Shown piece by piece: positions 1-64,000 of a stretch of 64,000 nt of DNA. This DNA comes from Leucoraja ocellata (lineage: Eukaryota), in NCBI GenBank assembly GCA_036785375.1, contig JAWMAR010000481.1, forward strand, positions 1,426,001-1,490,000, in the 5' to 3' direction. The translations under genes were made by a program, and so were the position numbers. The number at the start of each line of letters is the position of its first letter. Position 1 is the stretch's first letter. The notes under the pieces are model-generated. The model was not told the origin of the DNA and searched no databases. It worked only from the letters and a program-made list of their open reading frames with translations.

Positions 1-869
1 CCCGGAGGAGAGGCCACGTGGTCACAGGGAGAACGTGCACACTCCACACACACACGCACACACCTCGAGTAGAAGCCACGTGGTCACAGGGGGAACATGC
101 AAACTCCACACACACAGGCAGCACTCGAGGTCAGCATCAAACACATTCCCAGCCTCGGCAAGGCCAGCAGCATAATCAAGAACAAGCCACTCCCTGGCCA
201 CTCCCTCTTTTCCCCTCTCCCATCAGGCAAAACATATAGAAGTGTGAAAACGCACAGATTCAGACAGTTTCTATCCAGCTGTTATTAGGCAACTGGCAAC
301 TGTACTATCCTACCCCAACCAGAGAGCAGTGCTGAACTACTATCTACCTCATTGATGATCCTTGATCTATCCGTGATTGGACTTTACTGGGTTTATCTTG
401 CACTAAACATTATTCCCTTATCATACATCTGTACACGGTAAATGGTTCGATTATAATCATGTATTGTCTTTCCGCTGACTGGATAGCACACAATAAAAAG
501 CTTTTCACTGTATCTTGGTACACGTGACAATAAACTAAACTGACCCAGGTCTCTGGCACTGTGAGGCAGCAGCTCTGATGCTAATTGGCTTCTTTGAATT
601 GTCCCCGAGTGTGTAGAATAACATAGAACTAGCGTGTGGGTGATCGTTGGTCAGCGTGGACTCGGTGTGCCAATGGTCCTGCTTCCACGATGTATCTCTA
701 AAACTAAACTAAGGAGGATTCAACGTATGTGGGGGATGGGAGCGAATTGTGATGGATGAGGATGAAACAAATTATGGCCGAGTGAATAATGAACAGATGT
801 TTAAAAACTGGAGTTCAATGGATAGTATGAAACCGAGTTTGAGGGAAAGATGAATGGGGAAAAAAGGCA

Positions 870-1830
870 TAGACTCATTTCTAGATGAGGTGAGAATCAA
901 GAAATCGGAGGTGCAAAGGGACTTGGGAGTGCTGGTGCAGGATTCCCACAAAGATAATCGGCAAGACAAATTGGTAATAAAGAAGCCAAACGCAATGCTA
1001 GCATTTATTTCAAGAGGGCTAGTATACAAAAACAGGGATGTAATGCTGAGGCTCTATAAGGTGCTGGTCAGGCCACATTTGGAGTATTGTGAGCAATTTT
1101 GTACACCATATCTGAGGAAGGATGTGCTGGCTCTGGAGAGGGTCCAGAGGAGGTTTACGAGAATGATCCCAGGAATGAATGGGTTAACCTATGATGAGCG
1201 TTTATGATGGCAGTGGGTCTGTACTCACTGGAGTTCATTGAAATGCACCAAAGAGTGCAAGGTTTGGACAGTGTGGACGTGGAGAGGATGTTTCCACTCA
1301 TGGGAGAGTCTCGGACAAGTTTCACAACCTGGGGAAATTTACCCCCAGAGGTAAATTTCGCCTACCCAGGGGTAAATTTGTTGATTCTGGATTTGTACAT
1401 ATTTTTTCTAATTGACTAATGTGTTTGGTTCTGGTATACTGGTATCTGTTCATCATTAGTTGTTCATAAATAAGTGAAATTAAATAAGTGTTATTAAAGT
1501 TGCCAGGGGTAAAAGGGATGAAAAAGGTTGGCAACCCCTAGTCAAGGACCAGAACCTCAGAATTAAATGACATTCCTTTAAGAAGGAGACCAGGAGGAAT
1601 GTCCTTAGCCAGAAGGTGAATCTGCGGAATTCATTGCCACAGGCAGCTGTGGAGGCCAACTCATTGGATATTTTTTAGGCGGAGATAGATAGATTCTTGA
1701 TTAGAACGAGTGTCAGGGGTTATAGGGAGAAGACAGGAGAATGAGGTTGAGACTGAAAGATAGATCAGCCTTAATTGAATGGTGGAGTAAACCTGATGGG
1801 CAGAATGGTCTACTTCTGCTCCTGTCATTT
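870..1830 (+). mobile_element. CR1-type LINE 3' fragment interrupted by a MITE
   Basis: RDLGVLV...LYKVLVRPHLEYC.QF..PYLRKD..ALERVQRRFTRMIPG, the CR1 ORF2 C-terminus. Confidence 0.85.
1316..1540. mobile_element. hAT-like MITE inserted in CR1
   Basis: Right end AGGTTGGCAACCCCTA, degenerate left end CAAGTTTCACAACCT, and an imperfect 8-bp TSD GTCTCGGA/GTCAAGGA that splits the CR1 sequence. Confidence 0.5.
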
Positions 1831-4595
1831 AAGAGTGAGGGTTCAATGTTAACTGAGCTGTTAACATATGATGGACAAGTAAATGGGATTGTGGTGATGT
1901 CCAGGATACAGAGAGTATTGCTCAATGTGGTGAAATGATAGACTGTCATTCCATAGAAGCTTCCTTTAGAGATACAACATGGAAACAGGCCGTTCCACCC
2001 ACTAAGTACACGCTGACCAGCGATCACCTGTACACTAGGTCTACCCTACTCACTGGGGGCAAATTTCAGAACTAAACTACACACCTGCACGTCTTTGGAA
2101 TGTGGGAGGAAATCGGAGCACCTGGAGAAAACCCACGCAGTCACAGAGAGAACGTAAAAACTCTAATCCCACCTGCCTGCACTTGGCCCATATCCCTCTC
2201 AACCTTTCCTACTTCTGAACCTGTCAAAATGTCTTTTGAATCGAAGAAAAGACACAAAATGCTGGAGTAACTCAACGGGACAGGCAGCATCTCTGGAGAG
2301 AAGGAATGGGTGTCGTTTCGGGTTGAGACCCTTGTTCAGACTGATGACAGGGAGTGGGAGGCACAGAGATAAAACATAGCCAGAGACAGTAAGATTAGTG
2401 GGAGAACTGGGAAGGGGGGGTGTTGGAGAGAGAGGGAAAGCAAGAGCTACTTGAAGTTAGAGAAGTCAATGTTTATACTACTGGGGTGTAAGCTGCCCAA
2501 GCAAAATTTGAGGTTCTATTCATAAGTTCATAAGTGATAGGAGCAGAATTAGACCATGCGGCCCATCAAATCCACTCCGCCATTCAATCATGGCTGATCT
2601 ATCCCTCCCTCCTAACCCAGTTCTCCTGCCTTCTCCACATAACCCCTGACACCCGCACTAATCAAAAATCTATCTATCTCTGTCAGTCTGAAGAAGGGTC
2701 TCGACATTAAATGTCGCCTATTCCTTCGCTCCATAGATGCTGCCTCACCCGCTGAGTTCCTCCAGCATTTTGTCTACCTTCGATTTTTCCAGCATCTGCA
2801 GTTTCTTTCTTAAACAAAAATTTATCTATCTCTGCCTTTGAAATATCCATTGATGGCCTCCACAGCCTTCTGTGGCAAAGAATTCCACACAATCACCACC
2901 CTCTGACTAGCAGCAATTGTGAAACCAGTCTCAGACAACTGGGTACCTCCAACCACCCTAATGTCAGGCGTCTGGAGTCATACATGTTTACATGTATCCA
3001 ACATTGCTAATTATGTCCAATGCAGTGAGCTGCAGCCAATGCTCATGCTAAACCACTAAATGATTTAATCTTCTTTAAATAGATCTCCTGGCATCAAATT
3101 CAAGGAAGCTAATTTCAATTTGATCGCCCAAACCTCTGGGCCTCACTCTGACTATGGAGGAGGCCCAGGACTGAAAGGTCAGTGTGGGAATGGGAGGGGA
3201 ATTAAGTGTTGAGCAACCGGGAGATCAGGTAGGTTCTCCAGTAAAGTCTCGGAGGATAATCCAGAAAGGCTCTGGAACCAAAAGGCTCTACTCACCATGG
3301 AGGGCAATGTCAAAGATCAATGAAAAACCAAAGATAGACACAAAAGGCTGGAGGAACTCAGCGGGACAAACAGCACCTCTGCTTTCAAATGTCTTCCATA
3401 TCTCTCGTTTTCCTCACCCCTGACTCTCGGTCTGAAGAAGGGTCTCAATCCTAAACGTCACCCATTCCTTTTCTCCACAGATGCTGCCTGACCCACTGAG
3501 TTATTCCAGCTTTTTGTGTCTATCTTCGGCTTAAACCAGCATCTGCAGTTCTGCTCCTTCCCACACATCAATGAGGGACCATGCTCCCTGGGTTAACCAG
3601 ATGCAGTGTTATTTTATTCTACTCACCGACTGAGCCACTTTACCATGCTCTTCCTGGGAATTGAGGATGTGCGACTTGTATCGGCACGTTGTTGCTACAG
3701 AGTGGCAAACAAACAAACACAAGTTGGACAAATTAATGCAGTTATTCTGCGAAATTCAATGCTTGCACCAAAGATCATTTGGCCGGGAGGTATTTATTTC
3801 TCTGGCAAGAGAACATGGCTCGTGACATAGCGGCTTCACCACAGCAGCCTGCGGGACTTAACATCGCGGAGCCCGCAGTCTCTGGTCAGAGACAGACATC
3901 GGGAACTCCAAGCCACAGGAGCTTGGATCGGCTCAACACGGGAGCTTTGATTGTCCTGACGCAGGGGCTTCGACCGCCGGCTGCGGGAGCTCCGATTGCC
4001 CCCGACACATGGTTCAACTCCTCCGACTGCAGGGAAGAAGGTTACTCTTTTGCCTTCCATCACAGTGACGAATGTGGGGAATCTGCTGTGGTGGATGTTT
4101 ATGTTAACTTTCATGTAGTTGTGTGTCTTGTTACTTTTTTAGTATGGGTAATTCGAATATCACTGGACCTTAATTGGTACAGGTGACAATAAAAGACAAT
4201 AAAAGTATCTAAAAACAAAGCTTTTCACTGTATCTCAGTACACATGACAATAATAAGCCTAGGCATAAAGTTCTCCAATACAGACTGTGTACAAACTAAA
4301 CACCACCATAATGAGAAGAACTGATCCACTGTAGATGGGAATTTGATATATTGCGTCTTACTCTGGTCACTCTTCCAGCCTATTTGCCCCCATCTTGTTC
4401 TACATTTAAGATAGTCACAAAATGCTGGAGTAGGTGATGTTTTAGGTCAAGGCCCTTCTTCAGACTGAGAGTCTGGGGTGAGGCAATCGAGAAATAGAGA
4501 GGGTGATATAAGAACTGCAGATGCTGGTTTACACCAAAGATAGGCCCGAAACGTCACCCATTCCTTCTATTCAAAGATGCCACCTGTCCCACTAT

Positions 4596-4946
4596 AGGGC
4601 CTGTTCCACTTTCCCAAGCTATTCACAAATTCTCCCAAGTTTTCAAACTCGCAGAATATTCGTAACAAGTCCGTAGGAGGCCATGATATATCGTAGTGGC
4701 TCGTTATGCCAGCCTTAGGTACTCAGGGCTAACTTTTCACTCGTGAACATTTTTCATCATGCTGAAAAAACTTACATGATGTCCCGAGTACCTACGGCTG
4801 GCATACCGAGCCGCTACAATATATCGACAGACTCCTACCGCCTCCAACGGACTCGCTACGGACATTCTGCGAGTTTGAAAACTCGGAAGAAATCATGAAT
4901 AATTCAGGAAAATTTGTGAATAATTTGGGAAAGTAGGACAGGCCCT
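4596..4946. mobile_element. PIF/Harbinger-like MITE
   Basis: TIR AGGGCCTGTTCCACTTT / AAAGTAGGACAGGCCCT, long internal inverted repeat, 3-bp flanks TAT/TAA. Confidence 0.75.
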
Positions 4947-5254
4947 TAAGTTACTCTAGCGTTTTATGTTTATCTTTGGTGTAAATCAGCATCTGCAGTT
5001 TCTTACTTTACATTTTGTCTGCACTACATTTAGATGCAGATCCTCCCCACTGCACAGTCACCCTCTTTACTTACAGCCCATCCATCCAGTAGAGTGTTTG
5101 GGACACCAGAGGGTGGACTAGGCGATTGCTATGGGACTGAAGGCATCTTTTACCAAGTGGGAAATCGACCCGTACCTGCATTTCTCATTTGCAAACCGTT
5201 CGGGTTACAAAGAGCTCCCGGGAAGAGACCCCATTCACAATCCAGGGATGAGCC

Positions 5255-7228
5255 AATAGACAATAGACAATGGGTGCAGGAGTAGGTCTTTTGACCCTTC
5301 GACCCAGCACCGCCATTCAATGTGATCATGGCTGATCATCCCCTACCAGTACCCTGTTCCTGCCTGTGTGTGGACGTGGCATCGAAGGACGAGAAGCTGA
5401 ACCAAAGAAGTGGAAGCCAAATAACCGAATGGAAACAAAGCCAAAACACCAAAGAACCAAAAGGGTACAAAGCCGAAATGCCAACTAACCGAAAGGGTAG
5501 GATGCCTAAAAGCAAACTCACCGAAAGGTCGCTCTGTCGAAATGCCAACTCACCGAATGGCTGCTCTGCCGAAAAGTCAAATAACGGCCGGGGGCGGGAC
5601 ATGTCAGCGATTGGTCCAGACCCACGTGTCCATCATATCACTGGCCGATGGAGACGGGAGGGTGGGGATCATGTTCCCACACAAGCCATAGGTGACTGGG
5701 CACTCTGATCCCGAGCTCCAAGTTGTACAGTCCCGTTCCGCCCCCCCCGGCAGCATCATGTCCGTTCGGTTAGTTTGCTTTTAGGCGTCCCACCCTTACG
5801 GTTAGTTGGCGTTTCAGCTTCGTTTCCGTTCGGTTATTTAGGTTACACTTCATTGCTTCGGCTTCTTGTCCTTCGACGCCATGTCTGGGTCCCGTTCCTG
5901 CCTTCTCCCCATATCCCCTGGCTCCGCTATCTTTAAGAGCCCTATCTAGCTCTCTCTTGAAAGTATCCAGAGAACCGACCTCCACTGCCCTCTAAGGCAG
6001 AGAATTCCACAGACTCACAACTCTTTGTGTGAAGAAGTGTTTCCTCGTCTCCGTTCTAAATGATTACCCCTTATTCTTAAACTGTGGCCTCTGATTTTGG
6101 ACTCCCCCCAACATCGGGAACATGTTTCCTGCCTCTAGCATGTCCAAACCCTTAATAATCTTATATGTTTCAAGAATATCCTCTCATCCTTCTTAACTCC
6201 AGAGTATACAAGCCCAGCCGCTCCATTCTCTCAGCATATGACAGTCCCGCCATCCCGGGAATTAAACTTGTAAACCTACGCTGCACTCCCTCAATAGCCA
6301 GCATGTCCTTCCTCAAATTAGGGGACAAAACTGCACACAATACTCCAGATGTGGTCTCAGTCGGGATCTGTACAACTGCAGAAGGATCTATTTGTTCCTA
6401 TACTCAAATCCTCTTGTTGTGAAGGCCAACATGCGATTCGTTTTCTTCACTGCCTGCTGTACTTGCATGCTTACTTTCATTGATTGATGAACAAGGACCC
6501 CCCGATCCCGTTGTACTTCCTCTTTTCCCAACTTGACACCATTTAGTCAATAATAATCTGCCTCCCTGCCTCCCTGCCATGCATCTGCCCACTCACCCAA
6601 CCTGTCCAAGTCACCCTGCATTCTCATAGCATCCTCCTCACAGTTCACACTGTCACCCAGCTTTGTGACTTCTGCAAATTTGCTCATGTTACTTTGAATC
6701 CCTTCATCTAAATCATTAATGTATTTTGTAAATTGCTGCAGTCCCAGCACCGAGCCTTGTGGTGCCCCACTAGTCACTGCCTGCCATTCTGAAAGGGACC
6801 CGTTAATCCCTCTTCTTTGTTTCCTATCTGCCAACCAATTTTCTATCCATGTCAGCACTCTACCCCCGATACCATGTGCCTTAATTCTGTCCTATGTGGG
6901 ACCTTATCAAATGCTTTCTGAAAGTCCAGGTACACTACATGTCTGGGTCCCGTTCCTGCCTTGGTTACATTTTGTCTGCTCTACATTTAGATGCAGATCC
7001 TCCCCACTGGCTCTCCCTTGCCCATTTGGGGATTTATCAGCCTTCAGTCCCATCAGTCCACCCAACACCATTTCCTGTCCAATGTAGATTTCCTTCAGTA
7101 CCTCCGTCACCCCAGATCCTCTGGCTGCTACTATATCAGGAAGATTGTTTGTGTCCTCCTTAGTGAAGCCAGATCCAAAGTACCTATTCAACTCATCTAC
7201 CATTTCCTTATTCCTCATAATAAATTCA
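5255..7228 (-). mobile_element. CR1-type LINE (RT to 3' end), degenerate, with nested insertions
   Basis: - strand ORFs WIENWLADRKQR...SG.PQGSVLG...YINDLDEGI...SKFA.TKLG. Confidence 0.9.
5365..5890. mobile_element. Unclassified TIR element nested in the CR1 3' end
   Basis: ~30-bp inverted ends (GACGTGGCATCGAAGGACGAGAAGCTGAA / TTCGGCTTCTTGTCCTTCGACGCCATGTC), CCGAA subterminal repeats, and flanking duplication CCYGTTCCTGCC. Confidence 0.7.
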
Positions 7229-7708
7229 CCCCACAACCCTCCCTCCCCTGCATCCCCCCTCCCCTACACCCCCTCCCTGCCCTCACCCACACCCCCCTCC
7301 CCCACACTACCCCACACTCCCCCCGACCACGCACCCCTCCTCCTACACCCACAACCCCCCTGCCCCACATCCCTCCTACCCCCCTTTCTCCCCCCACCAT
7401 CCTCCCACCCCCACAACCCCCCTACCCCCACCCCCCACCCCACCCACATCCTACAACCACCCTCTCCCTCCCAAACCCCTCTCCCCCTCCCACCTCCTCT
7501 CCCCCCCACCCACCCCCCCCCCGACAGGCCCCGCCTGAAGCCGTCACCCTCCCTGGCTGCAGGACGCTCCCCGCCTGAGGTCGGCCCTGTCCCCCCGCTA
7601 CAGAACGCTCCCGCCATTGCGATGGGGGAACAGGTGAGTGGTGGAGTATTGCATTGGGGGACCAGGCCTCCCGTGTGACTGGGACCCAACGGGTTCCACT
7701 TAGTCTAG
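7228..7708 (+). mobile_element. Possible non-autonomous Helitron-like element 3' end with a C-rich tract
   Basis: Hairpin GGGACCC-AAC-GGGTTCC (7681-7697), 7 nt, then CTAG|T. Confidence 0.45.
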
Positions 7709-7973
7709 TATGACAATAAAACACTCTTGACTCTTGACATGGATAGGATGGGTATGGATAGATATGGAGCAAGTGAAGGGAGGTGGGACTGGTGTTGATG
7801 GAGCATCTTGTAAATGTGGGCAAGACAAAATGTGAAGGAACAGCAGATGCTGGTTTACACTAAAGATAGACACAAACTGCTCGAAAAACTCAGCGGGACA
7901 GACAGATTACATCTCAGCGATATGAATATTGATTTCTCCAACTTCAAGTAACTCTTGCTTTCCCTCTCTCTCC

Positions 7974-8006
<33 letters not shown>

Positions 8007-9194
8007 TAGTTCTCCAACTAGCTTCATTGTCCTGTGAAACGTCACCTATCCAAGTTTGACAGAGATGCTGCCTGGCCCGCTGAGTTACTCCAGTACTTTG
8101 TGAAATGTCACCTATCCATGTTCTCCAGAGATGCTCCTTGACATTTGTTGTTTCAGGTCGGGACCCTTCCGGTTTGAGTGGGACAGTGGAGTAGAGAAGC
8201 CAAGACAGTTGTTGCACCCACAGTGGATATAAAAAGGTCCAGAGAGGGTAGAAAGCTGGGTAGGGACTGGGGGCAGGGGGGTGGGGGGGAAGATGTGGGG
8301 TGGGAAGAGGTAGGGGAATGTTGGAGACAGGAGACAGGGTTGTCACTGGATGGATACGATTCTCTCCCATAAAAAAAAGCTTAGAGGTGGCAGAAGACCC
8401 CTATGTCCCTATGTTCCCGATGTAGGGGGAGTCCAGAACCAGGGGTCACAGTTTAAGAATAAGACCCGCTGAGTCACTCCACCTTTTATCTAGGTCTATT
8501 AACAGATTCAGATCTACCTTAGATCTCCTCTTGTAAGTCTGCGTGGCTCTGTCCTTTGTCTCCAGCATTCTCGAAACTCCTTGCTTGGGTTATTGATCAA
8601 CTCCGCGAAGGTTAGAGTTTCCACCTCTAGTAGCTGCCGGTTATTTCTATGCCTGGCAATAGGATTATTGCGTACCCACTTCAAGTTGACAGATGAAATG
8701 GAGCCAGTTTGCCAAGTTGACAGATGAAATGGAGCCCGTCTCTCATGGTTACGGATGCAGTTCACTGTGAGGTCACCAGCTAGGCACATTATGAGGTCAC
8801 CTCTGAATATGATGGTTTACAAACTTGCGATCTTACGAATGGAAGGCAGGCCCAGAAGGGAATAAACCACATCACCATATGACCATCACAGTGGTAAAAA
8901 GCTACTGGACTCAAGTGTTAGATAGAAGGAATTCAGTTCAGTTGAGATTATTGTCACGTGTACAGAGAAAAGCTTTTTATCGCATGTCAGCAGAAAGACA
9001 ATGCATGATTACAATCGAGTCATTTACAGTGTATAGATACATGGTAAGAGAATAACGTTTAATGCAAGATAAAGCCAGCAAAGTCCGATCAAGGATAGTC
9101 TGAGGGTCACCAATGAAGTCAATAGTAGTTCAGCACTGCTCTCTGGTTGTGGTAGGATGATTCATTTGTCTGATAACAGCAGGGAAGGAACTGT

Positions 9195-10078
9195 GTTCAA
9201 GAAGAAACTGCAGATGCTGGAAAATCGAAGGTACACAAAAATGCTGGAGAAACTCAGCGGGTGCAGCAGCATCTATGGAGCGAAGGAAATAGGTGACGTT
9301 TCGGGCCGAAACCCTTCTTCAGACCGATAGGGGGAGAAGAAAGGAAAAAGGGACGAGGAGGAGCCCGAGGGCGGGGGGATGGGAGGAGACAGCTCAAGGG
9401 TTAAGGAAGGGGAGGAGACAGCAAGGGCTAGCAAAATTGGGAGAATTCAATGTTCATGCCCGACGGACGCAGGCTACCCAGGAATATGAGGTGCTGTTTC
9501 TCCAATTTCCGGTGTTGCTCACTCTGGCAATGGAGGAGACCCAGGACAGAGAGGTCGGATTGGGAATGGGAGGGGGAGTTGAAGTGCTGAGCCACCGGGA
9601 GTTCAGGTAGTCTTGCGGACTGAGCAGAGGTGTTCGGCGAAACGATCGCCCAACCTCCGCTTAGTCTCACCGATGTAAATCAGCTGACAGCTAGAGCAGC
9701 GGATTCAGTAGATGAGGTTGGAGGAGATACAGGTCGCACCTGGAACGACTGCTTGGCTCCTTGAATGGAGTTGAAGGGGGGAGGTAAAGGGACGGGTGTT
9801 GCATTTCTTGCAGTTGCAATGGAAAGTGCCCGGGGAGGGGGTGGTACGGCAGGGAAGGGAAGAATTGACAAGGGAGTTGCGGAGGGAGCGGTCTTTGCGG
9901 AAGGCAGACATGGGGGGAGATGGGAAGATGTGGCGAGTGGTGGGGTCACGTTGGAGGTGGCGAAAATGGCGGAGGATGATTTGTTGTATTTGCCGGCTGG
10001 TGGGGTGAAAGGTGAGGACTAGGGGGACTCTGCCCTTGTTGCGAGTGCGGGGATGGGGAGAGAGAGCAGTGTTGCGGG
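9195..10078 (-). mobile_element. Penelope-like retroelement 3' part (GIY-YIG endonuclease plus pLTR)
   Basis: Frameshifted RVPLVLTFHP...CNCKKCNT...TCISSNLIY.IRCS..YIGETKRRLGDRFAEH...PVAQHFNSPSHS...LE..LIF.LGSL.P.GMNIEF. Hammerhead motif downstream of the stop. Confidence 0.88.
9292..9325 (-). ncRNA. Minimal type-I hammerhead ribozyme motif
   Basis: - strand GGU CUGAAGA A GGGU-UUCG-GCCC GAAAC GUC ACC: intact core, stem II with a UUCG loop, GUC cleavage triplet, 3-bp stem I (GGU/ACC), palindromic ACGU in place of stem III. Confidence 0.7.
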
Positions 10079-10145
10079 GTATGGAAGAGACACAGGGAGG
10101 AAACTGTTCCTGAATCTGGAGGTGTGCGTTTTCAAACTTCTGCAC

Positions 10146-10675
10146 CTTTCCTAATTTGAGGACGGACATTTTTGCTATTGAGGGATTGTAGCGTAAGTTC
10201 ACCAGGTTAATTCCCGGGATGGCGGGAATGACATATGATGAAAGAATGGGTCGACTGGGCTTGTATTCGCTGGAATTGAGAAGGATGAGAGGCAATCTTA
10301 TAGAAACACATAAAATTCTTAAAGGATTGAACAGTCTAGATGCAGGAAGAATGTTCCCGATGTTGGGGGAGTCCAGAACCAGGGGTCACAGTTTAAGAAT
10401 AAGGGTTAGGCCATTTAGGACTGAGGTGAGGGAAAAACCTTCACGCAGAACATCTGTGGAATCCTCTGCCACAGAAGGCAGTGGAGGCCAATTCACTGGA
10501 TGTTTTCAAGAGAGAGTTGAATGTGGCTTTTATGGATAAACGTAATCAAGGGATATGGTGAGATAGCAGGAATGGGGTATTGATTTTGGATGATCAGCCA
10601 TGATCATATTGAAAGGCGGTGCTGGCTCGAAGGGTGTATGGCCAACTCCTGCATCTATTTTCTATGTTTCTATGT
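10146..10675 (+). mobile_element. CR1-type LINE 3' end
   Basis: GMTYDERM.RLGLYSLE.RRMRG.LIET.KILKG followed by a (TTTCTATG)n tail. Confidence 0.85.
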
Positions 10676-11872
10676 CGTGGTGAGTCCAGCACTCGTTGAT
10701 GTCTGGTCCTGAAGAAGGGTACTGTACCAAAATGTCACCCACCCATGTTCTCCAGAGATGCTACTCGAACCGCTGAGTTACTCCAGCACTCTGTTCTTTC
10801 ATAGTCTGGCTGGTGTCTTGCTTATATGAAAGAGCTACATTGCCAATGCACACAAGCTCCAACTTTGCCGTCAACATGAAATTGTTGACAGTTCAATAAA
10901 TGAAATACGTTGATGGAACCCGAGTGATGGACAAGATAATGATTCACAGGAGAAAGTTAAATCTGCATTGAATTAAACCCCACATGTAGAAACTGAACTA
11001 AAGGAAGATGTTTCCAAAAGTTATGAGCTTGATTCTATTACTCCAGAAGTGAAGGGCAGGTGGGGGAGGGTCTTAGGCACCCCTTCATTTGATCAACACA
11101 AGGGATAAGGGTTTGGCTTAATCATACTTTGATCTGTCAAGGAATAAACGTGAAACACTATTCAATCTCAAGTATTTTCATTTTCACATACAGTGTGGCA
11201 ACGGGCCCTTTGGCCCACCATGTCCATGCCGCCCAGCATTCACTTGTATGCCAGCACTATCCTATACACTGGGCGCTTTTTACCAAAGCCAATTAACCTA
11301 AAATCCTGTACGTCTTTGGAGTGTAGGAGGAAACCAGAGCACCTGGAGAAAACCCACACGGGTTACGGGGAGAACGTACAAACTCTGTACAGACAGCACC
11401 CGACGCTGTGAGGCAGCAACTCTACCGCTGCACCACCCTACCTTGTTGGGGCAAAATACTTAAAAAGTAGCAGAATATTTTTGACATTTACCAAATGAGA
11501 GTTGTCTACAGTCAAAGCATGTGTAGCTAGTTCCTGGCATGAAAATACTTCCGCTTTAACAGTTTCACGCTTAACTCTTTAAACCTAAAGACTCCACTGT
11601 TGAAATGCAATTCAATATTTGACAAATCTGAACACAGTAACAGACAGATATAAAGCACACAGAGGGATTACTGGAGTGCATTTTCCATTTGTAGTCCCTG
11701 AGAAATCAGTGGCAGTGGCAGATGGTTGTTCTGATGTTCTAAGCCATGCCAATCCAGATATGATTGAATGACGGAGAGGACTTGATGTGCCAAAAGGAGA
11801 AGGAACAATCATTGGGTTTCAAAGTTTGCAGAGGGCTAACATACAACTCCCTTAGCATCAAGTAAATTGATC

Positions 11873-12150
11873 AGCACGGTGGCACTGTGGTAGAGTTGCC
11901 GCCTTACAGTGCCAGAGACCCGGGTTCGATCCTGACTATGCCTGCTATCTGGACGGAGTTTGTATGTTCTCCCTGTGTCCTGCATGGGTTTCCACCCACA
12001 TTTCAGAGATATGCCGGTTTGTAGGTAAATTGACTTCTGTAAATTTCCCCTATTGTGTAGGATATAGGCCTAGTGTACAGGTGATTGTTGGTTAGCGTAG
12101 ACACGGTGGGCGGAAGGGCCTGTTTTCATGCCATCTCTCTAAAACAAACT
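11873..12150 (+). mobile_element. tRNA-derived SINE (HE1/V-SINE-like)
   Basis: A box TGGCACTGTGG, B box GGTTCGATCC, core GGAGTTTGTATGTTCTCCC, and a CR1-like tail. Related copies at about 1960-2160(-), 11170-11435(-), 20220-20425(-), 46920-47080(-) and 60745-61040(+). Confidence 0.8.
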
Positions 12151-12699
12151 ATTGCCTTCACCTCGTTGGTCTCAGTTTAACATTGCTTGTGAAAGTCAGC
12201 AAAGTGCAAGATTCTTTCAATAGCCCTCAGACCAGTGAGCCCATGGGCTCATCTCTTAACCAGACAGTCAAAACCTTTTTTAGTTTAGTTTATAGATACA
12301 GCACTGTATCAGGCCCTTCAGCCCACTGAGTCCACGTCAACCAGCGATACCCACACATTAACTACCCTGCACACACTAGGAACAATTTACATTTATATCA
12401 AGCCAATTAATCCACAAAGCAAAAACCAGAAGGTATTTTACTTGTCTAAATGTCTCACCCAGCTAGATTTTAAAATAAGCCTGCATTCTTCAATGTGGGT
12501 GGTTTAAGTGGAAAACTATAAATCTGAACTAGGATTAATCCTGTATTATTCACTAATGGCTGCATACTTCACTTGGGAGTTTTGTCTTCTTAAAAACATC
12601 TGTCACTTACACAGAAACTTTGAGTGTAACTACTTTTTCACTGAACCTTGGCTCACAGCACAAGACCCTTGGCTTGAGCATAACTCTTGGATCTAAGCA

Positions 12700-13465
12700 A
12701 CCACATCACACAATTTCCCCTACAACCACAAGAGATGCAACACCTGTCCCTACACCTCCTCCCTCGACTCCGTCCAAGGACCAGGCCAGTCCTTTCAGGT
12801 GAGGCAGAGGTTCACTTGCATCTACTCCAACCTCATCTACTGTATCCGCTGTTCCAGGTTTGAACTCCTTTATATCAGCGAGACCAAGCACAGGCTTGAT
12901 GATCGCTTTGCTGAACACCACCACCCAGTTTGCCTAAGCCTACACGATCTCCTGGTTGCTAAACGCTTTAACTACCCCTCCCATTCCCACACTGACCTGT
13001 CTGCCCTGGGCCTCCTCCACTGTCAGAGTGAGGCCCAGCGCAAATTGGAGGAACAGCATCTCATATTTTGCTTGGGCAGCTTACACCCCAGCGGTATCAC
13101 TATTGACTTCTCTAACTTCAAGTAACCCTAGCTTTCCCTCTCTCTCCATCCCTCCCCCACCCTAGTTCTCTGACCAGTTTCACTGTCCTCCTGATTAAAT
13201 ATTACTGATTGTGTGCCTCGTTGTCACCTTCCCCATAGCTAACAATGAACCTTTCTACATTTCCTTATCACGATCTGCTTTGATCTATCCTTTTCACACC
13301 TTTCCCCTCCATATCTCTATACCCCCTCCCAGTCTGAAGAAAGGTCTCACCCCAAAACATCACCCATTCCTTCTCTCGAGAGTTGCTGCCTTACCCGCAG
13401 AGTTACTCTAGCATTTTGTGTCTATCTTCGGTGTAAACCAGCATCTGCAGTTCCTTCCTGCACAA
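12700..13465 (+). mobile_element. Penelope-like retroelement 3' part (GIY-YIG)
   Basis: RQRFTCIYSNLIYCIRCSRFELLYISETKHRLDDRFAEH...RKLEEQHLIFCLGSLHPSG, followed by a degenerate hammerhead-bearing pLTR at about 13331-13363. Confidence 0.88.
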
Positions 13466-16400
13466 CTGTCAATGTATGTGAACCACATTCCCTCATGATA
13501 CTAATAAGCACATACCATTTGCAGAGGCAGCAGACAATGATCAGTTTAAGACACTATATGGGAAAATAGGACTTATGTTCCCTTTCTACAAACTGTAAAG
13601 GACCTCAGCCCGTAAAGGACCTTGCTTGCCTCGAGGAATGAGGGGGGCTCCTCATAGAAACTTACCGAATAGTGAAAGGCCTGGATAGAGTGGATGTGGA
13701 GAGGATGTTTCCACTAGTGGAAGAGACTAGGACCAGACTGCACTTTATTGCTCCTCGTTAGATCAGGAACTAAAATAAGAAACCCGCAGTACATTGAGCA
13801 ACATCAGGTAACAGGAAAGATTTTTGCCGTAAATTGCCCCACCTGCTCACTTGAACATTTCCAGCCTCATCCCATCTCTGGTTTTAAGCCAAATATCTGT
13901 GCTTGCCTTCTCCCCATAACCCTTGATTCCACTAGTCCCTAGAGCTCTATCTAACTCTGTCTTAAATCCATCCAGTAATTTGGCCTCCACTGCCCTATAA
14001 GGATATAGGACTAGTGTATGGGTGATCGTTGGTTGGTGTGGACACGGTGGGCTGAAGGGCCTGTTTTCATGCCATCTCTCTAAAACAAACTATTGTCGTT
14101 ACCTCGTTGGTCTCAGTTTAACATTGCTTGTGAAAGTCAGCAAAGTGCAAGATTCTTTCTATAGCCCTCAGACCAGTGAGCCCATGGGCTCATCTCTTAA
14201 CCAGACAGTCAAAACCTTTTTTAGTTTAGTTTATAGATGCAGCACTGTATCAGACCCTCCTGGTTGCGAAACGCTTTAACTACCCCTCCCATTCCCACAC
14301 TGACCTTTCTGTCCCGATCACATTGACAACCCAGACGCGGCTCCGACCCTCCCCCTCTCCCTCTCCCGCCCCCACTCACTGCTTCATGTTCTCCCCCAGC
14401 ACCTCCGCTGAGAGAATGGAGAGGCTGGGCTTGTATACTCTGGAGTTCAGATGGATGAGAGGGCGTCTTATTGAAACATATAAGATTATTAAGGGTTTGG
14501 ACATGATAGAGGCAGGAAACATGTTCCCAATGTTGGGGCCAGAACTAGGGGCAACAGTTTAAGAATAAGGGGTAAGATATTTAGAACGGAGATGATGAAA
14601 CACTTTATCACACAGAGAGTTGTGAGTGTGGAATTCTCTGCCAGTGGGCGGTGGAGGCCGGTTCTCTGTATACTTTCAAGAGAGAGCAAGATAGGGCTCT
14701 TAAAGATAGTGGAGTCAGGGGATATGGGGAGAAGGCAGGAACGGGGGGTACTGATTTGGGATGATCAGCCATGATCACATTGAATAGCGGTGCTGACTCG
14801 AAGGGCCGAATGGCCTACTCCTGCACCTATTGTCTATTGTCTATGTTTATTGATTGTGGCCCTGGCTGCTGCTTCAGTCTTAAACCTGATTCACTGAGCA
14901 GCCTTGGTTCTCATCAGCAAACATCAGCTGAAACACATTCTGCAGGGATTCTGCCCACGGCATTTTGTAATGCTGTAAAGGCAGCTTGTCACAACTTTTT
15001 AGTTTGTCCTTAGTTTATTGCTTTGATGCTGCCAATTCCCATCTACCCGATCACTTTAACTACAGTCATCAGGGTGGATCTCTATGATCAGCTCGAGTAA
15101 ACACAGAATAAGTTGCTGGTGGGAGTCTCTCAGCTCCATCAGAACCTAAAATGCAGGTGTACGTACATCTGGACAGCTCGTTCCCATTAATCAGTGTAAT
15201 CATGATCAATGAAATTCACCATCACTTTGAGCCCATTTCTAAACGTGGCAAATTTACTGAAATACGGAGAGGGTCTTCATTGCCCATTGGTTTTAATTCT
15301 TTCAGCCCCATTTCGTGGGGTAAACATGAACCTGTTAGTGCAAAACACAGCATCAGAATTATTTTTTTCATATGTAAAGCAGTATGCTTATTCTTTGTAG
15401 TAACAGCTCTGCTGGGAGGGCCCCCTGCTCAAATTAAACCTGCCTGTGCAACCTATGAGGAAGTGTAAGGAGAAGGACTGGGTCGAAATGTTATCAGAGT
15501 TTCAGACATCTGGCAGTTATTAATAACAAATGATTGCTGCGATTCAAGTAAATCAATGGCTGTCTTTGATACCTCATGAAGTTTTCATCCACGTTAATGC
15601 AAATGATAATGTAATGAAATTTAATGAAGTGGATCTCCCTCCTCTTAAAGCCCAGATAAACATGTGGCAGTCTGTGGCCCATGGATGGTATTGTGAGGTG
15701 TTGATTTGTTCAATGTGTTTATTTAATTTCTGCAGGTTCAATTTGTCTGCCATTAGCAGTCATGATATTGTATTACAGAATATAATAAAAATGATCTGCA
15801 GATGCTGGTTTGTACCAAAGATCGACACAAAATGCTGGAGTAGCTCAACAGGTCAGGCAGCATCTCTGGAGAAAATGGGTAGGGGAAGTGTCAGCTTGGG
15901 ACCCTTCTTCAGTGTGAGGAGAGAAGAGAGAGAGGGATTGCAAGGGTTACTTGAAGTTGGAGAAATCAATATTCATACCGCTGGGTTGTAAGCTGCCCAA
16001 GCATAATATGAGGTGCTAGTTCTGCAATTTGCATGTGGCCTCAGTCTGATAGTGGAGGAGGCACAGGACGGAAAGGTCAATGTGGGAATGGGAAGAGGAG
16101 TTAACATCTTTGGCAACTGGTAGGTCTCGTAGGCCAAGGTGGACTGAGCCTAGGTGTGTCAGCAAAATGATCGCCCAGTCTGTGCTTAGTCTCGCCGATA
16201 CATTGGAGGTTGGAGGAGGTGCGTGAACCTCTGCCTCACCTAAGAGGACTGTCGGGGTCCCTTGCAATCCCTATCTCTCCCTCCCTCCACCACCCGAGAC
16301 AACTTGCTAGTTTCATGGTTCGTATCCCTTTATTATCACTTCATCCACAGCCAACAATAGACCATTGTGGGCTCTACCTTTCCTGAGTCATCGATGATGG

Positions 16401-17339
16401 CTCTCATTTATTTTGTACCTTTTCATATCTCTAGTTTTCCTTTCCCCTGACTCAGTCTGAAGAACGGTCTTGACCCGAAATTTCTCCAGAGATGCTCTCT
16501 GACCCGCTGTGTTACTCCAGCATTTTGGGCCTATTTCGGTGTAAACTAGCATCTGCAATTCCTATCGATAATCTCCCTCACCTCTATCTACCTATCACTT
16601 GCCAGGTTTTGTCCTACCCCCCCCCACACCCCACACACACTCCACCACCACAATCAATGAAGAAGAATCCCAACCTGAAACATCACAACCATGTTCTCCA
16701 GAGATGCTGCCTGACCCATTTTTACTCCAGCACTTTATTTTGTAGTGGTGCCTTTAGTATTTTTAGTTTGAGGTACCAAAAGAAAGATATTATAGATATT
16801 GAAAATACCTTTATTTTTAAAATCCTGTTGGAAAAGGTAACTTTCTTATTGCGAATCTGAAACACTTTAGCCCCGAAGCCTCCTTTCCCCCATTGGTATC
16901 ATTGTCTTTACAAAGTGATTTTGTACAACATGAAGCTTCTTCAGAACACAATTATCACATTGGAGCAGATTATTTGTAATGGGTCCTGAACACTTTCCCA
17001 TCAGCACTCCATAGCAGATGCAGCACAGATCAGTACAGAGGAGAGTTTCTGCCATATTATAACAAGATCTTTCCTGGTCCCAGCACACTGATGAAATTAT
17101 AGGTCCTTTTCAGAATGGCAGGCAGTGGCGAGTGGAGTGCCGCAAGGCTCGGTGTTGGGGCCGCAACTGTTTACCATATATATTAATGATTTGGAAGAGG
17201 GAATTAGGAGCAACACTGGCAAATTTGTGGATGACACAAAGCTGGCTGGCAGTGTGAACTGTGAAGAGGATGTTGGGAGGTTGCAGGGTGACCTGGACAG
17301 GTTGAGTGAGTGGGCAGATGCGTGGCAGATGCAGTAGTC

Positions 17340-17990
17340 ACTCAAGTCAAGTCCAGTCAAGTCAAGAGAGTTTTATTGTCATGTGTCCCAGATAGGGCAA
17401 TGACATTCTTGCTTGCTGCAGCACAACAGAATATGTAAACATGTTTCAGAAAAGGAGATAAAAGTTCAGTGTCTGTAGACCATAGACCATATATATACAC
17501 AATAAATAACCGGATATGTTGCAATAGGCTGCTATTGTTCAGAGTTTGTTTGATGGCGTGTTTAATAGCCTGATGGCTGTGGGGAAGTTGCTGTTCCTGA
17601 ACCTGGATGTTCCAGTTTTCAAGCTCCTGTACCTTCTTCCCGATGGCAACGGAGAGATGAGTGTGTGGCCAGGATGGTGTGGGTCCTTGATGATGTTGGC
17701 AGGCTTTTTGAGCCAGCGACTGCGATAGGTCCCTTCGATGGTGGGGAGGTCAGAGCCGATGGTGGACTGGGCAGTGGTCACAACTTTCTGTATTCTTTTC
17801 CGCTCCTAACGAACCAAGCCACGATGCAACCAGTCAGTATGCTCTCTACTGTGCACCTGTAGAAGTGCGAGAGAGTCCTCCTTGACATACCGACTCTCCG
17901 TAATCTTCACAGGAAGTAGAGGCGCTGATGTGCCTTCATTATGATTGCATCAGTGTGCTGGGACCAGGAAAGACCTTCGGAAATATGCAA
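17340..17990 (-). mobile_element. Rex1/Babar-type LINE 3' fragment
   Basis: IIKDPHHPGH.L.SPLPSGRRYRSLKT.TSRFRNS.FPTAIRLLN with a (CTTGA)n tail. Confidence 0.8.
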
Positions 17991-19185
17991 GCCAGCTGAC
18001 TGTGATTCCATAAGGAAATGACCAATTGCATTGGGCACAAGAGCAAAGCAGGAAGGTTTGCTTTGTGTTGAGAGATCATTGCTAGGTTTGGATTAATCCT
18101 GAGCTTGAATTTAAACCAATGCTCTTAACGTGCCTCAGTTGATGGGAAACGCTGGGATACAAAGGGGGTGGGCTTTATGCTGCTGTTTAATAGAGCTCTG
18201 GTTAGACCACATCTGGTGCTCTGGGTGTGATTCCGGGCAGCACCGATCTGGAAGGATAGACAATAGACAATCGGTGCAGGAGTAGGCCATTCGGCCCTTC
18301 GAGTCAGCAACGCCATTCGCTGTGATCATGGCTGATCATCCACAATCAGTACCCCGTTCCTGCCTTCTCTCCATATTCCCTGACTCCATTATCTTTAAGA
18401 GCCCTATCTAGCTCTCTCTTGAAAGTATCCAGACATCCGGCCTCCACCACCATCTGAGGCAGAGAATTCCACTGACTCACAACTTTCTGGGTGAAAAAGT
18501 GTTCCCTCATCCCGTTCTATGACCAGTCAGTATGCTCTCTACTGTGTACCTGTGGAAGTTTGAGAGAGTCCTCCTTGACAAACCGACTCTCCGTAATCTT
18601 CTCAGCTGATGTGCCTTCGTTATGATTGCATCAGTGTGCTGGGACCAGGAAAGATCTTCGGAAATATGCATGCCAGCTGTCTGTGATTCCATAAGGAAAT
18701 GACCAATTGCATTGGGCACAAGAACAAAGCAGGAAGGTTTGCTTTGTGTTGAGAGACCACTGGTAGATTTGGTTTAATCCTGAGCTTGAATTTAAAGTAA
18801 CGCTCTTAACGTGCCTCAGTTGATGGGAATCACTGGGATACAAAGGGGGTGGGGTTTAAACAGCTGTTTAATAGAATTAGACCACATCTGGAGCTCTGGG
18901 TGTAATTCCGGGCAGCACCGCTCAGGAAGAATAGACAATAGGTGCAGGAGTAGGCCATTCGGCCCTTTGAGCCAGCACCGCCATTCGCTGTGATCATGGC
19001 TGATCGTCCACAATCAGTACCCCGTTCCTGACTTCTCCCCATATCCCCTGACTCCATTATCTTTAAGAGCCCTATCTAGCTCTCTCTTGAAAGTATCCAG
19101 AGAACCGGCCTCCATCGCTCTCTGAGGCAGAGAATTCCCCAGACTCAAACTCTCTGGGTTAAAAATGTTACCTCATCCCATTCTA
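17829..19185. repeat. ~690-bp tandem duplication of a LINE/unique/CR1 mosaic
   Basis: 17829-18519 and 18522-19185 share the same order of Rex-like fragment, unique spacer and CR1 3' end. Confidence 0.85.
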
Positions 19186-19730
19186 AATCCCTTACCCCTT
19201 ATTCTTAAACTGTGGCCCCTGGTTCTGGACTCCTCCAACATCAGGTACATATATCCTGCCTCTAGCGTGTCCAAACCCTTAATAATCTTGTATGTTTCAA
19301 TAAGATCCTTTCTCATCCTTCTAAATTCCAGATTATACAAGCCAAGCCGCTCCATTCTCTCAGTATATGACAGTCCCACCATCCTGGGAATTAACCTTGT
19401 GAACCTACGCTGCACTGGCTTAATAACAAGAATGTCCTTCCTCAATTTAGGGGACCAAAACTGCACAAAATACCCCAGGTGTGGTCTCACTCGGGCCCTG
19501 TACAACTGTAGAAGGACCTCTTTGCTCCAATACTCAACTCCTCTGGTTATGAAGGTCAACATGCCATTCGCTTTCTTCACTGCCTGCTGTACCTGAATGC
19601 TTACTTTCATTGACTGATGTACAAGGACCCCCAGATCCCATTGTACTTTCCCTTTTCCCAACTTGACACCATTCAAATAATACTCTGCCTTTCTGTTTTT
19701 GCCACCAAGGTGGATAACCTCACATTTATT
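18930..19730 (-). mobile_element. CR1-type LINE 3' fragment
   Basis: KCEVIHLGGKN...DLGVLVHQS...RPHL.Y.VQFWSP.LRKD. Confidence 0.88.
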
Positions 19731-21141
19731 AGGGCTGCCAACATTGGGTGAGAGTTGAGAGTGAGAAATTGCCCCCCCCCCCCCCCCCCCTCTCCCACGG
19801 TAGGGAGCTTTCGCATTTTTCAGCTTTAAATTGTGCAATCTGGTGCATACTGTAGTGAGTCTTTTAACTTACACTTGAATGCAACATTTATGCTTTAAAT
19901 TGGATTAGGTATGAATAAGGTTAGGCTGAATTGCATTCCTGATTACATTCGACAATAGAGCCAGGCTCTGATCAACAGCACATGGTGCAGCACATGAATG
20001 ATTATATTAATGTATGGAAATCAGATTATATTCATGCTGTTATGCGTATATATATATAGAGAAAAACACAGAGAACTAAGGCAAGAGTCGGACTTCCACC
20101 ACTGTCTGTACAAACAAATCAATCATCCTTACCTTTTGAATTTAGAAACAAGTTTAAAATAATGCCGCATATTCAATCACATATGGTTCAATGAAATTAA
20201 GATATATATGTAAAATATATAAATGGAAACAGGCACTTCAGCCCACCAAGGCCACACTGACCAGCAATCTATCATATACCAGTTACGTCCATCACGCCAG
20301 GGACAATTTACAGAAGCCAATTAACCTACAAACCAGCACTTCTTTCAGATATGGGAGAAACTGGAATATCCAGAGAAAACCCATGTAATAGTAAGGCAGC
20401 AACTCTACTGCTGCGCCACCGTGCCACACCATTAAATTATTTTTTCTGTAATATATTTTTTATGGTGCCACGTCAATAAAGATGAACATGTGATTCTGAT
20501 TTCTGCCCTTAGCTGGATAACACACATCTCAAATCATTGCGTTTCAACCTCTTCAGTCTGAAGATCTCGACCCAAAACATCACCCATTCTTTCGCTCCAG
20601 AGATGCTGCCTGTCCTGCTGAGTTTTACTAGTTTTTAGTGTCTATCTTCAGTTTAAACCAGCATCTGCAGTTCCTTCCTACACTGTTTGTTAAGCAAAAT
20701 AGTTCCGATTCTCATAATATCTTTCACCTCAACTAAGTTTTTCCTTCATCTCCGTTACTGCAGAGAATACAATCCCAGTTATCAAATCTTTCTCCAAAAT
20801 GAAACAAAAAATTCCAGCCCTGCCAACATCTTCATAAATCACCCCTGGATATTCTCCAGAGCAATTACACCCTTTCTACAATGTGTCAGTCTTACAGCAT
20901 GGAAACAAGCCCTTCATCCCAACTTGTTCATGCAGATCAAGATGCCCCATCTAAACTAGTCCCATTTATCCGCTTTTGGCCTACATCCCTTTAAACCTTG
21001 TGTGTGCCAGTGTGTGTGTGTGTGTGTGTGTGTGAGTCAGTGAAGCGGTGAAAACATCCGGAGTGAGCGGAGACTTGGCGATGCCCGAGGAGCATTTCCC
21101 TCCCGGGAATGCGGGCTGGCCCAGGTGCTCCTTGTCCAGCT

Positions 21142-21300
21142 GGGGTCCGGGGGAGGTGAGAGTCAGTGACCCGGGGGTCCGGGGGAGGTGAGAGTCAGTG
21201 ACCCGGGGGTCCGGGGGAGGTGAGAGTCAATGACCCGGGGGTCCGGGGGAGTTGAGGGTCAGTGACGAGGGTCCGGGGGAGGTGAGGGTCAGTGACCCGG
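21142..21300. repeat. 32-bp G-rich minisatellite
   Basis: GGGGTCCGGGGGAGGTGAGAGTCAGTGACCCG repeated about 5 times. Confidence 0.9.
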
Positions 21301-22184
21301 GTGTCGGGCATCAAAGCGGACCCTTAGCCCGAGATTCATCCCCGCGGCTCCGGATGAGGCACCGACGCCCCCACTCACCCGGTCCGTTCCTGGCTACGGG
21401 CCGGGGTTAAAACTCCATGGGGTGTGGACAGAACGACCGACGGACATAGAGCTGCCGGTGGTGAGGGTGGGAGGTGTGTACCGTGCCTTGGGGGAGAAAA
21501 GGGAGGGGGGTTGGTGCTGGGACCACCGCCGAATCTCACCTCATCTGCACGGGAGAAACTAAACTCCATTTTTCTCTCTCCCGCCTTTCTTAAAAAGTGG
21601 AATAACATTAGCTACCCTCCAATCCACAGGAACTGATCCTGAATCTATAGAACATTGGAAAATGAACACCAATGTGTCCATGATTTCTAGAGCCACGTCC
21701 TTAAGTGCCCTGGGATGCAGACCATCAGGCCCTGGGGATTTATCAACCTTCAGTCCTAGCAGTCTACCCAACACCATTTACAGCCTAATGTGGATTTCCT
21801 TCTGTTCCTCCGTCACCCCAGATCCTCTGGCCACTAGTACATCAGGAAGATTGTTTGTGTCCTCCTTAGTGAAGACGGATGTGTGTCCTTGGTGGTGGTG
21901 CAGTGGGTGCATCCCCTCCAGGGACAGTGACAGTGGGAGAGAAGTGGCTGGAATATCAGGTCTGGTTCTATGCTCCCTGAGGTGAGGAGAATTGAAGGTG
22001 TAATTGGGGAGATTAAAATAATCACTGGATGCACTGGAGCAGACGAAGAATCTGCTTCCTCTGCCGTGGATCCAAACAAGGACAAAAACATAAACATGGC
22101 ATCCAGGATATTGGTAACCCAGAACTGCCCCTGGAAGATGTCAAGACTGGGTTCAGTTGAAAGTTTCCACATGGACAGGATGTT

Positions 22185-25100
22185 AGAAACATAGAAACAT
22201 AGAAAACAGGTGCAGGAGTAGGCCATTCAGCCCTTTGTGCCAGCACTGCCATTCAATATGATCATGGCTGATCATCCAAAATCAGTAACCTGTTCCTGTT
22301 TTTCCCCATAGCCCTTGATTCCGTTAGCCCAAAGAGCTATACAGGTGCACAACCTTTTATCCGGTGTTCCGGAAACCGAAAAAGTCCGAAAACCGGCCAT
22401 TTTTTCCAGGATGTCGCCTACACACCAAAGCTCGCGTTTGGCGCCAAACTTGACCCGAAACGACCCACGGTCAACCCAGGTCTGTACTACTGTAGCGGCT
22501 GCCTCCTCCCTGGAGACTGGGGAGACACTTAAACATCTGTAAATCATTGCTTAAATGTTAGTCAGTTAGTTTGGAGGGCTTTTATGTGAAGGGGGGGTTG
22601 AAAGGGTAAACTTTAAGTCTTAGTCCCCTACCTGGTCGGAGAGACGGGGAGCGGTCAATGCCTTACCGGGTCGCCGTGCAGTAAGCTCCGCAGCGCTGTG
22701 GCCGGTGGGGCTGCGGGCGGCGCCGGTTGTAGCTCCGACCCCGGCAACTCTACCCCTGGCTGCGAGGCGCTCCAAATCCAGCGCCGTCCACGGCCGGACG
22801 CCCCCCACCCCAGCTCCGCAAATGTTGGGAGTCGGCGGCGTCGCAGCGCTGGGATACCTGCGGGGAGCGGGCAATGCCTTACCGGGATGCTGTGCGGTAA
22901 GCTCCAGGGCGCTGAGGCCGCCTTCTCCCAACATTCACGGAGCTGGGGCTGCGGGCGTCCGACCGCGGGCGACGCTGGATTTGGAGCGCCTCGCAGCCAG
23001 GGGTAGAGTTGCCGGGGTCGGAGCTACAACCGGCGCTGCCCGCGGCCGGACAGAGCCCCCAGCTCCGCGATGTTGCGAGTCGCCGACCAGGTAGGGGACT
23101 AAGAATTAAAGTTTCCCCCTTCACCCACCCACCCCACCACCACCACCACCACCACCACATAAAATCCCTCCAAACTAACTGACTAACATTTATGCAATGA
23201 TTTACAATGATTCCCCGGTGTCCGGGGAGGAGGCAGTCGCTCCAGACTTTTCAAGCCGCCCGCGCTACCTACCTAATCTACGCTAAAAATCTTCCATTCG
23301 GAAATCCGAAAATGTCCGCAATCCGACAAGTGTCTGGTCCCAAGGCTTTCGGATCAAAGGTTGTGCACCTGTATCTAACTCTCTTGAAAACATCTAGCGA
23401 TTTGGGCTCCATTGCCTTCTGTGGCAGAGAATTTTACAGATTCACAACTTGATGGGTGAAAAAGTTTTTCCTCATCTCAGTCCTAAATGGCCTACCCCTT
23501 TTTCTGAAACTCTGGTTCTGGACTGCCCCAACATCGGGAGCATTTTTCCTGCATCTAGCCTGTCCAATCCCTAAAAAATTTTATATGTTTCTATAAGATC
23601 CCCTCTCATCTTTCTAAATTCCAGTGAATACAAGCCCAGTCGACACATTCTTTCATCATATGTCAGTCGCGCAATCCTGGGAATTAACCTGGTGAACCTA
23701 CTCTGCACTCCCTCAATAGCAAGAATGTCCTTCTACAAATTAGAAGACCAAAACTGCACACAATAATACTCCAGGTGCGGTCTCACCAGGGCCCTGCACA
23801 GCTGCAGTAGGACCTCCTTGCTCATTTACTCAAATCAACTCGGTAGGAAGGCTTAAATGCCTTTAGCTTTCTTCACTGCCTGCTGTTCCTGCATGCTTAC
23901 TGTCAGTGATTGATGTACAGGGAAACCCAGGTCTCGCTGCACTTCCTCTTTTCCTCATCTGACACCATTCAGATAATAATCCACCTTCCTGTTCTTACCA
24001 CCAAAGTAGATAACCTCACATGTATCCACATTATACTGCATCTGCAATGCAACTGCCCACTGACCCAACCTATCCAAGTCATCCTGCAGCCTCTTAGCAT
24101 CCTCCTCAGCTCACACTGCCACCCAGCTTTGTATCATCTGCAAACGTGGAGATGTTACATTTGATTCCCTTGTCTAAATTGTTAATCTATATTGTAAATA
24201 ATTGGGGTCCCAGCACCAAGCCTTGCGCCACCCCACTTGTCATTGCCTGCCATTCTGAAAAGGCCATGTTAATTCCTACTCTTTGCTTCCTGTCTGCCAA
24301 CCAGTTTTCTATCCATGTCAGTACCCTACCCCCAATACTGTGTGCTCTCATTATGCACTCAAATCTCTTGTGTGGGCCTTGTCAAAGGCTTTTTGAATGT
24401 CCAGATACACAACATCCATTGGCTCTCCCTTATCCATTCTAGTTGTTAAATCCTCAAAAATTTCCAGAAGATTAGTCAAGCATGATTTCCCCTTCATAAA
24501 TCCATGCTGACTGACCGATCCTGTCACTGCTTTAAAAATGCGCTGCTATTACATATTTAATAATCGACTCAAGCATCTTCCCCACTATCAATGGAAGGCT
24601 AACTGGTCTATAATTCCCTGTTTTCTCTCTCCCTCCTTTGTTCAAAAGTGGGGTTACATTAGCTACCCTCCAGTCCTCAGGAACTGATCCAGAGCCTATA
24701 GAACATTGGAAAATGATCACGAATGCATTCACAATTTCTATGCCCACCTCCTTGAGTACTCTGGGATGCAGACCATCAGGCCCTGTGGATTTATCGGCCT
24801 TCAGTCCCAACTGTTTACCCAACACCATTTCATGACTAATATCAATTTCCTTCAGTTCCTCCATCACGCCAGATCCTCAGTCCCCTAGTATTTCTGGGAT
24901 ATTGTTTGTGTCTTCCTTAGTGAAGACAGAACCAAAGTACTTGTTTAACTGGTCTACCATTTCCTTGTTTCCCATTATAAATTCATCTGTTTCTGACTTT
25001 GAGGTACCTCCATTTGTCTTCACTAATCTTTTCCTCTTCACATACAGTACAGTATCAAAAAATGTTTTAACTGTCAGTTTTGATATTCCCCGCAAGCTTT

Positions 25101-25270
25101 CTTTCATACTATTTTTCCCCTCTTATTTAATCCCTTTTGTCCTCCTCTGCTGAATTCTAAATTTCCCCCAATCCTGTGGTTTGCTGCTTCCTCCAGCCAA
25201 TTTATATGCCTCTTCCTTGGATTTAATACTATCCCTCATTTTCCTTGTTAGCCACAGTTGAGCCACCTTC
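22185..25270 (-). mobile_element. Long degenerate CR1-type LINE interrupted by a TIR element
   Basis: LK.DKS.GPDGLHPRVLKEV...PEDWRVANVTPL.NKG.REKTGNYRPVSL, with RT motifs and a (TTTCTATG)n tail at about 22185. Confidence 0.88.
22342..23371. mobile_element. Tc1/mariner (pogo/Tigger-like) non-autonomous element with long internal inverted repeats
   Basis: TA|CAGGTGCACAACCTTT ... AAAGGTTGTGCACCTG|TA. Removing it restores the CR1 sequence GAGCTATATCTAACT. Confidence 0.85.
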
Positions 25271-27160
25271 TTTGGTGATTAAAGGACTCCATTTATCCAA
25301 GGTGGATAAATGGAGTTCAAACACAGATCAGCAGAGAGTGGGGATGGGCTGTAGGGGTGAAGAACCTTTTTAATGATCCTCTATGCATGGGACAAATTTG
25401 AACACAATCTCTGCATGCAGCTGTTGATTTACCAGAAACATGTTTCATATTTTGACTGTTGATGGGTGTGTGAAACTGGACAGTGATGTGGGCACTATTT
25501 CCTTCACCTCAGATTTCCTGTTGGAGATGGCAGCTTGTCTTAATCTGAACAGGGGGAATCCCACAGGGAACAGACTTGCTAAAAAGAACAAGCAGGCTGC
25601 TTGACATATGGAAATATGTCCCTGACTTAAAGACCAACACCTATAAACAATTCTTACGTTACTGAAAAGATAACTGACCAATAGGACTGAGTCTGAAGAC
25701 AGAGATGTGCTTCATGCAAGTGTGGAGAATATCGGTCATTTTTAGAAAAACAACAGCATTTAGTCGGATTAAACCTAATTTTCCATTTCTTTGCCCATTT
25801 CTGAGCTGATATATATCGTCTATACTTTAGAGTGCATCTGCCCACTCACCCAACCAATCCAAGTCATCCTGCAGCCTCATAGCATCCTCCTCGCAGATCT
25901 ATACTTTAACATCCTTGCTCACTGTCCGCAGATCCCTGCAGAGCTCAGCTGGTCACAGACTTCCACTCTGAATAACGACATTCACCACAACCCTCTGTCT
26001 TCTATCAGTAAACAGGTATTGACCCAGATGACAAAATCACTCTGAAGGCCGTGCATTTTGACCTTCTTGGACAACCAACCATGGAGAACTTTCTCAAATG
26101 CCTTACTATGGTCCATATGGACAACATCCACTGCCCTACCTTCATGGATCACCTTTGTCACCTCCTCAAAAAAATCATTCAAGTTAGTAAGACATGATCT
26201 GTGGCGTACAAAGCCATGCTGATGGTCCCTTACTAGCCCATTGGCTTCCAAATGGTAGTAAATCCTATCCCAAAGAATCCTCTCCAATTACATTCCTACC
26301 ACTGATGTGAGGCAAAACATACTTTGGAATACAAGTGGAACCAAAACATTCATACCCCGAGAGAAAGAAAATACTGAATGTCTAATCTATCTCTAAATGC
26401 CTTTTAATCATTGCTGTCGTATCTGCTTCCACAACGTCCCCATGTAATGCATTCCAAACATCAATGTTTTGTACAATCTTCATATCTACTGTCATACGCC
26501 TGAGGACATCGACCACCTCCATGTCCATAATACACACTGTCCTCAAGACATCTCCATTAACTGTCCCAAGTTCCTGTAAAAGGACAAATGGCAATGGTAA
26601 AAGTGAGGTTGAAAGGGTAACAGGACATCTGTTTAGCTGCCATGGGAGTTGGATTGAGCTGTGTTTGTTGCTCTATGTCTGTTGGAGCTGCATGATTTAG
26701 AACTGTTGTGAGACCATTCTGAAGTAGGAACAGATGCTCCACAGAACATCTCTCCCTGGGATTTCCTGCCATTGAGCACTTGGCTGCTCCCTTGACTGGG
26801 CAGCCTCCTGTTTCTCAGTGCGACTGCTTCTCTTAGTGTTGCACTTCCTGTTCTTGAAAACATGGATCAAAAGACCCATAGCTGACACAGATCAAAGGGT
26901 TTTCTAACAGCAGTGAGGGGACACCTGTCCAGGAGTGAAACTCAGTTTTAATCTCTGGGAGAGAAAATTCCTCACCAATATATAATCCTCCTTCCACCCA
27001 AGATATTCTGGTTCACATTGATTCTTCCAAGGTTAGTGGAGGCAGAAGATTGTGCAAATAAGTTTTATCAATTCAGTCCCTCTCTCTCACTGCATGGGTT
27101 CTCCCTGTCAATCTCTCTCAGGGGGCTAACTTTACACTGCTTACAGTTTCTCTGCAGCTT

Positions 27161-27200
<40 letters not shown>

Positions 27201-28042
27201 AGGGTTATCTGTATACTGACCGGTGAACCTTACTTCCTCTCTTTCAGCTTGATATCTGTACACTGAGTTGTGAATCTGTGGAATTCTCTGCTACAGACAA
27301 CAGTGGAGGCCAATTCACTGGATGTTTTCATGAGAGAGATTTAGCTCTTAGTGCTAAATGAATCAAGGAATATGGGGAAAAAGCAGGAACGTGGTACTGA
27401 TTTTAGATGATCAGCCATGATCAGAAGGGTCAAATGGCCTACTCCTGCACCTATTTATCTATGTTTCTGTTCTGCATTGACTGGTGTCTCCCAATCCCTC
27501 TCTCTCATGGGGATATCTGTACGCTGACCAGTGTCTCTCAATGCCTCTCTCTTGGCATGTTTGTACACTGACAGCTAGCGCTCTCTCTCTCTCTCCCTCT
27601 CCCCCTTCGTTTCTCTCTCTCTCGCTCTCGCTCTCTCTCTCTCTCTCTCGCTCTCTCGCCCTCTCCACCTCACCCCCCTCTCTCACCCTCTCCCCCTCTC
27701 TCCCTCGCTCCCTCTACCTTCTGTAAACGGATCGGTCTCCCTCATTACCTCTCTCTTGGGACATTGTCCCACTGTCAGGGGTATATTTGTACACTCATAC
27801 ATGGGATATCTACAGTCTGATACCATTATACCAGCCAAGCTCATTTAAGACCATTATACCAGCCAAGCTCATCACCAAACTCGAGGGACTTGGAGTCAGT
27901 ACTCACCTCTGCAACTGCATCATTGACTTCAGTTCAGTTCAGTTTAGTTTATTCTCATGTGCACAGAGGCATTGTGAAAAGCTTTTGTTGTGTGTTAATC
28001 TGTCAGCAGAAGGACAATGCATGATTACAATTAAGCCATTTA

Positions 28043-28945
28043 AGGGCATGTCCCACTTAGGCGACTGCCTGCAACTGTCATAGTCGTAGAATGCAGCCGA
28101 AAAACCGGCGACTTGACCCCCCCACAACAATGTCTACGACAAACTCCAACAACATACCACCGAGTCGAAGTCAAGCTAACGCAAGCTACCGACAACCGGC
28201 GACCCAATCGTCGTGACGGGACGTCCACCTACGACAACCTACGACCACACAGGCGACAATCTACGACCACACAGGCGACAACCGGTCAACTTGCATCCAC
28301 CTGCGACAAGCCACGACAAGTTACGACTGTCGGAGACAACTGAAGACAATTCATGTCATTTTGGCCTCCAAAACAATGGATTTATAAGAGGGGATGTATT
28401 GTTTCCAACATCTGAGGACATTGCTCTCACATGAAGAAGCCCTGCTGCTTGCAGCAGCCCTCATGCTTAAAGATCAGCAAGACAGAAGGACAATAAGAAT
28501 GGGTAAGAGGAAGTCCAAGAAGAGGTGTGTGTTTGGTTGAATCCCTTGTCCCTGTAGAGACCCAGGTTGGGCCAATATGACAACCTGATGACTGAGCTCC
28601 AGCAAGAAGATGAGGCTGCCTTCAGACACTTCACCAGGCTTCCCCCTGAGCTGTTTCAGGAGCCGAAGACACTGGGTGGGCCGTCTCCTGGAGAAAAAGA
28701 GGACTCATGGAGGAGCCACTGTTGTAGCCTGGTGTAGCTAGTCACGTCAACTGTTGCCGATGGTCGCCAGCTGTCGTAGCATGTCGTTAGTATGGTCGTT
28801 GCATGTCACCGGTATGATCGTAGCATGTCGTTAGTATGGTCGTAGCATGTCGCCGGTATGGTCATACATTGTTGTAGATTGTCGCTGATATAGGCGTAGA
28901 TGGACTTCATTCATAGCATCACGACTGGCTGTTGTAGCTTGACTT
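28043..28945 (+). mobile_element. Internally deleted PIF/Harbinger transposon with a transposase N-terminal remnant
   Basis: TTA|AGGGCATGTCCCACTTAGGCGAC left TIR. 28558-28670 reads RPRLGQYDNLMTELQQEDEAAFRHFTRLPPELFQE, resembling Harbinger transposase N-termini. Right TIR is missing. Confidence 0.7.
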
Positions 28946-29162
28946 CTGTGCTCTATCTACCTCATTGGAGATCCTCGCACTATCTTTGATCAGAATTTAC
29001 TGGTTTTATCTTGCACTGAACTTTATTCATGTTATTCCCTTCATCATGTTTCTGCTCACTGTGCTCAAATGTAATCATGTATTGTCCGTCTGTTGTCTGG
29101 TTAACATGCAACTAAAGCTTTTCACTGTACCTCGGTACATGTGACAATAAACTCAACTCAAA

Positions 29163-29490
29163 CTGACTGGTGTCTCTCAGTCCTCTCATTGATGTGGATA
29201 TCTGCACTAACTGGTCTCTCTCAGTCCCTCTCTCTCACCACGATATCTGTACACTGACCGGTCTCTCTCAGTCCCTCTCTCTCACCACGATATCTGTACA
29301 CTGACCGGTCTCTCTCAGTCCCTCTCTCTCACCACGATATCTGTACACTGACCGGTCTCTCTCAGTCCCTCTCTCTCACCACGATATCTGTTCACTGACC
29401 GGTGAAATTTAGCCCCTCTCTCCCAAGGCAGGGGATATCTACATTGACAAATGTCCCACTCTCTCAGGGGGATATCTGTACACCGACCTT
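29163..29490. repeat. 47-bp tandem repeat upstream of the VH promoter
   Basis: CGATATCTG recurs at 29241, 29288, 29335 and 29382 (period 47). Degenerate copies flank it and occur at about 27070-27820. Confidence 0.9.
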
Positions 29491-29750
29491 TAACTCAGCC
29501 CCTCACTGGGGATCTGAGTGACCTCTTGCTCCACAAAGTGTTCATCATTGTAATGAGTGGATGGAGCATAGTGGGATCAATCTTTAATCCGGATCTCATC
29601 ATTGCCCCTCCACCTGTTGTGGAGACAAACACCTTTTGGGGAATTGAACTGGGTGCTGGGGGCAGGGACAGGAAGCCGCGCCTCTGGTTTCAGTGGGTGG
29701 GGAAACCGCGGCTACCTCTCTCTCTGTCTCTCACTCACAGCTCACTTCCC

Positions 29751-29758
29751 TATTTAAA
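29751..29758 (+). promoter_or_regulatory. TATA-like box of the IgW VH promoter with adjacent Ets-like motifs
   Basis: TATTTAAA about 90 bp upstream of the leader ATG. CACTTCCC lies immediately 5' (29743-29750) and ACAGGAAG at 29668-29675. No ATGCAAAT/ATTTGCAT octamer seen in the preceding ~400 bp. Confidence 0.6.
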
Positions 29759-29847
29759 CAGCGCTGACTGCTGCTCCCGACAAAGCCGGCCTTGAGCTGA
29801 AGCCGCCCATTCCTGGAGTGTCCAAGTGTGTGTCAGTGCTCAGAGTG

Positions 29848-29893
29848 ATGGGGGTCGCTGCTTATCTCTGTCTCCTTCTGTCCTGTCTGCCAG
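29848..29893 (+). CDS. IgW: IgW heavy chain leader exon (MGVAAYLCLLLSCLP-G)
   Basis: ATG plus a hydrophobic 15-codon signal peptide, phase-1 donor CAG|GTGGGT, and a short intron to the V exon acceptor TTTGCAG. Confidence 0.95.
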
Positions 29894-30021
29894 GTGGGTG
29901 TCCCCCCGCGGCGGGCGGGCGGGCGGGCGTCACCCCCACTCGGGGCCGGGCTGCTTCTCGGACACTCTTTGACCCTCTGCCTCCAACTGTTTATTCAACT
30001 TTGTTTCTCTTTTATTTGCAG

Positions 30022-30329
30022 GCGTTCGATCCGCGGTCGTGCTGAATCAGAAACCGACCGAGGTGGCAAAGCCCGGAGACTGCCTCAAACTGACCTGTGT
30101 AACCAGCGGGTTCACCCTCAGCGACTACGCCGTGCATTGGGTGAAACAAGTCCCCGGGAAAGGGCTGGAGTGGGTGGCGGTGATATGGGGTGGTGGCGAC
30201 AAACTATACGCGCCCGCCTTCAGCGGCCGATTCGAGGTTTCCAAGGACAGCAGCAATGTCTATCTCCAAATGACCAACCTGAGTCTGGCCGACACGGCCA
30301 CCTATTACTGTGCGAGACAATACGGGTGG
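30022..30329 (+). CDS. IgW: IgW VH exon with a D-like 3' extension (probable germline-joined V-D1)
   Basis: GVRS AVVLNQKPTEVAKPGDCLKLTCVTSGFTLSDYAVHWVKQVPGKGLEWVAVIWGGGDKLYAPAFSGRFEVSKDSSNVYLQMTNLSLADTATYYCAR-QYGW. Canonical Cys/Trp/YYCAR motifs, open frame, and 12 nt between the YYCAR Arg codon and the heptamer. Confidence 0.96.
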
Positions 30330-30367
30330 CACAGTGTGAGAGATGGGACTTCCTCAATACAAAAACC
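30330..30367 (+). other. Recombination signal sequence, 22-bp spacer (3' of V/VD)
   Basis: Consensus heptamer CACAGTG (30330-30336), 22-nt spacer, consensus nonamer ACAAAAACC (30359-30367). Confidence 0.95.
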
Positions 30368-30694
30368 TGCCGCAGCCAAACGCTTTAAATCACGTCTCTG
30401 GGCGCTGCCGCCGCCGCCTTTCCTCGGGACCCGTGGATATAAACCAGATCCAGAGTGCATCATCTGGCACAGGGAACAAGTTCCACTGGAGATGTGGGAA
30501 CACAAACAGCGAGGAGCCGCTGTGGGTCGAGGCACGGTGACAGTCGCGGTGGGTTATCTCCTGTCCACTACAGGGCTGCAATTGCCGAGACTGGACACTG
30601 CTGTGTGGGACACATGGACACACATGGACGGGGCTTTAATTAAACCGTTGCCCACTCTGGCCAGTGTTGGATTTCGGGCTGGATGTGGTAGCGC

Positions 30695-30760
30695 AGTTTG
30701 TGAGCGGCGGTGAATCACCGTGTATACTGGCCCACGGCGGTGGAGAGCTGAACAAAAACT
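30695..30760 (+). other. IgW: DH segment (TATACTGGCC, 30723-30732) flanked by 12/12 RSSs
   Basis: 5' side: AGTTTGTGA - 12 nt - CACCGTG (30716-30722). 3' side: CACGGCG (30733-30739) - 12 nt - ACAAAAACT (30752-30760). This matches the D2-type 12/12 layout of chondrichthyan IgH clusters. Confidence 0.88.
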
Positions 30761-31086
30761 GCCCCCGACAAATGAGCGTCCGCAGCGCAATCTGTCTCCA
30801 TCCATTGAACATTGCTGCTTGCCAAAGTCCAATCCCTGAAGCCTGGCTCGCACTGCAGGGAAGAAATGTCCATTTCTGGCCGGTTAAAAGCCCGAAAGGA
30901 GGCGATTGTGTTTGTGAGGGACGGCCAGAGCCGGTGACAGCAGACGGCAAAAATGCCTCTTTTATTCACACCAGAGGTTGAACAAGGACGGAGATTGGGA
31001 TGGAAATGCAGGAAGCGGCTGCTCCTGGTCCGGGCAGAGTTCACGTTGACACTTTGCTGGGATTATTGGATGTGGAGGGCGAGTGG

Positions 31087-31125
31087 AGTTATTGTACTGA
31101 CTGAGTGGGAAAATGAATCAGTGTG
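31087..31125 (-). other. JH recombination signal sequence, 23-bp spacer
   Basis: + strand reads AGTTATTGT (31087-31095) - 23 nt - CAGTGTG (31119-31125), directly abutting the J coding sequence. Confidence 0.88.
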
Positions 31126-31173
31126 ACTATCTTGAATACTGGGGTGCAGGAACCTCGCTGACAGTGACTTCAG
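31126..31173 (+). CDS. IgW: JH segment (YLEYWGAGTSLTVTS)
   Basis: WGxG motif, TVTS end, phase-1 donor CAG|GTAAGA. Confidence 0.95.
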
Positions 31174-32734
31174 GTAAGACCAATTCCTCAATTCCATTTT
31201 ACCCAGTTGTGTTTTATTAATGTATGGTCTTTGCCAATTCTGTAATTGACCTGAACTCGGTGTGATATTTGGAACGGATTTCCCGGACACAGGCGGGTTT
31301 CTCCAGAGTTGGAATCTACCCAGCAACAGTACATTTCCCACCACGTTGAACTGCCCCACAGGCTGTTCTTTCCCTGAGTCTCGCCATCATCTGCCTTCAG
31401 TCCATCTTGTGCATGCCGACCAAGCTGGCTTTCTGGGCTCGGCCCATTGGCCACATACCCTTCTCATCCATATACCGGATTTTTCGTAATTCTATCTGCT
31501 TTTATAGTTTTCTCTGGCAACTCATTCCAGATACTGCCTACCCAATGTGAATAAAAATGCCCCTGAAGTCCCCTTTTTAATCTCTCCCCACTCACCTTAC
31601 GCCTGTGCCCTCTTGTTTTAGAAACCTCTATCCTGGGACAAAGCCTGTGAGCGTGCACCTTATCCATGCCCCTCATGATCTTGTTCACCTCAACAACGTT
31701 ACTGCGCAGTGTCCTTTGCCTCAAAGGGGAAAAAAGCACCTTATCCTCCCTCTCCCTAAAACAGAACCTCACATGTCCAGACAATATCTTGGTGAATCTT
31801 TTCCAAGTCTCCAATATAATGACATCCTGTAGCTGTGTGACCAGAACTACACACAGTACTTACTCCAAGCGTGGTCTCACCAATGACTTATACAGCTGCA
31901 TCATCATGTCCCAACTTTTATACGCAGTACCCTTCCCATCGAAGGCAGTCTGACAAAAGCCACCTCAGCTCCCTGTCCACCTAACTCGCCACTCTCAGCG
32001 AACCATGCCTCTGTATTTCCACATCTGTCTGTTCTACAACACTCTTCAGGCGCTACCATTTACTGTGTAAGTCCAGCCCTGGTTTGATCTACCACAGTTC
32101 AACACTCCCTCACTTGTCAGAGTTAAATTCCATTTGGCATTCCTTGGCTCCCTTTCCCAACTGATCTTGATCTTATTGTAAACTTATCCCTCTCACTGTC
32201 CACTCATGCTCTGATTTTGGTGTCATCTGCAAACTTACTATCAATGTCCACTATATTGTATGGCAAACTGTTAATGTAGATAACCAACACCAGTGGTCTC
32301 TGCACTGACCCCTGCAGTAGTCCACTTCCTCCAAGCTAATTTAGTACATGTTGGGTTTCATGAGATCTAACCTTCCACGCCAGCCCACCATGCCAGACCT
32401 TATTGAACCTTATCAGGTCCATGAGGCACAATTTCCCCCAACACAAGCCATGCTGTCCCTAATCCTTGGCCCACCCTCCTAAATGATCTAGATCTTGTAC
32501 ATTTAGGACTATCCCTAATCAGTCCGTGTCTATCCAAATATGGATAGTTCCTATCCCTAAGGACATTCCCACCAATGACGTCAGGCTCACTGGTGTAGAT
32601 TCCTGGCTTGGCCCTAATGTCCTTCTTCAATTACGCGTCAGTATCAGCCACCCTCCAGTCTTTTGGAGATTAATCTGCCTGTTTCCACACTATTAATCTA
32701 TGACGCTATGACTCCAGTACCTGCTCCCGCAAAG

Positions 32735-33035
32735 CGATCCCATCAAACACATCCAGGTCAGACAGAGCATGAGTCAAATGCAGAATAAATCTCCCCATGT
32801 CACTGTGCTGTCAGTTACAGATTAGATACAAAGTTCCATCTTCCTGTCCCAACACTCCCAGGGAAGGGACAGCACAGGTTAGACAAGGAGTGAGGCTCCA
32901 TCCAACCTGTCTCCACACACACCCAGGGTACGGGTTAGTCACTGAGTGAAGTTCCCTCTACACTCTCTCCCAGTGCAGGGACAGTGTGCTTGACACAGAG
33001 TCAAGCTCCCTCTACATTGCTCTGTCAAACACTCC
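32735..33035. repeat. Degenerate ~60-65 bp satellite-like repeat in the J-CH1 intron
   Basis: Recurring ACACTCCCAGGG..GGGACAGCAC..GTTAGA..GAGT.AAGCTCCCTCTACA motif, about 4-5 copies. Confidence 0.6.
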
Positions 33036-33950
33036 TTGTGTAAATGCTTCAGAACACAGAACATTCTCTAGATTGTAAAACACATTGATGCTGGTTCAAA
33101 AACAAAGGTTCACAATAATGAATGATTTGAAAGTAATGAGAGAATGTTGTACATGGTTCTACTGTAGATGTAGGGTTTAGTACACCTGGTTTTCGTTGCG
33201 TCTTGTATTGAATTTCAACATTTAGAGATCCTTAGTAAGTCAATACCTTTTATTCTTCATTGTGAATTCACTGATGCGCATAGTTTAGATTCTGAGTCAA
33301 GTTGCTTGGTGTTTTTGACGTGGGTTTTGCTGCACAAAAGAGCTGCTTTTTCCCAGTTCACAGATGGAGGCACGGCTCTAATTTGCTGCCCTCCTCCGCC
33401 AGCCGACAGACTGGGTTTGTCCAACACGTGCTTTGTTCCATTAAACAGGGCTGCTGGTGTCTCAGTGAATCTCAGTGATTGACAGAGCACCTTTCCTGGT
33501 GTTCCCGAGCGCTTTACAGGCAGTGAAGCATGTTCACAATAGAGCCGTGTTGTAAAGGAGGGACTATGGATCCACTCTGCACACAGCAGAATCGGCATAC
33601 CGCTGGTGAGGGGAAAATGTTGTCCGAAACACCACAGTTACAGTGATCCAATGGACGGGCATCAGGCTACAATCAGACCCCAGTTTAATTCCGCAACAAC
33701 TGTGGAATTTAAACTTTGTTCATAATCTGGGAGAGATTGGACCAGTGTCAGATTTTCTTTTGTTAGTAACCTGGATTTTGTGCACAAATCCACAGTAATG
33801 ATGACCTCTCAGTTTCCCTGTTGTCCCTCAGAGGAGGAGATCTATTGTCCTTACCCAGTCGAGCCTATTTCTGACCCCTGACCCAGCAACGCAATTGGCA
33901 CTAAATGCCCCCAGGATGGCGACCCAGACGGGCAGTTTATTGCCCCTTCT

Positions 33951-34426
33951 CACCCCAGCACCCAGCTCCTCACCCCAGCACCCAGCTCCTCCCCCCAGCA
34001 CCCAGCTCCTCCCCCCAGCACCCAGCTCCTCCCCCCAGCACCCAGCTCCTCCCCCCAGCACCCAGCTCCTCCCCCCAGCACCCAGCTCCTCCCCCCAGCA
34101 CCCAGCTCCTCCCCCCAGCACCCAGCTCCTCCCCCCAGCACCCAGCTCCTCCCCCCAGCACCCAGCTCCTCCCCCCAGCACCCAGCTCCTCCCCCCAGCA
34201 CCCAGCTCCTCCCCCCAGCACCCAGCTCCTCCCCCCAGCACCCAGCTCCTCCCCCCAGCACCCAGCTCCTCCCCCCAGCACCCAGCTCCTCCCCCCAGCT
34301 CCTCCCCCCAGCACCCAGCTCCTCCCCCCAGCTCCTCCCCCCAGCACCCAGCTCCTCCCCCCAGCACCCAGCTCCTCCCCCCAGCACCCAGCTCCTCCCC
34401 CCAGCACCCAGCTCCTCCCCCCAGCT
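33951..34426. repeat. 20-bp minisatellite (CCCAGCTCCTCCCCCCAGCA)n in the J-CH1 intron
   Basis: About 23 nearly perfect units plus a few 13-bp variants. 25 AGCT and 22 AGCA motifs by hand count. Confidence 0.97.
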
Positions 34427-35364
34427 GCTAGTATGATGTGTTTTCCTGTCTCTGACCCACCTCCTGACCACATTAGGAACATTGATCCAAATTAAACTGC
34501 ACTCACCACCTGCTGATCCCGGGATGGAAAACACTGTGAGCTACAAGTCTCGCCGCCTGACATCATTGAGCCTCCTGCACGAAACACTCGACAGCTCAGG
34601 CAGCATCTGTGGGGAGAGAAGCAGAATCACCCTTTCACTTCAGTGGTCTATCATCAAACTCTTTCAGTACAGTTTCTGACAACCACTATTTCCACTTTTA
34701 TTTGATGTTTTTTTATTTTGTTGAAGGTTTCCACAACCCCAGGACATCTCAAAGCATTTCCCAGCCCATGAATAACTAAGAGACATAGAGTTATACAGCA
34801 TGGAAACAGGCCCTTCAGCTCAGCTTGTGCAAGGCAGCCTGATGTTCCATGTATGCTAGTCCCACTTGCCCATGTTTACCTCATGTCCTCTAATTCTTTC
34901 CTATCCATGTATCTGTCCAAGTGTCTTTTAAATGCTGTTATCGTACCTGCCTCAACTGTTTCCTCTGGCAGCCTGTTCCATATATCCACCACCCTGTGTA
35001 TGAGAAAGTTCCCCACACATTCCCATTAAATCTTGTTCCTCACATCTTACACCTATATCTTGATTCCCCTATCCTGTGTAATAGACTGTGCATTCACCCT
35101 ATCTATTCCCTTCATGATTTTATACACCTTTATAGGATCACTCTTCTGCCTTCTAGAGGTATAAAGGAGTAAAGTCCGAGCCTGCCCTACTTTTCCCTCC
35201 AGCTCAGGCCCTTGAGTCCTGGCAACATACTTGTGAATCTTCTCAGCACTCTTCTAGCCTAATGATATCTTTCCGAGAGTAGCTTGATGAAAACTCAACA
35301 TTGTATTCCAAATTCAGCCTCATCGATTTCTTGTAACATTCTAGTATAACATCCAACTTCTGAA

Positions 35365-35932
35365 CAGTAAACCCCCATTATAACGGACCATGGTGTGGGG
35401 GGGATAGTATTCATTATTGCCGAATGTAGCTTTAAACAAGAAAGGTATTACCCGTGTATGTAGTTGAAACAAAGAATGCAGATACTGGTTAATACACAAA
35501 AAGACACAAAGTGCTGGAGTAATTCAACTGGTCAGGGAGCATCTCTGGAGAACATCAATAGGTGAGGTGGGGAATCTTCTTCAGACTGATTCAGTCTGCT
35601 GGGTTACTCAAGCACTTTGTGTTATTTCAACTTAAAACCAGGCGCCATTGTCTCTGCTCTGCACCAGCGAGTCCTTCTTCATCCACTGCACGGTCCGGTG
35701 ACACGGCTGTGGTTGTGGCTCACAATGTAGCTTCTGACTGGCAGTGTTTTCTTCAGGCCACTGACAGGGTGCATGCTCACCATGGGGCACCCTCTCCTCT
35801 CACCAGCTGCTGCTTCCAAGGTGCAGTATGTTGGTGACTCCAAGGACCATGCGTGCAAGGGTGGTGTCGGCAGGTCCGTCCGCTACATCCAAAATCTGTT
35901 ATAAAGTGGTCCGTTAAAACGAGGGGTTACTG
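35365..35932. mobile_element. Tigger/pogo-like MITE in the J-CH1 intron
   Basis: TIR CAGTAAACCCCCATTATAACGGACC / GGTCCGTTAAAACGAGGGGTTACTG|TA. Confidence 0.65.
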
Positions 35933-36411
35933 TATATCAATTCCCTGATTCATGAATAGCTTTGTTTACCAACCTATTTACCTGTGACAACACTTCCTGG
36001 GATCTGTGTAGCTGTTCTCCAAGATCCCTTAGTTGTACAACACTCCCCGAGGCCCAGCATTGAAGGAGTTCCACAACAGGCCAGATCCAGCACCATTTGG
36101 CCCGGTGGTTGTAGATATGGTCCATCTGGCACCATACCATGTGGTTCCTGACCTGGGACACATCACCCAGAGCACAGGCCGGTTTGTCCCTCTGGTTGGC
36201 AGATGTTGCTTCGCCAGTGTGAGATCAGCATTTCACTGCTTGGTCATGCACGGTGTGAAAGGGATTGGGAAAGGAACTATTTGTCTGCTCTGCCTGGCCA
36301 TCTCTCAGCCTGAATCACCTGCATTCACTCAGCAATCAGCATGAACCTGTTGCACGCGCTGGTAATAATCCATTTACTACAGAACCAACTGTTAATTTAT
36401 TTCCATTTCAG

Positions 36412-36720
36412 AGGATGTGGTTTTGCCTTCAGTCCACATCACCTCTTCCTGCAACACGGAATCTGGACAAGAGATCAGCATCCTCTGTCTGGTCAAGGAC
36501 TACCTGCCTGAGGTCATCAGTCAGACATGGTCCACCAGCAGTGGGGTCATCAACAATGGAATAACAAAGTACCCACCAGTGTTGGGACAAAACAAGAAGT
36601 ACACAATGAGCAGCTTGCTGCGAGTCTCTGTAGCAGATTGGAACAGGAAAACCGTCTACTACTGCATGTCAGGATACAAGCCGGACAACATGGTGAAAAC
36701 GGAGATCCAGAAGCCTCAAG
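36412..36720 (+). CDS. IgW: IgW constant exon CH1
   Basis: C1-set domain EDVVLPSVHITSSCNTESGQEISILCLVKDYLPEVISQTW...YYCMSGY...IQKPQ. Acceptor TTTCAG, donor AAG|GTTAGT, 309 nt, phase 1-1. The N-terminal Cys is at the usual light-chain linkage position. Confidence 0.95.
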
Positions 36721-37905
36721 GTTAGTGTGAGATTTTGTTGTCCATTTAAAGCTGATGATAGAACTAAAGTGGAAGCCTTTGTCGAACAATGTAGGAGGAA
36801 GCGAATGACTTATTTTGCTCATTCATTCTCATCCTATCAGCCAGAGTGCTGCTGCACAAGGAAAAATACACTGGGAATTTATGTGGAAGGAGATAATGGT
36901 GAGGGGGGGGGTTTCACAGAGGAAGCATCTCGTCTTGATCTGCCTCCATTCTATCCACTGCTTCGTCAAATTCCTGCAGCTCTCTACTCCCCCAAACACC
37001 TCCCTCCAGATCAACTGCTGTGTACAGAGCCACACCTATTATGCCCATGCACAGTGTGGAGATTTAAACCTTCGTCACTCTTCCTGCACTTCCCCCTCAA
37101 CCCTGCAGCCGACCCCTCACCAAGTGAAATCCAGTCTCCTTGTGGAAATGACATGAATCTGCTTCCACTCTCACTTTTAACCACTGCCTTCCTGTTCTGA
37201 TCAAATCATTGCAAATCAAGTCATAACAAAATAAGTTTCTCGTCCATCTGACCTCCAATCCCATTAAACTTAAAGTGGTGTCAGAAGGAACTGCAGATGT
37301 TGGTTTAAAGCGAAGATAGGCAGCTGGAGTAACTCAGCGGGTCAGACAGCATCTCTGGTGACGTTTTGGGATGAGACCCTTCCTCAGACTGAGAGTTGGG
37401 AAAGGGAAAAGAGATATCGACAGTGATGTAGAGAGTTATAGAACTAATAAACGAAGATATGCAAAACAGTAATGCCGATAAAGGAAACAGGCCATTGTTA
37501 GCTGTGGGCTAGGTGAGAATGAGTTACAGACAAAGAAGAGGTGAAGCCAACTTAAAGTTGTGATTCCCAAACCTCCTGCCAGTAGAAACAGTTGTCTCAT
37601 CTGTTCCTGTGTCTGCTCCAGCACACACTGAGATCACGGATGGTCTGTACGCCACTTACCCACCTCCACCCCTACCACTGCAGAGTGGCCCACACTGCTG
37701 GGAGGCCTGTGTTCTAACCCAGCCTCCCAATCACAGCTCTGACCAGCATCTGATCGTGGGACCCACCGTATCAACACATCACCGGCATGTCACCAGCATT
37801 GTGGGGAGGGCTGGTACTGGGGCACTTGTCCCAGATGCTGGGAGAGTGGAATCCTGCAATGTGGCTGAAGGAATCAAGTAATAACAGATATTAAATATGT
37901 TACAG

Positions 37906-38205
37906 CCCCACAGCTCATCCCCCTTGTTCCATCTCCGGAGACTCTCCACAATCAAACAACTGCTGTCCTGGGCTGCATGATATCTGGATTCTCTCCTGAC
38001 AATATTAAAGTTTCCTGGAAAAAAGCTGGACTTAATCAAGCGGGCGTCGTTCTCCCATCCACTCCGAGAACTAACGGTGGATTTGAAACAGTTGCTTACC
38101 TGCCGTTGAATGTGGAGGAATGGACCAACAAACAGGAATATACTTGTGAAGTGACCCACGCACCTTCCGGCTTCAGCGACAAGATCAACATGAGATATCA
38201 AGAGG
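37906..38205 (+). CDS. IgW: IgW constant exon CH2
   Basis: APQLIPLVPSPETLHNQTTAVLGCMISGFSPDNIKVSW...EEWTNKQEYTCEVTHAPSG...MRYQE. Acceptor TTACAG, donor AGG|GTGAGT, 300 nt. Confidence 0.95.
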
Positions 38206-38567
38206 GTGAGTGGCGTCTGTTAATTTACTTACAGCATTAAACAATCTTACTGACATTTCCACCAAATTCCTGTCGCTGTGATCAGTCCTGTTGAGCGATG
38301 TATTATGTTCACATTTGGCTTTTTGCAATTTAAGCCAATGCTTTCCATCTGTAATTCTAACTCATTCTACAGGACATGTAGAGAGGAAGCTCACCAGTGT
38401 GTTTACGCTCACTCCTCTAGTTGCCTTTGTGTGCAGTGGTAAGAAAAATGGACAGTGATTAAACCACAGGTCCCATTCGATATCTGGAGAAGATCTTTCT
38501 TCCCTTCTCACTGTCTTCTTTGTGTTAGTTTCTCCAAATCCATCTTGTTTCTTGAGTGTTCTGTATG

Positions 38568-39400
38568 GACAATAGGTGCAGGTTTAGGCCTTCAAGCCAG
38601 CACTGCCATTCAATATGATCATGGCTGATCATCCCCAATCAGTACCCCGTTCTTGCCTTCTCCCCATATCCCCTGGCTCCACTATCTTTAAGAGCCCTAT
38701 CTAGCTCTCTCTTGAAAGTATCCAGAGATCCGGCCTCCACCGTCCTCTGACGCAGAGAATTCCACAAACTCACAACTCTGTGAGAAAAAGGGTTTCCTCA
38801 TCTCCGTTCTAAATTGCTTACCCCTTATTCTTAAACGGTGGCCCCTGGTTCTGGACTCCCACAACATCAGGAACATTTTTCTTGCCTCTAGCGTGTCCAA
38901 ACCCTTAATAATCTTATATGTTTCAATAAGATATCCTCTCATCCTTCTAAACTCCAGGGTATACAAGCCCAGCTGCTCCATTCTCTCAGCACATGACAGT
39001 CCCGCCAATCAGGGAATTAACCTGATGAACCTACGCTGCACTCACTCAATAGCAAGAATGTCCTTCCACGCATTAGGGGACCAAAACTGCACACAATACT
39101 CCAGGTGTGGTCTCTACTAGGGCCCTGTACAACTGCAGAAGGACTTCTTTGCTCCTATACTCAACTCCTCTTGTTATAAAGGCCAACATGCCATTCGCTT
39201 TCTTCACTCCCTGCAGTACCTGCATGCTTATTTTCATTGACTGATGAACAAGAACCCCGAGATCCCATTGTACTTCCCCATTTCCCAACTTGACCCAATT
39301 AAGATAGTAATCTGCCTTCCTATTTTTGCTACCTCACATTTATCCACATTAAACTGTATCTGCCATGCATCTGCCCACTCACCCAAACTGTCCAACTCAC
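38568..39400 (-). mobile_element. CR1-type LINE 3' fragment in the CH2-secretory exon intron
   Basis: DLGVLVHQS...KKANGMLAFITRG...LGLYTLEFRRMRG.LIETYKIIKG. Confidence 0.88.
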
Positions 39401-39640
39401 CTGTAGATTGCCCTTTCCCTTTCATTGAAATGTCAGTGCCTGGATTATTTTTGAACTCATCTCCACACTCTTTAAAGTATTGTCTGATTCTGGACAAAGT
39501 GAAGCAGTTTATCGTGGTCGGCATAATCTTATGCTGATAAATACTGAGGACACAGACTGGGAATATGTGAATCTCCTCTTTCCTCAACACAGGAGGTAAA
39601 AATCTCTTAACATTTAAATCAATTAATCTTCCATTTCCAG

Positions 39641-39768
39641 GTGGAAAATGTCCCGGCTGTTCGAAGTGTCTGCCGAAGTTCATCTACCAGAGCAATCTCA
39701 ATGTGTTATTCTCAGATGGTTCTACCCAGCAGTATCATTGTTGGGCAGGAAAGTGTGAAATAAAGTAG
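39641..39768 (+). CDS. IgW: Short-form (two-C-domain) Cys-rich secretory exon
   Basis: Acceptor TTTCCAG. In frame with CH2 it reads GGKCPGCSKCLPKFIYQSNLNVLFSDGSTQQYHCWAGKCEIK* (5 Cys), recognisable as the IgW/IgX short secretory tail. Not present in the ORF track. Confidence 0.92.
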
Positions 39769-40090
39769 TTGGCTGCGTATGGAATTTGTCATTCTATTAT
39801 TACTACCCATTTATAAGATTCAAATCCAACCCCTGGTATCTACTGGGATCAAAGTGTACCAGAGTGTGGGAAATACCCAATTCAAGCTGTCTCCCTCTCC
39901 CTTCCACTAGTTGCCTGTATATTCATTCATTTGCAGACATTGTTGCTTCACATCCCAGTGCCACTGGCCAGATTTATTCATGCTCAGACTCTAGTCAACA
40001 AGGACCACCCAGAGATCGAAAGGCAGGAGATGTTTAAGGTAAACGGTGTGATATGTCAAAGTGGCTCAGTAAAAAATAGGGTGACCCTAT

Positions 40091-40096
40091 AATAAA
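40091..40096 (+). terminator. Candidate poly(A) signal for the short secreted IgW mRNA
   Basis: First AATAAA after the stop codon, about 320 nt downstream. Confidence 0.55.
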
Positions 40097-41737
40097 TGCA
40101 AACTGGTGAGGCAAGATCCAGGGCTCTAACCGGTCTCCTGTCCTATACTGGCTTTGGGTGAAAACTGTAGTTAGCACAAATTGCCACAGATTTATTAACC
40201 CACCTCCCGGACACAGACCTCAGTCCAAAGGAGAAACTCAGGGAATGCAAGGAATGTTGCAAGGAATGGACGTGTTTGGTTATAATCATCTAAGGATGAG
40301 CAAGACAAAATGTCTCTTGTGGAAGATACCAGTATTTGACAGGATGGAGAGTATCCATACTCTGCCAGGTTTCATAGGAGGCGGTTTCCCCCCGACACCA
40401 CGATGCTGGAACTACACGACTGTCACTGATAAGGGACGGGATTGAGCATCTTGCAAACACACATGTTTAACAATATCACATTGCTGATTAAAACAAGATT
40501 CACAAAGCAAAAACATTGCACACTGTTAAACTAGGCTTATAAATTTCTGATGACACTGCAACCACTGTCATCCACACTAATACCATGCACATAACTATTT
40601 TTGAAAGGAATTTGCTCACCATTTTGCTTAAAGAAGGAGGGGTTGTGAAATAGACAACATCTTACATTGACAAATGTTATGTCTCCTGTCAGACAGACTC
40701 TGCTTTCTACGCAGCTGAAGGCTTTGATCTCCAGGCTCACTGAAAGTTTCAATTCTGACAAACCTAATCACACTCCACAATAAGTGTTTGAGAGCAAAAT
40801 CAGCTCATGTGGTCCAAGTGACTAAGTGTGTAAACAGTGCACACACAAGAGTGAGCTGAGTGCAACTAGACTCATGATGCTGCTTCAGAAGACAAGTGGC
40901 AGTGCTGGCCAGTCAGGGGCAATGAATGAATAAATCATTCTCTTCCTCGCCCAATGATTCTGATGTGAAACGGGAAAATACATCTAATGCAGAATTTCAT
41001 CCCAATCTGCAGCAGGAGAGGGACCTTGATACTTCTAACCATTTATGATTTGCTCTGCTGTCACTGGAGAGTCAGCCACTAATTTATTTCTGATCACTTC
41101 TATCAATTACTGAAACGCCTCAAAGTCTTCACTGGAGCACAGTCACACTAAACTGACACTAGTCTGTGGCTGAGTGAGTTTTGGTGTTTGTGGGCAACAC
41201 TGCAACATGGCACAGCAAGTGGTACAAAGGTGAAAGGAGTGCAGGCTTACGAGTGCCCTGAGCTGGAAGAATGACACCTTTACTGAAGGTTGTGTTGTGG
41301 TGAAGGTTTCAGAGATGGTGAGACATGGTCAAAGTAAGGCTGTGATATCAGCATGTGACATTCTTAAACTGAGGGAATCCCAGGCTTGGCAGCCAGGGAA
41401 AAAAGTTGCTTTTCTCATTCATGTTGCTCAGTATTACTAATCGATGCAGCAGGGGTTCCAAGCAAAGCACATATCAAATTGTGCCCCTGTAATGTACCAG
41501 CTGATCATGGTGATGGGAAAGAGAGTCAAATCCCAGTTGACGGATCCTTTGTTCTGTTTTTTTTCAGTCAAAACACTCAACCTGCTATTTAACACGTTTT
41601 TCTACTATTCTGTTTGCAATAAATCTAGCCAGTGTATAGTTTGATCAGCCATTGATCAGTCTTTTATGTGATGACATAAACATCTTAAAGTTCTTTTATG
41701 AGACACCTGTTTGGATTTCTGCCCTGCCTTTCCATAA

Positions 41738-42069
41738 AGAGCCTGAGCCACTTACGCAATTTATTCTGCGATTGCCAGCACCTGTCATAGTCGCAGCAGG
41801 TCACTGAAAAATGTTAACGTTGAAAATTCAGCTACGACCAGACCGGTGCTACGGCTCTTTGGGCAACTGAGGAGAATACTCACGACCATACAGGTGACAC
41901 CCTGCCGACATAGGTGAAGCCTGTATGGTCATGAGTAGTCGCCCAATGGTTCGTACCTTGTTCTGGTCGCCGCTGGATTTTCAACATGTTGAACATTTTG
42001 GGCGACCTGCAACGACCTATGACGGGTGCCGGCAGTCACTGAAAAAGTTGCGTAAGTGGGACAGGCCCT
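41738..42069. mobile_element. PIF/Harbinger-like MITE just 5' of CH3
   Basis: TIR AGAGCCTGAGCCACTTACGCAA / TTGCGTAAGTGGGACAGGCCCT, flanks TAA/TTA. Confidence 0.78.
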
Positions 42070-42125
42070 TTAGTAACAGATGAGTCTCAACTAAAATTCT
42101 GAACTTTTCCATTTCTGATCCACAG

Positions 42126-42428
42126 CATTGGCCGTCTTCATTCAAAATCCTGGCATGAAAGAGATTTGGATCAACAAGACCGCTACGCTGGTGTGTTCAG
42201 TAATCTGTAGTGATCCGAGCCAGGTCCATCTCACCTGGAAGGTGGGAGGAAAGGAGAGAAGTGAAGGAGTTGTGACCCGTACACCGAGCCATGAAGGCAC
42301 CCAAAACCCTGTGACCAGTGAACTCCGGACCAGTGTCGAGGAGTGGACCAGCGGGGTGGAGTTTGTGTGCTTCGCCCAACAATCTTCATCATCCTCACCA
42401 GTGTCAGCGCGGACCAACCATAACAAAG
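42126..42428 (+). CDS. IgW: IgW constant exon CH3
   Basis: ALAVFIQNPGMKEIWINKTATLVCSVICSD...W...EEWTSGVEFVCFAQ...NHNK. Acceptor CCACAG, donor AAG|GTGGGC, 303 nt. Confidence 0.93.
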
Positions 42429-42469
42429 GTGGGCAACAGATCAGTGATTAAATGGGTGTGACAGAGAGA

Positions 42470-42938
42470 GAGAGGGTACAGAGAGGATTTACAAGGATGT
42501 TGCCAGGGCTAGAGAGCTATAGGGAGAGGTTGAGTGGGCTGGGACTCTATTCCTTGGAGTGTCGGAGGATGAGGGAATATCTTATTGAGGTGTATAAAAT
42601 CATGAGAGAAATAGATTGGATAGATGCACAGAGTCTCTTGCCCAGAGTAGGTGAATTGAGTACCAGAGGACATAGGTTTAAGGTGAAGGGGGAAAGATTT
42701 AATAGGAATCTGAGGGGTAACTTCTTCATGCAAAGGGTTGTGGATGTATGAAACAAGCTGCCAGAGGAGGTAGTTGAGGCAGGGACTATCCTAACATTAA
42801 AAAAACAGACGGGGACAGGTTTTGAGGGACATGTACCAAACACGGCGGGAGAGACTAATGTAGCTGGGACATGTTGGCCGGGGTGGGCAAGTTGGGCTGA
42901 AGGGCCTGTTTCTACACTGTATCACTCTATGTCTCTAT
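42470..42938 (+). mobile_element. CR1-type LINE 3' end filling the CH3-CH4 intron
   Basis: ERVQR.FTRMLPGLE.SYRERL..LGLYSLE.RRMR..LIEVYKIM followed by a CTCTATGA-type tail. Confidence 0.85.
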
Positions 42939-42972
42939 GAGAGAGTTTAACATTTATTTTGCTCTGTTCCAG

Positions 42973-43290
42973 TTGAGCCAAATAAACCTGAAGTCAGACT
43001 GCTGCTTCAAACACACGAAGAGACCAAGCGTAGCCACAAGGTCACCCTCGAGTGTGTGGTCTCTGGATTCTACCCAGACCTCATCAACGTCACTTGGAGT
43101 AAAGACGGTGCCCTGATCTCCAACAACACCAGCGCTGCACCAACTGCTCTGGAGCAGGGGGGCACTTTCAGTGCCAGCCACTTCCTGACCATGAGTACAG
43201 AGGATTGGAAGTCAGGCTCACGTTTCAATTGTACAGTGTATCATCGCGCCTCCAACACCATCATCACGAAGGATGTGAAGAACATCCAAG
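42973..43290 (+). CDS. IgW: IgW constant exon CH4
   Basis: VEPNKPEVRLL...LECVVSGFYPDLINVTW...DWKSGSRFNCTVYH...KNIQ. Acceptor TTCCAG, donor AAG|GTAGGC, 318 nt. Confidence 0.93.
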
Positions 43291-44288
43291 GTAGGCTCCT
43301 GGGATTCACTCCATTCTCCACATTGTAAACTGTGCCACACATGGGCAGCATTGTAACATGGTGCAGTCCTGTTGTGGGCTTGTAAGTGAATCTGGCCACA
43401 GAAATAATTGTATCTTTGACATTGCTTTAGTAACTTGAGGGCAATCCAAGCCAGTCGACAGGCCAGACACGGTGGGAATCCACAATACTCTTCTTCAAAA
43501 CGGTCTTTCCCTCTGCCTTTGTACTTGATGCCAGTGGGTGCCTCAGCTGTGACAGGGTGTCCAGCAGAGCAGCTCTCTCCCTGCCCCAGAGTGGCTACAG
43601 TCAGCCTGGGCAATGTGTAGCAGCCTCTGGAACAGGCCGGCTGCAACACACTACATTCTGACAAAGCAGCAGGAGAGTTTAGTTACACCTCATGGATACA
43701 AAATGCATTTAAACAGTTGTGACTAAATGAAAGGACACAATATGCTGGAGTAACTCAGCAGGTCAGGCAGCATCCCTGGAGGACATGGGGAGGTGAGGCT
43801 TTGAGTCGAGACCTTTCTTCATCCTACTCCGGTCCACTCGCGACTAAATAAAATAATGCCGCTGCTTCTATTTTATAATATAAAGTGAAGAACTTTCCGC
43901 TGACTGGTTAGCACGCTACAAAAGCTTTTCACTGTACCTCGGTACACGTGACAATAAACTAAACTGAACTGAACATTTTGACCTCAAACATTAGCTCGAT
44001 TTGCCTCTCCTCAGAGGGAATTTTATACATTTGATTCAGTAAATAGCTGGTAGCAGGTTCAGTGATCACAAAACTGTCAAGTAATGTAAATGTCAACTTG
44101 TTAATTCACATTGTTTAGCACGGTTTCCTTGTGGGATCAATAGGAAGCTTCATTCCTACACCAATGTAGATAAATCTCCCTGATGTTGATGGGACCAGCA
44201 TATCATTCAGTGGAGATGTGCACAAAATACTTCAGTGGCAAGCTGCTCCATCAGGGAACGATGACATAATAAATGTGATTTCTCCCAG

Positions 44289-44609
44289 ATGAATGTTCAG
44301 ATACCCGCCCCTCGGTCACTTTAAGCAAACCTTCCTTCGAAGAGATCTGGATCAACAAAACAGCCACCATTCTGTGTAAGGTGGTTCACGGTGATTTAGA
44401 GGGATTCAGGGTCACCTGGCAAGTGAATGAAATGAAGAGAGAAGACGGGGTGACAACTCGTGGTGTAGAGAGGATCGGAGGTACAGACACCATCACCAGC
44501 GGACTGACGGTCCCCGCTGCAGAGTGGGAGAGTGGGGCTCTGTACACCTGTGTTGTGGAGGACAAGAGTTTGCCAACACCGGAGAGCAGATCTTTGAAGA
44601 AGCTGACAG
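44289..44609 (+). CDS. IgW: IgW constant exon CH5
   Basis: DECSDTRPSVTLSKPSFEEIWINKTATILCKV...W...EWESGALYTCVVEDKSLPTPESRSLKKLT. Acceptor TCCCAG, donor CAG|GTACGT, 321 nt. Confidence 0.93.
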
Positions 44610-45004
44610 GTACGTGTTGACAGAGGTTGGTGCGAGTCTGATCTGAGCAAATGGACACACTTATCACATCCAGCATAGAAAATAATTGCAGGAGCAGGCC
44701 ATTCAGCCCTTCAATCCTGCACAGACATTCAATATGAGCACGGCTGATCATCCATATTCAGTACTCTCTTCCTGCATTCTCTCCATATCCCTTGATCCCT
44801 TTACCCTAAGAACTGGATCCAACTCATTCTTGCATATATGTAATAATTGGGCTTCAATGCTGTCTGTGGCAGAGAATGTCCAGGTTCACCACTGTCTGTG
44901 TGAAGACATTTCTCCCCCTCTCACACCTACACACCTTCACCTCAGACTGTCATCTCCTTGCTTGGATTCACCAATATCTGAAACATTCTTCCTCTGCCTC
45001 ACCT

Positions 45005-45880
45005 GTTCATAGAAACATAGAAAATAGGTGCAGGAGGAGGCCATTCGGCCCTACGACCCAGCACCACCATTCATTGAGATCATGGCTGATCGTCCCCAAT
45101 CAATAACCCATGCCTGCCTTCTCCCAATATCCCTTGATTCCACTAGCCCCTAGAGCTCCATCTAACTGCATCTTAAATCCATCCAGTGATTTGGCCTCCA
45201 CTGCCCTCTGTGGCAGGGAATTCCACAAGTTCACAACTCTCTGGATGAAAAAGTTTTTTCTCACCTCAGTCTTAAATGGCCTCCCCTTGATTCTAAGACT
45301 GAGCCCTAGTTCTGGACTTGCCCAACATTGGGAACATTTATCCTGCTTCTAGCTTGTCCAGTCCTTTTAAAATTGTATATGTTTCTATAAGATCCCACCT
45401 CATTCTTCTAAACTCCAGTGAATACAAGCCTAGTCTTTTCAATCTTTCCTCATATGACAGTCCCGCCATCCCAGGGATCAATCTCGTGAACCAACACTGC
45501 ACTGCCTCAATCACAAGGATGTCCTTCCACAAATTAGGAGACAAAACTGTACTCAATACTCTAGATGTGGTCTCACCAGAGCCCTATACAACTGCAGAAG
45601 AACCTCTCTACTCCTATACTGAAACCCTCTTCTTATGAAGGCCAACATTCCATTAGCTTTCTTCACTGCCTGCTGTATCTGCACGCTAACTTTCAGTGAC
45701 CATTGTACAAGGACACCCAGGTCTCGTTGTTCATCCCCCTTACCTAACCCCATTGAGATAATAATCTGTCCCCTTGTTTTTGCCATCAAAGTGGATAACC
45801 TCACATTTATCTATATTATACTGCATCTGCCACGCATCTGAAAGTCTAGATACAATACATATACTGGCTCTCCTTCATCA
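45005..45880 (-). mobile_element. CR1-type LINE 3' fragment in the CH5-CH6 intron
   Basis: QRDLGVLV...KKANGMLAFI.RG...LYRALVRPHLEY. Another CR1 3' end lies at about 46460-46912. Confidence 0.85.
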
Positions 45881-47274
45881 ATCCGATTAAGAATTTCATA
45901 GTTTTTCTCAGATTCCTTTGGATTTTTCTGATCTCCAGTGGATATCTAATGGATATTGGGTGGACTTACAGATGGTCAGAGAGTGTGAAAATAAGATTAA
46001 ACTCAGCTGAATAACCACATCATTAATATCCCAAGTCACCACGACAGCCTCGCCCATTACCACACTTATTCCCTCAGCGTGAGTTGCTTAGATAGAATCG
46101 AGGGAGAGGGAATTGCAACTTTCACAAGCCGAGATACAGACTGAGTCAGGACTGGAAGGGCAGGGAGCTTGAGGCAAACACCAGCCAATCATTTAAGCAG
46201 AAGGGGAGATGGAACAGACAGCGCAGAAACAGGCTGGTCCAAGGACTGAGTTCCATTTTCAGTAGAGTCTCAGCATTCAGTGGCTCCTGTTGATTAACTA
46301 ACCAATTTAAACTCACTGGAAGCTATAGTTCAGTTTAGTTTAGAGATACAGCGCCCTTCGGCCCATCAAGTCCACGCCAACCAGCGATCCCCGCACACTA
46401 ACATTACCCAGCACATACCAAGGACAATTTACAAGTAAACCAAGTCAATTAGCCTACAAACAATAGACAATAGGTGCAGGAGTAGGCCATTTGGCCCTTC
46501 GAGCCAGCACCTCCATTCAATGTGATCGTGGCTGATCATCCCCAATCAGTACCCCGATCCCGCCTTCTCCCCACATCCCCTGACTCCACTATCTTTAAGA
46601 GCCCTATCTAGCTCTCTCTTGAAAGTATCCAGAAAATCGGCCTCCGCCGCCCTCTGAGGCAGAGAATTCCACAGATTCACAACTCTCTGTGAAAAAGTGT
46701 TTCCTCATCTCTGTTCAAAATGGTTTAACCCTTATTCTTAAACTGTAGCCCCTGGTTCTGGACTCCCTGAACGTCGGGAACATGTTTCCTGCCTCTAACG
46801 TGTCCACACCCTTAATAATCTTATGTTTCGATCAGATTCCCTCTCATCCATCTAAATTCCAGAGTATACAAGCCCAGCCACTCCATTTTCTCAGCATATG
46901 ACAGTCCCGCCATACAGAGAACATGTACATTTTTGTAGTGTGGGAGGAAACCTGAGCACCCGGAGAAAACCCACATGGTCACGTACAAACTCCATGCAGG
47001 CACCAGCCATAGTTGGGATCAAACCCCATGTCTCTTGCATTGTAGGCAGCAATTCTACCGCTGCGCCACCATGCTGCCCTGTAAAATGCACCAGAGGCAT
47101 GATTTCTATTCCATACATCCCTACAATGAGCAGAAAGGAAAAGCCTTTAGTTTCAGATGAACTGAGGTCCCTCAGGATGTAAACGGGGTCCATGTCAGTA
47201 TAAGATTGGAATGTATTGTGTAAGTACAGAATTATCGACAGATTCAGTCTAACTCAGGTTCTCTCTGTTCCCAG

Positions 47275-47660
47275 ATGGAGTTGAGATACGTCCTCAAGTC
47301 TACCTCCTCCCCCCTTCATTGGATGAGGTGGAGACGGATAAGACGGCCACCTTGACGTGCCTGGTCACCAAATTCTCTCCTGCAGACATCTATGTGGCCT
47401 GGATGGCCAACGACACCCTTCTGAAGACAGGGATCGTGAACCAGCCCGTGACCAAGGACACCAGGAATGGGTGGAACACCATGACCAGTCAGTTGAAGGT
47501 TTCTCCAGAGGACTGGAACTGTGGCACCACCTTCTCCTGTGTTGTGGGACATGGATCCATCACAACCAGTCTATTCAGAAGCATCAATAAATCTCACAGC
47601 AAACCCACCCTGGTCAATGTCTCACTTGTTCTGACTGACAGCTTTAAATCTTGTGTGTAA
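47275..47660 (+). CDS. IgW: IgW constant exon CH6 with long-form secretory tailpiece
   Basis: DGVEIRPQVYLLPPS...TLTCLVTKFSPADIYVAW...FSCVVGH...SINKSHS followed by KPTLVNVSLVLTDSFKSCV*. The tailpiece is mu-like, with an NVS sequon and a penultimate Cys. Confidence 0.95.
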
Positions 47661-47952
47661 CATGATTCATTTCTCAAACACTTGTTTTGTTCATTTCTGG
47701 ATGTATTAACTGACCCAGAGGATGATGGGTTAGTTCCCTAATACATCATCAAAATGTGAACCTTTGTAAATCATTAAAAACATAATGCCACACGAGATAT
47801 AAATGAAGCCACAGCCATGATTCACCACAAATGTCTGAGCTTCTGGATACATTTACAGAACTATTTCTGCCGTGCTTGAACAGATTTTAACCCTGTATGG
47901 GATCACACGAGGTATTAAATCTATGTATGTGTCAATGTATCAATACAAGATC

Positions 47953-47958
47953 AATAAA
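47953..47958 (+). terminator. Poly(A) signal of the long secreted IgW mRNA
   Basis: AATAAA followed about 20-40 nt later by a GT-rich element (TTTTGTGTGCGTGTCTGTGTTTT). Confidence 0.75.
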
Positions 47959-49473
47959 TGTGATGTGAAAAAGGTTTTGTGTGCGTGTCTGTGTTTTGGG
48001 TGGCAGTACATGGGTAGCTTGGGATGTGAGGTGTGCACATTCTAGGAGAAGCACATTCTGGGAGAAATAGTTGTTGTTGGATCAATGTGTCCAAAACCTT
48101 CCACCATTGGGTGTTCTCACACCCACGCCTGGACCAGTTGAAGACAGAGATTGATTGTGGTCGTTAACTCCATCATCACTGTGCCGTGTGACCGTCAGGT
48201 TGACACAAGGTGAACTGATTGGTCCGTGGTCTTTCCTTGCCCAGCTGTGACAATGTACCTGATGCCAGCTCACACACGGCAAACCAAATCTGGTCAGATC
48301 TCCTGCGTCGGGTAGTGCTTGCTTTCTCCCTCTTTCCCCTCCCCTTCCCAGCTCTCCCACAGCCCACCTGTGTTTAGCTGTTTGGTTTCAGGATAAATAT
48401 TAGCTCAGGACTCTGAGCAGAACTCTTGTGGTCATGTCGTGGCATTGCTGACATATACCTGAGAAGCACCTCCTTAAAGCCTCATCCCAAAGACAGCAGC
48501 TTTCATGAGGTGACATTGCTCACCACTGAGCCACACATGACATCTGTGTCCAACAAGGGGGATGGTTGTTTGAGGAGTCTCTGTCCTCAGTGGGTGTGCA
48601 CGGATGATGTTGAATAAAAGAGACAACTCATCATTGGTAACTCTTCTATTGCAATGTTACAATTAAACATCTGCCTGTCGGTGCTTAAAGTAAATCTGTC
48701 CTTGAATTTGCTGCTATGTGTATTCAAGCTTCTTGTATCTTCTGGAGAGGGAAGTAGAGACAATGACTGGGATGTGAGGATTCCTTGATGATGTTGGCTG
48801 CTTTCCTGAGGCAGCGTGAAGTGTCGATGGTGGAAGGTCTATGGTGGGGGATGCAATGCCCAATGTGTGGGCCGAGGGATGTTTGGTTTGGTTTAGTTTA
48901 TTGTCACGTAGACTGAGGTACAGTGAAAATGCTTTTTGTTGCGTGCTAACCAGTCACCAGAAAGACTATATAATTACAATCAAGCCATCCACAGTATACA
49001 GATACATGATAAAGGGAAGAATGTTTTGTGCAAGGTAATGTCCAATTAAACATAGTGCGAGGGTCTCCAGTGCGGTAGATGATATCTCAGGATTGCGATC
49101 TAGTTGGTGAGTGGATGGTTCAGTTGTTTGATAACAGCTGGGAAGAAACTGTCCCTGAATCTGGAGGTGTGTGTTTTCACACTTCAATACCTATTTTCCT
49201 GATGGGAGAGGGGAGAAGAGAGAGTGGCCAGGGTGCGACTGGTCCTAGGTTATGCTGCTAGGCCTTGCCGAGGCAGCATGAGATGTAAATGGAGTCAGTG
49301 GAAGGGAGGTTGGTTTGTGTGATGATCTGGGCTGCAACCACAATTCGCTGCCATTTCATGGATGGAGCTGTTTCCAAACCATGCTGTGATGCATCCTGAT
49401 AAAATGCTTTCTATGGTGCACTAAAATTAAATACCAATAAAGAATTGAACAGCATGTATTTTTGTTTGTGTTA

Positions 49474-52305
49474 AACCCCTGTCTCACAGTGCGAGTCCAC
49501 CCACGAGTGATCCCGAGTTAAAAACAAATCAAACTCGTGGTAATCACGTGGAATTAATGTAGGGGGAACGTCGGAACTCGTGGACGTAACTTAGCGACTC
49601 GTAACGCTAACGGCAGGTACTCGGGAAACTTGTTAACTCGTGAAAAATGTTCAACATTTTGAAAGATTTCCATGAGTCAAATTTACTCTTAAAGGAAAAA
49701 TGTGAAACTTTTAAACTCCTTGTAATACCGTAGTAGCCCGTGAGTTTACTGTAGTGACTCGTGAGTAACTCGTGGGTTTGGCCTGAGTGCCAAAAGTGAA
49801 ATGTTGAAGATTAGTCAGATCTTAATGGAACATTTTACAGTGATCTAATAATTCACTGTTCAGGAGCAAAAAGCACTCACCGGTGATCTGAGAAACAGTG
49901 GTAACAAGAATGAACCATACAGTGTTGGGAAAGCTGCATTGTGAGAGTGAATTAGTTCCCTTCAGAACTTTACCTTTTCACATTGAAACGGTGCCATGAA
50001 TCCCTGTTGGGTTAATGCACTTTTTATGGAGAAGCAGATATATGGGACAGGTGTCCGATCTCAGGATTTATATCCGACACATTAACATCAGTTATTGAAG
50101 ACTGATGCGTTATACAGGGGATTTTTGTCAGGCATCACTTTCCACCCAGTCTGTCCGCGTTAGAGAACAATTGCTCAAAACAATGTTGTAAATGGGATTT
50201 TATTTTATAATTTTATAAATGGGAATTTTATAAATGTCAAAATTATAAATGGGGAGGAACTGCAGATGCAGGTTTAATCCGAAGAAGGGTCTCGACCCGA
50301 AACATCACCTATTCCTTCTCTCCAGAGATGCCGTCTGTCGTGCTTAGTTACTCTAGCTTCTTGATAAATGAATCTTTGGAAGCTCCTTCATGGCATGTTG
50401 TTATTCAGAGTTTTAACTGTATTTGTACTAACCCATGCAATATGCTTGCAAAAGATAGGAAGCATTCAGTGGGGAAGTTCACAAAATAAGTTCAAGTAGG
50501 AACTGCAGATGATGGAAAATCGAAGGTAGACAAAAGTGCTGGAGAAACTCAGTGGGTACAGCAGCATCTATGGAGTGAAGGAAATAGGCAACATTTCAGG
50601 CTGAAACACTTCTTCAGTCTGAAGAAGGGATTTGGCCTGAAACGTTGCCTATTTCCTTCGCTCCATAGATGCTGCCGCACCCGCAAATAAGTTCACAAGC
50701 TGCATTGGTAATTCAGATTCAGATTCAGATTCAATTTTTAATTGTCATTGTCAGTGTACAGTACAGAGACAACAAAATGCATTTAGCATAAATTAAGACC
50801 AGAGTTATTTTTGTGTGTTATGTAAAATAAATTAATTTCTGGTTCTTTACATCACAAGTATTCTACTAAAAAGTTACCCACAGCTTTATGTTGTAAATGG
50901 GTTGGTTTCAGTCCAGCAAAAACACATAACATAAGTCCTTAATGACCTTTCTTAGAAACACAGCAAGAGAACGTGAGCTGTAGATGGGATATGACTCCAA
51001 TTTTTAACTAACCCCTGTTTTTGTATATTCATATTTTTCCAATAAATTATGGTATCTACACTAGATGATAGTCTACCGTACAATATAGGAAAACATTCTC
51101 ATATTTACAATTAAGGTCCAATTGTATTTGGGTTTTAAATAAAAAATCAGTTTACCTGAGGTTAAATTGAAACTTGGGCCAGACGCTGGGAAACTCTGGG
51201 ACGCCACTGCTGAAGAGCACATCTGAGCTTTGTCTTTCATTCAGCGGTTCGCTGGCGGGCTTGGGTGACTGTAGAGCTCTGAAAATGTTGTTTCCCAGGG
51301 CTGGGGTGAGTGTGAAAGGGGTGGTTTCTGAGCAGATCTGCCCAATCAGCAATGTTGTGAGCCGCTGCTTTTTATACAGTTTAAGTCGCAATGGTGGGAT
51401 CCCTGTTCTGACGGACATACTGGGTGAGTAGAGAGACACACACTGCTACCCCTCTGGTCTACGGACCTTGCTGTTGGGAGAAAAAATAACGTTAAAGTTC
51501 AATTTACCTAATCTTTTTGTTAGAAGTTTACTAACGTTTTGATGAGAGATAAATTAAGGGAATAAAATAATCTTACTAGACACAAAACGCTGCAGTAACT
51601 CAGCCAAGCCGGCAGCATCTGTGGAGAGAAGGGTCGAAAGGTTTTTTCAGTCAGAAGAAGGGACTCGACCAGAAACGTCACCCATTCCTTGTCTCCAGAA
51701 ATGCTGCATGTGCCGCTGAGTTACTCCAGCTTTTTGTATCTATCTTCGGTGTAAACCAGCATCTGCAGTTCCTCCCGACCCAAAACAGCCTCTGCCTTTC
51801 AATGACAAATGCTGTTCAAGTGGACTTTTGAATGCAATTTTGGAAGGATTGGTTCTTGAAACAAACTGCTCTAAAAGTTTGAAGGAAGGAATTGCAGATA
51901 CCAGTTTAAACCAAAGATAGACACAAAATGATGGACTAACTCAACTGGTCAGGCAGCATCTCTGGAGAAAAGAAATAGGTGATGTTTCGGATCGAGATCG
52001 TTCTTCAGGCTGGGTCTTTTTATAGTGAAAAAAACTGCATGACATCATTTTTACCATGTGATGATTTTTCCACACGTCGGTAGTCGTTGTTGGCTCTAGA
52101 GTAACTCTGGAGAGGAGCTTGGTAACTCGGGAGAGTAACTTGGTACATCGCAGAAATGAGAAGTAAATGGCAAACTTAGACATACACGTGGGAACTCGTT
52201 TAAACTCGTGAAAATAAACTTGGAATCTCGTAGACAACCACAAGTTTGATTTTTTCTTTCACTCGGGATCACTCGTAGGTGGACTCACACCGTGAGACAG
52301 GGCCA
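49474..52305. mobile_element. 2.8-kb PIF/Harbinger-like DNA transposon with nested repeats
   Basis: ~70-bp imperfect TIRs (CCCTGTCTCACRGTGYGAGTCCACCYACGAGTGATCCCGAGT...) and a perfect TTA TSD (49471-49473, 52306-52308). Confidence 0.85.
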
Positions 52306-52577
52306 TTAGTGTTAATGTATTTGTATAAGTGTTGTGGAAAATGTATTGTGTTCAATTATAAGAAATTAGAGTGTGCGCATAATTTCAAGGGTCAAACTCT
52401 GTATAAATGCTGAATGGAATTACAGAGCAGCAGGTAAGTGGGACTGTGCTGCTCTCCTTATGCACACGTCAATAAAGTGAGTCTGGAAAATGAATGCAAG
52501 TCGTTAGAGTCCAGTTGATCGGTGACGACAACACCAGACCTTGTCCGGTTTGTAAGCTTCCTATTTCTCATCTGCAG

Positions 52578-52880
52578 AATTGTCTGTCTTTATCCAAAAC
52601 CCCTCTACTGAAGAGATTTGGATCAACAAGACCGCTACTGTGGTGTGCGTGGTAATGGGCGCTGATCTGGGCCAGGTCCAAGTCTACTGGCAAGTGAGCG
52701 GAAGGGAGAGAACTACAGGGGCTGTGACCCGCCAACCGAGAGGGGAAAGTACACAAGACAGAGTGAGCCGTAAACTCCGGAGCAGTGTGGAGGAGTGGAC
52801 CAGCGGGGTGGAGGTTGTGTGCTCTGCCCAACGATCTCCATCATCCTCACCAGTGTCAGCACGGACAGAAAGTGCCAAAG
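52578..52880 (+). CDS. IgW: Extra constant exon CH3' (CH3 paralog downstream of the secretory terminus)
   Basis: ELSVFIQNPSTEEIWINKTATVVCVV...W...EEWTSGVEVVCSAQ...ESAK. Same 303-nt length as CH3, intact CTGCAG acceptor and AAG|GTGGGC donor, about 62% aa identity to CH3 by hand count. Confidence 0.9.
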
Positions 52881-52926
52881 GTGGGCGAGAGATCGGCAAT
52901 GATACGGCCAACATTAGTTACCATGA

Positions 52927-53275
52927 AGGGCCTTTCCCACTTACGCAACTATTTCGGTGACGGCCGACACCCGTCGTAGGTCATTGTAGGTCGCCAAAAA
53001 GTTTCAACATTTTGAAAATTCAGTGGCAACCTGAAAGACGTTACGACTCTTTGGGCGACTGAGGAGACTACTCACGCCCATGGAGGCAATAACCTGGTGA
53101 CATGTAGCGGGGTGAAGCCAGTATGGTCGTGAGTAGTCGTACCTTGAGTCAAATAGTCATACCTTGTGCTGGTCACCGCTGAATTTTCAACATGTTTACA
53201 TTTTTCGGCGACCTGTACCGACCTATGACGGGTGGCGGCAGATGCCGAAAAAGTCACGTAAGTGGGACAAGCCCT
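52927..53275. mobile_element. Harbinger-like MITE in the CH3'-CH4' intron
   Basis: TGA|AGGGCCTTTCCCACTTACG ... CGTAAGTGGGACAAGCCCT|TGA. Confidence 0.85.
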
Positions 53276-53317
53276 TGAGGAAGAGGATCTCACATCTACT
53301 TTGCTCCTCTGTTCCAG

Positions 53318-53635
53318 TTGAAACAAAAAGACCCAAGGTCAGACTGCTGCCTCCAGCTCACCAAGAGACCAAGCGCAGCCACACAGCCATCCTCGAGTGT
53401 GTGCTCTCTGGTTTCTACCCGGACCTCATAAACGTCACTTGGGAGAAAGACGGAGCCCCAATCTCCTCCACTACCAGCGCTACACCGACTGCTCTGGAGC
53501 AAGGGGGGACTTTCAGTGCCAGCCACTTCCTGAATGTGAGTTCAGATGATTGGAAGAAAGGCTCAGTCTTCGGCTGTACAGTGTCTCATCCCCCCTCGAA
53601 CACCAGTATCAGCCGGGAAGTGAAAAGCTTTCAAG
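53318..53635 (+). CDS. IgW: Extra constant exon CH4' (CH4 paralog)
   Basis: VETKRPKVRLLPP...LECVLSGFYPDLINVTW...FGCTVSHPPS...KSFQ. 318 nt like CH4, intact splice sites, about 69% aa identity to CH4 by hand count. Confidence 0.9.
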
Positions 53636-53769
53636 GTACGGTGCTGGGATTCACTCTAATCATCACATCTTTTACCCCGTCACAAAATAGGGTCCAGACA
53701 AGTTTAGCACTGAAGGACAAGTGTTGCAGTGTGTGAGTGAGGGAGTGATAACCAAGATGCCCAGACTAG

Positions 53770-54475
53770 AGTCAAGAAGAGTCAAGAGTGTTTTACTGTC
53801 ATATGTCCCAGACGGGACAAGGAAATTCTTACTTGCTGCAACACAACAGAATATGTGAATATGTAAACATAGTACCTAACGGGGGAAGTGAAAAAAAAGT
53901 TCAATAAATAACAAATAGTGCAAATAACAAATAATATAGTATTTAGCCTGATGTCCTGAAGCTCCTATATCATGTGCCTGACGGTAACAAGGAGAACAGT
54001 CTATGTGCTGGGTGGCCGTGGTCCCTGATGATGCTGTGTGCCTTCCACAGGCACCACTAGTGGAAAATGTCCTGAATGGCCAGGAGACAGTTGCCAGTGA
54101 TGTGCTGTGCCGCCTTCTCCACTCTCTGTAGTGATTTGCGGCTGTGGGCAGAGCAGTTCCCGTACCAGACTGTGATGCAGCCCGTCAGCAGGCTCTCGAT
54201 GGTGCATCTGTAGACGTTTGTGAGGATGCTGGCGTTCATGCCAAACTTCCTCAGTATTGTCAGGAGAAAGAGCCGCTGGCGGGCTTTCTTAGTTATTGTG
54301 TCCGTGTGCAGTGTCCAGGAGAGGTCCTCACTGATGTACACACTGAGGAACTTGAAGCTGCTGACCCTTTCAATGTCAACATCACCGATATGGATGGGGA
54401 GGTGTCCACTCCCCTGCTGTCTCCTGTAGTCCATGATCAGCTCTTTAGTTTAGCAGACATTGAGAGAGAGGTTGT
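53770..54475 (-). mobile_element. Rex1/Babar-type LINE fragment at the duplication junction
   Basis: DYRR....H.PI.I....IERVSSFKFL.V.ISEDLSW..HT..ITKKARQRLF.L..LRKFG...YRCTIES.LTGCITVWYGNC. Confidence 0.85.
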
Positions 54476-54598
54476 TCCTTATGCACACGTCAATAAAGTG
54501 AGTCTGGAAAATGAATGCAAGTTGTTAGAGTCCAGTTGATCGGTGACGACAACACCAGACCTTGTCCGGTTTGTAAGCTTCCTATTTCTCATCTGCAG

Positions 54599-54901
54599 AA
54601 TTGTCTGTCTTTATCCAAAACCCCTCCACTGAAGAGATTTGGATCAACAAGACCGCTACTGTGGTGTGCGTGGTAATGGGCGCTGATCTGAGCCAGGTCC
54701 AAGTCTACTGGCAAGTGAGCGGAAGGGAGAGAACTACAGGGGCTGTGACCCACCAACCGAGAGAGGAAAGGACCCAAGACAGAGTGAGCAGTAAACTACG
54801 GAGCAGTGTGGAGGAGTGGACCAGCGGGGTGGAGGTTGTGTGCTCTGCCCAACGATCTCCATCATCCTCACCAGTGTCAGCACGGACAGAAAGTGCCAAA
54901 G
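54599..54901 (+). CDS. IgW: Extra constant exon CH3'' (tandem copy of CH3')
   Basis: 8 nt differences from CH3' in 303 nt. Open frame and intact splice sites. Confidence 0.9.
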
Positions 54902-54947
54902 GTGGGCGAGAGATCGGCAATGATACGGCCAACATTAGTTACCATGA

Positions 54948-55293
54948 AGGGCCTTTCCCACTTACGCAACTATTTCGGTGACGGCCGGCACCCGTTGTAG
55001 GTCGTTGCAGGTCGGCGAATGTTTTCAACATGTTGAAAATCCAGTGGTGACCAGAAAGACGTTACGACTCTTTGGGCGACTGAGGAGACTACTCACGCCG
55101 ATACAAGTGACACCCTGGCGATATGTCGTGGTGTGAAGCCTGCATCGTCGTGTGTAGTCGCCCAAAGAGTCGTACCTTATGCTGGTCACCGCTGCATTTT
55201 CAACATGACCTGTTTCAAATTTTCGGCGACCTGTAACGACCTATGACGGGTGCCGGCAGTCACCGATAAAGTCGCATAAGTGGGACAGGCCCT
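54948..55293. mobile_element. Harbinger-like MITE in the CH3''-CH4'' intron (same insertion site)
   Basis: Same TGA TSD and position as the 52927-53275 copy. Confidence 0.85.
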
Positions 55294-55335
55294 TGAGGAA
55301 GAGGATCTCACATCTACTTTGCTCCTCTGTTCCAG

Positions 55336-55653
55336 TTGAAACAAAAAGACCCAAGGTCAGACTGCTGCCTCCAGCTCACCAAGAGACCAAGCGAAGCCAC
55401 ACAGCCATCCTCGAGTGTGTGCTCTCTGGTTTCTACCCGGACCTCATAAACGTCACTTGGGAGAAAGACGGAGCCCCAATCTCCTCCACTACCACCGCTA
55501 CACCGACTGCTCTGGAGCAGGGGGGGACTTTCAGTGCCAGCCACTTCCTGACTGTGAGTTCAGAGGATTGGAAGAAAGGCTCAGTCTTCGGCTGTACAGT
55601 GTCTCATCCCCCCTCGAACACCAGTATCAGCCGGGAAGTGAAAAGCTTTCAAG
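55336..55653 (+). CDS. IgW: Extra constant exon CH4'' (tandem copy of CH4')
   Basis: 5 nt differences from CH4' in 318 nt. Open frame and intact splice sites. Confidence 0.9.
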
Positions 55654-57246
55654 GTACGGTGCTGGGATTCACTCTAATCATCACATCTTTTACCCCGTCA
55701 CAAAATAGGGTCCAGACAAGTTTAGCACTGAAGGACAAGTGTTGCAGTGTGTGAGTGAGTCAAGAAGAGTCAAGAGTGTTTTATTGTCATATGTCCCAGA
55801 CGGGACAAGGACATTCTTACTTGCTGCAGCACAACAGAATATGTGAATATATAAACATAGTGCATAACCGGGAACGAGAAAAAAATAAAAAGTTTAATAA
55901 ATAACAAATAGTGCAAATAACAAACAATAATATAGTCTTTTGCAGTTCGGAGCTCAGAGCTTATTCATTGTGTTTAATAGCTTGATGGCTGTAGGGAAGA
56001 AGCTGTTCCAGTACCTGGACGTTACAGTTTTCAGGCTCCTGTAACTTCTTCCTGATGGCAATGGTGAGATGAGTGTGTGGCCAGGATGGTGTGGGTCCTT
56101 GATGATTTTGGCTGCCTTTTTGAGGCAGCGACTACGATAGATCTCTTCGACGGTGGGGAGGTCAAAGCCAGCGATGAACTGGGCAATGGTCACAACTTTT
56201 TGTAGTATTTTTTGGTTCAGGATGTTTGCTCCTATACTCAACTCCTCTTGTTATGAATGCCAACATGCCATTCACTTTCTTCACTGCCTGCTGTACCTAC
56301 CTGCATGCTTACTTTCACGATGCTGAACAAGTTGTCATTTAGAAGGCTAAAGGAAGTTTTGTTTGATGTTTTCACAAAGTTAATGGGAGCTAACAGAATA
56401 GATTATCCTGTGAAGATCTATTTACACACCTCCACATTCAGGGACAGTTTCTTCCCAGCTGTTATCAGGCAACTGCATCATCCCATCACATCCAGAGAGT
56501 GGTCCTGAACTACTATCTCCCTCACTGGAGACCCTCGGACTATCTTTGATTGGACTTTACTGGTTTTACCTTGCACTAAACATTAATCCCTTATCATGTA
56601 TGTATACACTGTGAATGACTCATTTGTAATCATGTTTTGCCTTTCCGCTGACTGGTTAGCATGCAACAAAAGCTTTTCACTGTACCTTGGTACACGTGAT
56701 AATAAACTAAACTAACTAGATGAGGAGGAATTATTTTTTAGTTGTATACAGTGCTCCCTGGGTTACAAATGATCTCCCTGATTTATGGAAATCCAACTCT
56801 ATACAAAGTACTGGGTCTAAAAGTTAGAGGTAGCCATGCTACATGAAGTGGGTCATGGCGTCTGAAGAAGGGTCTCGACGTGAAACCTCACCCATTCCTT
56901 CTCTCCAGAGATACTGCCTGTGCAACTGAGTTACTCCAGCTTTTTGCGTCTATCAGAGGTTCATGGAAGTTTGGAATTGCCTTCCACAGTTAGCATTTGG
57001 TTCCAGGTGTGAAGGTGATTTTATATCTGAGATTGCAGAGTTTGACTATACGAGATGATAATGGATGTGGGGGAAAGTCAGCTCAGTGGAGCTGGTGATA
57101 GATCTCCACATATCATTGAACGGTGGAACTAACCCAAGCCTCCTGTCTTCCTGTCCTCCTGTTGTCTTCATTTTATTCACACGTTGTTGATCTTCACAAA
57201 ACATCGGCGGCAAACTAACTGTCTCACCTTCTCATTTGTCCTGAAG

Positions 57247-57386
57247 CCGGCACAGAATTGACAGGTGAGGAAGGGAAGGTGGAGCCAGGGGACTTGGATG
57301 GAGATGACAATATGCTCACAGTTGCTGTCTTCGCCATCTTGTTCGTTATCAGTTTCCTCTACAGTACCTTCGTCACTGTTGGCAAG
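57247..57386 (+). CDS. IgW: IgW transmembrane exon TM1
   Basis: AGTELTGEEGKVEPGDLDGDDNMLTVAVFAILFVISFLYSTFVTVGK: acidic connecting peptide plus the antigen-receptor TM motif (F..LF..S..YST.VT). Phase-0 donor AAG|GTAACG. Acceptor is CTGAAG, with an in-frame alternative CACAG at 57255. Not in the ORF track. Confidence 0.92.
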
Positions 57387-57639
57387 GTAACGATGACCAA
57401 CGACAAAGATACTTTGTGACCCCCCCACACTGTGACCGTCCATTCCTCACTACACTGTGTTCTCTGACTCTTCAATCCTCACCACACCACGGCCAACAGA
57501 TGATGCAGTCTGGGACAATAAGGGGGGGGGTGTCAAATGGGATAGTCTGGGCCAGAGTTAAAGGGAAAGGGAGTAAAGGGATAGTTAATGATCCCAGAAT
57601 TAAAGGGAAAGAAAGCTCACAAAGGGATAGGAGAGTAAT

Positions 57640-60585
57640 AGGGATCGATGTGAAAGGTGAGATGTGTAAGGAATTAAAAGTATTGTATATGAATGTGCGA
57701 AGTATAAGAAGTAAAGTAGATGAGTTTGAAGCTCAGTTAGAGGTTGGTAGATATGACATGGTGGGGATTACTGAGACGTGGCTGCAGGAGGATCGGGCCT
57801 GGGAACTTAATATTTAGGGTTATACATTCTATAGAAAGGTCAGGCAGGTGGGCAGAGGAGGGCGGTAGCTCTGCTGGTGAGGGAGGGAATTCAGTCCCTT
57901 GTGAGGGAAGACATAGGGACTGATGAGGTAGAGTTACTGTGGATTGAGTTGAGGAATTACAAAGGCAAGAAGACCCTAATTGGTGTTATCTACAGACCCC
58001 CAAATAGTAGCCCAAATGTAGGATGTAAGTTGCAGCAGAAGTTAAAACTGGCATGTAACAAAGGTAATGCCACTGTGGTGATGGGGGATTTCAATATGCA
58101 GGTAGACTGGGAAAATCAGGTTGGTTCAGGACCCCAAGAAAGAGAGTTTGTAGAATGCCTCCGAGATGGATTCTTAGAGCAGCTTCTAATCAAGCCGACC
58201 AGAGAAAAGGCAATTCTGGATTTAGTGTTGTCTAATGAACCAGATTTGATAAGAGAACGAGAGGTAAAGGAACCGCTTGGAGGTAGTCATCATAATATGA
58301 TTAGTTTTAATCTGCAATTTGAGAAGGTGAAGGTTAAATCGGAAGTGTCAGTGATGTAGTTCAACAAAGGGGACTATGAAGGCATCAGAGAGGAGCTGGC
58401 CAAGGTAGATTGGAAAGGGTTCAAGAAGGAACTGCAGATGCTGGAAGATCGAAGGTACACAAAAATGCTGGAGAAACTCAGCGGGTGCAGCAGCATCTAT
58501 GGAGCGAAGGAAATAGGCGACATTTCGGGCCGAAACCCTTCTTCAGACTGGAAAGGGATCCTAGCAGGAATGACGGTGGAACAGCAATGGCAGGAATTTC
58601 TGGGCATAATCCGGAAGATGCAGGATCATTTCATTCCAAAAAGGAAGAAAGATTCTAAGGGGAGTAGGAGGCAACCGTGGCTGACAAGAGAAATTAGGGA
58701 TAGAATAAAACTAAAATAAAAGATGTATAACACAGCAAAGAGTAGCCAGAAGCCAGAGGATTGGGAAACTTTCATAGGACAACAGAAAGAAACAAAACGG
58801 GCAATACGGGCTGAAAAGATGAAGTACGAGGGGAAGCTGGCCAGGAATATAAAGAAGGGCAGTAAAAGCTTATTTGATATGTTAAGGGAAAAAGAGTAGA
58901 AAAGACAAATGTGGGTCCCTTGAAGGCAGACATGGGTGAAATTATTATGGGAAACAAGGAAATGGCAGAAGAGTTGAACAAGTGCTTCGGATCTGTCTTC
59001 ACTAAGGAAGACACATACAATCTCCCAGAAGTAATGGAGGACAGAGGATCTAAGGGGGTAGAGGAAATGAAATAAATTTTCATTAGGTGAGAAATAGTAC
59101 TGGGTAGGCTAATGGGACTAAAGGATGATAAATCCCCTGGGCCTGATGGTCTGCATCCCAGGGAGGTGGTTCTAGAAATAGTGGATGCATTGGTGATCAT
59201 TTTCCAATGTTCAATAGATTCAGGATCAGTTCCTGTGGATTGGAGGATAGCTAATGTTATCCCACTTTTCAAGAAAGGAGCGAGAGAGAAAACGGGGAAT
59301 TACAGACTAGTTAGCCTGACTTTGGTGGTGGGAAAGATGCTGGAGTCAATTTTTAAAGAGTTAATAATGGGGCATTTAGATAGCAGTAAAAGGATTAGTA
59401 CAAGTCAGCATGGATTTATGAAAGGAAAATCATGCTTGACTAATCTTCTGGAATTTTTTGAGGATGTGACAAGTAAAATGGATGAAGGGGTGCCAGTGGA
59501 GGTAGTGTACCTAGACTTTCAGAAAGCCTTTGATAAGGTCCCGCATGGGAGACTGGTGACTAAAATTAGAGCACATGGTATTGGGGGTTGACATGGATAG
59601 AAAATTGGTTGGCAGACCGGAAGCAAAGAGTAGGAAAGAACGGGTCCTTTTCAGAATGGCAGGCTGTGGTGAGTGGAGTGCCGCAAGGCTCGGTGTTGGG
59701 GCCGCAACTGTTTACCATATATATTAATGATTTGGAAGAGGGAATTAGGAGCAACACTAGCAAGTTTGCGGATGACACTAAGCTGGGTGGCAGTGTGAAC
59801 TGTGAAGAGGATGTTAGGAGGTTGCAGGGTGACCTGGACAGGTTGAGTGAGTGGGCAGATGCGTGGAAGATGCAGTATAATATAGATAAATGTGAGGTTA
59901 TCCACTTTGGCGGCAAAAACAAGGGGGCAGATTATTATCTCAATGGGGTTAGGTTAGGTAAGGGGGAGGTACAGCGAGACCTGGGTGTCCTTGTACACCA
60001 GTCACTGAAAAGTGGCAGGCAGGTACAGCAGGCCGTGAAGAAAGCTAATGGAATGTTGGCCTTCATAACAAGAGGATTTCAGTATAGGAGTAGAGAGGCT
60101 CTTCTGCAGTTGTATAGGGCTCTGGTGAGACCACATCTGGAGTATTGTATACTGCTTTGGTCTCCTAATTTGAGGAAGGACGCTGGTGTTTAGAAGGATG
60201 AGGGGGAGATCTTATAGACACATATAAAATTATAAAAGGACTGGACAAGCTAGATGCAGGAAAAAATGTTCCCAATATTGGGCGAGTCCAGACCCAAGGG
60301 CCTCAGTCTGAGAATAATGGGGAGGCCATTTAAAACTGAGGTGAGAAAAAACTCTTTCACGCAGTGAGTTGTGAATTTGTCCACAGAGGAGGCCAAATCA
60401 CTGGATGGATTTAAGAGAGAGTTAGATAGAGCTCTAGGGGCTGGTGGAATCAAGGGATATGGGGAGAAGGCAGGCACGGGTTATTAATTGGGGGTGATCA
60501 ACCATGATCACAATGAATGGCGGTGCTGGCTCGAAGGGTGAATGGCCTCCTCCTGCACCTATTTTCTATGTTTCTATGTTTCTAT
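57640..60585 (+). mobile_element. Near-complete degenerate CR1 ORF2 (APE endonuclease plus RT) in the TM1-TM2 intron
   Basis: YMNVRSIR.K...GITETWL; GVIYRPP; MGDFN; LDLVL; YLDFQKAFDKVPH; GVPQGSVLGP; KFADDTKL. Stops and frameshifts present; (TTTCTATG)n tail. Confidence 0.93.
58420..58548 (-). mobile_element. Short Penelope pLTR-derived insertion inside the CR1
   Basis: 129-bp sequence closely matching 9196-9324, flanked by the direct repeat TGGAAAGGG (58411-58419, 58549-58557). Confidence 0.8.
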
Positions 60586-61629
60586 GGGACCCTTCACATC
60601 CTCCTGGTCTTTGAACCTTTCCACTTTACTCCTGTCCTCTGGGCCTTGATACAGCAAACATTCATAGAACGTTGGGTATTTGGGGCAATGACCCTGGGCT
60701 CAAACAAGGAAATCAAACAAACGTTGTATTCATATCAAATGTTGGGCGTCACGGTGGCACAGCGATAGAGCTGCTGCCTTACAGTGCCAGAGATCTGGGT
60801 TCCATCCTGACTACGGGTGCTGTCTGTACGGAGTTTGTACGTTCTCCCCGTGACCTGCGTGGGTTTTCTCCGACATCTTCGGTTTCCTCCCAAACTCCAA
60901 AGATGTACAGGTTTGTAGGTTAATTGGCTTGATGTAAATGTAAAAAAAATGTCCCTAGTGTTAATGTGCAGGGATCGCTGGTCGGCGCAGTCTCCCTGGG
61001 CTGAAGGGCTTGTTTGATGCTGTATCACTGAACTACAACTAACAGGGTACTCCGTATCTGGAAACTGAACCCAAGTACGGGACCTCTCTTCAGCCCACAA
61101 CTGGTATTCAGACTGTGTATCCCTTAGAGTTGACCTGGGCCACTAATGAAAGACCACCTGTCCATGAGAGTCCATCTCCTACACACATGCACAGACCACC
61201 AATCCTCGAGGGTCCTAGAAATGTTGCAGACCCCCTGTCCATGAGGGTCCATCTCTGAGGTTAAGGCCAGACTGTCTGTTAATTAGTTTGCCTGTCCCTT
61301 TAGTTTGCCTGTTTTTTTTCACACAGAGAGTGGTGAATCTCTGGAACTCTCAGTCGCAGAGGGTAGTTGAGGCCAGTTCATTGGCTATATTTAAGAGGGA
61401 GTTAGATGTGGCCCTTGTGGCTAAGGGGATTAGGGGGTATGGAGAGAAGGCAGGTATGGGATACTGAGTTGGATGATCAGCCATGATCATATTGAATGGC
61501 GGTGCATGCTCGAAGGGCCGAATGGCCTACTCCTGCACCTAATTTCTATGTTTCTATGTTTCCCTGCAGATCACCATCTGTGCTGCACCTTGTCACACAC
61601 AATATCTAACTTTCCTGTGTATATTACAG

Positions 61630-61641
61630 GTGCAACAATGA
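61630..61641 (+). CDS. IgW: Probable TM2 cytoplasmic exon (VQQ*)
   Basis: A CTAAC branch-like motif and pyrimidine tract precede TTACAG|GTG CAA CAA TGA in non-repeat sequence after the intronic LINE. Gives a K-V-Q-Q tail like other short IgH tails. AATAAA repeats follow at 62326. Confidence 0.7.
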   Translation: MQQ

Positions 61642-62325
61642 CCAGCCGACACACACGCCACCTTCACTCAAGAGATCGCCATGCAGCTGTTGACGTTGAC
61701 AAATGGAGTCTCCCTGTCTTTCACTCACTCACTCGGCAATCCGAGGCTACTGCTCTCCAAACGCTCATTACAGGAGATAAACTTGGAAATGCACTGGGGA
61801 TGCTGGGGAAGAAACCGGTTGGGATTGAGGGGGGTGGGGCGAGTGGGCGGGGGGTGGGGGGTGGCGGGTGGTGGGGGGGTGTGGGTAGGGGTGGGGGTGG
61901 GGTGAGTGGGCGGGGGGTGGGGGGTGGGGGGTTGGGGGGGTGGGGTGGGAAGGACAGGATAGGACATGACAGTGGGAAAATGTCAGGGTATAAGACACTG
62001 GAGTGGGTGACATTCAGGAGTGGGAGAGGAAGGCAGGATTAATGTTTAGGAAAGGGGAGCAGATGGGAATGTGATGAGTGAAGGAGAAGAGGGGAGTGTG
62101 GGAGGGGGAGGGATGCGCTGATGCCCTAGGAGCAAGAAGGGGGGCATGGGGAGGGGAGAAGGAACATGAAGCAATGTGGTGGAGGGGAGGGGGGGGGGGG
62201 GGGGCGATGCTTGGGGACTTGCTCAATCAGGTTTTGTAAAGCTGATGTTGTTTAACTCATTGACTGCAGCTTATTTTTTAATTTTTCTGCTGAACTGTAT
62301 GTTTTCATTTGAAATTAGATGCATA

Positions 62326-62340
62326 AATAAAATAAAATAA
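62326..62340 (+). terminator. Candidate poly(A) signal(s) of the membrane IgW mRNA
   Basis: Overlapping AATAAA motifs (AATAAAATAAAATAA) about 690 nt after the TM2 stop. Confidence 0.55.
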
Positions 62341-62419
62341 CAAAAATATGAAATGTTTGGAGTTGATCATCATTTTACTCATCACTTGAGGGACTTCAGC
62401 TGAAGATGTTGCCAGGACT

Positions 62420-64000
62420 TTTACCAGGATGTTGCCAGGATGTTGCCAGGACTCGAGGGTGTGAGCTACAGGAAGAGGTTGAGCAGGGTGGGTCTTTATT
62501 CTATGGAGCGTACGAGGATGAGGGATGATCTTATAGAGATGTACAAAATCATAAGAGGAATAGATCGGGTGGGTGTACAGAGTCTTTTACCCAGAGTAGG
62601 GGAATCGAGGACCAGTGGACATGGGTTCAAGGTGAAGGGGAAAAGATTTAAAAGGAATCGAGGGGTAACTTTTTCACACAGAGGTTGGTGGGTGTATGGA
62701 ACAAACTGCCAGAGGAGGTAGTCCATCGTTTAAGAAACAGTTGGACAGGTACATGGGTAGGGCAGGTTTGGAGGGATATGGACCAAGTGCAGGCAAGTGG
62801 GACTAGGGTAGTTGGGACATTGTTGGCCGGTGTGGGCATGTTGGGCCGAAGGGCCTGTTTCCGCACTGTATTAATCTATGATTCTATGAGTGCACCAAAT
62901 ACACCAGATACTGGGCTAAAACGCATCAGGAGAGGAGTACATGAACAGGTTCCGAAAAGAATACAACTGATACTGAAGAGTCAACTCCAGCACCTGATCC
63001 AAATGGCATAGGTCAGAGGGCCAAACATTGCAGGAAAGCCCATGGGGCCAGGTATTGGAGGAACACACCTCGGGGAAAAGACATTGGGGCATGACCAGAC
63101 AATGGTAGGCCCCCGGGGAATGTTGTAGAACAGAGGGATCTAGGATTACAGGTGCATGGTTCCTTGAAGGTGTAGTCGCAGATAGTTCGGGTGGTCAAAA
63201 ATACTTTTGACACATTGGATTCATCAGTCAGTGTATTGAGTATAGAAGTTGAGAGGTCATGGAAGGTCATGTTTAACTAATCTTCTTGAATTTTTTGAAG
63301 ATGTTACTCGGGAAATTGATGAGGGTAAAGCAGTGGATGTTGTGTATATGGACTTCAGTAAGGCCTTTGACAAGGTTCCTCATGGAAGGTTGGTTAAGAA
63401 CGTTCAATGGTTGGGTATTAATGGTGGAGTAGCAAGATGGATTCAACAGTGGCTGAATGGGAGATGCCAGAGAGTAATGGTGGATGGTTGTTTGTCAGGT
63501 TGGAGGCCAGTGACGAGTGGGGTGCCACAGGGATCTGTGTTGGGTCCACTGTTTTTTGTCATGTACATCAATGATCTGGATGATGGTGTGGTAAATTGGA
63601 TTAGTAAGTATGCAGATGATACTAAGATAGGTGGGGTTGCGGGTAATGAAGTAGAGTTTCAAAGTCTACAGAGAGATTTATGCCAGTTGGAAGAGTGGGC
63701 TGAAAGATGGCAGATGGAGTTTAATGCTGATAAGTGTGAGGTGCTACATCTTGGAAGGACAAATCAAAATAGGACGTACATGGTAAATGGTAGGGAATTG
63801 AAGAATGTAGGTGAACAGAGGGATCTGGGAATAACTGTGCACAGTTCCCTGAAAGTGGAATCTCATGTAGATAGGGTGGTAAAGAAAGCTTTTGGTGTGC
63901 TGGCCTTTATAAATCAGAGCATTGAGTATAGAAGTTGGGATGTAATGTACAGAGTACAGAGGAGATTTACTAGAATGTTGCCTGGGTTTCTGCACCTAAG
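62420..64000 (+). mobile_element. CR1-type LINE fragments downstream of the locus
   Basis: MLPGLEG.SYR.RL..GLYS.E..RMR.DLIE.YKI; VDVVYMDFSKAFDKVPH; SGVPQGSVLGPLLF..YINDLD; YADDTK. Confidence 0.85.

What the first reader, a model, noticed from the sequence alone, without database searches (positions are those of the whole stretch)
33951..34426. Switch-region-like AGCT/AGCA minisatellite in the J-CH1 intron
Seen: about 475 bp of a 20-bp unit carrying two WGCW motifs (25 AGCT + 22 AGCA), 2.8 kb 3' of JH and 2.0 kb 5' of CH1. The - strand reads TGCTGGGGGGAGGAGCTGGG, i.e. GAGCT plus G-runs. Established: WGCW is the overlapping AID hotspot, mammalian S-mu is built of GAGCT/GGGGT repeats at this same intronic position, and sharks show inter-cluster isotype switching though considered to lack classical S regions. 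Inference: this could be an AID-targeted, G4-capable recombination hotspot, i.e. a proto- or convergent switch region. Caveats: the G-rich strand is the template strand (opposite to mammals), the tract is short, and its homogeneity suggests a recent expansion.
Basis: partly seen in the sequence, partly recalled or inferred. Interest (0 to 1): 0.78.

Follow-up and report, generated by a model that had tools for sequence, protein, structure and literature searches.

The report
Skate IgW intron minisatellite, switch-like
A short tandem repeat packed with antibody-mutator target motifs sits where mammals keep their class-switch region in most copies of one skate antibody gene, but it faces the wrong way and has no partner in the other antibody class, so it is most likely an ordinary expanding repeat rather than a switch region.

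Summary
The array is real: 477 bp, 24.5 copies of a 20-bp unit, 25 AGCT plus 22 AGCA, in the J-C1 intron of a skate IgW cluster. The exact unit occurs in 8 of 10 IgW clusters found and nowhere else in the genome (142 of 142 hits), with 12 to 53 copies. Those 8 introns are about 98-100% identical, so they count as one origin. The other 2 IgW clusters lack the 1-kb block that holds it, and 0 of 39 IgM introns examined have anything similar, so no switch partner was found. The sense strand has 10% G and no GG, the orientation that fails in mammalian tests. AGCT-rich, G-rich arrays of similar size occur far from Ig genes (4 checked), although this one is denser in hotspots than anything in 400 kb of background. 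Verdict: a GC-rich, strand-skewed minisatellite carried along by IgW duplications. It is not a switch region by membership; a role as an AID break site for IgW-to-IgW exchange is not excluded (about 12%). The scan noted similar arrays in two other shark genomes, both judged ordinary there (unchecked). No B-cell data or second species could be examined.

The parts
33949..34425 (.). 20-bp minisatellite, 24.5 copies, C-rich on the sense strand; each unit has one AGCA and one AGCT; two units are a 13-bp deletion variant
33674..34673 (.). 1-kb block holding the array, absent from the two C128 IgW clusters; bounded by an imperfect 6-bp direct repeat (33668-33673 and 34668-34673)
   Evidence: flanks match only the 8 array-bearing clusters, apart from a 40-75 bp piece of a dispersed repeat
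31174..36411 (+). IgW J-C1 intron, 5238 bp
   Evidence: splice sites read
29848..29893 (+). IgW leader exon (end approximate)
30022..30329 (+). IgW V exon already joined to D1 in this assembly, followed by a perfect 22-bp-spacer RSS at 30330
30723..30732 (+). D2 segment between two 12-bp-spacer RSS
31126..31173 (+). J segment with 23-bp-spacer RSS
36412..36720 (+). IgW C1 exon (end approximate)
37906..38206 (+). IgW C2 exon (ends approximate); missing from 5 other array-bearing clusters tested

Best explanation
The array is a GC-rich, strand-skewed minisatellite (VNTR) in the J-C1 intron of one group of near-identical skate IgW clusters, which likely arose once by slippage and likely has no switch function. 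Shown: one unit, one position, 8 near-identical hosts, copy number 12-53, interspersed variant units. Inferred: it grew from a short local repeat (two CCCAGC hexamers per unit), was multiplied when the cluster was duplicated, and keeps changing length by slippage or unequal exchange, perhaps helped by G4 on the minus strand. Its AGCT/AGCA richness would then be a by-product of a unit that holds CAGC twice.
For: All 142 genome-wide hits to the 18-bp core fall in 8 IgW introns that are 97.7-100% identical, so there is one origin. Copy number runs 11.9-53.5; a 22-bp and a 47-bp VNTR upstream of V in the same clusters also vary (CV 0.50 and 0.31 against 0.57). Two IgW clusters with stop-free V matches, full RSS sets, C1, C2 and tail lack the whole block. 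0 of 39 IgM J-C1 introns have such an array; their best 400 bp hold 10-16 hotspots against 40 here. The sense strand has 9.9% G and no GG; in mouse cells switching already falls when G density drops from 46% to 29% (PMC4245955), and inverted or R-loop-poor cassettes switch poorly (PMC5485518). Three tandem GAGCTGGG motifs match 2502 times genome-wide; the first 100 listed form 24 loci in about 113 Mb by my count. Four of 5 such loci fetched are 449-820 bp arrays with 18-35 AGCT and no Ig domain within about 5 kb. Site incompatibility among paralogues is no higher across the array (0.55) than at other cuts (0.48-0.62).
Against: Hotspot density is higher than in any of 40 background stretches (best 16 per 200 bp and 25 per 400 bp, against 20 and 40) and about twice that of the four non-Ig arrays (4.0-5.1 per 100 bp). 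Long arrays of the narrow GAGCTGGG class are rare (at least 4 per 113 Mb), so a hit in a given 5-kb intron is an uncommon coincidence, roughly 0.02% to under 4% by the two estimates. None of the 8 clusters has lost the array. The recombination test is saturated (0.42 even under 100 bp), so it has little power. An inverted core switch region is still mutated by AID (PMC5485518). No second species and no B-cell DNA were examined.
Confidence: 0.75

Rival explanations
1. The array is a convergent proto-switch region: in activated B cells AID would cut at its paired hotspots, aided by antisense transcription or G4, and breaks in two IgW clusters would be joined so that a VDJ moves to another IgW constant region.
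For: Same intronic position as S-mu; 9.6 hotspots per 100 bp; mean G4Hunter-type score 1.85 on the minus strand; unit confined to IgW J-C1 introns. Reviews report inter-cluster switching in nurse shark together with hypermutation (PMC4279169, PMC4588147 passages). AID mutates an inverted core switch cassette as well as the normal one (PMC5485518). Array-bearing clusters differ in constant region (C2 present or deleted), so exchange would change the product.
Against: No partner in 39 IgM introns or in 2 other IgW clusters. Wrong strand for sense R-loops. 4.1 kb from the leader ATG, beyond the usual hypermutation window of about 2 kb in mammals (recalled, not from a call). One origin only. The reviews say nurse shark switching occurs without switch regions. 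The whole intron is about 98% identical among hosts, so homologous exchange needs no array. No excess incompatibility across it (low power).
Confidence: 0.12
2. The array began neutral but now has a side effect on IgW expression, such as polymerase pausing, G4 or i-motif formation, enhancer-like activity or stray AID damage, without serving recombination.
For: Strong G/C skew and 11 non-overlapping G4-pattern matches on the minus strand. Long G4-capable regions in human overlap enhancers and are mutation-prone (PMC7293029, abstract). J-C introns hold enhancers in other vertebrates (recalled).
Against: Two apparently intact IgW clusters lack the block. Length varies 4.5-fold among hosts (230-1033 bp). 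No expression data were available.
Confidence: 0.1
3. The array or its eight copies are mostly an assembly artefact (duplicated haplotypes, collapsed or inflated repeat).
For: The window and C3005 introns are 99.6% identical and the two C1015 introns 100% identical, so some entries may be haplotypes or assembly duplicates. Reads could not be examined.
Against: The arrays differ in length and variant-unit order, and their flanks differ by about 2%. Two contigs (C481, C1442) each carry two different arrays far apart.
Confidence: 0.03

Closest known systems
GC-rich single-locus minisatellites (VNTRs), including long G4-capable regions (LG4; PMC7293029, abstract read)
   Same: 20-bp unit, 75% GC, strong strand asymmetry, variable copy number, interspersed variant units, G4 potential.
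   Different: Multiplied with its host gene cluster; unusually dense in overlapping AID hotspots; variation was seen among paralogues or haplotypes of one assembly, not among individuals.
Mammalian switch regions (S-mu, S-gamma, S-alpha; PMC4245955 and PMC5485518 passages)
   Same: Position between J and the first C exon; tandem AGCT motifs next to G runs.
   Different: G-rich strand is the template strand; 0.2-1.0 kb rather than about 1.5 to 12 kb; no second region found before another isotype; no I promoter or germline transcript shown; cluster rather than translocon organisation.
Pseudo-switch sigma-delta upstream of C-delta (PMC8861003 passages)
   Same: Short, non-canonical AGCT-bearing region before an IgD-lineage constant gene (IgW is the IgD orthologue per PMC4279169).
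   Different: Sigma-delta recombines with S-mu and has documented junctions; here no IgM partner and no junction is known, and no homology is implied.
Nurse shark inter-cluster isotype switching (Zhu 2012, Zhang 2013; seen only through reviews PMC4279169, PMC4588147, PMC8201067)
   Same: VDJ exchange between IgH clusters would need breaks in V-J or the J-C intron.
   Different: Reported to occur without switch regions or cryptic promoters and between IgM and IgW; the array is missing from IgM here, so it cannot be the general substrate.

Membership tests
Ig switch region | Lies in the intron upstream of a C gene | tested here: met
   2775 bp after J, 1986 bp before C1
Ig switch region | Tandem repeats dense in overlapping AID hotspots | tested here: met
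   9.6 per 100 bp against 1.9 background
Ig switch region | G-rich or at least GG-bearing non-template strand, allowing R-loops on sense transcription | tested here: not met
   9.9% G and no GG on the sense strand; requirement from PMC4245955 and PMC5485518
Ig switch region | A second switch region before another isotype's C genes | tested here: not met
   0 of 39 IgM J-C1 introns, 0 of 2 divergent IgW introns; no other hotspot-rich array in the window's C region. Not every IgM cluster was fetched, and an IgNAR J-C intron was not located.
Ig switch region | Length of kilobases | tested here: inconclusive
   230-1033 bp, shorter than natural regions of about 1.5-12 kb, but synthetic nine-repeat cassettes of 80-bp units switch in mouse cells (PMC4245955)
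Ig switch region | Upstream I promoter and germline transcript | not testable with these tools
   No RNA reads could be examined
Ig switch region | AID-dependent breaks and junctions in B cells | not testable with these tools
   Only one assembly was available
Ig switch region | Kept across related species | not tested
   No relative genome is held for G000 and no sequencing runs were obtained
GC-rich minisatellite (VNTR) | Head-to-tail unit of roughly 10-60 bp | tested here: met
   Period 20, 93% matches
GC-rich minisatellite (VNTR) | GC-rich with strand asymmetry | tested here: met
   75% GC, 310 C against 47 G
GC-rich minisatellite (VNTR) | Variable copy number and interspersed variant units | tested here: met
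   11.9-53.5 copies among 8 homologous sites; 123 plain units, 15 short 13-bp units and about 19 rarer kinds
GC-rich minisatellite (VNTR) | Length polymorphism among individuals | not tested
   One assembly only

The most novel reading that the evidence does not exclude
Skates have independently evolved an IgW-specific proto-switch region: an inverted, hotspot-dense array shared by eight IgW clusters focuses AID breaks and lets a rearranged VDJ move between IgW constant regions with and without C2, giving a mappable site for the unexplained inter-cluster switching of cartilaginous fish.
Probability: 0.12. Interest if true: 0.8.

Novelty: new member of a known kind. Interest (0 to 1): 0.24.

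Why it matters
If ordinary, it warns that AGCT plus G-run repeats are a common minisatellite type in this genome and can land in a J-C intron without being a switch region. It still offers a natural experiment: eight clusters with arrays of different length and two without, in one animal. If B-cell breaks did focus on it, it would be the first switch-like element in a cartilaginous fish and would show how such regions can start from a neutral repeat.

Tried and rejected
Dispersed satellite or transposon family: rejected, because the unit and its 5' flank match only the 8 IgW introns. Insertion or deletion of the 1-kb block: unresolved; the lack of a donor elsewhere favours deletion in the C128 pair, but there is no outgroup. 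Germline recombination hotspot: four-gamete test flat but saturated; it used 7 of the 8 clusters (one of the two identical C1015 copies was left out) and dropped sites shared only by the window and C3005. AID-like signature in variant units: some G changes occur in AGCA, but they are few, clustered and probably shared by descent; no conclusion. IgNAR J-C intron: four C-type domains at C128:4.549-4.553 Mb, but no V or J found in the 29 kb upstream. Hairpin folding of the G-rich strand is weak (-8.8 kcal/mol over 120 nt, centroid nearly open) and does not model G4. The bacterial promoter scan is irrelevant here. The primary shark switching papers PMC3360817, PMC3839419 and PMC3190574 were not held, so where shark junctions map is not known to me from a call. 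No genome-wide count of all hotspot-dense arrays was obtained; the background rests on one motif class and a 400-kb sample.

Full report
Observation. TRF gives 33949-34425, period 20, 24.5 copies, 93% matches. It has 25 AGCT and 22 AGCA, 75% GC, 310 C against 47 G on the plus strand, no CpG, 9.6 overlapping AID hotspots per 100 bp and 11 G4-pattern matches on the minus strand. The best equal-sized stretch elsewhere in the window has 7 AGCT.

Locus. Leader, V, D, J and C exons lie on the plus strand. C1 is 97% identical to little skate AAA49546.1 and 57% to a spiny dogfish protein named IgW, so this is a skate IgW (IgX) cluster. The J-C1 intron runs 31174-36411. The array is 2775 bp after J, 1986 bp before C1 and 4101 bp after the leader ATG. 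V is already joined to D1 in this assembly.

Distribution. A search with C1 found 10 close matches (86-100%), mirrored by 10 close V matches and 10 last-domain matches. Eight of these 10 carry the array at the same place with 11.9 to 53.5 copies, 230-1033 bp. An 18-bp core matches 142 times in the 3.44-Gb assembly and all 142 lie in these eight introns. But the eight introns are 97.7-100% identical, so they are copies of one event, and some may be haplotypes or assembly duplicates (window and C3005 99.6%; the two on C1015 100%). Five of the 7 array-bearing clusters tested share a 2.1-kb deletion of C2, which also points to one recent amplification; one has a stop in C1.

Clusters without it. 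The two IgW clusters on C128 align to the window intron at 85-92% in blocks. They lack a 1-kb block, window 33674-34673, bounded by an imperfect 6-bp direct repeat. They have stop-free V matches, complete RSS sets, C1, C2 and tail; their expression is not shown. The block's flanks have no donor elsewhere except a 40-75 bp piece of a dispersed repeat, so deletion in the C128 pair is a little more likely than insertion, but this is unresolved. I fetched the 40 IgM-type V hits; one search lists further IgM-like loci that I did not fetch. In 39 of 40 both J and C1 were located. None has a tandem array scoring 100 or more in the intron, their hotspot density is 1.4-1.7 per 100 bp, their best 400 bp hold 10-16 hotspots and their strand skew is near zero. 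The 40th, without a located J, shows only a CT run. An IgNAR J-C intron was not located.

Background. In 40 arbitrary 10-kb stretches the best windows held 16 hotspots per 200 bp and 25 per 400 bp, against 20 and 40 for the array, so it is denser than anything sampled. Switch-like arrays are nevertheless a recurring minisatellite type here. Three GAGCTGGG motifs 5-30 bp apart match 2502 times, against 501 for the reversed control; the eight IgW arrays hold about 180 units, under a tenth of that. The first 100 listed places form 24 loci in about 113 Mb of contigs C1-C5 by my count. Of 5 fetched, chosen as promising, 4 are arrays of 449-820 bp with 18-35 AGCT, the longest built on GAGCTGGGGT, and none has an Ig domain within about 5 kb. 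Their hotspot density is 4.0-5.1 per 100 bp, half that of the IgW array. The chance that a given 5-kb intron holds such an array lies between about 0.02% (narrow class, at least 4 per 113 Mb) and under 4% (none in 400 kb). It is an uncommon coincidence, but the motif was chosen after the fact, the scan covers many genomes, and the locus is rich in VNTRs: a 22-bp and a 47-bp array upstream of V vary among the same clusters.

Mechanism. Shown: one unit, one site, variable length, variant units interspersed, with a 13-bp unit that has lost one hexamer seen 15 times. Inferred: origin by slippage of a short local repeat, spread by cluster duplication, continued turnover. For a switch role the orientation is the main obstacle. 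Sense RNA would be 65% C with no GG. In mouse cells switching and R-loops fall when non-template G drops from 46% to 29% (PMC4245955, abstract and passages). A review reports that inverted S-gamma1 and an inverted G-rich cassette switch poorly, that hotspots without R-loops are inefficient, and that even Xenopus regions rely on GG; it also reports that an inverted core region placed at the V position is mutated normally (PMC5485518, passages and section 4), which keeps the AID-target reading alive. Paralogue exchange is pervasive along the cluster, but incompatibility across the array (0.55, 283 pairs) is within the range of other cuts (0.48-0.62); the test is saturated and weak. An assembly cannot show somatic AID action.

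Known systems. [quoted passage not shown] The primary papers were not held. Mammalian sigma-delta is a short pseudo-switch region before C-delta that recombines with S-mu (PMC8861003, passages). Human long G4-capable regions number 301 and are unstable (PMC7293029, abstract). The array meets the position and hotspot features of a switch region, fails the strand and partner features, and meets the tested features of a GC-rich VNTR. I found no paper describing it in eight searches of the held library (listings only), which lacks most older subscription papers on skate IgX.

Earlier notes of this scan describe a G-rich AGCT array in the first intron of a non-rearranging shark antibody-like gene and a decayed G-rich array in a shark JH-Cmu intron, both judged ordinary. 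I did not check them. They cut both ways: such arrays turn up by chance, or they recur in these introns. A cross-species count would decide.

Verdict. Real, IgW-specific in sequence, and most likely an ordinary minisatellite (0.75). Proto-switch role 0.12, other side effect 0.10, artefact 0.03. Interest 0.24.

Noticed in passing
window 36772-38892; G000 C1015, C1442 (two), C2945, C481:1.22 Mb: Five of 7 array-bearing IgW clusters tested lack a 2.1-kb stretch containing the C2 exon but keep C1 and the cysteine-rich secretory tail; the second C1015 copy has the same exon spacing. These would encode a one-constant-domain short form if expressed.
   Followed up: partly
window 30300-30367: V is joined to D1 in this assembly with D2 and J still open. 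Other clusters show other states: unjoined (C1015 pair, C1442:35 kb, C128 pair), V-D1 joined (C3005, C1442:195 kb), and fewer RSS consistent with further joins (C2945, C481:1.22 Mb). Germline joining is known in cartilaginous fish (PMC5192425 passage).
   Followed up: partly
window 52577-55652: Two further tandem pairs of C3/C4-like exons (about 62-70% identical to the upstream pair) lie 3' of the last secretory exon.
   Followed up: no
G000:C5:16545167-16545986 (L124) and C5:13444127-13444236 (L125): Non-Ig arrays closer to mammalian switch pentamers than the IgW array: 820 bp with 35 AGCT, and 110 bp of a 15-bp unit.
   Followed up: partly
G000:C128:4549149-4553358 (L122-L123): Four Ig C-type domains, the last 63% identical to the IgW terminal domain, with no V or J found in 29 kb upstream; possibly an IgNAR-type gene or a remnant.
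   Followed up: partly
L032:about 5830-6570 (C128 IgW J-C1 intron): About 700 bp present only in the C128 IgW introns, with the look of a LINE 3' end (recalled resemblance).
   Followed up: no
window 61829-61949: Short G-rich GGGGT-type tract on the sense strand downstream of the C exons, without AGCT in its consensus units.
   Followed up: no
L075 (G000:C1868:71000-80999) and other IgM loci: One IgM cluster has V and J adjacent (fully joined) and many others have shortened V-J distances, consistent with partial germline joining.
   Followed up: no
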